A program made the translations under genes and the position numbers. This document shows, piece after piece, positions 1 to 49,804 of a stretch of DNA of 49,804 bases. Source of the DNA: Dehalococcoidia bacterium (GTDB lineage Bacteria > Chloroflexota > Dehalococcoidia > GIF9 > AB-539-J10); NCBI GenBank assembly GCA_014859205.1, contig JACUUR010000003.1:1-49804 (forward strand), read 5' to 3'. Each line of letters starts with the position of its first letter. Within the stretch, counting starts at the first letter, position 1. The notes under the pieces are model-generated. The model was not told the DNA's origin. It did no database searches and saw nothing but the letters and a program-made list of their open reading frames with translations.

Positions 1-55
1 AACCCCCGACCTCTGCGATGCGAACGCAGCGCTCTCCCAGCTGAGCTATATCCCC
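1..55 (-). tRNA. tRNA-Ala(CGC), 3' end truncated by window edge
   Basis: Reverse complement reads GGGGATA-TA-GCTC-AGCTGGGA-GAGC-G-CTGCG-TT-CGC-AT-CGCAG-AGGTC-GGGGG-TT: acceptor 5' strand, D arm, anticodon arm with CGC, start of T arm. Confidence 0.95.
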
Positions 56-62
56 GTACACA

Positions 63-92
63 ATTCTAGCAATGCCGCAAGCTGCGGGTCAA
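63..92 (-). promoter_or_regulatory. sigma70-type promoter for tRNA-Ala
   Basis: Minus strand TTGACC-18 nt-TAGAAT with extended TG, just upstream of the tRNA 5' end. Confidence 0.6.
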
Positions 93-104
93 GTTGACCG
101 CGCC

Positions 105-133
105 TTGCCCCTGCACTGCATCACTGCTATACT
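105..133 (+). promoter_or_regulatory. sigma70-type promoter for gatB (near-leaderless)
   Basis: TTGCCC-17 nt-TATACT with TGn extension; ATG only 11 nt downstream and no Shine-Dalgarno. Confidence 0.55.
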
Positions 134-144
134 GAACGTCAGCT

Positions 145-1581
145 ATGACCTATGAGACCATCATCGGCCTGGAGGTCCATGCCCAGCTACTGACCAAGAG
201 CAAGATGTTCTGCGCCTGCAGCGCCGACTATGCCAGTGCCCCTCCCAACACCTTTGTCTGCCCCATCTGTCTGGGGATGCCCGGCACCCTCCCCACAATC
301 AACGAGAGGGCAGTTGAGTACACCGTGATGACTGCACTGGCGCTGAACTGCAGCATCCCTGAGACGACCCGGTTTGACAGGAAGAACTATTTCTACCCCG
401 ACCTGATGAAAGGGTACCAGATTTCCCAGCGGGACCTCCCGATCGGCAGGCAGGGCTGGCTGGCCATCGAGAGCGGTGGAGGCAGGAAGAGGATCAACAT
501 CAGCGATGTTCATCTGGAGGAAGATGTTGCCAAGCTGCTGCACCGGGCGAACTGCAGTCTGATAGACGTCAACCGCTCCGGGGTGCCGTTGATGGAGATC
601 GTCAGTGAGCCCGATCTGAGGTCGCCCGACGAGGCCCGGGACTACCTCATCGAGCTGCGCCACATCCTGCGTTACCTGGGCGTGTCCACGGGCAATATGG
701 AGGAGGGGAGTTTCAGGTGTGATGCCAACATAAGCATGCGGCCGACGAATGGCGGCAAGCCGCTGCCCAAGGCCGAAGTAAAGAACATGAACAGCTTCAG
801 GTCGGTGTTTGAGGCGCTGGAGTATGAATCGCGCCGGCAAAGGGAGGTGCTTCGGGCAGGTGGAGAGCTGGTGCAGGAAACCAGGGGCTGGATCGAGGAG
901 AAAGGCACAACGGTGACCCAGAGGGTTAAGGAGGGTGCCGATGACTATCGGTATTTCCCGGAACCGGACCTGCCGCCTCTGGCGCTGGACCCGGCCTGGA
1001 TAGCAGAGATAAGGTCGAGACTTCCTGAATTGCCCGCAGCCAGGAAAGACCGGTTCGTATCGCAGTACGGCCTCTCTCTGTATGATGCCGGGATATTGAC
1101 CGACTCCAGGGCCATGGCCGACTACTTCGAGAATTGCCTCAAGGTTATGGACCCTGGCAGGGCGAAGACCGTAAGCAACTGGCTGCTGGGTGAGTTCAGT
1201 CGCCTGTTGAACGCTACCAATACCGGGGTGGAAAATGCTAGAATAAGCACGCAGCATCTGGCCGAGATGCTGGACCTGATAGATAGCGGCGCGATAAGCG
1301 GGCCCACTGCCAAGGCGGTGTTCGAGGAGATGTTCCGCACTGGCAAGAGGGCCGGCCAGATCACCAGCGAGAAGGGGCTAGCCCAGATCAGCGATGCGGG
1401 GGAGATGCGGGAGGTAATAAGGCAGGTGCTAGCCGACAATCAGGGCGCTGTGGCGGACTATGCAGCAGGGAAGGAGCAGGCCCTGACGTTCATGATAGGA
1501 CAGGTGATGAGGGCAACCAGAGGCAGGGCCAATCCGGGCCTGGCGAGGGAGCTTATCATACAGGAGTTAGGAGGTAAATGA
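145..1581 (+). CDS. gatB: Asp-tRNA(Asn)/Glu-tRNA(Gln) amidotransferase subunit B
   Basis: IGLEVHAQL, DRKNYFYPDL, NRSGVPLMEIV, GSFRCDANIS, YRYFPEPDL motifs; C-terminal Yqey domain. Confidence 0.98.
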   Translation: MTYETIIGLEVHAQLLTKSKMFCACSADYASAPPNTFVCPICLGMPGTLPTINERAVEYTVMTALALNCSIPETTRFDRKNYFYPDLMKGYQISQRDLPIGRQGWLAIESGGGRKRINISDVHLEEDVAKLLHRANCSLIDVNRSGVPLMEIVSEPDLRSPDEARDYLIELRHILRYLGVSTGNMEEGSFRCDANISMRPTNGGKPLPKAEVKNMNSFRSVFEALEYESRRQREVLRAGGELVQETRGWIEEKGTTVTQRVKEGADDYRYFPEPDLPPLALDPAWIAEIRSRLPELPAARKDRFVSQYGLSLYDAGILTDSRAMADYFENCLKVMDPGRAKTVSNWLLGEFSRLLNATNTGVENARISTQHLAEMLDLIDSGAISGPTAKAVFEEMFRTGKRAGQITSEKGLAQISDAGEMREVIRQVLADNQGAVADYAAGKEQALTFMIGQVMRATRGRANPGLARELIIQELGGK

Positions 1582-1582
1582 A

Positions 1583-1801
1583 TTGCCTACGAGTTTTTTC
1601 GTCGCCCAGATACTGATAGCACTGGCACTGATTGCCACCATATTGTGGCAGCTACGTGGTGGCGGCATAGGCGGTATCTTCGGGCAGGCCGACTCAGTGT
1701 ATCGAACCCGGAGGGGCATTGAGAGCACCCTCTTCAAGCTGACCATAATCCTGGCTGCAGTGCTGGTTGTGTTCGCGATTCTGGCTGCTGCTCAATTCTA
1801 G
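1583..1801 (+). CDS. secG: preprotein translocase subunit SecG
   Basis: 72 aa, two hydrophobic helices around a Gly-rich loop (QLRGGGIGGIFG...RTRRGIE); TTG start with GGAGG RBS. Confidence 0.9.
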   Translation: MPTSFFVAQILIALALIATILWQLRGGGIGGIFGQADSVYRTRRGIESTLFKLTIILAAVLVVFAILAAAQF

Positions 1802-1810
1802 TATCAATAG

Positions 1811-2650
1811 ATGGGTCCTCCGATAACCCTGACCACCGATTTTGGCTATGACGATGCCTACGTTGGCGCGATGAAGGGCGCTATCCTGAGTGTCAACCCC
1901 GAAGCCAGCATCATAGACATCAGCCACTCCATCGAGCCGCAGAATGTACTCCAGGCCGGGTTCATACTGAGCGCTGCCTATCGCTCCTTCCCCAGGCAGA
2001 CCATCCATGTGGCTGTGGTAGACCCCGGGGTGGGCAGCGAGCGCCGGGGAGTCATACTCAAGACGTCCAACGCACTCTTCGTGGCCCCTGACAACGGCAT
2101 CCTGAGCTACATTGTCGATGACCTGTCTCCACTTGAGGGTCGTCCGCGCATGCGGGGGGCGGGTGAACTCAAGGAGATAGTGTTCAAGACAGGCGTGGAG
2201 GTGGTGTCCATCACCGACCCTCGCTTCTGGCGACATCCGGTGAGCCCGACGTTTCACGGCAGAGACGTTTTTGGTCCGGTGGCAGCCGGCCTTTCACTGG
2301 GCATCTCCCTGTATGAATTCGGGGAGAAGGTCAACTCTTTGCACGTACTCCCGCTGCCGAAGCCGTCCCTTGATGCCGAGGGTGTTCTGGTGGGGCAGGT
2401 CCTGCACATCGACCGTTTCGGCAACCTGATTACCAATATCAGAAGCTGTGACCTGCCCGGAAAGGAAGTCGTGATCGAGATAGCCGGGTACTGTATTCAG
2501 GGTATCAGCACCTACTACGCCCAGAAGGAGGGGACAATGGCCATTGTAGGCAGCAGCGGCTATATCGAGGTCTCCCTGCGAGGGGGCAGCGCCTGCGACT
2601 TCCTGGGCGCCATAGCGGGCGACGAGGTGAAGGTGACGTCGGCCGCATAG
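1811..2650 (+). CDS. DUF62 SAM hydroxide adenosyltransferase / chlorinase-fluorinase family protein
   Basis: ITLTTDFG, VVDPGVGSER, APDNG, TFHGRDVF, IDRFGNL motifs. Confidence 0.92.
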   Translation: MGPPITLTTDFGYDDAYVGAMKGAILSVNPEASIIDISHSIEPQNVLQAGFILSAAYRSFPRQTIHVAVVDPGVGSERRGVILKTSNALFVAPDNGILSYIVDDLSPLEGRPRMRGAGELKEIVFKTGVEVVSITDPRFWRHPVSPTFHGRDVFGPVAAGLSLGISLYEFGEKVNSLHVLPLPKPSLDAEGVLVGQVLHIDRFGNLITNIRSCDLPGKEVVIEIAGYCIQGISTYYAQKEGTMAIVGSSGYIEVSLRGGSACDFLGAIAGDEVKVTSAA

Positions 2651-2666
2651 TGGGCGAACGTCTACC

Positions 2667-3500
2667 ATGTCCATCCGCATAGTCACTCTGAGCGAGAATA
2701 CAGCCGGGAGGGTCAACCTGCTGGCCGAGTGGGGACTCTCGATTCTGGTCGAGGTGGACGGGTGCAGGATTCTATTCGACACCGGGCTGACCTGCTCAGC
2801 AGCATACAATGCCATCGCCCTGGGAGTAGACCTGTCGCAGCTCGACCGGATAGTCCTGAGCCATGGTCACCTGGACCATACCGGCGGGCTGCTGCGCATC
2901 CTCAATATGATCAAGGGCGAGGTAGAGGTGATCGCCCACCCGGATATCTGGGCACTGAAGTATTCAAAGCCCCCTCAGGGATCCGAGCACTATATAGGCA
3001 CGCCTTTCCGCCGGGAAGCGGCCGAGACGCTCGGTGCCGATTTCAAGCTGACCAGCGAACCCGTGTGGCTCAGCCAGAACACCGTCACCAGCGGTGAGAT
3101 AGCCATGACTACCGAATACGAGGACACCGGCTCGATGTTTTATGTCAAGGAGCAGGGTAAACTGAGGCCCGACCCACTGCTGGACGACCAGGCGCTGTTC
3201 GTTAAGTCCGACAAGGGCCTGATCATAATCCTGGGCTGTGCGCATCGGGGAGTGGTTAGCACCATAAGGCATGCCCAGAAGCTAACGGGGTTAGAGCAGA
3301 TCTATGCAGTTGTAGGCGGCACTCATCTGATCGGGGCTTCACCAGAGCGACTGGATTCAACGATTGCCGCATTAAAGGGTGCCGGCGTGAGGATGCTGGG
3401 GGTATCTCACTGCACAGGCCTGCCCGCATCCGTCATCCTGGCCCGGGAGTTCGGTCAGGCTTTTTTCTTCAACAATGCCGGTACCCTGGTCAACCTCTAA
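2667..3500 (+). CDS. MBL-fold metallo-hydrolase (MJ0448/dihydropterin synthase-like)
   Basis: AEWGLS, LFDTG, SHGHLDHTGG, GCAHRG, GGTHL, SHCTG motifs. Confidence 0.9.
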   Translation: MSIRIVTLSENTAGRVNLLAEWGLSILVEVDGCRILFDTGLTCSAAYNAIALGVDLSQLDRIVLSHGHLDHTGGLLRILNMIKGEVEVIAHPDIWALKYSKPPQGSEHYIGTPFRREAAETLGADFKLTSEPVWLSQNTVTSGEIAMTTEYEDTGSMFYVKEQGKLRPDPLLDDQALFVKSDKGLIIILGCAHRGVVSTIRHAQKLTGLEQIYAVVGGTHLIGASPERLDSTIAALKGAGVRMLGVSHCTGLPASVILAREFGQAFFFNNAGTLVNL

Positions 3501-3701
3501 GAGTTGCTCCGATGTCAGCGCCGGCAGGCCCTCCGATTGACAGCGACCGTTCATGTATCGGTCGTCTTCTGCCCCACACCAGGCTGGCTGGATTCGTCGG
3601 TCGCGGCCGATTATGATGAGCCCTGTGGTCACTCGAACAGCGCAAGACTCGCCTCGTTCGTGAACGTCAGTGCGAATATGCCGAACTATATACTTGCGGA
3701 C

Positions 3702-3730
3702 TTGACAGAGATAAAGTGCAACGTTACCAT
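3702..3730 (+). promoter_or_regulatory. sigma70 promoter of ars-type operon
   Basis: TTGACA (3702-3707), 17 nt spacer, TACCAT (3725-3730). Confidence 0.75.
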
Positions 3731-3751
3731 ATATGCGGATATTCGCATATA
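3730..3751. promoter_or_regulatory. putative ArsR operator palindrome
   Basis: TATATGCGGATATTCGCATATA, a 22-bp near-perfect inverted repeat over the predicted transcription start just upstream of arsR; a partial copy TGCGAATAT lies at 3671-3679. Confidence 0.75.
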
Positions 3752-3777
3752 AGGATGCAGCGGTTCATCAGCCGACA

Positions 3778-4146
3778 ATGAAAGATCTGGTGAAGGCCTT
3801 CAAGGCCCTGTCCGACGAGACCAGGATCAGAATCCTGAAGGTCTTGCTAGAGCGGGAGTGCTGCGTTTGTGAAATCATGCAGGCGCTTGACATCTCCCAG
3901 TCTCGTACGTCACGCAATCTAAGCGTACTTGAGAACGCCGGATTCGTGAGGTCCAGAAGGAATGGCCTGTGGAAGGTCTACTCGATCAATCAACAAGAGA
4001 TGGGCAATCATGCCAACCGGCTGACTGAATGGCTGCGGGGCGCCGCCATTGACGAGCAGGTCGTACGGCAGGACAGAGAGAGGTTGAGTCATGCGGTGCG
4101 GGTGGGACCGAAAGCGGTGCCCGGGCGACGAAATCCCAAGCATTGA
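3778..4146 (+). CDS. arsR: ArsR/SmtB family metalloid-sensing repressor
   Basis: FKALSDETRIRIL...ECCVCEI...SQSRTSRNL winged HTH with vicinal cysteines; start placed at ATG 3778 because ATG 3733 lies inside the operator. Confidence 0.9.
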   Translation: MKDLVKAFKALSDETRIRILKVLLERECCVCEIMQALDISQSRTSRNLSVLENAGFVRSRRNGLWKVYSINQQEMGNHANRLTEWLRGAAIDEQVVRQDRERLSHAVRVGPKAVPGRRNPKH

Positions 4147-4159
4147 TTGAGAGTTCAGA

Positions 4160-5266
4160 ATGGGCATTGCGGTCGGAATTCTCAGGGGCGGGCTGGCCGA
4201 GTTGGCCGAGTACTTGCTGGCCCACTTCGTGACCTGTCTGATTCCAGCCTTCTTCATAGCCGGAGGCATTAGCACCTTTCTCTCGCAGGCAGCAATCCTG
4301 AAGTACTTCGGCCACGGGGCCAATAGATGGCTCTCATATGGCGTAGCCTCGGTGTCCGGTACTGTCCTCAGCGTGTGTTCCTGCACGGTGCTGCCGCTCT
4401 TTGCCGGCATATACCGTGTAGGCGCCGGGCTTGGTCCGGCAGTCGCCTTCCTCTATTCCGGACCGGCTATAAACGTGCTGGCGATAGTGTGGACCGCGAG
4501 GATTCTGGGCTTCGACCTGGGAGTTGCCCGGGCAGTCGGTGCGGTGGTCTTTGCTGTGGTGATCGGAATGGTCATGGCCAGGGTGTTCTGCAAAGAGGAG
4601 AGAGAACAGGCGAATGCAGACCTGGCCATCGCTGCAGCAACCGGCGGCATCAAGGGATGGCAGTCGGCGATTCTTCTGTTTAGTCTGATAGGGATCCTCG
4701 TCTCGCTGGCCTGGGGGATCAGGATAGTACCGGAGAAGAACATAGAGACGTGGGCGCTTATTACAGGAGTGGACGTTGCGGTGAACCCCGTCGCGTCCTC
4801 GTTCGCCGGGCTGTTCCTGGTGGCGCTTGCCGTTCTGCTTAAACACTGGCTCACACGTGAGGACATCATGGAGTGGCTCAGAGCAACCTGGTCCTTCTTC
4901 AAACTCGTCGTGCCCTGGCTGCTGGGAGGAATCTTTGTCGCGGGGATGATAGGGGTGGTGCTGCCCAGTGAATGGGTAGTGCGCATTGTGGGCGGAAACA
5001 GCCTGCCCTCGAATTTCATCGCTTCGTTTACCGGCATGCTGTTTTACTTCGCCACGTTGACTGAGGTTCCCATCCTCAGGACGTTCATGGATGCGGGGAT
5101 GGGCAAGGGCCCCGCCCTGGCACTGCTGCTGGCAGGGCCGGCACTGAGCCTCCCCAGCATACTGGTGCTGCGGCGCGTCATGGGAACCAGAAAGACGGTT
5201 GTCTACGCAGGTCTGTCCGTGGTCATGGCCACGACTACCGGATTCATATTCGGGCTTTTGAGATAA
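4160..5266 (+). CDS. ArsP-like (DUF318) permease
   Basis: Polytopic membrane protein with CLIPAFFIAG, VCSCTVLPLF, LYSGPAINVLA, YFATLTEVP, LLAGPALSLP motifs; follows arsR. Confidence 0.88.
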   Translation: MGIAVGILRGGLAELAEYLLAHFVTCLIPAFFIAGGISTFLSQAAILKYFGHGANRWLSYGVASVSGTVLSVCSCTVLPLFAGIYRVGAGLGPAVAFLYSGPAINVLAIVWTARILGFDLGVARAVGAVVFAVVIGMVMARVFCKEEREQANADLAIAAATGGIKGWQSAILLFSLIGILVSLAWGIRIVPEKNIETWALITGVDVAVNPVASSFAGLFLVALAVLLKHWLTREDIMEWLRATWSFFKLVVPWLLGGIFVAGMIGVVLPSEWVVRIVGGNSLPSNFIASFTGMLFYFATLTEVPILRTFMDAGMGKGPALALLLAGPALSLPSILVLRRVMGTRKTVVYAGLSVVMATTTGFIFGLLR

Positions 5267-5282
5267 TCGAAGGAGGTGCAAT

Positions 5283-5528
5283 GTGAAGATCGAGATTTGC
5301 GGACCGGGTTGTGCCAAGTGTCACGCCACCGTGGACAATGTGCGCAGGGTGGTTCAAGAACTGGGACTGGAGGACACGGTGGAACTGGAGGAAATCAAGG
5401 ACATAGTGACCATCAGCAAGAAAGGAGTGTTTCTGACCCCTGCGGTTGTCATCGATGGTGTGAAGGTCTCCGAGGGCAGGATCGCCAGGGATGAGGAGAT
5501 CAAGAAGTGGCTTGAGGAGAGAAGATAA
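5283..5528 (+). CDS. small redox-active disulfide protein (MTH895-type thioredoxin)
   Basis: MKIEICGPGCAKC...GVFLTPAVVIDG; AGGAGG RBS, GTG start. Confidence 0.9.
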   Translation: MKIEICGPGCAKCHATVDNVRRVVQELGLEDTVELEEIKDIVTISKKGVFLTPAVVIDGVKVSEGRIARDEEIKKWLEERR

Positions 5529-5530
5529 GA

Positions 5531-5797
5531 ATGGTAGAGACGAAACCATGTTGTAATGCTGCCGCGGCAAGGATGGTAGGCAGGCTGGTTCTGCCGGACG
5601 GGTCTGAGGTAGGCATCCGGAACCTGGAGGGCATCCTCAAGGAGGTCGCCGAACTGAAGTTGACCGACGACGGTTCCATCAGGCGGGAATTGCTGAAAAA
5701 GGTGAAGATCTATAACTATGTAGCACCCGGTGCAGAGACAGATTACTCCGATGCATTGTTCAGTGAATATGAGAAGCTAGCTGAGAGGGACAGGTGA
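5531..5797 (+). CDS. small hypothetical protein with N-terminal CC pair
   Basis: Tightly packed in the operon; MVETKPCC...VGIRNLEGILKEV...KIYNYVAP. Confidence 0.75.
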   Translation: MVETKPCCNAAAARMVGRLVLPDGSEVGIRNLEGILKEVAELKLTDDGSIRRELLKKVKIYNYVAPGAETDYSDALFSEYEKLAERDR

Positions 5798-6018
5798 GCT
5801 TATCCACACAGGAGCTTGAACACAGACTGAGGACAGCTGAGGACAGGTTCACCCTCTCGAAGCTGAGGGAGGAGATCGACGCTCTCATGCAGAGTCCTGA
5901 GTTCCAGCAGCTTTCCCAGAGAGACAAGAACCGCGTTGAGGACTTGCTGGTGGAACTGCTGGCCAAGGAGGAGCAGTACAAGGGGTGTGATCCCTTCAGG
6001 GCCATCCTGGGACAGTGA
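5794..6018 (+). CDS. small helical hypothetical protein
   Basis: GTGA overlap with upstream gene; charged helical 74 aa ending YKGCDPFRAILGQ. Confidence 0.7.
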   Translation: MSLSTQELEHRLRTAEDRFTLSKLREEIDALMQSPEFQQLSQRDKNRVEDLLVELLAKEEQYKGCDPFRAILGQ

Positions 6019-6084
6019 AGGCCGCAAGGCACTAAGCTTGCGGAAGGTGAAAGCCGGGAAACCAGAACATAAGGAGGCGCAACA

Positions 6085-6531
6085 ATGGCAGAAGCGAAAC
6101 ACGCCGAAGAAGGGATGAGGACACACGAGAACGTGATATTCTCGTGCTACGGTGGCTTCTCGAACACAGGCATAACCAGCGCGCTGGCCTGCCTCGAGGC
6201 CGTAAAGGAATTGGGTCTGGAAAAGGCGGCAATAGGGTGTCTGGCGGCGCTACCCCTGGGGATCAAGCCTGTGATAGGTAAGGCGGCGGCGGCCCAGCGG
6301 ATCGTCACAGTGGACGGCTGTCCCTCTGAGTGCGCCCGGAAAACGGTCGAGCAGGCCAACCTCTCGCTTACCACGAGCATCGTGCTGACAAGGGATATAG
6401 ACATGAAGAAGAAGCCGCTGCATGAGGACATCGGCCAGGGTGTCAGGGGAGTTATGGAGTACATTTCGGACGACGAAGTGAAGAGGGCAAAAGAACTGAT
6501 AATAAAGGCCATATCGGATGGTGCCAACTAG
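6085..6531 (+). CDS. DGC-domain putative zinc-binding protein
   Basis: IFSCYGGFSNTG, GCLAAL, VTVDGCPSECARK motifs; AAGGAGG RBS. Confidence 0.88.
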   Translation: MAEAKHAEEGMRTHENVIFSCYGGFSNTGITSALACLEAVKELGLEKAAIGCLAALPLGIKPVIGKAAAAQRIVTVDGCPSECARKTVEQANLSLTTSIVLTRDIDMKKKPLHEDIGQGVRGVMEYISDDEVKRAKELIIKAISDGAN

Positions 6532-6628
6532 CGGTGATCGATGGGCGCTAGACTACAGTGTCGCCCATGAAAGGCGCGATGGTATCTGTTTCGCCCCCCG
6601 GAGTCAGTTCAGTGGTAAGGAAACGACT

Positions 6629-7465
6629 ATGCTAAAGGTGAAACCGGCGGATGGCTATCCTCCCGAGGAGGGTCGCTATGTGAGGGGTAACGATTATTCC
6701 CCCGTAGCAGTCTGCGTAATCCTGGACACCTTTGACTTCAAGATACCGCCCGAACTGAACGGGCTTGTGATGGCAGGAGCGGACACCGGTGCCGCCCTCT
6801 CAGGCATGCTGCAGACAGAGAACATAGGCATGGAGAAGATGATCTGCAATATCGCGGCTAATCCGAATATTCGCTACATCGTGCTGTGTGGAAGGGAGTC
6901 AGCCGGGCATCTCCCGGGGCAATCGCTGATGGCGCTCAAGCTCAACGGTGTCGATCAGGGAAGGCGTATCATTGGCACCGAAGCTCCAACGCCACATCTC
7001 CACAATATTCCTGCGCAGTTGATAGACAGGTTCCGGAGTCAGATCATAGACATCGTCGACCTGCTATGTCAGCCTGGCGAAAGCGACACCGGACTCCCGG
7101 GACTAGATCCTAAGATGATAGAAAAGGCAGTCTGGAGCTGCTATCAGGAAGAGCCGGTACGATTTCTACAGTATAGCCTCTATGACTTGGGGGCATACCC
7201 GGAGCCGCCGATACTCCATAAGCTGGCATCAAAGCTGGACCAGCCCCAGCAGGACATTATGCAGCCGGGCAAATCGAATCTGAACATGGGGCTCATGCTC
7301 AATAAATTCCTGCCCAGGACGAACTGCAAAGAGTGTGGACGGCGAACCTGCCTGGCTTTTGCCATCGACCTGGGCAAGGGTAAGGCCCAGCTTCAGGAAT
7401 GCCCTGTGCTGGATCAGCCCGAGTTTAAGGCTGACAGGGAGGCTTTGACCAAGGTCCTAGATTAA
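6629..7465 (+). CDS. MtrA-like corrinoid protein fused to a C-terminal putative Fe-S (CxxCxxxxC...C) domain
   Basis: KVKPADGYPPEEGRY, TENIGMEKMICNIAANPNIRYIVLCGRESAGHLPGQSL match the MtrA family including the cobalt-ligand His; tail LPRTNCKECGRRTCLAFA...CP. Start placed at ATG 6629 (AAGGA RBS). Confidence 0.85.
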   Translation: MLKVKPADGYPPEEGRYVRGNDYSPVAVCVILDTFDFKIPPELNGLVMAGADTGAALSGMLQTENIGMEKMICNIAANPNIRYIVLCGRESAGHLPGQSLMALKLNGVDQGRRIIGTEAPTPHLHNIPAQLIDRFRSQIIDIVDLLCQPGESDTGLPGLDPKMIEKAVWSCYQEEPVRFLQYSLYDLGAYPEPPILHKLASKLDQPQQDIMQPGKSNLNMGLMLNKFLPRTNCKECGRRTCLAFAIDLGKGKAQLQECPVLDQPEFKADREALTKVLD

Positions 7466-7577
7466 GCTACGATGACACCTTTGAATTGGGACTGCGTTTG
7501 GACAGCCAGTTGCGTCAACTGGTTCCCGGTGACGCAACGGGTTCAACATGGGCCCCGATCATGCAGAGGGGGCAAAG

Positions 7578-8630
7578 ATGGCTGAGAAAGAACGAAAGCT
7601 CGGTATCTGGGGAAAGTTCCTGACCTTATGGGTAGCGCTGTGTATCGTTGCCGGGGTCGGACTGGGATATCTGTTCCCGGGGCTCTCGGAGTTGCTGGCC
7701 CGACTGGAGGTGCGGGGCATCTCCATACCTATCGCCATATTGCTGTTTGCCATGATCTACCCGATCATGGTGCAGATATGCTGGGAGGAGATCCGAAATG
7801 CATTTCGTTCACCCAAACCGATCGGCCTTACCCTGTTTGCCAATTGGGCCGTCAAGCCTTTCACCATGGCTCTGTTCGCCTGGCTATTCCTGAGCGTGAT
7901 CTTCGGCCGCTACCTTACACCTGAGCAGGTCGAGCAGTACCGCGCCGGAACGATACTGCTCGGCGTCGCCCCGTGTACGGCGATGGTGCTGGTCTGGAGC
8001 TACCTGGCCAGGGGCAACATGGGGCATACGCTGGTGATGACCGCCATAAACTCGCTGAGCATGGTCGTGCTGTACGCGCCTCTGGCCGCTCTGCTCCTGG
8101 GCATCTCTGGCGTGACGGTTCCCTGGGATACCATAGCCCTTTCTGTGGCGTTCTACATCGTGACTCCACTTGTAGCCGGCTTTCTAACGCGCAGGTGGGC
8201 GATCCGACGGAAAGGGCTGGAGTGGTGCGAGTGCACCCTGGAGCCCAACCTGGGGAAGGTCTCTATAATCGCGCTGCTGGTAACACTGGTTGTCCTGTTC
8301 ATGTACCAGGGCCACATCATCGTGGAGCTACCAGCCGTGGTGGGCATGATTACCGTGGCTATACTGGTGAACATTCTGGTGGTCTTCGGCATTACCTATC
8401 TGGCGGCCCGTGTCATGAAACTCAGATACGCCGACGCAATTCCGGCCGCCATCATCGCGGGCAGCAACCACTTCGAGGTGGCGATCGCCGTGGCTACGAC
8501 CCTGTTTGGAGTGGCCTCGGGAGCAGCCCTGGCTACAGTGGTAGGCGTGTTAACTGAGGTGCCAATAATGCTTTCTCTGGTGGCGATTTCGCTGTTGACC
8601 AGAAAGACCTTTCCTAAGCATCTGCGCTAG
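7578..8630 (+). CDS. acr3: Acr3 family arsenite efflux transporter
   Basis: LTLWVALCI, MIYPIM, NWAVKPFTM, APCTAMVLVW, SNHFEVAIAVA, VGVLTEVPIM motifs. Confidence 0.95.
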   Translation: MAEKERKLGIWGKFLTLWVALCIVAGVGLGYLFPGLSELLARLEVRGISIPIAILLFAMIYPIMVQICWEEIRNAFRSPKPIGLTLFANWAVKPFTMALFAWLFLSVIFGRYLTPEQVEQYRAGTILLGVAPCTAMVLVWSYLARGNMGHTLVMTAINSLSMVVLYAPLAALLLGISGVTVPWDTIALSVAFYIVTPLVAGFLTRRWAIRRKGLEWCECTLEPNLGKVSIIALLVTLVVLFMYQGHIIVELPAVVGMITVAILVNILVVFGITYLAARVMKLRYADAIPAAIIAGSNHFEVAIAVATTLFGVASGAALATVVGVLTEVPIMLSLVAISLLTRKTFPKHLR

Positions 8631-8686
8631 GATCGGATCGCTGCTTACTATACCGGAGAGGATTGCCTGCGGAGTGTACGGATTCT

Positions 8687-8715
8687 TTGCCTGATCATGA
8701 CGTGAGTGCTAGAAT
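8687..8715 (+). promoter_or_regulatory. putative promoter of the Ig/PKD-like protein cluster
   Basis: TTGCCT-17 nt-TAGAAT with TGn extension, 60 nt upstream of the 8775 start. Confidence 0.55.
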
Positions 8716-8774
8716 ATTGTGTCGGGCAGGTACGGTGGGTCGGCGACCGGCAAGACTCTGCAGGAGATATGGTG

Positions 8775-9440
8775 ATGAAGAGAATATTTAGCGTAGCGGT
8801 GATCATTGGGGCAGCGGCCATACTGCTACTCGCCTCAGCGTGCACGGGCTCCCCGTTTCCGACTATCAGTAGCCTGACATCAGACGCAACCTGGACGGCT
8901 CCCGGCGATAGTCTGCGGGTTAGTTGTGTAGCCTCGGTGTCCGGCGGCGGCGAACTGAGTTACTCGTGGTCGGCCAGCCGCGGTACGGTAACCGGCTCCG
9001 GCCCCGTGGTTGATTGGACCGCTCCCCAGCAGGTTGGCATGTACGACATCACCGTTGTGGTTACCAGTGCTCAAGGCAGAACAGAGACGCAGTCGCTGAG
9101 CCTGATAGTATCCAATGGCCCTCCGCCGAGTATTCAGGGCCTGGTCGTAACCGCCAGAGACCACACGTACCTGCGGACAACTGCTGCCGGGTACCAAGCC
9201 GCGAGGACATACGAGTACGATATTGAGTGCATGGCTTCGGCCACACAGGGCGAGATTACCTACGAGTGGTCCCATGATGGAGGCGAGATCGACGGAGACG
9301 GCTCAGCCGTTATCTGGACAGCTCCGGATAGGGACGGCCGGGTCACAGTCACCGTCAAGGTCTTCGATGGTGAAGGTAACTGGGCAAGTAAGAGCCTGGT
9401 CTTTCAGGTGGTAGACTGCGAGGCATGTGTGGTCTGGTGA
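8775..9440 (+). CDS. lipoprotein with two Ig/PKD-like repeats and C-terminal CxxC tail (paralog 1; possible Sec read-through to 9512)
   Basis: AGGAG RBS; lipobox LASAC; repeats with Y-W...G...V-WTAP...Y-ITV-V; ends VVDCEACVVW-UGA. Confidence 0.85.
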   Translation: MKRIFSVAVIIGAAAILLLASACTGSPFPTISSLTSDATWTAPGDSLRVSCVASVSGGGELSYSWSASRGTVTGSGPVVDWTAPQQVGMYDITVVVTSAQGRTETQSLSLIVSNGPPPSIQGLVVTARDHTYLRTTAAGYQAARTYEYDIECMASATQGEITYEWSHDGGEIDGDGSAVIWTAPDRDGRVTVTVKVFDGEGNWASKSLVFQVVDCEACVVW

Positions 9441-9451
9441 TATGGAGAGAA

Positions 9452-9469
9452 GAGTGACGGTGTACGCTC
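9452..9469 (+). promoter_or_regulatory. putative bacterial SECIS hairpin (paralog 1)
   Basis: GAGTGAC-GGT-GTACGCTC stem-loop with one bulge and one G-U, starting 11 nt after UGA 9438-9440; GGT at +19 to +21. Confidence 0.45.
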
Positions 9470-9520
9470 GGGATGCATGATCAAGACGGTAATGAGGGTG
9501 GATCTGCAGTAGGTGGAAGC

Positions 9521-10474
9521 ATGAAGACAAAGACTCATCTGATCATCGCGGCGATGGTAGCTCTGGCGGTGACTATGCTCATATTGTCCTGCACTGAGGA
9601 GGCTGACCAGCCGCTCGACCCCGATCCACCCGTGATCCAAAGTCTGGAGGCCGAATCGACCAGTGTTTTCCACTCCGAGAGCATACAGATTACGTGCACT
9701 GTTTCAGCCCCCGACGGCGCTGAACTAACCTATGAATGGTGGGCCAGTGGAGGTGAGGTAGACGGACAGGGAGCCACGGTCGTCTGGACGGCTCCGGACT
9801 CGGAAGGCTCCTATGATGTCGGTGTGATAGTGACCGATGGGCATGGTGGTGGCGCCATGCAGCACGTGACCATAGAGGTGATGGCCAACAGGCCGCCTGT
9901 AATCAGCAGCATGACGGCCAGTGCGGACTGGGCTTTTCCCGGTGGGGGCGTGACGATTACCTGCCACGCTGAGGACCCGGACGGTCATGCCATAACCTAC
10001 GAGTGGTCGGCGAGCGCAGGGCATATCGAAGGGACGGGGCGAGAGGTGACGTGGACCGCGCCCGACCCATTGGGCGAATACAGCGTAACCGTTGTGGTGA
10101 GCGACGAGTACGGAGGCCTGGACACGAGGACACTCCAGATCAGCGTAATGCCGGAGCAGCCACCGATCATTGAAGCTCTACTTGTCACAGCCAACCACCG
10201 CTGGCTGAGAACACGCTCCTTTGGATATCAGGTTGGGTACGCTCAAGAGTACAGCATCGAGTGTGTTGCCTCCCATCCCGAGGGCTCTGAGCTACACTAC
10301 GAATGGACATGCAACGGTGGCGAGATAGTGGAGACCTCAGAGGACGGTGCCACGGTCACCTGGGTGGCTCCCAACACATCGGTGTACGTTACGGTCACGG
10401 TTACGGTGTCCGATATCGGCGGCAATACTGCCACTAGAAGCGTAGATTTGGAGGTGATCCCCTGCTGGACCTGA
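9521..10474 (+). CDS. lipoprotein with three Ig/PKD-like repeats; probable selenoprotein ending C-W-T-U (end 10477 if UGA is Sec)
   Basis: Hydrophobic leader ending ILSC; three PP(V/I)I...WTAP/WVAP repeats; ends VIPCWT-TGA-TAG followed by a SECIS-like hairpin. Confidence 0.88.
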   Translation: MKTKTHLIIAAMVALAVTMLILSCTEEADQPLDPDPPVIQSLEAESTSVFHSESIQITCTVSAPDGAELTYEWWASGGEVDGQGATVVWTAPDSEGSYDVGVIVTDGHGGGAMQHVTIEVMANRPPVISSMTASADWAFPGGGVTITCHAEDPDGHAITYEWSASAGHIEGTGREVTWTAPDPLGEYSVTVVVSDEYGGLDTRTLQISVMPEQPPIIEALLVTANHRWLRTRSFGYQVGYAQEYSIECVASHPEGSELHYEWTCNGGEIVETSEDGATVTWVAPNTSVYVTVTVTVSDIGGNTATRSVDLEVIPCWT

Positions 10475-10485
10475 TAGAGGATAAG

Positions 10486-10504
10486 CAGCCCTGGTTCAGG
10501 GCTG
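10486..10504 (+). promoter_or_regulatory. putative bacterial SECIS hairpin (paralog 2)
   Basis: CAGCCCT-GGTTC-AGGGCTG, 11 nt after in-frame UGA 10472-10474; no U-tract. Confidence 0.7.
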
Positions 10505-10548
10505 AGTCTTCGCGGGAGCCGGCGTGGCTATTGATCTGAGGTGAGATC

Positions 10549-11499
10549 ATGCACAGGAAGAAGCTGATAGTCGTCGCGGTGATCATGGCGATAGCCGTGC
10601 CTCTCTCGATTGTGGCAGTGCTGGCGGCTGCCAGCCCTCCTCCGGTCATTGAGAGCCTGGAGGCTGACCCCGAGAGGGTTTTTCCTTCGGGGAGCACGCA
10701 GATTGTGTGTACGGTGTCAGGCCCTGATGGTGCTTCACTAAGCTATGAATGGTGGGCAAGCGAGGGCGAAATAGACGGAGACGGTGCGATGGTTACCTGG
10801 ACGGCGCCCGGTGTTGAGAAGATCTGCCACATCAGTGTCACAGTCAGCGATGGACGCGGCCGCCAGGATACCGACACCCTAGTCATCGTCGCGAAACACA
10901 ATCAGCCGCCGGTAGTTCACAGCCTGACTGCCGAGCCGAACTGGACTACTCCCTCGGGCAGCCTCCGGTTGATATGCGATGCTGAAGACCCTGATGGTCA
11001 TACCCTCAGTTACCAGTGGTCGGCAGAGGCCGGGCATTTCGAGGGCACGGGAGCTGAGGTTACCTGGCTGGCTCCCGAACAGACAGGCATATATGAGATC
11101 ACAGTTGTCGTGAGCGATGATTACGGCGGCTCGGCGGCGGACGCGCTATATGTCAGCGTAATGCGGGGTCAGCCACCAGTCGTCGAAGCTCTGCTTGTCA
11201 CAGCGACACATAAGTACCTAAGGCCATCGGCCTCCTCCGAGAGGTATGAGGTGGGCGAAGGGAAGACGTTTGCCATCGAATGCATCGCTTCACATCCAGA
11301 TGGTGTCCAGCTAGCGTATGAGTGGGAGTACGATGCCGGTGAGATAACAGGTGCCTCGGAGGATGAGTCTTCGATCACGTGGACCGCCCCGAGTCGGGGC
11401 GTGACAGCCACAGTCACAGTGACAACATCCGATCCCTCAGGCAACATGGCTCGCAGGAGCGTGAGCCTGGAGGTGGTGTCCTGTTCGAGATTCGGCTGA
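10549..11499 (+). CDS. exported protein with three Ig/PKD-like repeats; probable selenoprotein ending C-S-R-F-G-U (end 11502 if UGA is Sec)
   Basis: GAGGTG RBS, N-terminal signal peptide, collinear paralog of the 9521 gene; ends VVSCSRFG-TGA-TAG followed by the same hairpin. Confidence 0.88.
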   Translation: MHRKKLIVVAVIMAIAVPLSIVAVLAAASPPPVIESLEADPERVFPSGSTQIVCTVSGPDGASLSYEWWASEGEIDGDGAMVTWTAPGVEKICHISVTVSDGRGRQDTDTLVIVAKHNQPPVVHSLTAEPNWTTPSGSLRLICDAEDPDGHTLSYQWSAEAGHFEGTGAEVTWLAPEQTGIYEITVVVSDDYGGSAADALYVSVMRGQPPVVEALLVTATHKYLRPSASSERYEVGEGKTFAIECIASHPDGVQLAYEWEYDAGEITGASEDESSITWTAPSRGVTATVTVTTSDPSGNMARRSVSLEVVSCSRFG

Positions 11500-11510
11500 T
11501 AGAAGACAGA

Positions 11511-11528
11511 CAGCCCTGGTTCAGGGCT
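11511..11528 (+). promoter_or_regulatory. putative bacterial SECIS hairpin (paralog 3)
   Basis: CAGCCCTGGTTCAGGGCT, identical over 18 nt to 10486-10503 and again 11 nt after UGA (11497-11499). Confidence 0.7.
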
Positions 11529-11620
11529 CAATCCTCCGGAAAGCGACCTTCCTTATGCAGGATGCTCCGTCTCGACACAGGAGTTTGCACAGAGAGCACA
11601 TTCTAGGTTAGTATCTATCG

Positions 11621-12103
11621 ATGAGCAACTGGTTCGTCGGATCGCTCAGAGAGGCCTTCCGGGACCGACACAGGAAGTATGTGACCGTATCGCTGCTGGT
11701 GGCGGGGATAACGTTGATAGTGATCGGGCAGCAGGCGGCAGGGCGGGGTCCCGCGATGCCGCAGGAGCCCCCAGACATCGAAGCCGTGCTGGTTACCAAG
11801 GACCGTCACGGACACTGTTATCTCAGAACGGACGAGTCGGGCTATAAGGTCGGCAGGGGCCAGAAATACGACATCGAGTGTGTCGTCTCAGACACAGGCT
11901 TCGAGTTGTTCTATGAATGGTTATGCGAGGACGGCGAGATTGCTGCTCAGGATGGATCCATGATAACCTGGGTCGCCCCTAATACATCCACGCACGTTAC
12001 GGTGACGGTCACAGTCTCTGATGCAGCCGGCCATGCAGTCAGCGAAGACATAGCGATCAACGTAGTCTCTTGCTCGGTCTGTACGTTTGGCAGATGCCCA
12101 TAG
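11621..12103 (+). CDS. membrane-anchored single Ig/PKD-like domain protein with Cys-rich tail (paralog 4, all-Cys form)
   Basis: N-terminal TM; domain homologous to the last repeat of paralogs 1-3 (IEAVLVT...CYLR...YDIEC...TWVAPNTS); ends VVSCSVCTFGRCP-TAG. Confidence 0.85.
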   Translation: MSNWFVGSLREAFRDRHRKYVTVSLLVAGITLIVIGQQAAGRGPAMPQEPPDIEAVLVTKDRHGHCYLRTDESGYKVGRGQKYDIECVVSDTGFELFYEWLCEDGEIAAQDGSMITWVAPNTSTHVTVTVTVSDAAGHAVSEDIAINVVSCSVCTFGRCP

Positions 12104-12216
12104 ATAGATGGAAGACATAGCTGAGAGAATACCGCTCCTCGTGGGCACTTGCGTTGCGGGTGCATCACCAGGAGAGAACCCCAGAAAGGGGGAGCTTTCT
12201 CAGGCGAGACTTGTCA

Positions 12217-13410
12217 ATGCATAAGAGGTTGATCGGCTTTCTCGGGAACACATTTCGGGACCGTTTCAAGAGATATCTCATCACATCTCTTATAATCGTG
12301 GGGGTCGTTTTAGCGGTCACAGGCAATGGTTCGCCCGCGCCCATTGACGGTGAGGGTTTCGAGGTCCATTTCTTCTATGTCACCGGCTGCCCTGGCTGTG
12401 ACGCGCAGAAACCGTTTAACACTCAGTTGGCTGCTCGGTACCCTATGATCGCTATTATCGAGCATAATGCCATTGACGAGGCCCCCCTGTTGCGACAGAT
12501 GCTTGACGATCGTGGGATCGATGAATCGCCACCGGTCCCGGTAACAATCTTCGACAACCAGGTCTTCATGGGCTGGGTTTCGGAGGAAACAACCGGTGCG
12601 GAGATTGAGGATGCCCTACGGCAATGCCTGGACGGGGAGTGTCCACCGCCGACGGGCAGGGATCCCGAGGAAGGAATCGACATTCCGATCTTCGGGCGAA
12701 TCATATTCGCCGATTACTCGCTGGCGGCACTCGCCGTGATCCTGGGTATTGTAGACGGTTTCAATCCCTGTGCCCTCTGGGTACTTCTCTATCTTATATC
12801 ACTGGTAGCAACGCTGAGAGATAAGAAGAGAATCTGGCTGATCGTCGGCTCGTTTGTGCTGGCTTCCGGCGTCATATACTTCCTGTTGATGACGGCGTGG
12901 CTCAACGTCTTCCTGCTTATCGGCTTTGTCCGCCCGGTGATGGTCGTCATCGGCCTGGTGGCCCTGGGTGGAGGAATACTGCAGATTAAGGAGTCAATCC
13001 AGTCAAAGGGAGAAATCGTCTGTGAGGTCACCAGCCAGGAGTCGCAGCAGAAGACAATGGCCAAAATGCAGCGAATAGTATCCAGGCCGGTCACCATCGC
13101 CACCATACTGGGGATTATCGCTCTGGCCTTCACGGTGAACTCCATCGAGTTCGTCTGTTCAGCGGCGATTCCGGCCGTCTTCACCCAGGTGCTGGCCTTG
13201 AGCAATCTCACCACTGTCCAATACTACGGCTACATCCTGCTATACGTGTTCTTCTTCATCCTTGACAATCTGATCATCTTCGGCGGGGCTGCATTCGCCA
13301 TGACATCCAGCATGGGAGTCAAGTATGCGAAGTATGCCCGGCCGATCGGGGCCGTCATACTGATATTGCTGGGCGTCCTGCTCCTCTTCTTCCCGGGCTG
13401 GCTGCGTTAG
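12217..13410 (+). CDS. thioredoxin/glutaredoxin-like CxxC domain fused to a CcdA/DsbD-like multi-TM domain
   Basis: N-terminal TM, FFYVTGCPGC, PVPVT cis-Pro region, then about six TMs with DGFNPCALWVL and VNSIEFVCSAAIP cysteines. Confidence 0.82.
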   Translation: MHKRLIGFLGNTFRDRFKRYLITSLIIVGVVLAVTGNGSPAPIDGEGFEVHFFYVTGCPGCDAQKPFNTQLAARYPMIAIIEHNAIDEAPLLRQMLDDRGIDESPPVPVTIFDNQVFMGWVSEETTGAEIEDALRQCLDGECPPPTGRDPEEGIDIPIFGRIIFADYSLAALAVILGIVDGFNPCALWVLLYLISLVATLRDKKRIWLIVGSFVLASGVIYFLLMTAWLNVFLLIGFVRPVMVVIGLVALGGGILQIKESIQSKGEIVCEVTSQESQQKTMAKMQRIVSRPVTIATILGIIALAFTVNSIEFVCSAAIPAVFTQVLALSNLTTVQYYGYILLYVFFFILDNLIIFGGAAFAMTSSMGVKYAKYARPIGAVILILLGVLLLFFPGWLR

Positions 13411-14222
13411 AACGCACCGATCATCCTCAGGCCTGTATAGACCATGAAGGCGATCAGTATGTATCTGAGGCGTCTAGCGGGCAGAGCATGAGCAGCCCTC
13501 ACGCCGAGCTGCGCCATAGGTATGCTGGTAACTACCAGCGACAATCCTACGGGCAGTAGATTGACGTAGCCAAGCGAATAGGGGAGAAGGCCGGCAACCC
13601 CCCACCCGTTTACTACATAACCGACTACACCCCCGAGTCCCGCGAATATTATGGACGCTACCGATGTCCCCACCGCAATGTGCATGGGAAACCGCAACGC
13701 CAGCACCAGCACAGGTACCTTCAGTACCCCCCCACCAAGCCCGGTCAGTCCAGTCACCACTCCTATTGGAAAACCCAGGGCCGCTACGAGGCCAGGCTTC
13801 TCTACCGGCTCGCGGCCTTCGTTTACCAATCTGGGCAGCAGGCCCAGCCCCATCCAGAGCGCAATGGCCAGGACCAGCCCTCCGAAACCTGTCTTAAGCG
13901 TATCGGCGGGAAGGCGGGCTGCCAGATCAGCCCCTACCAGGGCTCCCACCAAACCACAGCCCCCCATAATCAGGGCCGTCTTCCAACGTATCGCGCCTCT
14001 CTTATGGTGTCCCCACGCCCCGCTTATGGCCGTGGGCAGGATCATCAGCAAGCTTGTGCCGAAGGCTATTCTAATGGCGACATCTGGCGACACTCCCATG
14101 TCCTGGATCACCCAGTAGCTGGCCGGAACCATGATAATGCCGCCGCCAATACCCAGCAGTCCGCTGGCGAAGCCAGCACCCGCCCCCACCCCCAGCAGTA
14201 TCAGAATGTGAGGGATCGTCAG
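13407..14222 (-). CDS. sulfite exporter TauE/SafE (TSUP) family transporter
   Basis: GFASGLLGIGGG, AFGTSL, TGLGGG, AVGTS internal repeat motifs; first TM extends upstream of GTG 14189 to a CTG at 14222 preceded by GGAGG. Confidence 0.9.
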   Translation of the reverse strand: MTIPHILILLGVGAGAGFASGLLGIGGGIIMVPASYWVIQDMGVSPDVAIRIAFGTSLLMILPTAISGAWGHHKRGAIRWKTALIMGGCGLVGALVGADLAARLPADTLKTGFGGLVLAIALWMGLGLLPRLVNEGREPVEKPGLVAALGFPIGVVTGLTGLGGGVLKVPVLVLALRFPMHIAVGTSVASIIFAGLGGVVGYVVNGWGVAGLLPYSLGYVNLLPVGLSLVVTSIPMAQLGVRAAHALPARRLRYILIAFMVYTGLRMIGAF

Positions 14223-14683
14223 TTGCGTCTCCTCCCTTTTCTGCTCTCAAGCCAGCCAACTCTGACCGGCGTTCTGTCATCGGATCCGGGCAGATATGGC
14301 TTGATGTCCAGCAGAGGAGTGCCGTCTATCGCGTCCAGGCCCTTCACCCTCAGGATATGCCTGTCCCTTGATAGCAGTTCCGCAACGGTCAACCCCAGCG
14401 GACAGGGTCTTCGAGGCGATCGAGTAGCAAAGACGCCGTGCAGACGATCCTCCCCCGGTGGTTTCACGAGCAGCTTGTAGTCCTGTAGCTTATGAAACCA
14501 GAATATGACCACGATGTGGGAGAACCCCTCGACGTCCTGCAGCCCCGCTTCGTACTCCTCAAACACCTCAATCTCACAGATAACACCGCTGTCGTCGTTC
14601 TGAATAGGCACCTGCCCGACCTCCCTGTAGGGAGAATGGATTATGCCTATGGGCCTTAACTCCAGCGTATCCGTATATGTCAT
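14219..14683 (-). CDS. tsaA: tRNA (N6-threonylcarbamoyladenosine(37)-N6)-methyltransferase TrmO/TsaA family
   Basis: LRPIGIIHSPY, GVFATRSPRRPCPLGL, GLDAIDGTPLLDIKPY. Confidence 0.92.
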   Translation of the reverse strand: MTYTDTLELRPIGIIHSPYREVGQVPIQNDDSGVICEIEVFEEYEAGLQDVEGFSHIVVIFWFHKLQDYKLLVKPPGEDRLHGVFATRSPRRPCPLGLTVAELLSRDRHILRVKGLDAIDGTPLLDIKPYLPGSDDRTPVRVGWLESRKGRRRN

Positions 14684-14770
14684 ATCCTAAGACTCCGGGC
14701 GGGTTGTCTGCCGCTCAGTCTGGCCCTTCTGGCCGGTTGCCTCGAATCTCAACCGTTGCCGCGGTCTTCC

Positions 14771-15370
14771 TCAGCTCCGCCCTCTCAACAAGCAGTATAT
14801 GGCCTCAACCTGCCTCTTTGTCTCTTCAAGTGAACCGTCATTATCTATGACGAAATCAGCGCGCCTGCTCTTATAATCGATGGGCAACTGGGCCTTGATC
14901 CTCCTGGAAGCATCCTCTAGACTCATAGCCTTCTTCTCCAGTCGCCGCAGCTGTGTCTGCTCACTTGCGGCAACAACGATCACACTGTCCACGGAGATCG
15001 GGCAGGACACTTCATAGAATAGCGGGATATCCTTGATCACCAGGGCGTCGCTATCACGTTCCCTGATCTCCGCCGTGATCCGCTCGTCCTGCTCAAATAC
15101 TTCGGGATGGACTATTTCATTCAGTCTTGCCAGCTTGTCATGATCGCAGAATACGATGTCGGCCAGCCTCTGCCGGTTGATGGTCAGGTCCTCATTCAGG
15201 ACATCCCGTCCGAAGAACTCTACTATCTTCTCCCAGGCTCTGGAGTGCGGGCGGGTTACCTCGCGGGCTAGTTCGTCGAAGTCAACTACATACGCTCCCA
15301 GTTCTCTGAAGAAGCCTGCAACCGTGCTCTTACCAGTGCCTACGCTGCCCGTCAAAACCACGATGATCAT
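14771..15370 (-). CDS. coaE: dephospho-CoA kinase
   Basis: LTGSVGTGKSTV P-loop, LNEIVHP, DIPLFYE, ADFVIDNDG; start at ATG 15370. Confidence 0.95.
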   Translation of the reverse strand: MIIVVLTGSVGTGKSTVAGFFRELGAYVVDFDELAREVTRPHSRAWEKIVEFFGRDVLNEDLTINRQRLADIVFCDHDKLARLNEIVHPEVFEQDERITAEIRERDSDALVIKDIPLFYEVSCPISVDSVIVVAASEQTQLRRLEKKAMSLEDASRRIKAQLPIDYKSRRADFVIDNDGSLEETKRQVEAIYCLLRGRS

Positions 15371-15466
15371 CGTTTTGCCTGTTCTGCCTCCGTAGTCAGC
15401 GGCTGATTCAACAATTGCTGTGATGTCGCTCCATTCAGGCGACCCCAAACGCCACATAGCCGCAAT

Positions 15467-15958
15467 TTAGCCCACAGTCTTGCGCAGCAAGGCCACAGCT
15501 TGAGCCGCCATTCCCTCACTTCTGCCGATGAACCCTAGCCCGTTGCTGGTTGTGGCCTTGATGGTAACCTGTGTGGACTCTATACATAGAGCCTTACTTA
15601 TACTCCTCCGCATGTCGGGAATGAATGATGAAAGCTTGGGGCTCTCAGCCATGATGGTGACATCTATGTTGACTATGGCCAGTCCACTGGTCTTCAACAG
15701 TTCACGGGTTTTGCCCAGCAAGACCAGACTTGATACGTCCCGGTATTCTTGATGGTCGGCAGGAAACAGCGTACCGATGTCGCCCAGATCGGCAGCCCCG
15801 CAAAGGGCATCTATGACGGCATGAACCGCCACATCAGCATCGCTCCACCCGGACAGCCCTGTGTGATGCGGGACATCAACCCCGCCCAGGATCAGCCTGC
15901 GGCCGGAGACCAGTGGATGGCTATCGTAGCCAATTCCGACCCTCACATCCGCGTCCAT
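15467..15958 (-). CDS. ispF: 2-C-methyl-D-erythritol 2,4-cyclodiphosphate synthase
   Basis: RVGIGYDSH, SDADVAVHAVIDAL, GDIGTLFP, IKATT motifs. Confidence 0.96.
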   Translation of the reverse strand: MDADVRVGIGYDSHPLVSGRRLILGGVDVPHHTGLSGWSDADVAVHAVIDALCGAADLGDIGTLFPADHQEYRDVSSLVLLGKTRELLKTSGLAIVNIDVTIMAESPKLSSFIPDMRRSISKALCIESTQVTIKATTSNGLGFIGRSEGMAAQAVALLRKTVG

Positions 15959-16063
15959 GTCATATCTCAGGAGTCAGGTGCTCCTCGATACTGGTAGCAT
16001 ACTACCATCTGCGATACGGCGTCCACTGTAGATGTCCAGACCCTGAAAGGCGAACCCGGAAGA

Positions 16064-16744
16064 TCACATATCCCTGGCAATTATACGTGCCAGGGCCAGA
16101 TCCTCAACCGTGGTTACCTTTATGTTCCTGTAATCGCCCGCATACACAAGCACCCCGTGCCCCAATAGCTCCACAGCGGCAGCATCATCGGTGACCTCGC
16201 GCGCCAGGCTCTGATAAGCCCTGGTGATGATGTCACAGCTGAATATCTGCGGGGTCTGCGCCGCCCACAGTGAGTCACGTGGCAGCGTTTGGCGCACCAG
16301 TCGTTCATCGCCTGCCAGCTTGATCGTATCTTTGACAGGAACCGCAGCTATGGCGGCCCCGGTTTCCTCGACCGCGCGCAGGCCCTCCTCAATCAAGATA
16401 GTAGTCAGGAAAGGCCGCGCTGCATCGTGGACCATAACCAGGTCGCAGTCATCTACTAGTTCCAGGCCCAGTTGCACGGAATCCTGCCTGCGCTCACCAC
16501 CTGAACATAAGGTAACCTTGGACCAGTGTCTCTCCTCCTTCAGCCTGCACCCCCGAGGCAGATCGTCATCATTCATCACCAGGACTACCTGTCGCACTAA
16601 GTCGCAACTCTGGCAGGTATCAACCGACCAGGCCAAAAGGGGTCTGCCCCTCAGAGAGGCAAAGAGTTTGTTCTTACTACCCATGCGACGGCTAACGCCG
16701 GCAGCAACTATGACTGCGGCCAGTCCCCGGAACCCTTTGTTCAA
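16064..16744 (-). CDS. ispD: 2-C-methyl-D-erythritol 4-phosphate cytidylyltransferase
   Basis: AAGVSRRMG, GGERRQDSV, VHDAARP, AQTPQ, NIKVTT motifs. Confidence 0.96.
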   Translation of the reverse strand: MNKGFRGLAAVIVAAGVSRRMGSKNKLFASLRGRPLLAWSVDTCQSCDLVRQVVLVMNDDDLPRGCRLKEERHWSKVTLCSGGERRQDSVQLGLELVDDCDLVMVHDAARPFLTTILIEEGLRAVEETGAAIAAVPVKDTIKLAGDERLVRQTLPRDSLWAAQTPQIFSCDIITRAYQSLAREVTDDAAAVELLGHGVLVYAGDYRNIKVTTVEDLALARIIARDM

Positions 16745-16819
16745 TTGTCCGCACTCCCCCGTCCGAAATCAGAGATCAGACATCAAGAATCAAAATGAGA
16801 AAGCCAAGATGTCAGGACC

Positions 16820-18265
16820 CTACCGTATATCCGTGTCCTCAAACTCCACAGCCTTGAGCCTGCCTTCTCTTGTAAGCCCCCGTCTCAAGGCGTCGTACAC
16901 CGAGCCAACCTCGATTAGCCGGATGCCCTCTGAGCCGATCGACCGTTTGACCTCACTGGAGACACCCGGCGGCAGTACAGGTGTCAGACAGCACCTGAAC
17001 CCCAGTCTGGTCGCCTCAGAAATCCTTCTCTCCAGCTGCGATACCCCTCTGAGCTCTCCATTGAGTCCTATCTCACCGAGAGCGACCAGGCCGGTGAGTG
17101 GTCTCGCATCCCTAAGGCTGGAGGCAATGGCACAGGCGATGCCCAGGTCAACCGCCGGCTCGTTCACCCTGAGACCACCCGTAACGTTAACTATCACATC
17201 CTGGTTGAAGAGCTTCAGCCCTGCCCGCTTGGTCAGCACAGCGATTATGAGCAGCAGTCTGTTCAGATCAACGCCATTGGCAACACGCCTGGGCGGGCCG
17301 AAGCTGTTGGTAGTAGTCAGAGACTGGATCTCCGCCAGCAGTGGGCGGTTCCCCTGAAGAGTGGGGACCACCACCGAGCCAATAGCTGCATCCTTATGTG
17401 TGGACAAAAAGACCTGAGACGGATTGGCCACCTCAATGAGGCCCCTGTCGCTCATCTCGAATATCCCCACCTCGTTGGTGGAACCGAAACGGTTCTTGGC
17501 GCTGCGGAGCACCCTGTAACTACTCGATGACTCACCCTCGAAGTAGAATACCGCATCAACAATGTGCTCCAGGGTGCCCGGCCCTGCGATGGCGCCCTCT
17601 TTGGTTACGTGGCCTGTTATCAGCAGCGGAACATTGCCCTGCTTGGCCCACCTCTGTAATCTCCAGGTGCACTCACGGACCTGAGAAATGCTGCCAGGCA
17701 TGCCTGCCACATCCTCCAGATACATGGTCTGAATTGAATCGATGATCGCGAGCCCAGGAGAAAGCTTCTCGAGTGATTCCAGAACGCCAGCCAGGTTGGG
17801 TTCAGAGAGGAAGTATATCCCCTTACCCTCTATGCCGAGACGTTCGCTTCTGAGCTTGACCTGGCTGATGGACTCCTCACCGGAAACATAGGCCACGGCT
17901 CTGCCCGCTTCAGCGACCGTGGCTGAGATCTGGAGCAGCAGCGTCGACTTTCCTATTCCCGGCTCGCCCCCCACAAGAACCAGTGAGCCCGGCACCAAGC
18001 CACCTCCCAGTACTCGATTGACTTCAGAGAAGCCGAGCTCAAAGCGAGGGAACTCAATTGCTGGTGCCTGCGAGAGTTCCTGAGGGGTGCTTAGTGTGCG
18101 GGACAGATCTGCACGAGTTCGGGCCGGTGAGACCCTGGTCTCAACAAAGCTATTCCATGACTGGCAATCAGGGCAATGACCCAGCCATTTGGGGCTCTCC
18201 TTGCCGCACTGCTGACAGATGAAGACGTTCTTCGGGCTGGATCTGCCTGGACTGTTAGGTCTCAA
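16820..18265 (-). CDS. radA: DNA repair protein RadA/Sms
   Basis: CQQC...CPDC zinc finger, GEPGIGKST, KNRFG, Lon-like C-terminus. Confidence 0.97.
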   Translation of the reverse strand: MRPNSPGRSSPKNVFICQQCGKESPKWLGHCPDCQSWNSFVETRVSPARTRADLSRTLSTPQELSQAPAIEFPRFELGFSEVNRVLGGGLVPGSLVLVGGEPGIGKSTLLLQISATVAEAGRAVAYVSGEESISQVKLRSERLGIEGKGIYFLSEPNLAGVLESLEKLSPGLAIIDSIQTMYLEDVAGMPGSISQVRECTWRLQRWAKQGNVPLLITGHVTKEGAIAGPGTLEHIVDAVFYFEGESSSSYRVLRSAKNRFGSTNEVGIFEMSDRGLIEVANPSQVFLSTHKDAAIGSVVVPTLQGNRPLLAEIQSLTTTNSFGPPRRVANGVDLNRLLLIIAVLTKRAGLKLFNQDVIVNVTGGLRVNEPAVDLGIACAIASSLRDARPLTGLVALGEIGLNGELRGVSQLERRISEATRLGFRCCLTPVLPPGVSSEVKRSIGSEGIRLIEVGSVYDALRRGLTREGRLKAVEFEDTDIR

Positions 18266-18283
18266 ATGTACCGACGGGGATAC

Positions 18284-18505
18284 CTAGTACTCGATAACTG
18301 CTAGCTTCTCCCCGGTCCTGACTGTCTGCCCCGCGGAAATCGCTACCTCCACAACTGAGGCCTCTACCGGAGACAGTATGGGGTTCTCCATCTTCATGGC
18401 CTCTATGATGCAGATCACGCCACCTTCGACAACCCTATTGCCGGCAGATACCTCAACACGGACTATTCTGCCGGGCAGCGGGGCCTCGATCACTTCCTCA
18501 GTCAT
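18284..18505 (-). CDS. stand-alone biotin carboxyl carrier (biotinyl domain) protein
   Basis: IEAPLPG...IIEAMKMENPI biotinylation motif; ATGA overlap with the clpC stop. Confidence 0.9.
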   Translation of the reverse strand: MTEEVIEAPLPGRIVRVEVSAGNRVVEGGVICIIEAMKMENPILSPVEASVVEVAISAGQTVRTGEKLAVIEY

Positions 18506-20967
18506 GCTTGAGCGGCTTCCTTGACGAGTGGTCTCATTACGATGCTGTCCTCAACCCGATCCGCAACCACTGTGTCGCCGGGCAAGAACTCACCACGCAA
18601 CAAGGCCTCCGAGAGTTGATCCTCGATCATTGTCTGGATGGTGCGGCGCAACGGGCGGGCTCCGAAGACGGGGTCGTAACCCTTGTCGGCTATGAAGTCC
18701 TTAGCTTCGGGAGTTACCTCCAGAGTGACATTCTTCTCTTCCAGCGAAGCCACAACCTGGTTCAGCATCAGGTCAACGATCTGGCAGATGTGCTCTTTGC
18801 TTAGAGCGTGAAACACGACCGTGGCGTCTATCCGGTTGAGGAACTCGGGCCGGAAGAGCCTCTTCATCTCCCCGAGCACCTTTTCCTTCATCTTCTCATA
18901 TTCAACGTGCTGTTTCCCGTCGCCCTCAAGATGAGCGGCGAAACCGAGGCTCATATCTCGCTTGATAAGCTCCGCACCGACATTGCTGGTCATAACTATG
19001 ATGCTATTGCGAAAATCAACCCTGCGCCCCTTGGCATCAGTGAGATGACCGTCATCGAAAATCTGGAGCAGTATGTTGAACACGTCGGGATGAGCCTTCT
19101 CGATCTCGTCCAGAAGGATGGCGGAGTAGGACTTTCGTCTTACCGTCTCCGTCAACTGGCCGCCTTCCTCGTATCCGATATAACCGGGCGGCGCTCCAAT
19201 CAAGCGGGCTACGGTATGCCGTTCCATGAACTCGGACATATCGAGCCTGACCAGTGCGTCCTCCCCACCAAACATGAACTCGGACAATGCCCGCACCAAC
19301 TCAGTCTTGCCCACCCCGGTGGGGCCGAGGAAGATGAACACGCCAATGGGCCGTCTGGGGTCCTTGAGCCCGGCCCGGGCCCTCCTCACCGCTTTGGCCA
19401 CGGTGTCTATAGCCTCATCCTGGCCGATTATCCGCCGGTGCAGGCACTCCTCCATCTGCAGTAGACGGCTGGTCTCGTCTGCGGTCAACCTGACCACCGG
19501 TATGCCCGTCCACATGCTAACCACCTCAGCAATATCCTCCGAGGTGACCGAGGGCCGCCCCTGCTCCTGCCGGACCTGCCATTCTTTCTCCATGACCTCG
19601 ATCTTCTCAGTTAGCTGAAGCTCGCGGTCGCGCAGTTCGCCCGAATACTCGTACTGCTGGCCGGCCATTGCCGATTCTTTCTCCTTGCGCACGCTTTCCA
19701 GGGCGCGCCTTGCCTCAGCGAGGCCAATGGGCGCGCTACCCCGCTTGATGCGCACCCGGGAGCTAGCTTCATCGATCAGATCGATGGCCTTATCAGGCAA
19801 AAAGCGATCGGCTATATATCTGGTCGCCAGTGGAGCTGCTGTCTGCAGAGCCTCATCACTTATGTCCAGTTGATGGAACTCTTCATACCTGTGTTTGATG
19901 CCGCGCAATATATCCAGGGTCTCTTCAACGGAAGGTTCGGCCACCAGAACAGGTTGGAACCGGCGTTCCAGGGCCGGGTCTCTCTCAACGTACTTCCGGT
20001 AGTCATCCAGAGTAGTGGCACCGATGCACTGTATCTCGCCGCGCGACAAGGAGGGCTTGAGAAGGTTCGAGGCATCCACCGCACCTTCGGCCGCTCCGGC
20101 GCCGACAATAGTCTGCATTTCATCGATGAACAGGATGCAATTGCCTGCGGCCTTCTCTTCGTCGATGACCCGCTTCAGCCTTTCTTCGAATTCACCGCGG
20201 TATTTCGTTCCAGCCACCAGGGCGCCTATATCCAACGCCACTATTCTCTTGCCCTGCAGCACCTCGGGAACCTCTCCGGCCACTATGCGCTGGGCTAATC
20301 CTTCGATTATGGCCGTCTTACCCACGCCCGCCTCACCTATAAGCGCCGGATTGTTCTTGGTGCGACGACTTAGTATCTGGATTATCCGCTCTATCTCCTT
20401 GTGCCGCCCGACAATCGGATCAAGCTTATCCGCCCGCGCCAGTGCAGTTAAGTCAGTACCCAGTTGGTCCAGGGTCGGCGTACGTGAGGTGGCCCGGCCC
20501 GTGGTCCGAGACCGCACGGACTCCTGTCTGGCAACCCTGCTAACCTCATCACGCGCTCGCTCCAAGGTAATGCCGAAGCTCTCAAGAACACTGGAAGCCA
20601 CCCCTTCGCTCTCCCGCAGCAAGCCCAGCAGCAGGTGCTCCACGCCTATGTAGCTAGAGCTAAGACGTCGTGCCTCATCCACGGCGAACTCAATGGCTCT
20701 CTTGGCCCGGGGAGCAAGGTCGACGTCTCCACTGGTAGCCCTACGTTCTCCCTTCCCTATGACAAACTCAACCGCCGCCTGGATCTTACTCGTCGAAATG
20801 CCGAGATTGCTGAGGACTTTGGCCGCGACTCCGGACTCCTCACCGGCTATCCCCAGCAGCATGTGCTCGGTGTCGATGTAACTGTGACCCAAGCGCTGCG
20901 CCTCTCCCTGGGCCCGGGTCAGCACCCTGCGGGCACCCTCAGAAAACCTCTCAAATCCCGTGCTCAT
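18502..20967 (-). CDS. clpC: ATP-dependent Clp protease ATP-binding subunit ClpC
   Basis: Clp N repeats, GEAGVGKT and GPTGVGKT Walker A motifs, UVR-like middle domain. Confidence 0.96.
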
Positions 20968-21102
20968 GTCTATGCTACCAGCAATACTGACCTAGAGTAT
21001 AGAACATACCCCACTTCCAGTCAACAGCCGACCCGCTTGAACAATGCGACAAAATGGTAATATACTTATGATACCACAGAAACAGGGCAAAGGTTAACGG
21101 AT

Positions 21103-21651
21103 ATGCGGGTCACCGGAGGCAAAGCAAGGGGAGCTCGGTTGAGAACCCTCCCCAGGCGCTCCCTCAGACCCACGACGAGCGTGGCAAAGCGCGCCATATT
21201 CTCGCTGTTAGAGAACAGCGCCGCGGGTTGGAGCAGGGTCCTCGATCTGTACGCCGGCAGCGGCGCCCTGGGGATCGAAGCCCTGAGCCGCGGTGCGGAA
21301 TGGGTCGACTTCGTCGACCAGAGAAAGAGTTGCTGCGACATCATCCGGGCCAACCTCAGAAACACGGGTGAGTTCCAGCGAGCGCATGTCTACTGCTGTA
21401 GTGTGACGAAGGCGCTGTCCTTCCTCGACAGCAGCTATGATATCATTTTCGTGGACCCGCCTTATTCTGACCTGTCTCTAGACGACCTGTTGAGCAATAT
21501 AGCCAAGTCCGGGTTGCCCGGCGCAAACTCTGCGGTTGTAGTTTGCCACGCACACCGGACAACACTGAAGCCCGTGTATGATGGTCTTCATCTGGTGAAG
21601 GAGCGCCGCTACGGCGACACCTGCATCTCTATCTACCACAAGGAGGTTTAA
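21103..21651 (+). CDS. rsmD: 16S rRNA (guanine(966)-N2)-methyltransferase
   Basis: MRVTGG, LRPTT, LDLYAGSGALGIEALSRGA, FVDPPY. Confidence 0.94.
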   Translation: MRVTGGKARGARLRTLPRRSLRPTTSVAKRAIFSLLENSAAGWSRVLDLYAGSGALGIEALSRGAEWVDFVDQRKSCCDIIRANLRNTGEFQRAHVYCCSVTKALSFLDSSYDIIFVDPPYSDLSLDDLLSNIAKSGLPGANSAVVVCHAHRTTLKPVYDGLHLVKERRYGDTCISIYHKEV

Positions 21652-21653
21652 TT

Positions 21654-22166
21654 ATGGTCATAGCAGTTTACCCGGGCACCTTTGATCCGCCGACCTTCGG
21701 ACACATGGACATAATAGTGAGGGCAGCGAGCCTCGTCGATGAACTGACTGTGGGCATCTATGAGAACCCGGGCAAGCAGCCGCTGTTCAGTCTGGAGGAG
21801 AGGGTCAGTCTGGTGCAAGAGGCGATAGCCGGCTTGTCCAACGTTCAGGTGAGGGCCTTTAAGGGGTTGACCGTGGACTTCATACATGAGATGGGCGGCA
21901 GGGTCATGATACGAGGCTTGAGAGCAAATTCCGACTTCGAGCGTGAGTTCGAAATGGCGCTGATGAACAGAAAGCTAGCCCCCGATATCGAGTTGCTCTG
22001 CTTAATGACCAGTTCTCAGTACCAGTTTCTCAGTTCCACGCTGATCAAGGAGGTGGCTAAGTTGGGGGGCTGTCTCGAGGGCATGGTCCCCAACCACGTC
22101 GCCGCGGCCCTGAGAGACAAATTCCCGGTGCACGGCGAGCTTGCCATCGGCAAGGGCAAAATGTAA
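21654..22166 (+). CDS. coaD: pantetheine-phosphate adenylyltransferase
   Basis: AVYPGTFDPPTFGH, IRGLR, DFEREF, SSTLIKEVA. Confidence 0.97.
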   Translation: MVIAVYPGTFDPPTFGHMDIIVRAASLVDELTVGIYENPGKQPLFSLEERVSLVQEAIAGLSNVQVRAFKGLTVDFIHEMGGRVMIRGLRANSDFEREFEMALMNRKLAPDIELLCLMTSSQYQFLSSTLIKEVAKLGGCLEGMVPNHVAAALRDKFPVHGELAIGKGKM

Positions 22167-22201
22167 AATTGGCATCTAAACGCTAAGGAGGTAACGCAAA
22201 C

Positions 22202-22468
22202 ATGGCGTACAAGATCACTGACGAGTGCATTAGCTGTGGAGCCTGTGAGCCGGAATGCAAGAATGAGGCAATAACGGAGGGGGAGGAGATCTACATTATT
22301 GACCCGGCTAAATGCACTGAGTGTGTTGGGTGGTTCGAAACACAGAAGTGTGCTGAGGTCTGCCCGGTGGACTGCTGCGTGCCTGACCCTGATCATAAGG
22401 AAACCCGTGAGCAGGCCCTGGAGAAATGGCGCAAGCTACATCCCGGCCAGACCCCAGCCACCAGCTAG
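22202..22468 (+). CDS. YfhL-type 2x[4Fe-4S] ferredoxin
   Basis: CISCGACEPEC and CTECVG...CAEVCPVDC motifs; AAGGAGG RBS. Confidence 0.93.
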   Translation: MAYKITDECISCGACEPECKNEAITEGEEIYIIDPAKCTECVGWFETQKCAEVCPVDCCVPDPDHKETREQALEKWRKLHPGQTPATS

Positions 22469-22608
22469 CACAAGCGTGGAGGTCTCGCTGGGGGTCGGCC
22501 GACCCTCGTAGTCTACCCTCCGCGACCCGTGTGCCAGGGCTGACTTGGCCGCCTATGGTAGTGGGTGCGTCTGCCCGCCGTCTTGGCCAGAGCGCTGGAC
22601 GAACACTG

Positions 22609-23601
22609 CTAGTGAAGAACCAACTGCTTGATGTAGGTGGGGAGATTCCTGGCGTGGGTCAGGAATGCCATCTCGCTGTAGGATCGTATAGAAACGTAAC
22701 AACTGCCACATCGGTTGGTTCGTGAGAACCCCTCTATCATCTGCTTCTGACTGGCAAACTTGTCCCGGTGCAGCGAGCATGGAACGAGGCTTCCGTCAGG
22801 CATCACCACAAGGAACCTTACGCCTGCCCTGCAGTTAGGCATGTATCCCTGTTCGAAGAACCTCAAAGTGTCACGGAGAGTCCGCTCCGGGTTGGCCAGG
22901 TTAATGCCCTGCTTCTTCAACATCCTGAGTTCGTCAACGGCCTGTCGTAGAGTTGATAAGTCCTCTCCGCCGTTGAGGCAGTAGTCGCCATTCCCGGTTC
23001 GCAAGGGAGTGTAGGCACTGTAGGATATGTCAACACCCCACTCCGATGCCCTTCTTGCCAGGGGCAATATCTCTGCCAGATTGGCCTTGGTGATAGCCGT
23101 GTTCAGGATGATATCCCGAAATCCAAGCTTGGCCAGTCCGGGCAGCCTTTCCTCCAATCGCTTATACAGCCCTGGGTGTCGTCGAAACTCGTCATGCCGT
23201 TCGTCAGGAAAGTCAAGCGATACAGAGAACTGAGTCACTCCAGCCTGGCGCAAACGCAGATAAATCCTTTCATCAAGCAGCACTCCATTCGTGACCAGGA
23301 TGATGTATACCGTTCCCGCCTTTCTGATAGCCCTGACAATGTCCACTATGTCCTTACGCAGAAGTGGCTCGCCACCCGAGACCTGCGCCGCCAGAGGTCT
23401 CAAGTCACGCGTGATCTGCCCGTATTGCTCCGGCGTGACCTGCTCCTCGTCCTTCACCGGACCTCCCAGATCACAGTGATGACAGTTGCAGTTACAGGAG
23501 AGCGTGACCTCATAAGAAGCCACTATAGGGCGATCAGTCATATAGTTGTGTATTCCGTTCTTGATAAGCCTGACCGCCTGAATTGTGGAGATATGTGCCA
23601 T
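22609..23601 (-). CDS. radical SAM protein with short C-terminal Cys-containing (Twitch/SPASM-like) region
   Basis: CNCNCHHC motif, SGGEP, VTNG, SVSLD; C-terminal CRAG...PC...CGSC. Confidence 0.9.
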   Translation of the reverse strand: MAHISTIQAVRLIKNGIHNYMTDRPIVASYEVTLSCNCNCHHCDLGGPVKDEEQVTPEQYGQITRDLRPLAAQVSGGEPLLRKDIVDIVRAIRKAGTVYIILVTNGVLLDERIYLRLRQAGVTQFSVSLDFPDERHDEFRRHPGLYKRLEERLPGLAKLGFRDIILNTAITKANLAEILPLARRASEWGVDISYSAYTPLRTGNGDYCLNGGEDLSTLRQAVDELRMLKKQGINLANPERTLRDTLRFFEQGYMPNCRAGVRFLVVMPDGSLVPCSLHRDKFASQKQMIEGFSRTNRCGSCYVSIRSYSEMAFLTHARNLPTYIKQLVLH

Positions 23602-23615
23602 TCTACACCGATAAT

Positions 23616-24581
23616 CTAATCTGGCTGCTTGAAGCCGACAACCACACAGTGGTTAACCCCCGACGGGTATGCCAACATCATCTTGTCCATACCCCTACCC
23701 AGGGGCGAGCCGGAGTTGAGTAAGGGCTTCGACCGTTCATAGATGTTGAGGTACTTCAGCAGCATCGTGAGCAATATGGACACGCTCACAAACCCTTTGT
23801 AGGACGCGGGCTCAACATCCCTGAATCCGGCATTCCGCAGGATGCCGGCAAGAGTTCTGGTACTGAACTGGTTTACGTGAAGCCTCTTTATGTCCCACCA
23901 TCTCCTCCCCAGGATCCTGGCCGGGACTGCTTCTATGTCTGGCGTTGACACTACCACCATGCCGCCGGGCCTGAGTATGCCGTTAACTCTCTCCAGAACC
24001 GCGAGCGGATGCGACAGATGTTCGAGAGTCTGCCACAGTGTAACTACGTCGAAACGGTCCTCCGGAAACTCCAGTGCCTCGAAGGGCTTCACCTCTACGT
24101 CCAGGGCGAATTCCTCTCTGGCATACGCTGCCGCGTCGTGTGACAGTTCCACTCCCTTCACCGTATAACCGGCCGTTGAGGCCATGAACAGGAAGAACCC
24201 CTGGGCGCAACCTATGTCCAGAAGGCGTTCACCCTGGACGTACCTCTGAATCAGACGCACCTGGGATTCAGCCGTCTTGAGATAGCTGTTCTTGACGGTG
24301 GATGCGTGGTTGTTCCCGGCATTCGCGTAGTACTCATTCGTCCTGCAGACTTGCTCTATAGGATTCATGTAGACGAGGCCGCAGTTGTTACACCTGACGT
24401 GCCTGCCCCATTCCTTGCCGGGCACCAGATACCCTTCTTCAAACTCATCTGGATCATGCTTGTCCATACGGTAGTCATACAGCCCGTTGAGACCGCAGGG
24501 CTTCAAGTTGGACTCGAAGAGCACTCCGAAGTCATCCCGACCACAGCCGGGGCAATTGCGGTATTCAAAGAACGAATCCAT
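23616..24581 (-). CDS. class I SAM-dependent methyltransferase with N-terminal zinc-finger-like CxxC pairs
   Basis: CPGC...CNNCGLVY, LLDIGCAQG, FDVVTLWQTLEH, LRPGG; start at ATG 24581 after the proC stop. Confidence 0.88.
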   Translation of the reverse strand: MDSFFEYRNCPGCGRDDFGVLFESNLKPCGLNGLYDYRMDKHDPDEFEEGYLVPGKEWGRHVRCNNCGLVYMNPIEQVCRTNEYYANAGNNHASTVKNSYLKTAESQVRLIQRYVQGERLLDIGCAQGFFLFMASTAGYTVKGVELSHDAAAYAREEFALDVEVKPFEALEFPEDRFDVVTLWQTLEHLSHPLAVLERVNGILRPGGMVVVSTPDIEAVPARILGRRWWDIKRLHVNQFSTRTLAGILRNAGFRDVEPASYKGFVSVSILLTMLLKYLNIYERSKPLLNSGSPLGRGMDKMMLAYPSGVNHCVVVGFKQPD

Positions 24582-24594
24582 GTCTACGTGATCC

Positions 24595-25386
24595 TCAAAG
24601 GCGCTGAGCCTTGCTATGGGCAGCTGCCACCGCCTCATAGAGGAGAGCACGGAATGCACCTTTCTCCAACTGGAATAGGGCCTCGGTGGTAGTTCCACCC
24701 GGGGATGTAACCATATTCTTCAGGACAGCGGGGTGTTTGCCCATCATCTCAACTGAAGAGGTGGACCCCAGTATGGTCTGCGTCACCACTTGCTGAGACA
24801 AGTCTCGGGGCAGACCGACGTGTACACCGGCATCGATGAATGCCTCGATAAACAGAAAGACGTAAGCCGCACCGCTCCCACCCAGAGCGGTAGCCATATC
24901 AAGGTACTTCTCCTCGGTGACATAGATCTCCTTACCGACGGCACCCAGTACAGTCCGGGCTAACTCCTTCTGCCTCTCGTTGGTGTCGGCGGTTGCCGTC
25001 CAGACCGTGATCCCCTGGCCTATCTGCGCAGGCATATTGGGCGCAGCGCGAACAACCGAGAGGTGGTTGAAATCCTGGCATAACTTCGCCAGAGTACCAC
25101 CGGCCAATATTGACACCACCAGTTGTTCGGGCGAGGGAGCTTTAAGGTCCTGCACCACCCGGGCCAGATTCTGAGGCTTAACAGCCAGAACAATCAGGTC
25201 GGCACCTTTGGCAGCCTGCCTGTTATCATCCAGGGTCTCAATCCCGTATTCGTTAGTAAGCAGCTCGCGTCGCGTCTGACTGATATCGCTAACCACCATA
25301 TCCTGCGGGGTCGCCACCCCCTTGGCCAGAATGCCACGGATAATCGCCTCCCCCATGGCCCCACCGCCGATGAATGATATCCTCAT
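24595..25386 (-). CDS. proC: pyrroline-5-carboxylate reductase
   Basis: FIGGGAMG, LAVKPQ, GSGAAY, VTSPGGTT. Confidence 0.96.
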   Translation of the reverse strand: MRISFIGGGAMGEAIIRGILAKGVATPQDMVVSDISQTRRELLTNEYGIETLDDNRQAAKGADLIVLAVKPQNLARVVQDLKAPSPEQLVVSILAGGTLAKLCQDFNHLSVVRAAPNMPAQIGQGITVWTATADTNERQKELARTVLGAVGKEIYVTEEKYLDMATALGGSGAAYVFLFIEAFIDAGVHVGLPRDLSQQVVTQTILGSTSSVEMMGKHPAVLKNMVTSPGGTTTEALFQLEKGAFRALLYEAVAAAHSKAQRL

Positions 25387-25412
25387 TGTCTCCTCCTTGC
25401 TTCTCGCAGATT

Positions 25413-27875
25413 CTATGACGCCGACGGGGTCTGCGTCACTACAATATTGACTACGCGCTTAGGGACATAGATCACCTTGTCGATCCTCTTGCCGTCGATA
25501 TGGGCCTTCACGCGCTCGCTTCCTAGAGCCAGCTCCTTAGCCTCGTGTTCACTGATGGAAGCAGGTACAACCACCTTATCCCGCAGCTTGCCGTTAACCT
25601 GAATAGCCAGGGTGATCTCCTCGTCGCTGGCCAGTTCTTCGTCATGCTCAGGCCAGCGCTGGTTGTGAATGCTGTAGGGGTGTCCTGTTCTCGTCCACAA
25701 CTCCTCCGCAAGATGCGGGGCAGCGGGCGCCATCAGCAACAGAAAACTCGTGACGACGTCACTCCATAGAGAGTCGGCTACAATACCTCTTTCCTTGACC
25801 TTCGAGAGGTGGTTAGTGCACTCCATAAGACTGGCTAGCATGGTGTTAAAGCGGAAGTCCTCGAGATCCGCCGTAACCTTCTTGATCGTCTTGTGGAGCA
25901 GGTGAAGAAGCTCTTTCTCGGCTGCAGGGTCTACGCCACGGACGGCGTAATCCGTTGTAACCAGACTCCACACCCGATTCAGCCAGCGGCTGATGCCCAC
26001 AATGCCCCTGTCGCTCCACTCTCCTCCCAGTTCCCACGGGCCGATGAACATCAGATATCCTCGAACGGCATCAGCTCCCAACTCAGCCACGTATTTGTCG
26101 GGGGCAACTACGTTGCCTCTGGACTTGCTCATCTTATCGCTCTGGTAGATTATCGTTCCCTGGTTATAGAGGCGGGTAAACGGCTCATCAAATTCCAGCA
26201 GGCCCACGTCCCTCAGCGCCTTGGTGAAGAAACGAGCGTACAGGAGATGCATGACCGCATGCTCAGCACCACCGGTATAGGAGTCGACAGGCAGCCAGGA
26301 CTTCATCTTAGCCGTATCGAAAGGAGCATTCATAGTGTCCGGACTGGTATACCTCAAGAAATACCATGATGAGCACACAAAAGAGTCCATGGTGTCAGTT
26401 TCTCTTCGTGCTGACCCACCACAGACCGGACAGGCGGTGTTGACGAATGACTGGCAATGCTCGAGTGGAGATTCGCCCGTCGGTCTGAACTCGGCATCGT
26501 CAGGTAGCAGCACGGGCAAATCCTTCTCGGGCACAGCGACTATGCCACACCTATGGCAGTGCACCACCGGTATGGGAGTCCCCCAGTACCTCTGCCTGGA
26601 GATAAGCCAATCACGAAGGTGATAGGTAACCATCCGCTTGCCCAAGGCTTTGTCCTCCAGCAGGTCGCAGACAGCCTCGAACCCCTGCTCGCTGGACAAG
26701 CCGGTGAATTGCCCTGAGTTGACCATGGTCCCCGGTCCGGCATATGCCTCCAATGGCTCCTCGCCCGACCAATCAGCAGAAGCAATGACCACACGTACGG
26801 GCAGGTGGAACTTCCTAGCAAACTCAAGGTCTCGTTCATCATGGGCAGGCACGCCCATTATCGCTCCCGTCCCGTAGGTAGGCAGCACATAATCGGCTAT
26901 CCAGACGGGCACGCGTTCGCCGCTGAGGGGATTGACGGCGTAGCTTCCCAAGAACACCCCCGTCTTCTGCCTGCCCGATGCCACCCGTTCATACTCGCTC
27001 TGCCTCCGGCACCAGTCTACATATTCCTCTACCTCAGCTTTGTGTTCACTGGCAGTCAGGCTCTCAACCAAGGGATGCTCGGGTGCCAGCAGAAAGAAGG
27101 TCACCCCAAAGACGGTGTCGGGGCGCGTGGTGAACACCTTCATCTCCTGCTGCCCTCCGCCTTCGTGCTCGAGCCTGAAGGATATCTCAGCACCCTCGCT
27201 CCTTCCCACCCAGTTCTTCTGCATCGCCTTTATGCGTTCCGGCCACTCAACACCGCTATAGTTGAGGAGTTCCTCCGCGTACCTCGTAATCCTGAAGAAC
27301 CATTGCTCGAGCTCCTTCTTGGTCACCGGTGTGTCGCATCTCTCACAGAGTCCATCGCCCACCACCTGTTCATTGGCCAACACCGTCTGACATCGAGAGC
27401 ACCAGTTGACGGGCGCCTTCACTCTGTAGGCCAGACCTGCCTGATGGAGCTTGAGGAAGAACCACTGCGTCCACCTGTAGTATTCCGGCAGGCAGGTAAT
27501 CACCTCCCTGCTCCAGTCGTATACAGCGCCGATGCTCTTCAACTGCCGGCGCATGTTCTCTATGTTCCGCATCGTCCACACGCAGGGGTGGATGCCACGG
27601 CTGATTGCCGCGTTCTCAGCCGGCAACCCGAAGGCATCAAAGCCCATGGGGTGCAGCACATTGTAGCCCCGCATACGTTTGAATCTGGCATAGACATCAG
27701 AGGGGGCCATGGCATACCAGTGACCGATGTGAAGATCGCCCGACGTATAGGGGAACATGGTCAAGGCGTAGAACTTGGGGCGGCGATCGTCGTCCTTAGC
27801 CTCGTACAGACGATCAGCCGCCCATTGTTCCTGCCACTTTCGATCGATCTCGTGGGGAGTGTATTCCCGGGCCAT
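25413..27875 (-). CDS. leuS: leucine--tRNA ligase
   Basis: MFPYTSGDLHIGH (HIGH), KMSKS, FTTRPDT editing domain, ISRQRYWGTPIP. Confidence 0.98.
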   Translation of the reverse strand: MAREYTPHEIDRKWQEQWAADRLYEAKDDDRRPKFYALTMFPYTSGDLHIGHWYAMAPSDVYARFKRMRGYNVLHPMGFDAFGLPAENAAISRGIHPCVWTMRNIENMRRQLKSIGAVYDWSREVITCLPEYYRWTQWFFLKLHQAGLAYRVKAPVNWCSRCQTVLANEQVVGDGLCERCDTPVTKKELEQWFFRITRYAEELLNYSGVEWPERIKAMQKNWVGRSEGAEISFRLEHEGGGQQEMKVFTTRPDTVFGVTFFLLAPEHPLVESLTASEHKAEVEEYVDWCRRQSEYERVASGRQKTGVFLGSYAVNPLSGERVPVWIADYVLPTYGTGAIMGVPAHDERDLEFARKFHLPVRVVIASADWSGEEPLEAYAGPGTMVNSGQFTGLSSEQGFEAVCDLLEDKALGKRMVTYHLRDWLISRQRYWGTPIPVVHCHRCGIVAVPEKDLPVLLPDDAEFRPTGESPLEHCQSFVNTACPVCGGSARRETDTMDSFVCSSWYFLRYTSPDTMNAPFDTAKMKSWLPVDSYTGGAEHAVMHLLYARFFTKALRDVGLLEFDEPFTRLYNQGTIIYQSDKMSKSRGNVVAPDKYVAELGADAVRGYLMFIGPWELGGEWSDRGIVGISRWLNRVWSLVTTDYAVRGVDPAAEKELLHLLHKTIKKVTADLEDFRFNTMLASLMECTNHLSKVKERGIVADSLWSDVVTSFLLLMAPAAPHLAEELWTRTGHPYSIHNQRWPEHDEELASDEEITLAIQVNGKLRDKVVVPASISEHEAKELALGSERVKAHIDGKRIDKVIYVPKRVVNIVVTQTPSAS

Positions 27876-27977
27876 GGTAGCTAGAGTTTACCCCAATTGG
27901 AGACAGATTGAAAGTAGTTCCCCGATGCAGACACGGCAACTGGACAGAAAATCCCCCCAAAATCCAGTCCTCTCAGT

Positions 27978-28139
27978 CCTGACACAGGCTGTCGCCCACC
28001 CTGCATCATTATGGTCAACTGACAGGTTCGGGCCCATGCCAGAGCCGAACGCCGGAGCAGGCGTTCTTGATGGAAACCCAGCAAGCGACGCAGATATGAC
28101 CGCGTGGCCTCCACGATGCAGTACCGTGGCCGTGTAAGG
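27978..28139 (-). ncRNA. candidate ~160-nt rod-shaped structured RNA (6S-like architecture, unassigned)
   Basis: Nested complementary blocks on the minus strand (CCTTACACGGC/GCCTGTGTCAGG, CTGCATCGT/ATGATGCAG, GGTCA/TGACC, GGGT..CCAT/ATGG.GCCC, GAACGCC/GGCGTTC); G-U pairs favour the minus strand. Confidence 0.35.
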
Positions 28140-28283
28140 TCAGGCTTTTTCGATCCTGAAAACCTTGGTGGAACAGTTTGGACAGACACCTCTGGTCGCA
28201 GGTCTGCGATTCTTGAGCATAACCCGGCTCGGGTTTCTTATCTCCACCTTCTTCCTGCACTTCATGCAATACGCTGTCGCCAT
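28140..28283 (-). CDS. small zinc-ribbon protein (DUF5679-like), 47 aa, absent from the ORF track
   Basis: MATAYCMKCRKKVEIRNPSRVMLKNRRPATRGVCPNCSTKVFRIEKA; strong AAAGGAGG RBS; TTGACA upstream. Confidence 0.88.
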   Translation of the reverse strand: MATAYCMKCRKKVEIRNPSRVMLKNRRPATRGVCPNCSTKVFRIEKA

Positions 28284-28447
28284 GGTACCCTCCTTTCAGG
28301 TTTTGCCTGTATGTCTATATTGTTACCGTAAGAGCAAAGCTTTGTCAATACTTTCGGGGCAGCCGAGGCCCTGAGTCTCTACTCTGAGCACACAACAGAA
28401 TAAGAAGGCGACCTCGAGGTACCACGCCCTGCCTATGCAGCCCTGGA

Positions 28448-29920
28448 TTACGCCTCCAAGCCGGAAAAAGCGGATAGCAGCTGCGCTGCCCTCTCCAACC
28501 GCTGCATGCATTTCTCTTTGCCTAACACCATCATGGTCTGGAACAGAGGAGGCGCCGCGGTACGGCCGGTAAGGGCCACCCTGAGCAGACCAAAGAGCTT
28601 GCCCGTGCTTATGCCTAGCTCGGTCGCTAGGGGACGCAGAGTACCCTCGAGCGTCTCAGCATCCCACATCTGGATTTGCAGCAGCCTCGCCATGCCTGCT
28701 GCGACAGCCTCGGCGGCCTCCGGAGCCTCCAGCTTTCCTGCCAGCAGCAGTCTTGGATCGTACTGCAGTTCGCCCTCGAAGAAGAAGCGAGTGAGTTCAG
28801 GCACTTCACCCAGAGTCCTGGCTCTCTCCTGAACCAGCGACAGCACACTGCCTACGAACCCGCGATCCAACGGCCGCTCCACTGACTCCGGCAGATCTCT
28901 GTCCAGGAACGGGATGGCCTGTTGCACGAATTCATCCAGCGTCAGTTGGCGGAGGTAGACTCCGTTCATCCAGTCCAGTTTGTCCCTGTTGAAGATAGCC
29001 GCTGTTTTGCCAACCCTCTGCAGGGAGAAGTGCTTGATCAAGTCGTCGATGGACAGCAGTTCGGTGCGGTCATCGAGGGACCAGCCCAGGAGGGCTAGGA
29101 AGTTGACCATTGCCGAGGGGAGGTATCCCTGCTTCTGGTATTCGGTTATGGCGGTGGCACCGTGTCTTTTGGAGAGCCTGGCACGGTCGGGCCCCAAGAT
29201 TATGGGCAAATGAGCAAACTGGGGAGGCGTCCAGTTCAGAGCCCCGTAAAGTAACACGTGGCGAGGAACGCTCGACAGCCACTCGTCAGCTCTGAGCACA
29301 TGGGAGACGGCCATCAGGTGGTCATCGACTACATTTGCTAGGTGATACGTGGGATAACCGTCCGACTTGAGCAGTATGAAGTCATCCAGCGTATCGTGCT
29401 TGAAGGTCACCGCCCCGTGGATCAAGTCGTTAAAGGTGGTTTCGCCCTCAACAGGAGTCCTGAAGCGGACCACTGGGTTCGCACCGGTCGATTCCAGTTG
29501 GGCCCGCTCCTGCTCAGTCAGGTGCCGGCACTGGCGATCATACTTGGGCGGCTCTCTGCGTTCTGCCTGTTCCCGGCGCATGGTCTCTAGTCGCTGTGGA
29601 GGGCAGTAGCATAAGTAGACATGCCCCTTCTCAAGCAGGCCTCTGGTAATGTCACGGTATATGGCCAGTCGCTGCGACTGAAAGTAAGGCCCCTCATCCC
29701 AATCCAACCCCAGCCACCGCAGGCTATCCAGTATGGCCTCCTCTGTACCCTCCACCTTGCGGGCCCTGTCGGTATCTTCGATGCGCAAGATAAACTTGCC
29801 GCCATGATGCCGGGCAAAGAGCCAGTTGAACAGGGCAGTCCTGATGTTACCCAGATGCGGATATCCGGTGGGGCTGGGGGCAAAGCGTACTCGAACCGGC
29901 GTTTCTGACACAGATTTCAT
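28448..29920 (-). CDS. gltX: glutamate--tRNA ligase
   Basis: VRVRFAPSPTGYPHLG, LRIEDTD, PTYHLANVVDDH, LSKRHGA. Confidence 0.97.
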   Translation of the reverse strand: MKSVSETPVRVRFAPSPTGYPHLGNIRTALFNWLFARHHGGKFILRIEDTDRARKVEGTEEAILDSLRWLGLDWDEGPYFQSQRLAIYRDITRGLLEKGHVYLCYCPPQRLETMRREQAERREPPKYDRQCRHLTEQERAQLESTGANPVVRFRTPVEGETTFNDLIHGAVTFKHDTLDDFILLKSDGYPTYHLANVVDDHLMAVSHVLRADEWLSSVPRHVLLYGALNWTPPQFAHLPIILGPDRARLSKRHGATAITEYQKQGYLPSAMVNFLALLGWSLDDRTELLSIDDLIKHFSLQRVGKTAAIFNRDKLDWMNGVYLRQLTLDEFVQQAIPFLDRDLPESVERPLDRGFVGSVLSLVQERARTLGEVPELTRFFFEGELQYDPRLLLAGKLEAPEAAEAVAAGMARLLQIQMWDAETLEGTLRPLATELGISTGKLFGLLRVALTGRTAAPPLFQTMMVLGKEKCMQRLERAAQLLSAFSGLEA

Positions 29921-30024
29921 CACGCTGTGCGCTGAGTGAATCGGCCGTGCTGGACCGGTCAGCATGACAGCATCGACGTCTCGGGTGCTCAGTATGCTTG
30001 CACCAGCCGAGGTCGTCCCGAGCC

Positions 30025-30285
30025 CTACTTGGACAGCGTGCGATGCAGCTTCTTGAGCCTGTCCAGATGTCTCCTCAGCCTCTGGGCGAGCTCCTCAACC
30101 TGATTCAGCGCCTGCTGGGTATCTTCCATCTCCGTGGTTATCTTGAACAGGATCTCCGTCTGTCGCCCGCTCAGCCCGGCTTCGAAATCAGCCAACTCCT
30201 CCATACCGCCCTCGGTCACCAGCTTCGATAAGAGACTGTCTTCCCTCTGCGCCTGATCTCTAGCCAGTTCCTCATAGGACTTCAT
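30025..30285 (-). CDS. small coiled-coil hypothetical protein
   Basis: 86 aa charged helical ORF with AAAGGAG RBS, co-oriented with gltX. Confidence 0.7.
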
Positions 30286-30477
30286 GCCGTCAGTCTCCTT
30301 TCTTCCCTGCCAGGATACCCAATCTTAGCACGCCGTGAAGGCTCAAACAAGACTGCTTATCGCCACGTTGACTTCGCGTGGGCAGACACAACGGCACTGC
30401 TATCATCCGACCGAGCAGGATTTCACTGTTTCATGTATATTAGACCATGCCGTCAGGTGAACGTGGTGAGTAGATAC

Positions 30478-32502
30478 ATGTCAGGGTTCAAGATAGTTTC
30501 CGATTTCCATCTCACTGGTGACCAGCCGCAGGCTGTCGATCGGCTGGTTGACGGTCTGAGCAGAGGCTATCGGGACCAGACACTGCTTGGAGTCACCGGC
30601 AGCGGCAAGACCTTCACAATGGCCAACATAATCGCTAGAGCGGACAGGCCCGCCCTGATCATCTGTCACAACAAGACCCTGGCCGCTCAGCTAGCAACCG
30701 AGTTCAAGGAGTTCCTCCCTGAGAATGCGGTGGAGTATTTTGTCAGCTATTATGACTACTATCAGCCCGAGGCCTACATCCCGAGCACCGACCTCTATAT
30801 TGAGAAAGAGACCGAGATTAACGAGGAGATCGACAAGCTGCGTCATGCGGCCACCATGTCACTTCTCACCCGCAGGGACATCGTCATCGTGGCTTCTGTC
30901 TCCTGCATCTACAGCCTGGGTGCTCCTGAGGAATACCGAAGTTTTGTCCTCACCATAGAAAAGAACAAGCAGTACCGACGAGACAAACTCGCCCGCCACC
31001 TGGTGGATATGCAGTACGAGAGAAACGACCATGACTTCACCAGGGGCAGGTTCCGGATCCGAGGCGACACTCTGGAGATCCAGCCGGCCTACGAGGAGAC
31101 TGCCCTCAGGGTGGACTTCTGGGGACACGAGGTTGAACGCATTGTACAGATCGACCCTCTGACCGGCGAGTTGCTGGCTGACCGCGAGCGAGTCGATATC
31201 TACCCTGCCAAGCACTTTGTTACCTCTCAGGAGAAACTGCTGGCGGCGATTGAGGACATCAAGGTAGAGCTTCAAGAACGACTGGCCGAGCTAAGGGGCC
31301 AGGCAAAGCTACTGGAAGCCCAGAGGCTCGAGGCACGGACCAACTACGACCTTGAGATGCTCAAAGAAGTTGGTTACTGCGCCGGGGTGGAGAACTACTC
31401 CCGGCATCTTCAGCGCAGGGCACCGGGGAGCCAGCCCTGGACCCTGCTTGATTACTTCCCTGATGATTTCCTGTTGTTCATCGATGAATCCCATATGACC
31501 CTGCCGCAGATAAGGGGGATGTACCACGGCGATACTGCCCGCAAGCAGACACTGATCAACTACGGCTTCAGGCTGCCTTCGGCACTCGACAACCGTCCTC
31601 TCAGCTTTGACGAGTTTGACAGGCATATCAACCAGATCATCTACGTGTCCGCTACGCCCAAGCCCTATGAATATGAGCGCAGCCAACAGGTAGTCGAGCA
31701 GTTAGTGCGCCCTACCGGGCTGCTCGAGCCTACCGTGGAGGTCAAGCCGGTAGAAGGACAGATCGATGACCTGATCTACCAGATAAAGAGCAGGGTAGCC
31801 AAGGGGGAGCGCTGTCTGGTAACCACCCTGACCAAGCGTATGGCGGAGGAACTGAGTGACTACCTGAAGGAGATGGAGATCAGGACACATCACCTGCATG
31901 CGGAGGTGGACACCCTGGAACGGGTAGAGATACTGCGAGACCTGCGCCTGGGAGTCTATGATGTTGTAGTAGGCATCAATCTCCTTCGCGAAGGATTGGA
32001 CCTGCCCGAGGTTAGCCTGGTGGCCATACTAGATGCCGACAAAGAGGGCTACCTCAGGTCCGAGGAGGCGCTCCTCCAGAATATGGGGCGCGCGGCCAGA
32101 CATCTCAACGCCCATGTCATAATGTATGCCGACACCGTTACCCGGTCGATGCAGAAGGCCATAGAGGAAGTCGGCCGGCGTCGCCGCATCCAGGAGGCCT
32201 ACAACAGGGAGCATGGCGTGACTCCCCGGGGCATCAAGAAAGCGATCAGGGACATAACAGAGCGAGTTCAAGCCGTAGCGGAGACGAGGGCCAAATACAT
32301 GGACACCCCCGTTTCAAGAGAGGAGATAGCCGGGCTTATCAGGCAACTGGAGTCCCAGATGAAGACCGCAGCCAAGAATCTCGAGTTCGAGAAGGCCGCC
32401 ATGATCCGTGACCGGATCATCGAGTTAAGGAAGGATGAGGAACTGGTGTCACCGATAACGATGCGGCAGGAACAGGCCAACTATGCGAAGCAAAGCCGAT
32501 AG
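30478..32502 (+). CDS. uvrB: excinuclease ABC subunit B
   Basis: [39 protein letters not shown]-terminal UVR domain. Confidence 0.98.
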
Positions 32503-33589
32503 CCCTCGGTCGATGTCGATTGGTGCGATTGCCAGGGCGCAAAGTCCGAATATTGCACCTCCCGGCAAGAGGCACTGTTACTTGAGAGGAGTGGGTATCT
32601 TCCTGTTTGTGTCGGTCTTGATGGCCGGCCTGACAGGCTGTCCTCCCGGTCCCATCGAGATCCGCGACTGGCATGAGCTCCACGCGGTCAGGGATGATCT
32701 GGAGGAAGACTACGTTCTGGTGAACGACCTGGATGCCGCCACGCCTGGTTACGCGGAGTTGGCCGGCCCGTCGGCCAACGGAGGGAGAGGCTGGGAGCCG
32801 ATTGGAACAACTGATGCGGGCTTTACCGGCAGCTTCAACGGGCAGGGCTATGAGATAAGGGACCTACATATCAACCGCCCTGACGAGGATTACGTGGGCC
32901 TGTTCTCCCGCATCTCCTGGATACGACATATAGAGAATTTCGGGGTCATCGAGAACGTCGGTGTGATTGATGCAGACGTGACCGGCAAGGCCAAGGTGGG
33001 CGCCCTGGTGGGGCATAACGGGGGCATTGTCAGAAACTCTTATTCAGGCGGCACAGTGACCGGCAGCGAGCGTGTCGGCGGCCTGGTGGGTTGGAACCAG
33101 CACACCTTAAGGAACTCCTACTCCAGTTGTACGGTCACGGGCGACAGTGCTGTCGGCGGCCTGGTCGGCGATAACTGGACCCGCAGCACCATCAGCGATT
33201 CGTATGCTACCGGCAGCGTATCCGGCTCTTCGAAGGTCGGTGGACTAGTGGGCTGGAACTACCACGCGTATGTGCACCGATCCTATTCTACCGGCGCGTT
33301 AAGCGGCGAAGACCGTGTTGGAGGTCTGATAGGAGGCAGGATGGAGGGCATCGTGAGCGATTCGTTCTGGAATGCCGAGTCCTCCGGCATGGCAATCAGC
33401 GACGGGGGGGCGGGCAAGACCACGGCCGATATGCGTAGCATGGCGACTTTCGTAGATACGACAACGACAGGACTGGACGAGCCCTGGAGAATGACGTCAG
33501 TGTCTCCAGGCGAGACCGACCCTGCCTACGCGTGGAATATCGTTGACGGACAGACTTATCCCTTCCTGAGCTGGCAGGAGGTGGGTTGA
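32483..33589 (+). CDS. GLUG-repeat surface (lipo)protein; start uncertain
   Basis: Hydrophobic leader ending LMAGLTGC; [12 protein letters not shown]; repeated VGGLVG-N...SYSTG units; YPFL C-terminus. Confidence 0.85.
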
Positions 33590-33747
33590 CGCCACTGCTG
33601 ACAATGCCGCCTGCCATACTGAGCTTTGAGCCAGACTGTGGATCAGGCCTTACCAACCCGGCTACGCCTGACCATGCTTGCTTGACAACACGGGCGGGCA
33701 GGCATACCATGAGATAGGATTAACATAGATGCATGAGGAGGTGAAGC

Positions 33748-34089
33748 ATGTACAGAGTGGCCAATACGAGAATATGTCGTTTCATCGCAACGATTAGCGC
33801 ATTCCTGATCATAGTAGCGTTGATTGCAGGTATGGCAGGCTGTGATCGCGGCGAGTATGTCCTCAGCATCTCGAGTACCGTGGGCGGCACGGTGACCAGC
33901 CCGGGCGAAGGCAACCTGGCATACCCCAGCGGCGCGACAGTCATCCTGATGGCGCAGGCAGATCCAGGCTACCGATTTGTTAGATGGACGGGCGATGTGC
34001 GCTCAATAAAGGATGCTGAATCCGCCTCAACCATGATCGCCGTCAGGGGTAACTACTCGATCACGGCCAACTTCGAGTGGGCCCCGTAG
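33748..34089 (+). CDS. small lipoprotein with one divergent InlB B-repeat-like domain
   Basis: GAGGAGG RBS; ALIAGMAGC lipobox; LSISSTVGGTV...PGYRFVRWTGD...YSITANF. Confidence 0.85.
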   Translation: MYRVANTRICRFIATISAFLIIVALIAGMAGCDRGEYVLSISSTVGGTVTSPGEGNLAYPSGATVILMAQADPGYRFVRWTGDVRSIKDAESASTMIAVRGNYSITANFEWAP

Positions 34090-34319
34090 CAGATTAGGTG
34101 GCGCACGCTGTCCCCGCGTGCGGCGGATTTCTGATCACTTTATGTCAACCGGCATTCGGGCCTTGACGTCCTGACATTTCGCGCGATAGGGGATCGACTG
34201 TCACCAGGACCGTGTAAGCACCCGGAAAATGACTGGACATTTCCGTTATGACCCTCTTCTTTTCTTCATCCCAATAAAGTAAAATAGATGTTCTAAGGGC
34301 GGCGCGTCCAGGGAGACAT

Positions 34320-35840
34320 ATGACGAAGATCAGAGCAACAGCGGACGACATAACGCAAGTTGAGGCGGACGCTATCGTGGTCAACCTTTTTGAGGGAGTG
34401 GACCAGCCGGCCGGGGCCACTGCCGCTGTGGACAGGGCCCTGGACGGGGCTGTTAGCTCGTTGATCAGGCGCGGTGAGATCAAGGGCAAGTTCGGCGAGG
34501 TGGGCATCGTTCATTCGTTTGGCCAACCCCCGCTGATCAGCGCAGGGATTGTGGCGATAGCCGGATTGGGCAAACCTGAGGCCTTCGATGCGGATAGGAT
34601 CCGCGGGGTGAGCGCCGAGTTCTGTCGAGCACTGCGCAAGTTGAACTGCCGCAGGATAGCTACGATACTCCATGGTGCCGGCACAGGCGGCATTGAGCCT
34701 GAATCGTGTGCTCAGGCCATCACGGAGGGAGCGCTGCTGGGGCTCTATGCCTTCACCAAGTACAAGAAGCCAGAACACGAGGACATTGCGGAGATACTGC
34801 TGGTGGCAAGGGAGGAAGGCCTGGTGCCGCTTCTGGACGCAGCTATCGACAGGGGAAGGGTGGCCGCCGAAGCCACCAACCTGGCCCGTGATATGGTCAA
34901 TGAGCCTGCCAACTATATGACGCCCGGCCGGATGGCTGAGACCGCCGAAGCCCTAGCCGCCGAACACGGCCTGCAATGCAAGGTATTGGACCGAGAGGAC
35001 ATGGAGGCGATGGGCATGGGGGCACTGTCAGGGGTAGCCAGAGGCAGCAACCAGCCTCCAAAGCTGATCACACTAAGCTATAAGACCGACGCAAGTTCAA
35101 ACAGCGGCCTCGGTTTCCTGGGCAAGGGCATTACCTTCGACTCGGGAGGCATCTCGATCAAGCCCTCCGACGGAATGGGTGAGATGAAGAGCGACATGGC
35201 GGGCGCTGCCGCCGTGATCGCAGCGCTGGTCGCCATTGCCCGCCTCAAGCCGCAGATCAACGTCACGGCAGTTACCCCCGTTGCCGAGAACCTGCCCAGC
35301 GGCTCCGCTCTCAGACCCGGGGACGTGCTCAGGGCCATGAACGGTAAGACCATAGAGGTGATAAGCACAGATGCAGAAGGAAGGCTCATTCTGGCCGATG
35401 CCCTGTGCTATGCCCGGAAGCTCGGCCTGTCCCCCCTGGTAGACGTAGCCACCCTGACCGGAGCCTGCCGGATTGCGCTGGGCACCCGCTATGCCGGCCT
35501 GTTTGCCAACGACCAGGACCTGGCGAGTAGAATCCTCAACGCGGCGCAAAGAACCGGCGAGGGAATCTGGCGAATGCCCCTGCCCGATGAATACAGGGAG
35601 CAGATCAAGAGCGACATCGCCGACATCAAGAACACAGGTGAGAGGCCGGGCGCCGCCATCACCGCAGCTCTCTTTCTGTCAGAGTTTGTTGAGGATACGC
35701 CCTGGGCGCATATGGATATCGCCGGTCCTGCCTACGGCAACAAGGAGAGCGGCTATCTGCTGAAAGGAGCGACAGGATTCGGAGTGAGAACGCTGCTCGA
35801 GCTGGCCCTGCAAGAGGCGAAGAGCCAGGAGGTGACATGA
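34320..35840 (+). CDS. pepA: leucyl aminopeptidase (M17)
   Basis: GKGITFDSGG, MKSDMAG, TDAEGRL, DVATLTGA, AHMDIAG. Confidence 0.96.
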   Translation: MTKIRATADDITQVEADAIVVNLFEGVDQPAGATAAVDRALDGAVSSLIRRGEIKGKFGEVGIVHSFGQPPLISAGIVAIAGLGKPEAFDADRIRGVSAEFCRALRKLNCRRIATILHGAGTGGIEPESCAQAITEGALLGLYAFTKYKKPEHEDIAEILLVAREEGLVPLLDAAIDRGRVAAEATNLARDMVNEPANYMTPGRMAETAEALAAEHGLQCKVLDREDMEAMGMGALSGVARGSNQPPKLITLSYKTDASSNSGLGFLGKGITFDSGGISIKPSDGMGEMKSDMAGAAAVIAALVAIARLKPQINVTAVTPVAENLPSGSALRPGDVLRAMNGKTIEVISTDAEGRLILADALCYARKLGLSPLVDVATLTGACRIALGTRYAGLFANDQDLASRILNAAQRTGEGIWRMPLPDEYREQIKSDIADIKNTGERPGAAITAALFLSEFVEDTPWAHMDIAGPAYGNKESGYLLKGATGFGVRTLLELALQEAKSQEVT

Positions 35841-36484
35841 AGATTAAGTGGTTAGGACACGCCTGTTTCTTGATTACAGCGAAAGATGGCCTGCGGATAA
35901 TGACCGACCCCTATGCCGTCGGTGGAGGGATCAAGTATGCTCCTGTGACCGAAGCCGCCGATATCGTTACGGTAAGCCATGACCACGGCGACCATAGCAA
36001 CGCTTCAGCTGTGCAGGGGAAACCCGAGGTGGTCAAGGGCAGCGGCGCCAGAGTAGCCCGAGGCATTCAACTCAGGGCCATCGCCACATACCATGATCAG
36101 TCTCAGGGCAAGCAGAGAGGACCCAACACGGTGTTCTGTTTCGAGGTAGATGGCATAAGGCTCTGTCATCTTGGCGACCTGGGACATCAACTAGACCCAG
36201 GGCAGGTCAAGGAGATCGGTGCCGTCGACATCCTGTTTGTTCCTGTGGGCGGTTTCTACACCATTGATGCCGCCATCGCCAACCGGACAGTTGATCAACT
36301 GAACCCCAGAGCAGTAATACCGATGCATTTCCGAACAGCCAGATGTGACTATCCCATCGCGGATGTCGAGGACTTCCTCAAGGGCAAGGCAGACGTGACC
36401 AGGCTTGAGGGCAGTGAAGCTGAGTTCGAACCAGACAGTCTGCCGGCCCCTACTCGAGTAGTGGTGCTGCAGCCGGCTCTGTGA
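35837..36484 (+). CDS. MBL-fold metallo-hydrolase (UlaG-like)
   Basis: WLGHACF, TDPY, SHDHGDH, HLGDLGH, IPMHF. Confidence 0.92.
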   Translation: MKIKWLGHACFLITAKDGLRIMTDPYAVGGGIKYAPVTEAADIVTVSHDHGDHSNASAVQGKPEVVKGSGARVARGIQLRAIATYHDQSQGKQRGPNTVFCFEVDGIRLCHLGDLGHQLDPGQVKEIGAVDILFVPVGGFYTIDAAIANRTVDQLNPRAVIPMHFRTARCDYPIADVEDFLKGKADVTRLEGSEAEFEPDSLPAPTRVVVLQPAL

Positions 36485-36506
36485 TTGCGGAGATACCCCC
36501 ACTGAT

Positions 36507-37247
36507 ATGAAGACGCTGATTGTGAAGGACTCGGACTTCGTGTTCACACCTCCGCCGCAGCTTGCCTGGGCAAGGCGGGTTCTGATCAAGCCTTGTGCCG
36601 GTTATGCGCTGCCATACCCCGTTACCACGAGCTCCAAGCTACTGAACACGATCATCCGGGGCATCAGGAAGGTCAGTAATGCCGATATCCTGATTGCCGA
36701 TGGCACACCCAGTGGGGAATCGATATACCCGATATACCAGGCTCTGGGCTACAGCTTCCGGCATGTGCTTATGCTCGACATCAGGGATTCCATTTTCATC
36801 GAGGTGCAGAACCCTTTGATCCAGTTCTACGCTGTGGAAAGCTTCTGGGTGCCTAACGTGGTCCTGCGCAGCGACTTCCTGATCAGCGTCACCCCCTTCA
36901 AGGTCTCCCACAACTCGGGACACTTCAGTGTGGCAAACCTGCTGAGTCTACTGCCGGTCAGTAAATACCATCTGGGCCGAGCAAGTGGTTGGGGAGCCCT
37001 CTATGAGTTGGGCGTCGAGAAGGTGCTTGCCGACCTCTACTTCACCCTGCCTTTCGATCTGGGTATCATAGAAGCCAGTCAGAAGTTCTGCTACAGTGAT
37101 GACCCCACACAAGGAGAAGCGGAGGACTACGGGAAGATCCTGGCGGGCGAACCGCAGGAGGTTGATCTTCAGGCCTCGGAGATAGCAGGAGTTGACTGCG
37201 AGCACCTGAGACTCATCACTGAGGGCAGAGATCAACTCGAAGACTAG
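36507..37247 (+). CDS. DUF362-like protein
   Basis: VLIKP...PVTTS...ILIADG...DFLISVTPFK pattern resembling a degenerate DUF362 domain. Confidence 0.65.
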   Translation: MKTLIVKDSDFVFTPPPQLAWARRVLIKPCAGYALPYPVTTSSKLLNTIIRGIRKVSNADILIADGTPSGESIYPIYQALGYSFRHVLMLDIRDSIFIEVQNPLIQFYAVESFWVPNVVLRSDFLISVTPFKVSHNSGHFSVANLLSLLPVSKYHLGRASGWGALYELGVEKVLADLYFTLPFDLGIIEASQKFCYSDDPTQGEAEDYGKILAGEPQEVDLQASEIAGVDCEHLRLITEGRDQLED

Positions 37248-37253
37248 CCTGTC

Positions 37254-37553
37254 TCAGTGTCTTATGCTGAAGTCGGCGAACTGCCGCGAATAGTCAGCCC
37301 ACTCGGTCTCAACGCGTTCAACATGGGCTCCCGACGGGCCCACCTTCAGTCGCTCGACCAAGCTAGTTAGCCGCGGCCTCTCTCCCTCAGCCTGAACCTC
37401 CACGGCATCGCCGCCGGGCAGGTTGCGCACATATCCGGTTAGACCCAGTTCCCTCGCTGTATTGCGAACGAAGTGTCTGAAGAAGACACCCTGCACCCGT
37501 CCGTAGACGGTGGCCGAGAGATGGGCCTTGTCAGCCAGTTCCTGGTTCGGCAT
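37254..37553 (-). CDS. acyP: acylphosphatase
   Basis: VYGRVQGVFFR, GLTGYVRNL, VEVQAEG; alternative start at 37565. Confidence 0.93.
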   Translation of the reverse strand: MPNQELADKAHLSATVYGRVQGVFFRHFVRNTARELGLTGYVRNLPGGDAVEVQAEGERPRLTSLVERLKVGPSGAHVERVETEWADYSRQFADFSIRH

Positions 37554-37621
37554 GGATGGGTTCATTCTCCTCTATCCTGACATTCAGTGTCGACGCCTTG
37601 CCGCTAGCGTTCTCCTTCCTG

Positions 37622-38545
37622 TTAGCGAAAGGCACCCAAGGCACGGGCGTTGTCCAGCCGACTCAAGCCTGCTGCGCGGGCCAGTGACAAAGCTTCAGCC
37701 AATTCGGCATATGACACCCGACGCTCCAGGCCTGGAACCTCAAACGCCCTATGGCAGGGATGGTACTGAGCCATGACATTGACATACGTGTCGCGAGAGA
37801 TGTTCCTGCTGATGTAGTCCACTATTCCCCGTGTTCCCGCCAGGCCCTGAGGCAACACCAGGTGACGCACCAGAAGCCCCCGTCGAGCCACGCCCTGTTC
37901 ATCCATCTCCAGGTCGCCCACCTGCCGGTGCATCTCCTTCACAGCTGCCCGGTTGTAATGAGGATAGCCCTTGCAGCCCGACAGTCTGCCAGCAATCTCA
38001 TCATCGTCATACTTCATGTCCGGCATATAGATGTCGATGATGCCGTCAAGTATTCTTAAGGTCTCCACCGAGTCGTAGCCACCGCTGTTGTACACCAGAG
38101 GGAGATGCAGGCCCGACCCGGCGGCTAGCTCCAATGCCTCCAGTACCTGTGGAACTACGTGGCTCGGAGACACCAGGTTGATATTGTGACAACCGCTGCT
38201 CTGCAGCGAGAGCATCACCTCAGCAAGCTGTTCCCTGCTCACATCCGACCCTTCTCCTAGATGGCTGGTACAGTAGTTCTGACAGAACAGACAGTTCAGA
38301 TTGCAGTTAGCGAAGAAAATGGTGCCCGAACCACCACTACCCACCAGGGGGCGCTCCTCGCCGAAGTGGGCTCCGTAGCTGGACAAGACCGCCTGCCGCG
38401 ATGTTCGACATCGGCCTGCATCGCCGGCCAGGCGGTTGACGCCACAGCCATGGGGACATACCTGGCAGCTCTCAAGCAGTTGCAGAGCCGCAACCACCCG
38501 CTGCCTCAATTCGCCGCTGCGGTGAAGCTCCAGGTAAGCTGTCAA
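37622..38545 (-). CDS. PflX-like radical SAM protein
   Basis: CQVCPHGC, HFGEE, GSGTIFF, CNLNCLFCQN, NINLVSP, DIYMPDMKY, RHLVLP; TTG start. Confidence 0.92.
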   Translation of the reverse strand: MTAYLELHRSGELRQRVVAALQLLESCQVCPHGCGVNRLAGDAGRCRTSRQAVLSSYGAHFGEERPLVGSGGSGTIFFANCNLNCLFCQNYCTSHLGEGSDVSREQLAEVMLSLQSSGCHNINLVSPSHVVPQVLEALELAAGSGLHLPLVYNSGGYDSVETLRILDGIIDIYMPDMKYDDDEIAGRLSGCKGYPHYNRAAVKEMHRQVGDLEMDEQGVARRGLLVRHLVLPQGLAGTRGIVDYISRNISRDTYVNVMAQYHPCHRAFEVPGLERRVSYAELAEALSLARAAGLSRLDNARALGAFR

Positions 38546-38551
38546 TTCCGC

Positions 38552-38701
38552 CTATTCCTCGTACTCCTCAGCAGGCTTCCTCTTCTTCTTTATCACCTCA
38601 GTCACCGGCTGCGGGACAAGCTCCGAAATCGGCTTACCCTTCTGCGTTCCCTTCTTTGGTTTCTTGGCTTCTCTCTTTCGATAGTCTCCTCGTCTAGCCA
38701 T
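38552..38701 (-). CDS. small Lys/Arg-rich protein, 49 aa, absent from the ORF track
   Basis: MARRGDYRKREAKKPKKGTQKGKPISELVPQPVTEVIKKKRKPAEEYEE; GAGGAG RBS; fills the gap between rnc and the radical SAM gene. Confidence 0.78.
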   Translation of the reverse strand: MARRGDYRKREAKKPKKGTQKGKPISELVPQPVTEVIKKKRKPAEEYEE

Positions 38702-39392
38702 GGTTACTCCTCAGCCTTTCCCAGGCCGCCCTGGCTGCCTGGCTTTCAGCGCCTTTCTTACTCATTGCTGTCCCCCTGCCCAGGGGCTCTCCCTCAACCA
38801 CAATCTCCACGGTAAACTGCTTGCTGTGGTCAGGGCCGGTAGCTTCAACCAGACGGTAGACCGGTGTTGCCCTTTTCTGCCCCTGGATGAACTCCTGCAC
38901 CAGAGCCTTGTAGTTGAGGATGGTCCTCCCCGCCTTTATCCCTACCAGCTCTGGCTTGAGCTGCCTCAGGATGAACTGCCGGGTCCTGGTCAGTCCCTGG
39001 TCCAGGTACAGAGCACCGATGAACGCTTCCAGGGCGTTCGCCAGATTGCTCGCCTTAGTCCTCCCTCCGTTAGCATCCTCGCCCTGGCCTAGCAGAAGCC
39101 AATCGCCAAACCCCAGGGCAGAGGCAAGTTCCGCCAGGGTATCCCGGCAGACCAGAGAGGCACGGATCTCAGTCAGTCTTCCCTCAGCTAGATCCGGAAA
39201 ATCCCTGTACAACCTCTCCGTTACAACGAAGTTAAGAACGGCGTCGCCCAGAAACTCAAGGCGCTCGTTGCTGAGCACCGCCAGGCCGCGGTTTTCGTTC
39301 AGATAGGACGGATGCACGAAAGCTTGCTCCAGCAGGCGTTCGTGGCAGAAGGATACCCCTATCCTTCTCTGGCAGTCATCCCAGTCAACCAT
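38694..39392 (-). CDS. rnc: ribonuclease III
   Basis: NERLEFLGDAVL signature, EAFIGALYLD, C-terminal dsRBD (GPDHSKQF); start at ATG 39392. Confidence 0.97.
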   Translation of the reverse strand: MVDWDDCQRRIGVSFCHERLLEQAFVHPSYLNENRGLAVLSNERLEFLGDAVLNFVVTERLYRDFPDLAEGRLTEIRASLVCRDTLAELASALGFGDWLLLGQGEDANGGRTKASNLANALEAFIGALYLDQGLTRTRQFILRQLKPELVGIKAGRTILNYKALVQEFIQGQKRATPVYRLVEATGPDHSKQFTVEIVVEGEPLGRGTAMSKKGAESQAARAAWERLRSNHG

Positions 39393-39699
39393 GGTCGAGG
39401 TCAAGTATACCAACAACGGCTAGCTGGCTCAACCCATCTCCATCGTACGGATTCCTAGCCCTGCAAGCAGACATCTACCTCCAACTCCTGACATGCGGGC
39501 ACAAGTGGCGAACGCACCTCTTGATCTGGATTGAACAGATCGCGTCAACTTGGAGTGTCGCCGGCAACCCGGTAGTGATGAACGCCTCTTCTTACGAACG
39601 TATCTGCACCTGAATCACAGGTGCTGTTAGGCACCTAACACTTCGCTCCCGTTCTTGGGCGCTCCTTCACTCTGATGTTATAATGGCCACGAACCCCTC

Positions 39700-41901
39700 A
39701 TGGATATTCTAGCCACCCTCAGTCCCCCACAAAGAGAAGCCGTTGAAGCCGTCGAAGGCCCAGTGCTCATTCTGGCCGGACCGGGCAGCGGCAAGACCCG
39801 GGTGATCACCCATCGGGTCGCCTATCTTGTCAAGGTCTGCGGCGTGAGTCCTTACCGCATCATGGCCGTGACCTTCACCAACAAAGCCGCCCGGGAGATG
39901 AGAGAGAGATTGGAGCAGCTTCTTGGACAGGGCGCCGAGTCTCTGACTTTGGGCACCTTCCATGCTATATGCGCGCGGATTCTCCGTCGAGAGGGGAAGG
40001 CCATAGGGCTCGAGTCAAGATTTGCCATCTACGACGAAGATGACCAGTTAAGCTTGGTCAAACAGACCCTAGAGGAACTGAATATCGATCCCAAGCGGTA
40101 TGCTCCCAGGGCCGTACGATCGGCCATAGGAGCCGCCAAGAGCCGGCTCATCGGCCCTGATAGATACGCTCAGATGATAGGCAGCTACTTTGAAGAGATA
40201 GTACACAGGGTCTACCAGCGCTATCAAGATTTGCTGGGCCAGAGTCAGGCGGTGGATTTCGATGACTTGCTGATGAAGACCGTGCAGCTATTCCAGGACC
40301 ATGCTCAGGTCCTGAACCGTTACCAATCACGGTATGTCCACGTCATGGTCGACGAATTCCAGGACACGAACATAGTCCAGTACATGTTGGTGAAGCAGCT
40401 ATCGGGCAAATACCGGAACCTCTGTGTGGTGGGCGATCCCGACCAATCGATCTACTCCTGGAGATTCGCCGATTTGCGCAACATACTGAGCTTCGAGAAG
40501 GACTATCCCGAAGCTAAAGTGGTCTTGCTGGAGCAGAATTACCGCTCCACCAAGACCATCCTGGAGGCAGCCTCAGATGTCATTTCGGCGAACGTGCAGC
40601 GCAAGCAGAAGAAACTGTGGACGGGGAATGAAGACGGAGCCTCGGTAACCGTAATCGAGAACTACAGTGCTGAAGAAGAGGCTCAATCTGTGGTCACCGA
40701 GATCGAGAGGCTCAACATGCTAGAGCAGATACCGCTCAAGGATTGTGCCGTCATGTACAGGGTCAATGCTCAATCACGAGCTCTGGAGGAAGCTCTCCTG
40801 AGATATGGTGTTCCTTACAGACTGGTCGGTGGCACCCGTTTCTACCAGCGGAAAGAGGTCAAGGACATAATCGCCTACCTCAAGCTCATCTACAATCCCC
40901 AGGACAATGTGAGCCTGACACGGATACTGAATGTTCCCAGCAGAGGCATCGGGCCCCGCACACTGGGTCAGCTTCAATCCTGGATAAGGACCCATGACAC
41001 GTCTCTCCTCGAAGCCTTGAGACATATGAGTCGTGATGACCCCGCCGCAAAAGCCAGGGAATCGCTGCCACCGCGCATACTGCAGGCACTGGCCGGATTT
41101 GATGCTCTCTTACAGGGACTCATTGTCCAGGGCAGCAAACTGAGTCCCTCCGGCCTGGTGGACGAGATCCTGCTGCAAACCGGATACCGACAGTATATTC
41201 TGGACAAGGAGGGCGGAGACGAGAAATGGGAGAACATAATGGAGTTGCGCAGTGTTGCCGGGGAATATGACGAACTGGACCCTGATGAGGCTCTGGGCAC
41301 CTTTCTGGAAAAAGTGAGCCTGGTTGCAGACATCGACGAACTGGACGGAACGACCGACGCCGTGACTCTGATCACGCTGCATCAGGCTAAGGGGCTGGAG
41401 TTCCCCGTGGTCTTCATTGTCGGCCTTGAGGAGGGAATCCTGCCCCACAGACGGGCGTTCGAGGACCATGCTGAGATGGAAGAAGAGCGCCGTCTCTGCT
41501 ACGTGGGAATGACGCGAGCCGGGAAGCGTCTCTACCTCCTCCGCAGTTACCGTCGCAGCCTGTTCGGCGGGAGCACTGCCAATCCACCCTCTCGCTTCCT
41601 CGAGGACATATCACCCCATCTGATAGGCCCGGGAGGACGATACGCGGACAGCACGACCCCTCCACCCGAGCCTCGCCTTGTTCGAGAACCCCGGCCGCGA
41701 TTTCACCAAACAGATACCCTGAACCTCAAGGTCGGCGACCACGTCCACCACACCAAATTCGGCTGCGGAATAGTGATGAACTGCAGCCCCACCAGGGACG
41801 ATCAGGAGTTGACCGTAGTCTTCGAAGGGGCGGGGGTTAAGAAACTGCTGGCCAGCCTGGCACCACTGGAGAAGCTCGACAGAGACCCCAACCCTTCCTG
41901 A
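39700..41901 (+). CDS. pcrA: UvrD/PcrA family DNA helicase
   Basis: AGPGSGKT, TFTNKAA, VDEFQD, GDPDQSIY, QNYRS, TLHQAKGLEF, EERRLCYVG, C-terminal Tudor-like domain. Confidence 0.95.
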   Translation: MDILATLSPPQREAVEAVEGPVLILAGPGSGKTRVITHRVAYLVKVCGVSPYRIMAVTFTNKAAREMRERLEQLLGQGAESLTLGTFHAICARILRREGKAIGLESRFAIYDEDDQLSLVKQTLEELNIDPKRYAPRAVRSAIGAAKSRLIGPDRYAQMIGSYFEEIVHRVYQRYQDLLGQSQAVDFDDLLMKTVQLFQDHAQVLNRYQSRYVHVMVDEFQDTNIVQYMLVKQLSGKYRNLCVVGDPDQSIYSWRFADLRNILSFEKDYPEAKVVLLEQNYRSTKTILEAASDVISANVQRKQKKLWTGNEDGASVTVIENYSAEEEAQSVVTEIERLNMLEQIPLKDCAVMYRVNAQSRALEEALLRYGVPYRLVGGTRFYQRKEVKDIIAYLKLIYNPQDNVSLTRILNVPSRGIGPRTLGQLQSWIRTHDTSLLEALRHMSRDDPAAKARESLPPRILQALAGFDALLQGLIVQGSKLSPSGLVDEILLQTGYRQYILDKEGGDEKWENIMELRSVAGEYDELDPDEALGTFLEKVSLVADIDELDGTTDAVTLITLHQAKGLEFPVVFIVGLEEGILPHRRAFEDHAEMEEERRLCYVGMTRAGKRLYLLRSYRRSLFGGSTANPPSRFLEDISPHLIGPGGRYADSTTPPPEPRLVREPRPRFHQTDTLNLKVGDHVHHTKFGCGIVMNCSPTRDDQELTVVFEGAGVKKLLASLAPLEKLDRDPNPS

Positions 41902-41908
41902 GAGGCTG

Positions 41909-41937
41909 TTGACAGGATACACGGAACCGTGTAGAAT
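41909..41937 (+). promoter_or_regulatory. mutL promoter with embedded palindrome
   Basis: TTGACA-17 nt-TAGAAT, 9 nt before ATG; spacer contains TACACGG-AA-CCGTGTA (41918-41933). Confidence 0.75.
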
Positions 41938-41946
41938 GTAGCATAC

Positions 41947-43623
41947 ATGGCTATCAAGATTCTAGCGAGTGAGGTGGCCTCCAAGATTGCCGCCGGCGAG
42001 GTTATCGAGAGGCCGGCGTCGGTGATCAAGGAACTGATTGAGAACTGCCTCGACGCTGCAGCCACCCAGATTGCGGTTGAGGCCCAGGGCGGCGGCGTGG
42101 AGTTGATCAAGGTGAGCGATAATGGGACGGGCATAGCTTCCTCCGAGCTGGAGCTCGCCTTCCACAGGTACGCCACTAGCAAGATAGGCGACCTTGAGGA
42201 CCTGGAGAGAATTTCCAGCCTGGGCTTCCGTGGTGAGGCCCTGCCCAGCATCGCGGCTGTCGCAGACGTCGAAGTCCTCACAAAAACGCCGTCACATCCC
42301 ACCGCTGATTACATATGCCTGAGAAACGGCGAGGTGGTGCGCAGAGAAACCCGGGCCAGAGCTCAGGGCACAACTGTCACAGTCAACCGCCTGTTTCGCC
42401 ACTTCCCGGCACGGCTGAAGTTTCTCAAGTCCACCAGCACAGAGAACGGCCACATCGCCAATCTAGTGAGCCAGTATGCCCTGGCTTTCCCCGAGGTTAG
42501 GTTCAGCTTGACTCTCGATGGGCGCGGGAGCATTGGCTCCCCGGGAGACGGAGACCTGCGTCAGGCGGTAAGCGCTATATATGGGCCGGAGCTAGCCCAG
42601 GTTATGCTCAAGATAGAACACAGGGACGGCCTGGCCAAAGTCAGCGGCCTGATAGGACCGCCTGCCTCAGCGCGCTCCTCTCGCAACTGGCTCAGCTTCT
42701 TCGTTAATCGCAGGTGGGTGCGCAGCGCCTTGCTGATCCGGGCGACCACTGAAGCCTATCGCGGCTTACTACCCGACGGCAAGCACCCTGTCGTTGTGAT
42801 CAATGTGTGGCTGCCGCCCCAGGAACTGGATGTCAATATCCACCCCGCCAAGGCCGAGGTCAAGTTCTGTCACGAACAGGCTGTGTTTGGCGAAGTGAGA
42901 AAAGCGATAGAGCAGGCATTGGCCAGGACACCCATACCTGCCAGCCCCAAGGCGGTGCCCTTCTGGCCCGGCTACGGCCAGTGGCAGAGCCCGCGCATGA
43001 TAATGGACAATGAGCCCGTCTTCGCCGTTGCCCAACTGCCTACCATGGAGTTGCCTGTTCTGCGGATACTGGGGCAGATGGCCGGCACCTATATCATCGC
43101 CGAGGGTCCTGACGGTCTCTATCTCATCGACCAGCACGCCGCCCATGAGCGCATACTCTATGACCGGATACTGGGCCAGCTGTCGCGGAGGGAAGTCGAG
43201 GTCCAGGGACTACTGGAGCCCATAACTATGGAACTCAGCCCAAGAGAGGAAGAGACTCTGAGAAGTATCATGGAATCTCTGGTTGAATTCGGCTTCTCCA
43301 TTGAGCCCTTCGGGAACAGGAGCTATCTGATACGCGCCATCCCGGCTCTCATGGCAGCGGCGGACATCGTCGACACCGTGACCATACTGCTGGACACCCT
43401 TTCCGGCAAGGGCGGGCGTGATAGCTGGGAGGAGAAGATAGCTCAATCCCTGGCCTGTCATGGCTCTATCAGGGCCGGCCAGCAGCTGAGTAGTGAGGAG
43501 ATGAGCGAGTTAGTGAAGCAACTGGAACAGACCGGGCAACCACGTGCCTGTCCCCACGGCAGGTCCACCATGATTCACCTGAGTTCGCATCGACTAGAAA
43601 AGGAGTTCGGTAGGATAGGCTAG
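41947..43623 (+). CDS. mutL: DNA mismatch repair endonuclease MutL
   Basis: IAAGEVIERP, GFRGEAL, DVNIHPAK, DQHAAHER, CPHGR. Confidence 0.98.
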   Translation: MAIKILASEVASKIAAGEVIERPASVIKELIENCLDAAATQIAVEAQGGGVELIKVSDNGTGIASSELELAFHRYATSKIGDLEDLERISSLGFRGEALPSIAAVADVEVLTKTPSHPTADYICLRNGEVVRRETRARAQGTTVTVNRLFRHFPARLKFLKSTSTENGHIANLVSQYALAFPEVRFSLTLDGRGSIGSPGDGDLRQAVSAIYGPELAQVMLKIEHRDGLAKVSGLIGPPASARSSRNWLSFFVNRRWVRSALLIRATTEAYRGLLPDGKHPVVVINVWLPPQELDVNIHPAKAEVKFCHEQAVFGEVRKAIEQALARTPIPASPKAVPFWPGYGQWQSPRMIMDNEPVFAVAQLPTMELPVLRILGQMAGTYIIAEGPDGLYLIDQHAAHERILYDRILGQLSRREVEVQGLLEPITMELSPREEETLRSIMESLVEFGFSIEPFGNRSYLIRAIPALMAAADIVDTVTILLDTLSGKGGRDSWEEKIAQSLACHGSIRAGQQLSSEEMSELVKQLEQTGQPRACPHGRSTMIHLSSHRLEKEFGRIG

Positions 43624-43868
43624 CCCTAACTGCGGCCGTCAGGTAAGCTGGAGTGTCTACAGGCAGGCCTCTGCTCTTGGCTGTAAGTCGACAGGCGTCG
43701 CCATGTATGGATATTCACTGCAGCCGATAATCGTAGTCGCTTCAGGCTGGTCGTTTTGTCGAGGTTTGCCGGGCCGTGCTACAATTGTCTCACCGAGGCA
43801 TTCGTATGTATCGGTGCGGATGTAGCGGCGGAGGACAGCAGATCATAGTCTAGACAGGAGAGATTCCC

Positions 43869-44846
43869 ATGGATCAGTCTCACGCGCAGGATATTGCCGG
43901 CAGAATCATCGACAACATTCAGAAGGTCATCATAGGCAAGGCACAGGCGGTAGAGCTGGCAGTCATTGCACTGCTCAGTCAGGGGCACATCTTGATAGAG
44001 GACGTGCCTGGAGTGGGCAAGACCATGCTGGCCAAGAGCCTGGCGCGGTCGACAGACTGCGTCTTCAGGCGTATACAGCTAACGCCGGACATGCTTCCCA
44101 GCGACATCACGGGCGTGTCGATATTCAACCAACAGAGCCGTGAATTCGAGTTCCGTCCGGGGCCCATCCTGGGACAGATCGTACTGGCGGACGAGATCAA
44201 CCGTGCCACTCCCAAGACCCAGTCCGCCCTTCTGGAGGCGATGGAGGAGCGACAGGTCACGGTGGACGGTACAACGCATAAGATTGCCGCCCCTTTCATG
44301 CTCATGGCAACTGAGAACCCCATCGAGCATGAGGGCATTTTCCCACTGCCGGAGGCACAGCTCGACCGCTTCATGATCCGCATACAACTGGGCTATCCCT
44401 CGTTTGCTGACGAGATGTCCATAATAGATAGTCAGCGCCTGCAGCATCCCATCGACGGCCTCGGTGCCGTGGCCAGCGCAGATGAAGTCAGCGAAGCACA
44501 GTCAGCCATACGGGAGGTCTTCGTTCACGACCAGGTTAAGCGGTACATAGTCTCGCTGGTCCACGCCACACGGGCTCACGACGATGCCGCGTTGGGCGCC
44601 TCACCCCGGGCAGGGCTGGCTTTGTTCCGCTCATGCCAGGCGCTGGCGCTACTGCGGGGGCGAGACTATGTCCTGCCAGACGATGTCAAGGAGTTGGCCG
44701 TGCCGGTGATGGGGCACCGGGTGATCGTCACTCCGTCAGCCCGCATGAAGCGTGTGGAGACACACCGCATCATTGAAGATGTAATCGAGCAGGTAGCGGT
44801 GCCCGGTGGTCGCGCTACGGGCTGGGTTGACACGACCCGCGACTAA
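43869..44846 (+). CDS. MoxR family AAA+ ATPase
   Basis: [54 protein letters not shown]. Confidence 0.95.
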
Positions 44847-44959
44847 CAACACAACGACCTGGACAGCCAGAGTCGCCCGGAGGCGGCACGGGGGATTCGC
44901 TCTGCGCCTTACATCTATGAGGGCTGGATACCGCCAGAAAGATCGGCCGCAGATTCTGC

Positions 44960-47533
44960 CTATCTTAACCAGAATCTGCGCGGCAGAAGACCCTGGAAGG
45001 CGCGGACCAGCAACCGGTTGCGCACGCGCGGCCACGCCTCTGTGATACGCGACCTATCGGCACCCGTCACTTTATACCTACCGTAGCAGGCACGGACATA
45101 CGTGTCCACTACCGTTTCCAGTTCTGACGACACATCCGGCAGCGTAGACGCCAGTCTCCGACCATATTCGTAAGGCGTGGAGTTCGCCTGCGGAGGCAGC
45201 CCGCTCAGTACACCAAGGTTGCCAATTCTTGCATAGGCCACACGCGGCTCTGCAACAGGTCCCAGCAGACGTCTCCACAGCAGCCAGACGATCACTACCA
45301 TAAGACCCAAGCCCAGCGACACGCCCAGCGGCCGTGCATACCACGGAGCGGCCACCCCGATAATCTCTCCATCCGCCGGAGGTTTTTCACTGCGTTCACT
45401 GTCACCGGGAGAAGGGCCGATCCCTTCGTCGATATCCCCAGGCGGAGGGGGAGCAGGCCATCCACGGGCAACGAGCGGGTAAGCGGGCGTGGGTTCAAAA
45501 GGTATCCAACCATACCCCGGGAAAAACACCTCGCTCCAGCTGTGGCTGTCTCGCACAATAAACTTCGTCGGCCCGGCCTGCCATTCGTCAGCCGGAAGCG
45601 TTATCGTCTCGTCAGGCGGCAGTGGATCCATAACCTCTCCAGGCCCATATCCCACCGCCATGCGGGCCGGCACTCCGGACACGCGGAGCAGAACGGTCAT
45701 GGCCGAGGCGAAGTACTGGCAATATCCTTTGTCAAGCTCAAACAGGAAGTAATCGACGCCGCACGCGCCGGGGGGCGGTGCCTCAATCTCCAGCGAATAG
45801 TCAAGAGTGCGCAGATAATCGCGAACGGCTACGGCCTTCTCGTACGGGTTATCGATCCCTCCTGTCAGTTCCTGCGCCAGTTCCATGACTCGAGGTGACA
45901 GAGCATCCGGAAGCTGCAGGTACCTGTCCAGGACCCAACCAGCATAGTCGGTACCCGCAGCACGCAAATCACCTGCAGTCGCTGTCGGCACAAGCACAGC
46001 AGCACGATATGAACTGCCTGCCGCCACCGTGTCTGTACTACGCACCGAAACCACGTCCAAGGGGACAGCCATACGCCGCTCGACGGTTACCCCTTCAACT
46101 CCTTCGCTGCCGTAGCTCCAGGAAACCACCCACATGTCCTCAGGCAGCACGGACCTGATCTCAGATTCGGTTAGCGGTCGGGCAGGGGCACCGCTCAGTT
46201 CCTGTAGCAGCAGAACAGACCGCTGCAGGTCCAGCGGGAGATCTCCGAATTCGAGGGATGACCTCAGTCCGCCCTCCGAAACTGACAGCTGATAACGAGC
46301 GGGCTCCAGCACATCCAGTCGGTAGCCAAGTGACATATTCACGGGATGGCCGCTCAAGTACAGAGGTTCTCCCGCTGCCAGGGAAACAAGACCCCTCACA
46401 GTCACCTCTACCGCCTGTAGCTTCCGAAACTCATCTGCTACTCCCTGCTCTGGCACCCAGTCTGCGGACACCAGACGGGTATCGCTGGTTGACCATCCAT
46501 CGCCACTGTAGAAGTCGTAGCTTCTGGCCCGCAGGTACAGTGCTAAGGGCGCTTCAACGATTAGAACAGGCTCTTCTCTCAGTGTTATGCCCCCTCCAAA
46601 GGGCTGAGCGTCGCCGAAGTAGTGTGCCGAGTCCGTCTTCCTCACCTGCACTCCCACCAGAACCCTCGCCAATTCGTCGCCCATGGCTCTCACCGGGTAG
46701 TTGATCCTCTGCCATGCTGCAGCGACGGGGTCAATCCTGACCGCCTGCAGAGGCAGCAAGGAGGTCACCAAAAGGACGGCCAATGCAAACCAGAGCCCAT
46801 CGGGCAGGCGGATCCCTGACTCATCCCGTAGATGCTGTATGCCGCTGTCCCTCCAGCCGTGTTGTCGCTCCAGAGTGAACATGCGCGCAATCAGAAGCAG
46901 GGCCATGAACAGGTACGGATACAGGTGAATCAACTGTTCCCTAGCAGGAAGGGTCGTCAGGCTGGCCACCAGGATGATTCCTCCGGGAAGCACGGCTCCC
47001 CATGTGTTATGCTTACGGAACAGAAACCATGCCGATACGAAGCCCACCAGCCACGAGGTCAACAGGAGAAAGAGGCTAAAGGGCAGCGTGTCGGCGCTGG
47101 TGCCGCCGCCAGCAAAAGCCTGCCACCATGCGACCAGACGGGCACCAACCTCCGCGAACCGGTCGAGGGTGCTCGCCTCTTCGGCCAGACCGGTAAGCCG
47201 ATAGAAGCTAACGAAGAGACCAACAAGCAAGCCGCCAAACGCTAATCGCCATGGTCCAAACCGCAGCTTGGCGAGAATAAGGCCTAGCAGCACACCGTAG
47301 AGTGCCGCACTGTACAATCCCGGTGTCGGTACCCACTGCGCACTGTCCATCGCCCAAACCGCCAGCAATACACAGAGCAGCAAGAGCAGGAACGTCATCC
47401 AGCCCTCGCTAGGGCCCCTCACAACCTGCCACAGCAAAGCCTTAGCACGCTCAGCAGCGCGCTCTGCGCCGGTCTTAACCCGCGTCAGTGCACGATGCGC
47501 GGCCCTGCTCAACGTTCCTATCTCCGTCTTCAT
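44960..47533 (-). CDS. membrane-bound transglutaminase-like protein (TgpA-type, C-terminal DUF4129-like)
   Basis: N-terminal multi-TM region; GYCQYFASAM, HSWSEVFFPGYGWIPFEPTP catalytic motifs; TPYEY tail. Confidence 0.92.
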   Translation of the reverse strand: MKTEIGTLSRAAHRALTRVKTGAERAAERAKALLWQVVRGPSEGWMTFLLLLLCVLLAVWAMDSAQWVPTPGLYSAALYGVLLGLILAKLRFGPWRLAFGGLLVGLFVSFYRLTGLAEEASTLDRFAEVGARLVAWWQAFAGGGTSADTLPFSLFLLLTSWLVGFVSAWFLFRKHNTWGAVLPGGIILVASLTTLPAREQLIHLYPYLFMALLLIARMFTLERQHGWRDSGIQHLRDESGIRLPDGLWFALAVLLVTSLLPLQAVRIDPVAAAWQRINYPVRAMGDELARVLVGVQVRKTDSAHYFGDAQPFGGGITLREEPVLIVEAPLALYLRARSYDFYSGDGWSTSDTRLVSADWVPEQGVADEFRKLQAVEVTVRGLVSLAAGEPLYLSGHPVNMSLGYRLDVLEPARYQLSVSEGGLRSSLEFGDLPLDLQRSVLLLQELSGAPARPLTESEIRSVLPEDMWVVSWSYGSEGVEGVTVERRMAVPLDVVSVRSTDTVAAGSSYRAAVLVPTATAGDLRAAGTDYAGWVLDRYLQLPDALSPRVMELAQELTGGIDNPYEKAVAVRDYLRTLDYSLEIEAPPPGACGVDYFLFELDKGYCQYFASAMTVLLRVSGVPARMAVGYGPGEVMDPLPPDETITLPADEWQAGPTKFIVRDSHSWSEVFFPGYGWIPFEPTPAYPLVARGWPAPPPPGDIDEGIGPSPGDSERSEKPPADGEIIGVAAPWYARPLGVSLGLGLMVVIVWLLWRRLLGPVAEPRVAYARIGNLGVLSGLPPQANSTPYEYGRRLASTLPDVSSELETVVDTYVRACYGRYKVTGADRSRITEAWPRVRNRLLVRAFQGLLPRRFWLR

Positions 47534-47545
47534 CTTTCCACTCTA

Positions 47546-48841
47546 CTATGTGCCAGCAGTCGACATCAGTTCGCGCACTCCCGGTTGCTCAGAGAGGGGC
47601 AGCTCATGCGCACGCACAGGGTGGGACAGCGCCAGGGGAAGCAAGTCTCCTTTGCGGATCACATAGGCCGGAATCCCTGCGCTTACAAGCTCCGTCACCA
47701 CCTGAGAACGGGACCGGTCTCCTCCGAAGCTGGCGGGATCGACCAGCACCACTACGATGTTGAGGCCGCGGAAGGCCAGGTTTAGCAGTAGGGACACCCA
47801 CTCGGTGTCGGTGGAAGAGGTTACCACAAGTACCGAAGCGAACCTGCCGAATCTGGTCGCGTTCAGCGAAAGGACGTCGCTCAAGGAAACGTCGCCCTCG
47901 GTCCGGGAGCGGGCCAGTGTCTCCGACACTCTGGACATCTGCTGTGTGCCGCTCCCCAGGGGCAGAATGTAATCTTGATCGCCGTAGGCAATCAGCCCGG
48001 TCGAACGCTCCTCGGCAAGAGCAAGGTTTGCCAGCGATGCAGCGGCGGCAACAGCATACTCATCCGTCTTCTCCATGCCAGCGCTCTCCTGAACCTCCTG
48101 CTCCAGGTCCAGAACAATCCACACCTCGCCGTATCCCCCTGAGTCGAACTCCTTGGACATAAGTTGACCACGCCTGGCGGTGGACGGCCAGTGAATGCGA
48201 TTCAAGCTATCCCCGGGGCTGTACTCGCGAACAGTACCCGCATGAGAACTGCGAGTCTCGGGGCGATGGACCACCCTTTCATTGCCAGAGAGGCCGGCCA
48301 CCGGAAGGCCGAAATAGGGCAACTCCACAATAGGCGGGTAGACCACTGCCTTGATGACATCACCCTCTGTTTTCTGTGCGTGGAATAGTCCCAGAGGGTC
48401 GCTGCCACGTGCCACCAGCGGCCCGATGGTATAGACGCCCCGGGCGCAGCAAAATCTCTCCGCCTTCCACGCTTCCCAGCCGCGGGGAGGCAATTCGGCA
48501 GCTCCTCCACGCACATCGCCAGGCATATCGCTGACCTGCACGATTTCGATCCAGCCGGAAGGCAAGGGAGATTCATTGCATACATAGATGGACCCCTCAA
48601 GCGTGTCACCCACCTGCGCCACCGTCGCTTGCTCTTCCACCCACATACGCAGGCGGGACAGATTGACGCGGGTCCAAGCATAACCCACCACCAAGACCAG
48701 AGCCAGGAAATAGCTCAGACGATACAGGACACTATCCCCGCTGGCCAGAGCAAGTAGAAGCACGAAGGCAAGCAGCACTATCATACCCCTACCGCGTGGC
48801 GTGGTCTGGGCGTACAGGCGAGACAACCTTGCCTTGATCAT
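47546..48841 (-). CDS. DUF58 domain-containing membrane protein
   Basis: Two N-terminal TMs; RGVYTIGP...DPLGLF, VREYSPGDSLNRIHWPSTAR, LMSKEF; start at ATG 48841. Confidence 0.92.
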   Translation of the reverse strand: MIKARLSRLYAQTTPRGRGMIVLLAFVLLLALASGDSVLYRLSYFLALVLVVGYAWTRVNLSRLRMWVEEQATVAQVGDTLEGSIYVCNESPLPSGWIEIVQVSDMPGDVRGGAAELPPRGWEAWKAERFCCARGVYTIGPLVARGSDPLGLFHAQKTEGDVIKAVVYPPIVELPYFGLPVAGLSGNERVVHRPETRSSHAGTVREYSPGDSLNRIHWPSTARRGQLMSKEFDSGGYGEVWIVLDLEQEVQESAGMEKTDEYAVAAAASLANLALAEERSTGLIAYGDQDYILPLGSGTQQMSRVSETLARSRTEGDVSLSDVLSLNATRFGRFASVLVVTSSTDTEWVSLLLNLAFRGLNIVVVLVDPASFGGDRSRSQVVTELVSAGIPAYVIRKGDLLPLALSHPVRAHELPLSEQPGVRELMSTAGT

Positions 48842-49267
48842 GTGTCTACACCCGTATACTGAGCCTCTAAGTCCGAGCGATCTCCGACCAGGGCGCCAAA
48901 GCGTACTCTTTGTAGTATAACGCACGACATCGCAAAAGGTTGCATTAGCCCAACTCGCCTGGCATAGAGAACCTTGCCCGCTATATAGATCGCAGTCAGC
49001 CACTCACATTGTAGCCTCTGCCCTTACGGGAGGCAAACGACGTCAGCGGCTTCATTGAAAGGTCGAATCAGTGTAGGCCGTCTGTTCCCAACTTAACCCC
49101 GCCGGATAGTGTGAGGCCTTGCGTATGCAATGCACGTGTCGGTCCTCGCAGCAGGTACTGGGGATTATGTCAATCGGTGTATCTGCCCTGTTGCCAACCC
49201 ATGCGTAGCAGGACTAGAATACTCACGGACGCAGACATGGGAGCAGGTGGCAGTCTCTGATCAACAA

Positions 49268-49753
49268 ATGAGCGGTACGTTAGTCCTGGGCATCGGCAAT
49301 CGACTGGGCGGCGATGACGCCGCCGGGCCCTATCTAGTGGACAGGCTAAACCGGAGGCGGCAGAGGGCCAGACGGCCGGGCTCAGCTGAAATAGCTGCTA
49401 TAGACGCCGGCACTTCTCCCGAGAGCTATACCTCCCTGATCCGCCGGCACCAGCCCGATCTGCTGATACTGGTGGACGCCGCAGATATGGGACTGCCGCC
49501 GGGTTCTCTGCGCAGAATAAGGCCGGACGCTATCTCGATTGCATCCTTCTCCACACACCGTATGCCTCTGTCCGTGCTCATATCCTATACCAAGGAGCTC
49601 TGCCCGGAAGTGGTGCTCATCGGAGTGCAGCCTGAACAGACGAACGTAGGCACAGGCATGTCGGAGACGGTACACGAGAACGTGAGAGCACTGGCAGAGG
49701 CCATCCTCAAAGGGCGCACAGATGAGATCCCGTTGCTGGAACGGGGGACCTAG
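49268..49753 (+). CDS. hydrogenase maturation endopeptidase (HycI-like)
   Basis: VLGIGNRLGGDDAAG, IDAGTSPE, LVDAADMG, STHRMPL, IGVQP; alternative GTG start at 49247. Confidence 0.9.
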   Translation: MSGTLVLGIGNRLGGDDAAGPYLVDRLNRRRQRARRPGSAEIAAIDAGTSPESYTSLIRRHQPDLLILVDAADMGLPPGSLRRIRPDAISIASFSTHRMPLSVLISYTKELCPEVVLIGVQPEQTNVGTGMSETVHENVRALAEAILKGRTDEIPLLERGT

Positions 49754-49804
49754 CTCTGATCAGCAGTATCTACTGAAGCCTGCACGCCGGGCTTCTTTCT
49801 CTTC

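Follow-up and report, generated by a model that had tools for sequence, protein, structure and literature searches.

An MtrA-like protein fused to an Fe-S domain is encoded within the arsenic-resistance cluster of a Dehalococcoidia genome, and the best explanation of its setting is that arsenic-resistance islands headed by ArsR include it as a dedicated component, co-oriented with their other genes and paired as a module with Acr3, the arsenite exporter. The window analysed here is the whole 49,804-nt stretch of contig JACUUR010000003.1 (assembly GCA_014859205.1), and all positions refer to it. The linkage to ars genes is strong and is confined to one clade, and the product is likely to be a cobamide/Fe-S protein that works in arsenic detoxification.

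Architecture of the fusion protein

The MtrA-like/[4Fe-4S] fusion gene (6629-7465, + strand; ATG at 6629, stop codon at 7463-7465) was delineated using Pfam, invariant residues, an AlphaFold2 model and Foldseek, with residue conservation assessed across 31 fusion homologues. Its 278-aa product has a soluble, two-part layout in which an N-terminal MtrA-like domain is joined by a disordered linker to a C-terminal Fe-S domain of the CFeSP/RnfB type. The mean pLDDT of the model was 88.8, with values of 88-98 for residues 1-200 (approximately 96 overall), below 50 for residues 205-215, which form the low-confidence linker (7241-7273, +), and approximately 68-82 for residues 216-278. No C-terminal membrane helix that would replace the MtrA anchor was present in the AlphaFold2 model. 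This anatomy agrees with the first-pass annotation, which had described an MtrA-family domain that keeps its His, lacks a membrane anchor and is fused to a CxxCxxxxC...C domain.

The MtrA-like cobamide-binding domain was assigned by Pfam and Foldseek to residues 3-200 (6635-7228, +), with the PF04208 (MtrA) match covering residues 3-146 (E 2.3e-36; 125.5 bits against a cut-off of 25). When the model was compared with solved structures, Foldseek aligned it to 5l8x_A with an E value of 5.9e-17, a TM-score of 0.92 normalised on 5l8x and an rmsd of 1.7 A, and the structural alignment gave approximately 34-36% identity to the solved MtrA structures. The motif CGRESAGHLPGQSL was found in the fusion, and its His, residue 94 (codon 6908-6910), is aligned to His84 in 5laa, the MtrA homologue from Methanothermus fervidus. 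According to the description of that structure (PMC4915002), cobalamin is contacted by Tyr18, Thr53, Glu54, Asn55, Gly57, Asn64 and His84, with His84 as the axial cobalt ligand and Glu54 as its hydrogen-bond partner. The corresponding residues of the fusion are Y17, T63, E64, N65, G67, N74 and H94, all of which were invariant in 31/31 fusion proteins, and we infer base-off/His-on binding of a cobamide by the MtrA-type domain. Cys29, Cys87, Cys147 and Cys171 are also among the invariant residues. Cys73 of the fusion corresponds to Ala63 of 5laa, beside the tail-pocket residue Asn64, and is for this reason probably not catalytic. In one homologue (genome G355) an in-frame TGA at the Cys73 position was considered as a selenocysteine codon and rejected, as the DNA shows a one-base deletion and hence a frameshift.

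Genuine MtrA subunits of the Mtr sodium pump are recognised by their equivalog score, their anchor and their mtrB-H neighbours. The fusion scored 124.5 bits with TIGR01111, the equivalog for MtrA of the Mtr pump, under the cut-off of 249, and has neither the anchor nor mtrB-H neighbours. It was the only MtrA-family (PF04208) match in the 1.67-Mb genome, which is 95.7% complete and in which no match to MtrH (PF02007) and no URO-D were found, in agreement with the earlier remark that the window has no other mtr genes. Such proteins carry the database name 'tetrahydromethanopterin S-methyltransferase subunit A', a label that in non-methanogens could mislead as a sign of methane metabolism.

The C-terminal Fe-S domain was located by Pfam, NCBIfam, phmmer and Foldseek to residues 228-260 (7310-7408, +), which match PF04060 (FeS; E 5.2e-12; 45.7 bits against a cut-off of 23). 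Its Cys pattern is C233-x2-C236-x4-C241-x16-C258, and all four Cys were invariant in the 31 homologues. The phmmer alignment to 2h9a/4djd spans residues 221-263, and the superposition of the domain on the [4Fe-4S] domain of CFeSP (4djd_C) covered 56 columns with an rmsd of 1.7 A and 50% identity. The match to the AcsC equivalog NF003195 was confined to residues 221-268 and scored 51.6 bits against a cut-off of 306. From these likenesses the domain is predicted to carry a cluster. The [4Fe-4S] domain of CFeSP serves cobalt reduction, and by analogy that of the fusion would serve the reduction of Co(II) to Co(I).

The arsenic cluster and its conservation

In the window, the fusion gene belongs to a same-strand series in the order arsR, PF03773 permease, Thioredoxin_3, two small ORFs, DGC, fusion and acr3, as the first-pass annotation had placed it, between DGC and acr3 with arsR heading the cluster. 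The arsR gene (3733-4146, +) encodes an ArsR/SmtB metalloregulator with a CCVC motif (HTH_5 E 2e-17; NF033788 91.9 bits, cut-off 55), and its real start is likely to be the ATG at 3778. It is preceded by a sigma-70-like promoter, TTGACA-17-TACCAT (3702-3730, +), identified by consensus match only (10/12), and a palindrome of 14+14 nt (3727-3754; arms 86% complementary, 0 nt spacer) lies over the -10 hexamer as a candidate ArsR operator. The predicted permease of family PF03773 (ArsP_1; 4160-5266, +; Pfam 251 bits) scored below the cut-off of every NCBIfam equivalog. It is followed by a small thioredoxin-like protein of the Thioredoxin_3 family (5283-5528, +; NCBIfam 'MTH895/ArsE family', TIGR00412 77.1 bits, cut-off 62) and by two ORFs for which Pfam and NCBIfam gave no family. 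Of these, orf5 (5531-5797, +; 88 aa) has a CC pair at its N-terminus and homologues in 11/80 related metagenome loci, and orf6 (5794-6018, +; 74 aa) is present in 7/80 such loci and directly precedes the fusion gene at two loci from Deltaproteobacteria. The DGC-domain protein (6085-6531, +; PF08859 60.5 bits) has the invariant Cys residues C21, C52, C79 and C83; its model, with a pLDDT of 89.6, gave no match in the PDB at E<=0.001 by Foldseek. The arsenite efflux carrier gene acr3 (7548-8630, +; TIGR00832 357.7 bits, cut-off 282.8) completes the cluster.

No terminator-like sites were found on the + strand between 3400 and 9000, and strand, spacing and the absence of such sites suggest that the cluster is co-transcribed from arsR to acr3. 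The GC content of the window is 0.55-0.61 with no step at the ars cluster, which therefore bears no compositional sign of recent import. The earlier observation that arsC and arsM are missing was correct for the operon in the window and did not extend to the genome, since both an ArsM homologue (51% identity, 242.8 bits) and a gene resembling ArsC of the LMW-phosphatase type lie on another contig (C52).

Association with acr3 was a constant feature of the fusion in its own class. The fusion was found in 14 of 401 Dehalococcoidia genomes, and in all 14 acr3 lay on the same strand at no more than 2.3 kb from it, while Acr3 over the cut-off was encoded in 122 of the 401 genomes, 14 of which carry the fusion. 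Counted by locus, acr3 was present at 17/19 genome loci of the fusion. One search returned approximately 2,600 relatives, and relatives are encoded on at least 553 metagenome stretches; the neighbourhoods of 80 metagenome loci were examined. In these, acr3 was present at 59 loci, at 58 of them no more than 2.5 kb from the fusion, and was the next downstream gene in 42 of the 65 loci with a downstream flank. A core ars gene was found in 66/80 loci, and 13 of the remaining 14 were contigs of 4.1 kb or less. Some long loci (L137, L179 and a few more) were devoid of ars genes, which counts against the arsenic reading. Neighbour matches were all co-oriented with the fusion (for Acr3, 67 of 67), and minimal arsR-fusion-acr3 operons occurred at two loci (L081 and L138). 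The partner Acr3 proteins form two classes, approximately 87% and 35-39% identical to that of the window, and the pairing is thus more than one inherited block. The loci of other MtrA-like architectures had ars neighbours in 0/5 cases. The enrichment of homologues near ars genes, whose absence the first-pass annotation had named as a refutation, was clearly borne out by both the genomes and the metagenomes.

The linkage spans Dehalococcoidia, Deltaproteobacteria MAGs, Bathyarchaeia, Hadarchaeota and a Thermococci-labelled MAG; the named sources of the relatives are all MAGs, and the hosts are uncultured. Archaeal relatives that lack an Fe-S domain, or have an N-terminal ferredoxin, are often ars-linked too, and 9/18 Bathyarchaeia loci contained Acr3, ArsP, ArsM or ArsC. 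In a Bathyarchaeota relative a 2x[4Fe-4S] ferredoxin is fused N-terminal to the same MtrA-like domain within an ars cluster, adjoining arsR, a permease, DGC and an ArsD-like gene, and this fusion arose independently of that with PF04060. In a quick ML tree, assessed by SH-aLRT support only, 46/46 ars-context rows fell inside one 66-row clade (SH-aLRT 99), with canonical MtrA and the other architectures outside it; the context labels used a 30% identity floor, by which a few weakly ars-linked Bathyarchaeia loci were labelled 'noars'.

Proposed function and rival explanations

Both domains of the fusion derive from methyl-carrier corrinoid systems, which supports a methyl-carrier reading. Cobamide methyltransferases typically supply a His from the protein as ligand, and cobamide reductases such as the reductive dehalogenases and QueG are without one. 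The likeliest job of the fusion is methyl transfer between cobalt and arsenic, a tentative reading whose chances we put a little short of even; on this reading the protein would probably demethylate pentavalent methylarsenicals to As(III) for Acr3. In the proposed cycle, the cobamide would be bound base-off/His-on by the MtrA-type domain, and its Co(I) form would accept a methyl group from a pentavalent methylarsenical, which amounts to the oxidative methylation step reversed. As(III) would then be released to Acr3, or a trivalent methylarsenical to other permeases, and methyl-Co(III) would pass its methyl group to an acceptor whose gene lies outside the cluster; the tethered CFeSP-type [4Fe-4S] domain would restore Co(I) once cobalt had become oxidised. 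The genome has 6 B12-binding and 3 pterin-binding matches and is predicted to use cobamides, with methyl acceptor enzymes possible among its products. The opposite direction, from methyl-Co(III) to As(III), is also chemically possible, and the MtaA of methanogens is reported to catalyse, as a side reaction, the methylation of arsenic by methylcobalamin (Thomas et al. 2011, cited in PMC13262295).

The first-pass annotation had framed the protein as SAM-independent, in effect as a replacement for ArsM. While its account of the anatomy stood, that framing was weakened, since arsM co-occurs with the fusion in 16/80 related loci (NCBIfam arsenite methyltransferase, 364 bits, cut-off 263) as well as on contig C52, and the fusion is thus no stand-in for ArsM. 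Demethylation alongside methylation by ArsM would look futile. Three further observations count against methyl transfer: no recognised corrinoid methyltransferase fold was present among the conserved neighbours of the fusion, MtrH and URO-D were lacking from the genome, and an LMW-phosphatase ArsC lay immediately upstream of the fusion in 8/80 loci. A broader proposal is that the fusion is the cobamide protein of the first arsenic-regulated, B12-dependent system of arsenic methyl transfer, an anaerobic counterpart of ArsI (or, in reverse, a SAM-independent methylase) that had an origin independent of HgcAB, shares with it the combination of corrinoid, Fe-S and ArsR, and spread with ars islands between Bacteria and Archaea; this might be so, and we regard it as more doubtful than methyl transfer itself.

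The neighbours of the fusion are mostly thiol/disulfide or redox proteins, for which reason a redox role suits them at least equally well. The most frequent upstream neighbour was an ArsG-family DsbD_2 permease (40/80 loci, immediately upstream in 14), which passes the NCBIfam cut-off for ArsG aromatic-arsenical efflux (266.5 bits against 200), and other recurring neighbours were Thioredoxin_3 (26 of the 80 loci), a second PF04060 protein (15), CcdA-like proteins (11) and MauE/DoxX-Trx (7). The second PF04060 protein (180 aa) fell only into unnamed or FeS-named clusters of the ESM Atlas. A serious rival, if an unlikely one, is a reductase that carries no methyl group: electrons from the Fe-S domain and the Co(I)/Co(II) couple would convert arsenate, MAs(V) or aromatic arsenicals of the roxarsone type from the pentavalent to the trivalent form, for export by Acr3, ArsP-like or ArsG-family permeases. 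It would account for the richness of the islands in thiol/disulfide redox proteins and for the ArsG-family neighbour, and it accords with the position of the fusion, as at the minimal loci L081 and L138, in the slot that arsC has in classic arsR-transporter-arsC operons and with the fusion of three redox modules within the MtrA-like clade, namely PF04060, the 2x[4Fe-4S] ferredoxin and TusA (in P0129). However, a His ligand and the methyl-carrier homology of both domains would be unusual for a cobamide reductase, arsenate reduction is often covered already by the ArsC that lies beside the gene in those 8 loci, and a single tethered cluster is nearer to the repair layout of CFeSP than to a catalytic electron chain. 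It is quite unlikely, in our estimate, that the protein performs no arsenic chemistry and that its induction along with the ars genes instead serves to protect, replace or maintain cobamide- or thiol-dependent metabolism under arsenic stress, be it as an arsenic-insensitive corrinoid carrier, as a cobamide buffer against toxic methylarsenite or as an electron donor to membrane thiol-disulfide proteins. The lack of a methyltransferase partner in the islands would fit such a role, as would the high variability of the neighbour sets around a constant fusion-acr3 pair and the optional character of the fusion among the 122 acr3-bearing Dehalococcoidia genomes. Against this, the close, same-strand pairing with Acr3 proteins of two divergent classes and the existence of three-gene operons argue for a direct arsenic role, and a buffer would need neither the conserved Fe-S domain nor the independent Fe-S fusions.

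Fusions to pterin-binding or thymidylate-synthase-like domains occur among other MtrA-like proteins, and at one long non-ars locus (L137) the fusion adjoins genes for a methyltransferase of the URO-D/MtaA type and for a DUF3786 protein, the latter without similarity to the second PF04060 protein of the islands; these surroundings are the setting of a corrinoid methyl carrier and in that respect also favour the methyl-carrier reading. Both observations would be expected if the fusion were a passenger, that is, an ordinary C1 methyl carrier riding on mobile ars islands without an arsenic function. This is nevertheless very unlikely, as the linkage persists over lineages, rearrangements and the two Acr3 classes, always on the same strand. 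The immediate adjacency to acr3 at those 42 of 65 loci would also suit a peripheral subunit that gates or drives transport by Acr3. The model for this is the Mtr sodium pump, a membrane transport complex in which MtrA proper serves as cobamide subunit (PMC4915002). We hold this last explanation to be highly improbable: most acr3-bearing genomes lack the fusion, MauE/DoxX-Trx or arsM can separate the fusion from acr3 at some loci, and the membrane anchor of MtrA is missing.

Comparison with known systems

No description of an MtrA-like or corrinoid protein in ars operons was found in the largely open-access literature searched. The fusion is a regular and so far undescribed member of ars clusters in uncultured anaerobes, and points to possible B12-dependent arsenic chemistry. 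The sources consulted ascribe the methylation of arsenic either to ArsM, which depends on SAM, or to unregulated side activity of methanogen enzymes (e.g. PMC13262295), and demethylation to the oxygen-dependent ArsI, with the enzymes of anaerobic demethylation described as unresolved (bioRxiv 10.64898/2026.08.27.747368). Methylated arsenic in anoxic paddy soils controls straighthead disease of rice and grain arsenic, and the fusion offers the question of anaerobic demethylation a concrete, expressible candidate gene from widespread anaerobes of sediments and aquifers.

The closest known proteins are MtrA and its cytoplasmic homologues (5l8x, 5laa; Wagner, Ermler and Shima 2016, PMC4915002), with which the fusion shares the Rossmann-like fold (TM 0.92), the His ligand and the cobalamin-contact residues, and it is soluble like the cytoplasmic homologues of methanogens. 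In contrast to MtrA, it has no juxtamembrane or transmembrane segment and no mtrB-H genes, adds a loop at approximately residues 147-160 as well as the C-terminal Fe-S domain, and is found in an ars island instead of a methanogenesis setting. The [4Fe-4S] domain of the CFeSP large subunit (AcsC/CdhE; 4djd, 2ycl, 4c1n) is homologous to that of the fusion, spaces its Cys residues identically and is likewise tethered flexibly to a cobamide module. That domain is N-terminal in CFeSP, whereas it is C-terminal in the fusion, and the B12-binding domain of CFeSP, together with the TIM-barrel domains and the small subunit that it requires, is absent from the fusion. This B12-binding domain, which houses the cobamide of CFeSP, is unrelated to the MtrA-like domain and provides no His ligand.

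The mercury-methylating pair HgcAB likewise places a cobamide protein and an electron carrier of the Fe-S kind under the control of an ArsR-type regulator. In contrast to HgcA, which uses a Cys ligand, the fusion has a ligand His and no membrane domain, and no HgcA-related family was present among its Pfam and NCBIfam matches. The analogy with HgcAB drawn in the first-pass annotation gains some weight from the independent Bathyarchaeota fusion, in which ferredoxin and MtrA-like domain mirror HgcB and HgcA. In Pseudodesulfovibrio mercurii, hgcAB transcription is reported to be arsenic-responsive and the knockout to be more sensitive to As(V) (bioRxiv 10.1101/2022.10.17.512643); the ars-linked fusion would lend independent support to the idea, raised with HgcAB in that preprint, that corrinoid/Fe-S pairs are anciently tied to arsenic resistance.

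The known ars-operon enzymes that add or remove arsenic methyl groups are the SAM-dependent ArsM and ArsI, an O2-dependent C-As lyase. The fusion differs from both in fold and cofactor and is proposed as an anaerobic, cobamide-based counterpart, with the co-occurrence of arsM indicating that it and ArsM are not alternatives. For the chemistry itself, methyl transfer from a cobamide to arsenic is established through the side reaction of the methanogen MtaA; while that reaction is described as incidental and not regulated by arsenic (PMC13262295), the fusion is encoded inside an ArsR-headed operon.

Domains and cofactor sites of the fusion protein

The open reading frame at 6629-7465 (+) is translated into a 278-residue product in which Pfam recognised an MtrA domain (PF04208, residues 3-146, 125.5 bits) and a 'putative Fe-S cluster' domain (PF04060, residues 228-260, 45.7 bits), in keeping with the first-pass annotation, which had described an MtrA-like domain that keeps its histidine, joined to a four-cysteine Fe-S domain. 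With the NCBIfam models, the first 205 residues scored 158.6 bits against the soluble MtrA subfamily NF002126, just below the cut-off of 161, and fell far below the cut-off of the true MtrA equivalog TIGR01111 (124.5 vs 249 bits), and the tail covered only the first ~50 residues of the CFeSP gamma and RnfB models. Searches against solved structures aligned MtrA chains (5laa, 5l8x, 8q3v) with residues 3-147 and, with residues 221-263, the cluster domain at the N-terminus of CFeSP (2h9a, 4c1n, 4djd). An AlphaFold2 model from a 61-sequence input (mean pLDDT 88.8) predicted a very confident domain at residues 1-200, disorder at 205-215 and a small helical domain at 216-278 (pLDDT about 68-82). Foldseek superposed the first modelled domain on 5l8x (TM 0.92, target-normalised; rmsd 1.7 Å) and matched the last to 4djd_C over 56 columns at 50% identity and an rmsd of 1.7 Å.

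According to PMC4915002, His84 is the lower axial ligand in the MtrA structure, Glu54 belongs to its hydrogen-bond chain, Asn55 contacts a propionamide, Thr53, Gly57 and Asn64 contact the nucleotide tail, and the base is sandwiched between Tyr18 and Val61. Alignment to solved structures placed His84, Glu54, Asn55 and Thr53 at H94, E64, N65 and T63 of the fusion, and Gly57, Asn64, Tyr18 and Val61 at G67, N74, Y17 and M71. With the exception of M71, these positions were invariant in 31 fusion proteins, as were the Fe-S cysteines 233, 236, 241 and 258 and five more cysteines (29, 73, 87, 147 and 171). Since the contact residues and the Fe-S cysteines are conserved, the fusion has the residues needed to hold a cobamide in the His-on mode and to ligate a [4Fe-4S] cluster, and is predicted to bind both. 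One homologue (genome G355; L055, about 8600-8612, -) has a one-base deletion in the Cys73 codon, producing an apparent in-frame TGA; the explanation is either loss of the gene's function or misassembly.

Linkage to arsenic-resistance genes

The fusion lies among eight same-strand (+) genes with intergenic gaps of -4 to 97 nt, in the order arsR, PF03773 permease, Trx_3, two small ORFs, DGC, fusion and acr3, so that the ArsR-headed cluster, with DGC before the fusion and acr3 after it, is as first annotated. The Trx_3 protein is of the MTH895/ArsE family by NCBIfam name and the two small ORFs matched no family. A promoter-like site, its -10 hexamer overlapped by a palindrome, was found upstream of arsR, and between positions 3400 and 9000 the + strand showed no terminator-like site. 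Just upstream of arsR is an MBL-fold gene (2667-3500, +), a 53% identical homologue of which (L007:1380-2213) is found in a different Chloroflexota MAG, ~3.7 kb away from a relative that has the MtrA domain only; this recurrence may be coincidence. Housekeeping genes (RadA-like, Clp ATPase, LeuRS, GluRS, UvrB, PepA, UvrD and MutL) make up the remainder of the window, and GC content is even throughout.

The first-pass statement that the operon has no recognisable arsC or arsM holds for this operon only: elsewhere in the genome, contig C52 (L194:1-4600) carries a second arsenic-type locus with PF03773-like permease fragments, a ferredoxin-like match, an LMW-phosphatase ArsC-like gene and an ArsM homologue that shares 50-51% identity with the island ArsM. 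The same genome gave three pterin-binding and six B12-binding matches, and neither MtrH nor a URO-D-type methyltransferase was found in it.

The 90% clustered protein set contained ~2,600 relatives; the best 120 of these were 74-100% identical, came from MAGs or metagenomes without exception, and bore either the name 'tetrahydromethanopterin S-methyltransferase subunit A' or the name '(Fe-S)-binding protein'. Acr3 scored above cut-off in 122 of 401 Dehalococcoidia genomes and the two-domain fusion was present in 14 (one copy frameshifted, one truncated by a contig end); in all 14, fusion and acr3 shared contig and strand and were at most 2.3 kb apart. At 17 of 19 genome loci with the fusion acr3 was seen, and at one exception the sequence stops right after the fusion, with arsR, permease, Trx_3 and orf6 (the 74-residue small ORF at 5794..6018, +) upstream. 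A metagenome scan yielded at least 553 confirmed stretches, the best 80 of which were kept for neighbour counts. Among these 80, acr3 was present in 59 (within 2.5 kb in 58), one or more of ArsR, ArsP-type permease, Acr3, ArsM, ArsC and ArsA in 66, and all neighbour matches shared the strand of the fusion; 13 of the 14 loci without those genes are on contigs no longer than 4.1 kb. The gene immediately downstream was acr3 in 42 of the 65 metagenome loci having downstream flank. Fusion-adjacent Acr3 proteins divided into one class with about 87% identity to that of the window and another with 35-39%.

Five MtrA-like Dehalococcoidia genes of other architectures (33-42% identical) served as controls, and none had ars neighbours within about 8 kb. 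When 82 MtrA-like domains were placed in a quick ML tree, all 46 ars-context rows grouped within a single 66-row clade (SH-aLRT 99), with the fusions as a subclade of 41 (SH-aLRT 99); canonical MtrA representatives, thymidylate-synthase-like fusions and the five controls fell outside the 66-row clade. The linkage of the fusion to ars genes is robust, and the enrichment among homologues that the first-pass annotation had put forward as a check was found (14/14 genomes, 58/80 metagenome loci near acr3, 0/5 controls).

Island neighbours and related architectures

Other recurrent neighbours in the 80 metagenome loci were an ArsG-family permease (40; 266.5 bits, cut-off 200), PKD/Ig-like secreted proteins (29), LMW-phosphatase ArsC (16), ArsM (16; 364 bits, cut-off 263), a second PF04060 protein of about 180 residues (15), a CcdA-like membrane protein (11), DUF169 (10), MauE/DoxX-thioredoxin (7), FmdE with TauE (6) and ArsA (2). 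The PKD/Ig-like genes are always co-oriented and often flank the ArsG-family permease; in the window, four tandem PKD/Big_9 genes directly 3' of acr3 (8706-12103, +) encode paralogous, secreted or lipoprotein-like products with Ig-like repeats and Cys-rich C-termini, a family that is not known to take part in arsenic handling. The second PF04060 protein (as at L043:11558-12100, -) joins its Fe-S domain to an uncharacterised 120-residue N-terminal part, is usually encoded by the gene that immediately precedes acr3 or the ArsG-family permease gene, and matched only unnamed or FeS-named clusters in the ESM Atlas. The DGC protein (6085-6531) has four invariant cysteines, and its confident model gave zero PDB matches at E<=0.001. 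Comparison with L008, L009, L010, L181, L184 and L185 gave 59-65% identity between the Dehalococcoidia protein and its counterparts in MAGs labelled Bathyarchaeota, Hadarchaeota or Thermococci, a closeness suggesting that island genes pass between Bacteria and Archaea.

Close relatives without the Fe-S domain adjoin DGC, arsR, acr3 or permease genes in Bathyarchaeota, in Hadarchaeota and in one MAG labelled Thermococci, and one Bathyarchaeota relative has an N-terminal 2x[4Fe-4S] ferredoxin instead of the C-terminal Fe-S domain. Relatives at E below 1e-60 occurred in 19 of 251 Bathyarchaeia genomes, the query's own not counted. Acr3, ArsP-type, ArsM or ArsC matches were present in 9 of 18 Bathyarchaeia loci fetched and ArsR, DGC or Trx_3 in several more; one long locus had no ArsR, DGC, Trx_3 or other ars match. 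The MtrA-like domain is also fused to thymidylate-synthase-like domains (P0154, P0164, P0172, P0182), to PterinBD-DUF4346 (P0179, P0193) and to an N-terminal TusA domain (P0129, 56% identical to residues 1-208 of the window protein), and no description of these fusions was found in the literature examined. In genome G040, an MtrA-only relative (L057:8004-9280, -; 56% identical) directly follows a gene for a 221-residue protein consisting solely of an ACS/CODH beta-subunit C-terminal domain, with no ars genes within 8 kb. A 213-residue MOSC-domain protein of genome G212 (L043:5425-6066, -) has in its N-terminal part a stretch closely similar to roughly the final 20 residues of the fusion, which may be a rearrangement remnant.

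Candidate function and comparison with known systems

Among the 80 metagenome loci, the sole long one without ars genes (L137:5267-8501) encodes a fusion homologue 64% identical to that of the window, with a DUF3786 gene downstream, a URO-D/MtaA-type methyltransferase gene beside it on the opposite strand and a 949-residue ORF nearby; here the protein is found in the company of a methyltransferase. Methyl-carrier systems gave rise to both fusion domains. A protein His ligand marks cobamide methyltransferases rather than cobamide reductases, and the tethered cluster of CFeSP re-reduces Co(II). Because of this ancestry, the His ligand, the CFeSP-like cluster and the L137 context, we favour a corrinoid methyl carrier, although the islands are without a methyltransferase partner and often contain arsM and arsC, both of which count against it, and the redox flavour of the neighbours keeps alive the alternative that the fusion is a reductase. 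As a methyl carrier, its Co(I) would attack the methyl group of a pentavalent methylarsenical to give methyl-Co(III) and a trivalent arsenical, a demethylation that would amount to oxidative methylation run backwards; the constant partner Acr3, an As(III) exporter, fits a reaction that would yield As(III). The opposite direction, from methylcobalamin to arsenic, is known chemistry (PMC13262295). As a candidate function, this reading is plausible.

The fusion's presence in an ars operon, first noticed by the annotating model from the sequence alone, is confirmed by domains, gene order and linkage across loci. MtrA homologues with retained His exist in bacteria and non-methanogens (Wagner et al., PMC4915002), and two later papers, in the parts available, treat non-methanogen MtrA-like and MtrH proteins as C1 enzymes with arsenic unmentioned; 'arsen' has 0 occurrences in PMC9635834. 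The accessible part of a 2022 paper's list of known ars genes includes no such protein, as judged without a family check of every name. No published report of an MtrA-like/ars link was found, in a literature coverage that is incomplete and leaves absence unproven.

The fusion differs from MtrA proper in anchor, operon and equivalog score. Its match with CFeSP is confined to the cluster domain, and having just one cluster, on a tether, it follows the layout of CFeSP. It is not HgcA, but resembles HgcAB in design and in the ArsR link (bioRxiv 10.1101/2022.10.17.512643). By analogy, the fusion would work like MtrA and CFeSP joined.

What the first reader, a model, noticed from the sequence alone, without database searches (positions are those of the whole stretch)
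8775..12103. Tandem family of exported Ig/PKD-like proteins that appear to end in selenocysteine (UGA plus positionally conserved SECIS)
Seen in sequence: the four paralogs end VVDCEACVVW-UGA, VIPCWT-UGA-UAG, VVSCSRFG-UGA-UAG and VVSCSVCTFGRCP-UAG. After paralogs 2 and 3 the identical 18-nt hairpin CAGCCCTGGTTCAGGGCT begins exactly 11 nt after the UGA (10486 and 11511), although the spacers (TAGAGGATAAG vs TAGAAGACAGA) and the preceding codons have diverged in sequence and number. Paralog 1 has a different-sequence hairpin at the same offset, so all three put GGT at +19 to +21. Paralog 4 ends in UAG, shows no such hairpin and has a Cys near the equivalent position. Established: the E. coli fdhF minimal SECIS lies 11 nt after UGA with G/U in the apical loop, and Sec/Cys interchange among homologs is the standard selenoprotein signature. 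Inference: these are surface proteins presenting a terminal CxxU or CxxxxU redox or metal(loid)-binding tail on an Ig-like stalk, with Sec as the very last residue. I do not recognise this as a described selenoprotein family, and standard gene callers would miss it.
Basis: partly seen in the sequence, partly recalled or inferred. Interest (0 to 1): 0.95.

Follow-up and report, generated by a model that had tools for sequence, protein, structure and literature searches.

The report
Surface proteins ending in selenocysteine
Two of four neighbouring membrane-anchored, Ig-like surface proteins of an uncultured Dehalococcoidia bacterium most likely carry the rare amino acid selenocysteine as their very last residue, which gene callers read as a plain stop.

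Summary
Paralogs p2 (9521-10477) and p3 (10549-11502) end UGA-UAG. A 7-bp GC-rich hairpin with a GUU loop starts 12 nt after the UGA. The genome has tRNA-Sec, selD, selB and selA, and three bona fide selenoprotein genes whose SECIS geometry is similar. I surveyed 198 distinct C-terminal ends of this family from 52 genomes of the genus and from metagenomes. Thirteen have the single-Cys tail; all 13 use UGA, are followed directly by UAG/UAA, and carry the hairpin at an invariant spacing with compensatory stem changes. In homologs ending ..FGC-stop, the UGA aligns with the Cys codon. The DNA signature occurs in 6 of 52 genomes, all among the 8 with SelB. Related SelB/SelA-negative genomes lack it. 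I read p2 and p3 as a new selenoprotein family with C-terminal Sec (confidence about 0.8). The layout matches the published SaoC and KCU-star cases, without homology to them. The Sec claim for p1 fails: its type ends in UGA in Sec-less genomes too, with no conserved hairpin or second stop. A conserved thioredoxin-fold membrane protein lies downstream and ACR3 upstream, which suggests a recycled extracytoplasmic thiol/selenol tail. That function is inference only.

The parts
8775..9440 (+). p1: two-domain PKD/Ig-like exported protein, tail CEACVVW, ordinary TGA stop (not Sec)
   Evidence: This tail type is 20 of 20 TGA, with 0 of 20 hairpins and 0 of 20 following stops, and it occurs in selA/selB-negative genomes.
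9521..10477 (+). p2: three-domain PKD/Ig-like protein, tail C-W-T-[UGA]-UAG = CxxU; candidate terminal selenocysteine
10472..10474 (+). UGA of p2, read as Sec; the true stop is UAG 10475-10477
10486..10504 (+). SECIS-like hairpin of p2: 8 bp including the C-G extension, GUU loop 10494-10496, -13.0 kcal/mol
10549..11502 (+). p3: three-domain PKD/Ig-like protein, tail C-S-R-F-G-[UGA]-UAG = CxxxxU; candidate terminal selenocysteine
11497..11499 (+). UGA of p3, read as Sec; the true stop is UAG 11500-11502
   Evidence: It aligns with the TGT/TGC Cys codon of ..FGC-stop homologs.
11512..11528 (+). SECIS-like hairpin of p3: 7 bp, GUU loop 11519-11521, G-U at +20/+21 after the UGA, -11.0 kcal/mol
11621..12103 (+). 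p4: single last-domain paralog with an N-terminal membrane anchor, all-Cys tail CSVCTFGRCP, TAG stop, no hairpin
12217..13410 (+). Conserved downstream partner gene ('TrxMem'): N-terminal membrane helix, thioredoxin-fold domain with CPGC, then a multi-helix membrane domain with invariant Cys residues
   Evidence: Found next to the tail genes in 38 of 63 genus loci. Residues 41-142 match thioredoxins at Z 11.3, rmsd 1.8 A over 85 residues. Invariant Cys listed. One source names homologs thiol-disulfide isomerase/thioredoxin.
7548..8630 (+). ACR3 arsenite efflux permease directly upstream (context)
   Evidence: TIGR00832, 357.7 bits against a cut-off of 282.8. ACR3 lies beside the tail genes in 8 of 63 short-flank genus loci.

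Best explanation
p2 and p3 are members of an undescribed bacterial selenoprotein family. Each is a membrane-anchored, extracytoplasmic stalk of three PKD/Ig-like domains, and its last residue is selenocysteine. The ribosome reaches UGA. SelB with Sec-tRNA(Sec) is recruited by a 7-bp GC-rich hairpin with a GUU loop that starts 12 nt downstream, in the untranslated spacer. Sec is inserted, and translation ends at the next codon (UAG/UAA). If Sec insertion fails, release at UGA gives a protein one residue shorter. The tail then reads CxxU (p2) or CxxxxU (p3), in place of the CxxCxFGC three-Cys tail of Sec-less relatives. What is shown by computation: the Sec machinery, the SECIS geometry, covariation in the stem, Cys/UGA alignment, and co-occurrence with selA/selB. 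What is inferred: that the Cys/Sec tail is a reactive thiol-selenol end that forms a selenenylsulfide or binds a soft metal(loid), and that the conserved downstream thioredoxin-fold membrane protein keeps it reduced. The neighbourhood (ArsR, ArsP, ACR3) hints at arsenic or another metalloid as the ligand. p1 and p4 are Cys-only paralogs with ordinary stops.
For: (1) Machinery. tRNA-Sec, selD (itself with one in-frame TGA), selB and selA are clustered on contig C17. Two molybdopterin oxidoreductase genes each have one in-frame TGA.
(2) Geometry. The three bona fide SECIS of this genome have 5-9-bp GC-rich upper stems starting 12-14 nt after the UGA, with loops GGA, GUCU and GGG. p2 and p3 have a 7-bp stem starting at 12 nt and a GUU loop. 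Their G-U sits at +20/+21, as in the C17 formate-dehydrogenase-like gene.
(3) All 13 distinct hairpins meet the published bacterial SECIS model: loop of 3-9 nt, stem of 4-16 bp, G in the first two loop positions, 16-37 nt from the UGA, MFE <= -7.5 (review PMC13188914, passages read). Here the loops are 3-5 nt, the stems 6-8 bp, the distance 18-19 nt, and the MFE -9.1 to -13.0.
(4) Comparative survey of 198 distinct C-terminal ends. The single-Cys tails (12 CxxFG plus p2) are 13 of 13 UGA and 13 of 13 followed at once by UAG or UAA. Eleven of 13 have a perfect stem of at least 7 bp and 2 of 13 a 6-bp stem. Among the other 185 ends, 3 have a following stop, and 1 of the 183 that could be scored has a strong hairpin.
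(5) The 12-nt spacing has no indel in 13 sequences, although the spacer sequence has diverged. Two of 7 stem pairs show compensatory changes (CG 7/UA 6; AU 7, CG 2, GC 2). 96.7% of cells are paired. The covariation score is 0.291 against 0.128 in shuffles (0 of 500 reach it), and the slid controls collapse.
(6) MAFFT puts the UGA in the column of the TGT/TGC Cys codon of ..FGC-stop homologs, and the UAG/UAA under their TAG.
(7) Co-occurrence. The DNA signature is in 6 of 52 genus genomes (8 sites, all of them these genes, 0 control hits). SelB passes its cut-off in 8 of 52 genomes, and those 8 include all 6. selA is found in 5 of 5 other signature genomes and in 0 of 5 tested others. In a tree of the neighbouring TrxMem gene, signature loci are interleaved with SelB-negative loci that lack the gene. 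The clade has 100/100 support, and the label needs at least 3 changes.
(8) Base rate. A generic SECIS-like hairpin follows 16 of 406 TGA, 10 of 345 TAG and 4 of 119 TAA long-ORF stops. In the narrow geometry, the only TGA cases are p2 and p3.
(9) Precedent. SaoC proteins end C-UGA-UAG with a 7-bp stem and a GGU loop, and are accepted as terminal-Sec proteins (bioRxiv 10.1101/2022.07.06.499078, passages read).
Against: There is no experimental evidence of selenium incorporation. Homology cannot continue past the UGA because it is the last codon, so the usual 'alignment runs through U' criterion cannot be applied.
UGA invariance alone is weak. Within this family other tail classes also keep one stop codon: CxxCxxW is 20 of 20 TGA with no hairpin, and CxxCxFGC is 40 of 41 TAG.
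The UAG after the UGA is homologous to the TAG of a conserved intergenic motif seen in all classes. Its presence in the ancestor therefore needs no selection; only its persistence, as both TAG and TAA in a decayed spacer, does.
The last-domain tree makes the 13 Sec-type genes one clade (FastTree, no support values read). The Sec form therefore arose once, and the counts across relatives are not independent.
'SelB-negative' rests on incomplete MAGs (57-99% complete). G062 has a SelB fragment but no selA hit. G003 has a sub-threshold SelB-like piece.
Rfam has no matching family.
The Sec tail has one Cys fewer than the Cys tails and is two residues shorter, so it is not a simple one-for-one replacement.
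Confidence: 0.8

Rival explanations
1. UGA is an ordinary stop. A TGY-to-TGA nonsense change removed the last Cys of an ..FGC-TAG ancestor and left the old TAG behind. The GC hairpin is an unrelated RNA element of the intergenic spacer, for example a 3'-end stabiliser or a processing site between cistrons, that arose in this paralog lineage.
For: The UGA-UAG pair aligns with the TGY-TAG of Cys-type homologs, so a single nonsense mutation explains its origin. All Sec-type genes form one clade. Other tail classes also conserve their stop codon without any Sec. The whole intergenic region is conserved across classes, so it carries other signals. There are no wet-lab data.
Against: This does not explain why the gene is found only in genomes with selB/selA (6 of 8 against 0 of 44; selA) and is missing from interleaved Sec-less relatives. 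It does not explain the strict 12-nt spacing to the UGA without indels in a diverged spacer, or the invariant G-U loop at +20/+21 shared with a bona fide SECIS of the same genome. It does not explain why the second stop persists as TAG or TAA in 13 of 13 while the rest of the motif decayed. Cys-type homologs have no such hairpin at the same place (0 of 40).
Confidence: 0.15
2. The hairpin is an intrinsic transcription terminator or a dispersed REP-like repeat.
For: It is a GC-rich stem-loop just after a stop codon. The consensus scan flags the p3 hairpin as terminator-like on the minus strand.
Against: There is no U-run after the hairpin on the coding strand, and neither hairpin is flagged on the + strand. 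No plausible minus-strand gene ends there. The 18-mer occurs only at these two sites in the genome. The relaxed motif gives 5 genomic hits, of which only these 2 follow a TGA.
Confidence: 0.02
3. p1 (CEACVVW-UGA) is also a selenoprotein, and uses a different weak hairpin.
For: This tail type uses UGA in 20 of 20 cases. In the tail register, that UGA falls where the terminal Cys of ..FGC homologs lies (by eye). G000 p1 has a 5-bp hairpin with GGT at +19 to +21.
Against: The same tail type with UGA occurs in genomes that lack selB and selA (G006, G041, G042). Zero of 20 have a strong hairpin and 0 of 20 a following stop. Read-through would add 23 residues in G000 and 14 in G006, and these are unrelated in protein sequence.
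Confidence: 0.03

Closest known systems
SaoC (Cys-Cys-COOH selenoprotein, NF040734; Haft & Gwadz, bioRxiv 10.1101/2022.07.06.499078, passages read)
   Same: An exported (mostly lipoprotein) protein whose last residue is Cys or Sec. The Sec forms end UGA-UAG with a perfect 7-bp stem and a G-first triloop a few nt downstream, in the untranslated spacer. It is encoded beside transporters (ArsP family) and a thioredoxin-like protein. Gene callers miss the terminal Sec.
   Different: No sequence relationship: NF040734 was not among the matches for p1-p4 at E <= 0.1. SaoC is a protein of about 158 residues of unknown fold with a CU/CC end. Here a 2-3-domain PKD stalk carries CxxU or CxxxxU. The taxa differ (Clostridia, spirochaetes and deltaproteobacteria against Dehalococcoidia). 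The neighbourhood differs too: no ABC transporter and no MerB-like SaoL was seen in the window.
KCU-star / DUF466 selenoproteins (NF033934) of Campylobacter and Helicobacter
   Same: Sec is the C-terminal residue next to a Cys-containing motif, and the gene lies beside a transporter (as described).
   Different: These are small cytoplasmic DUF466 proteins ending K-C-U. There is no homology (not among the matches) and no Ig-like domains.
Mammalian thioredoxin reductase C-terminal GCUG tail (recalled, not from a call)
   Same: A flexible C-terminal Cys...Sec tail that forms a selenenylsulfide and acts as a mobile redox arm recycled by a dithiol centre. This is the working model I propose for the tail with the thioredoxin-fold neighbour.
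   Different: That is a eukaryotic SECIS system, with Sec penultimate rather than last. The tail is part of a flavoenzyme, not an extracytoplasmic Ig stalk. The analogy is functional only and untested here.
E. coli fdhF-type bacterial SECIS
   Same: A hairpin directly after the UGA, with a G-U in the apical loop about 20 nt from the UGA. All criteria of the published consensus model are met. The closest match in the same genome is the C17 formate-dehydrogenase-like gene.
   Different: It lies wholly in untranslated RNA after the real stop. No bulged U or lower stem is conserved. No Rfam family matched.

Membership tests
Bacterial SelB/SECIS-dependent selenoprotein | Genome encodes tRNA-Sec, SelA, SelB and SelD | tested here: met
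   tRNA-SeC on C17 at 14523-14617. selB 337.7 bits, 356.2 with its C-terminal piece. selA 550.1 bits. selD 384.9 bits with 1 in-frame TGA. All pass their cut-offs.
Bacterial SelB/SECIS-dependent selenoprotein | The UGA aligns with Cys in homologs that lack Sec | tested here: met
   The DNA alignment A6 puts the TGA of 8 Sec-type genes in the column of the TGT/TGC of 6 ..FGC-stop genes. There are 41 distinct ..CxxCxFGC ends in the survey.
Bacterial SelB/SECIS-dependent selenoprotein | 100% UGA at the putative Sec site | tested here: met
   13 of 13 distinct Sec-type ends. By itself this is weak, because other tail classes also keep one stop codon.
Bacterial SelB/SECIS-dependent selenoprotein | bSECIS consensus: 3-9-nt loop, 4-16-bp stem, G in the first two loop positions, 16-37 nt from the UGA, MFE <= -7.5 kcal/mol | tested here: met
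   13 of 13: loop GUU (11) or AGUUG (2), stem 6-8 bp, 18-19 nt from the UGA, MFE -9.1 to -13.0. Criteria taken from PMC13188914. bSECISearch itself was not run.
Bacterial SelB/SECIS-dependent selenoprotein | Protein homology continues beyond the UGA | not testable with these tools
   The UGA is the last sense codon, and the next codon is a stop in 13 of 13. The same exemption was made for SaoC.
Bacterial SelB/SECIS-dependent selenoprotein | Selenium is incorporated at the site | not testable with these tools
   Needs 75Se labelling or mass spectrometry.
SaoC (NF040734) / KCU-star (NF033934) | Match to the family HMM | tested here: not met
   The NCBIfam scan of p1-p4 at E <= 0.1 lists neither family.
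PKD / bacterial Ig-like domain proteins | Pfam PKD (PF00801) or Big_9 (PF17963) above the gathering score; Ig-like beta sandwich | tested here: met
   PF00801: p1 28.5, p2 52.2, p3 50.7 bits (cut-off 23.5); p4 20.5, below it. Big_9: p2 67.1, p3 62.7 bits. The AF2 model of the last domain has pLDDT 91.9 and is all-beta. Foldseek finds PKD and Ig domains.
Thioredoxin-fold oxidoreductase (for the downstream gene 12217-13410) | Thioredoxin fold with CxxC at the start of helix 1 | tested here: met
   Residues 41-142 match thioredoxins at Z 11.3, rmsd 1.8 A over 85 residues. C59/C62 are invariant in 35 sequences. Strand 49-55 is followed by helix 60-75.
DsbD/CcdA-type thiol-disulfide transporter (for the membrane part of the downstream gene) | Family HMM match, or a fold match of the membrane domain with paired Cys in membrane helices | tested here: inconclusive
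   No Pfam or NCBIfam match. The membrane part was modelled at pLDDT about 40-65 and was not covered by the fold search. Invariant C186 (GFNPCA), C270 and C315 exist. The resemblance to CcdA motifs is recalled, not tested.
Intrinsic (rho-independent) terminator | GC-rich hairpin followed by a U-run on the transcribed strand | tested here: not met
   Neither hairpin is reported on the + strand.

The most novel reading that the evidence does not exclude
The Cys/Sec tails are the working ends of a previously unknown extracytoplasmic thiol-selenol relay in Dehalococcoidia. A membrane-anchored Ig-like stalk presents a terminal selenolate as a swinging arm. The arm captures or reduces a soft metalloid (arsenic, antimony or selenium species) or another extracellular oxidant just outside the ACR3 exporter. 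It is re-reduced by the dedicated thioredoxin-fold membrane protein encoded downstream. In lineages that lose the Sec machinery, the selenium version is lost together with it.
Probability: 0.2. Interest if true: 0.8.

Novelty: new member of a known kind. Interest (0 to 1): 0.62.

Why it matters
If confirmed, this adds a selenoprotein family that current annotation pipelines cannot see, because a terminal Sec looks like a normal stop. According to the SaoC authors, NCBI's pipeline cannot predict C-terminal Sec. It places selenium on the outside of the cell, at the tip of an Ig-like stalk, in an abundant uncultured subsurface group. It also offers an unusually clean natural test case. The Sec form and the truncated form differ by one residue. 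The SECIS is a minimal 17-nt hairpin outside the coding region. Close relatives supply matched Cys forms and Sec-less genomes. The conserved pairing with a thioredoxin-fold membrane protein and ACR3 gives a testable handle on what extracytoplasmic Cys-rich tails do in these organisms.

Tried and rejected
A brute-force scan for all in-frame TGA codons followed by any hairpin was too noisy to list selenoproteins. I replaced it with family searches that report in-frame stops. FlpD/MvhD genes had no TGA.

The Rfam search of 9300-12300 at E <= 10 gave only two chance-level hits (psbNH, sR5) and no SECIS family.

In the 80 loci I examined, only 3 were family genes (G054, G013, G017). The rest had short or unrelated upstream frames, and 11 of 80 had complementary variable positions, about the chance rate. 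One small zinc-ribbon-like ORF in a Chloroflexota MAG (L200) ends TGA-TAA with a hairpin, but I treat it as chance.

Complex prediction of the thioredoxin domain with a p4-type last domain gave no verdict (score 0.29, below the mark of 0.32). It is neither for nor against binding.

The AF2 model of the whole downstream membrane protein was poor outside the thioredoxin domain (mean pLDDT 59.7), so its membrane fold stays unassigned. The sequence search of solved structures gave only E = 0.1 to DsbF. I could not measure Cys-Cys distances in the last-domain model, because no coordinates are returned.

The look-up of sequencing runs listed no RNA holder, and no reads were laid.

Literature. The terms 'selenocysteine' + 'PKD domain' + 'selenoprotein' returned 0 papers. 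'selenoprotein' + SECIS + Dehalococcoidia returned 2. 'selenoprotein' + Chloroflexota + SelB returned 4, none describing this family by listing or abstract. The 2026 review table (PMC13188914) contains none of the words PKD, Ig-like, immunoglobulin, lipoprotein or CxxxxU, nor the four PKD/Big Pfam accessions. Haft & Tolstoy 2025 and the journal version of Haft & Gwadz 2023 are not held. Supplements are closed, so their family lists could still hold this family.

I considered UGA reassignment and rejected it: TGA is the commonest stop of long ORFs (409 of 880).

Full report
**What is there.** The window is contig C69 of a 1.67-Mb, 134-contig MAG, 95.7% complete. Close homologs of a neighbouring gene are labelled Dehalococcoidia bacterium, as are the public records that hold orthologs of the finding. 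Positions 8775-12103 hold four tandem + strand genes. p1 has two PKD/Ig-like domains, p2 and p3 have three, and p4 has one (Pfam PKD, Big_9 and K319L-like PKD). All four begin with a hydrophobic N-terminal segment, which I read by eye as a lipobox-like signal in p1 and p2 and a signal anchor in p3 and p4. The 18-mer sits at 10486 and 11511 and nowhere else in the genome.

**Does the organism use selenocysteine?** Yes. tRNA-Sec, selD, selB and selA lie together on contig C17, and all pass their curated cut-offs. selD itself has an in-frame TGA. Two molybdopterin oxidoreductase genes (C17 and C24) each have one in-frame TGA, at the ..HCARL-U-H.. site.

These three bona fide SECIS give an internal standard:
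- selD: UGA, 12 nt, then an 8-bp GC stem with a GGA loop.
- C17 oxidoreductase: UGA, 14 nt, then a 5-bp stem with a GUCU loop.
- C24 oxidoreductase: UGA, 14 nt, then a 9-bp stem with a GGG loop.
- p2 and p3: UGA, 12 nt, then a 7-bp stem with a GUU loop.

In p2 and p3 the loop G-U falls at +20/+21 after the UGA, the same positions as in the C17 gene. From memory, these correspond to the SelB-contacting G23/U24 of E. coli fdhF. All criteria of the published bacterial SECIS consensus (PMC13188914, passages read) are met by all 13 distinct examples found. Their MFE is -9.1 to -13.0 kcal/mol.

**Is it more than chance in this genome?** I examined 870 long-ORF stops. A generic SECIS-like hairpin follows 16 of 406 TGA, 10 of 345 TAG and 4 of 119 TAA stops, so such hairpins are not generally enriched after TGA. 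In the narrow geometry only three stops qualify: p2, p3 and one TAG. A stop directly after a TGA stop occurs in 28 of 409 long ORFs.

**Comparative evidence.** The last domain has homologs in 46 of 52 genomes of the genus. I fetched 63 genus loci and 60 metagenome loci. From them I read 218 C-terminal ends, 198 of them distinct.

| Tail class | Distinct ends | Stop codon | Next codon a stop | Strong hairpin |
|---|---|---|---|---|
| Single Cys: C-x-x-F-G, plus p2's C-W-T | 12 + 1 | 13 TGA | 13 of 13 (TAG or TAA) | 11 of 13 perfect stem of 7 bp or more; 2 of 13 6-bp stem |
| CxxCxFGC | 41 | 40 TAG, 1 TAA | 0 | 0 of 40 |
| CxxCxFG | 49 | 26 TAA, 12 TGA, 11 TAG | 0 | 0 of 49 |
| CxxCxFx(x)Cx | 37 | 20 TAG, 11 TAA, 6 TGA | 1 | 1 of 36 |
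| CxxCxxW (p1 type) | 20 | 20 TGA | 0 | 0 of 20 |
| Other | 38 | 23 TAG, 9 TAA, 6 TGA | 2 | 0 of 38 |

A MAFFT alignment of DNA across the stop puts the TGA of the single-Cys class in the column of the TGT/TGC Cys codon of the ..FGC class. The following TAR falls under their TAG. So UGA replaces the codon of a terminal Cys.

In the 13 distinct single-Cys sequences, the 12-nt spacer has diverged at most positions but has no indel. The GUU is invariant. Two of the 7 stem pairs change on both sides (C-G/U-A; A-U/C-G/G-C). 96.7% of cells pair. The covariation score exceeds all 500 shuffles, and sliding the partner by one column drops pairing to 54-58%.

**Link to the Sec trait.** SelB passes its cut-off in only 8 of 52 genus genomes. 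An exact scan of all 52 genomes for the UGA-UAR-spacer-hairpin signature finds 8 sites in 6 genomes: G000 twice, G013, G017, G019 twice, G024 and G054. Every site is one of these genes, the control pattern gives 0 hits, and all six genomes are among the eight with SelB. selA is found in 5 of 5 of the other signature genomes. It is found in 0 of 5 of G006, G009, G041, G042 and G062.

These counts are not independent, because the genomes are related, so I looked at trees. In an ML tree of the adjacent thioredoxin-fold gene (50 loci with enough sequence), all signature loci fall in one 100/100 clade of ten rows. That clade also holds four SelB-negative genomes without the gene. G013 (signature) is sister to G042 (none) at 100/99. 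A signature metagenome contig is sister to G041 (none) at 100/99. The label needs at least 3 changes. In a quick tree of the last domains with the tails removed, the 13 Sec-type genes form one clade, with p2 sister to p3. Their neighbour clade includes genes ending in a terminal Cys (FastTree, supports not inspected).

Together this says the Sec-type paralog arose once and is retained only where the Sec machinery is retained. That is the usual fate of a selenoprotein gene.

**What speaks against, or is weaker than it looks.** UGA invariance is not special in this family, since the W-ending and FGC-ending classes keep their stops just as strictly. The TAG after the UGA descends from the TAG of a conserved intergenic motif present after all classes. 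Only its survival as TAG or TAA, in a spacer whose other motif positions decayed, argues for selection as a stop. The MAGs are incomplete. G062 has only a SelB fragment at a contig end and no selA hit, and G003 has a sub-threshold SelB-like piece. G043 has SelB but no member of the family at all. No Rfam family matches. Nothing here measures selenium.

**p1 and p4.** The p1 type (CxxCxxW-UGA) occurs with the same UGA in genomes lacking selB and selA. It has no conserved hairpin and no conserved downstream frame. Reading through in G000 and G006 gives unrelated peptides of 23 and 14 residues. I therefore read p1's UGA as a stop. Why this class is 20 of 20 UGA remains unexplained. p4 is a Cys-only form with a plain UAG.

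**How it probably works.** The decoding step follows from the anatomy: SelB-dependent insertion of Sec at the last sense codon, directed by a minimal hairpin in untranslated RNA, with termination one codon later. This layout is not new in principle. SaoC proteins end C-UGA-UAG with a 7-bp stem and a GGU loop, and KCU-star proteins end K-C-U (bioRxiv 10.1101/2022.07.06.499078, passages read).

The function is inference. The last domain is a plain Ig-like sandwich (pLDDT 91.9; PKD and Ig matches only), and the tail follows the final strand. A gene with no Pfam or NCBIfam family lies directly downstream of the tail genes in 38 of 63 short-flank genus loci. It encodes an N-terminal membrane helix and a domain that matches thioredoxins (Z 11.3, rmsd 1.8 A over 85 residues; invariant CxxC). 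A multi-helix membrane part follows, with three more invariant Cys. By the positive-inside rule (my reading), its thioredoxin domain and the PKD stalks face the same, outer side.

ACR3 lies upstream here and in 8 of 63 loci. ArsR and an ArsP-family permease lie a few kb upstream in the window. My working model is a reduced Cys/Sec tail that binds a soft metalloid or exchanges disulfides outside the membrane and is recycled by the thioredoxin-fold neighbour. The complex prediction gave no verdict (listed under Tried and rejected only).

**Novelty.** I found no description of a PKD or Ig-like selenoprotein (searches; review table checked). Two relevant papers and all supplements could not be read. 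The mechanism and the terminal-Sec layout are known, but the family, its extracytoplasmic Ig-stalk architecture and its neighbourhood appear new. I rate it a new member of a known kind, with interest 0.62.

Noticed in passing
window 9438-9440 and p1-type genes in L017, L019, L027, L029, L032, L034, L038, L046, L052, L054, L061, L070, L072, L082, L097-L102, L120, L149: All 20 distinct CxxCxxW-ending paralogs stop at TGA, although they have no hairpin and occur in Sec-less genomes. Likewise, 40 of 41 ..FGC ends stop at TAG. Stop-codon identity is conserved within tail classes for reasons unrelated to Sec, perhaps because the stop overlaps a conserved intergenic signal.
   Followed up: partly
downstream of most family genes, e.g. 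L022:2437-2496, L047:3503-3562; decayed copy at window 10475-10540 and 11500-11560: A conserved intergenic element of about 60 nt (core TAGGAGATAAAT, then ..TAGCTAAGGGCATAGTCTTCC.., then a small GCACA/TGTGC hairpin) follows nearly every paralog across the genus and the metagenome contigs. Its role (promoter, 5' leader or processing site) is unknown. The Sec-type hairpin replaces its first part.
   Followed up: partly
window 6085-7465: A DGC-domain gene (6085-6531) overlaps an MtrA-like protein with a C-terminal Fe-S domain of the corrinoid/Fe-S type (6518-7465). This pair lies directly before ACR3 and downstream of ArsR (3733-4146) and an ArsP-family permease (4160-5266). The MtrA-like gene recurs at 76% identity beside the tail genes in three other genomes (L050, L079, L084). 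It is possibly a corrinoid-dependent step in metalloid handling.
   Followed up: partly
window 11621-11740 versus 12217-12330; also L070:1473-1595: p4-type genes and the downstream thioredoxin-fold membrane protein share their N-terminal cytoplasmic and membrane-helix segment (..FRDR..K/RY..SL..). In tblastn, residues 1-41 of the membrane protein hit a second site in L070, at L070:1473-1595, with 63% identity and E = 3e-10; that site lies upstream of the locus's own copy of this gene, where I take the p4-type gene to begin. This suggests a shared anchoring or assembly module.
   Followed up: no
G000 contig C17:11327-19308 (outside the window): A compact Sec island holds a TGA-containing molybdopterin oxidoreductase (minus strand), tRNA-Sec, a Sec-containing selD, selB and selA. 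Only 8 of 52 genomes of the genus have SelB over its cut-off, so the Sec trait is patchy within one genus.
   Followed up: partly
window 10486-10503 and 11511-11528: The p2 and p3 hairpins are identical over 18 nt, while the flanking spacers and the last codons differ (p2 has a 6-nt deletion in the tail). p2 is sister to p3 in the last-domain tree. This points to a G000-specific duplication that created a CxxU variant of the CxxxxU tail.
   Followed up: partly
window 8687-8715: A promoter-like site (TTGCCT, 17 nt, TAGAAT, with an upstream TG) lies about 60 nt before the p1 start. It is at chance frequency for the region, so it is only a hint that p1 starts a transcription unit after ACR3.
   Followed up: no
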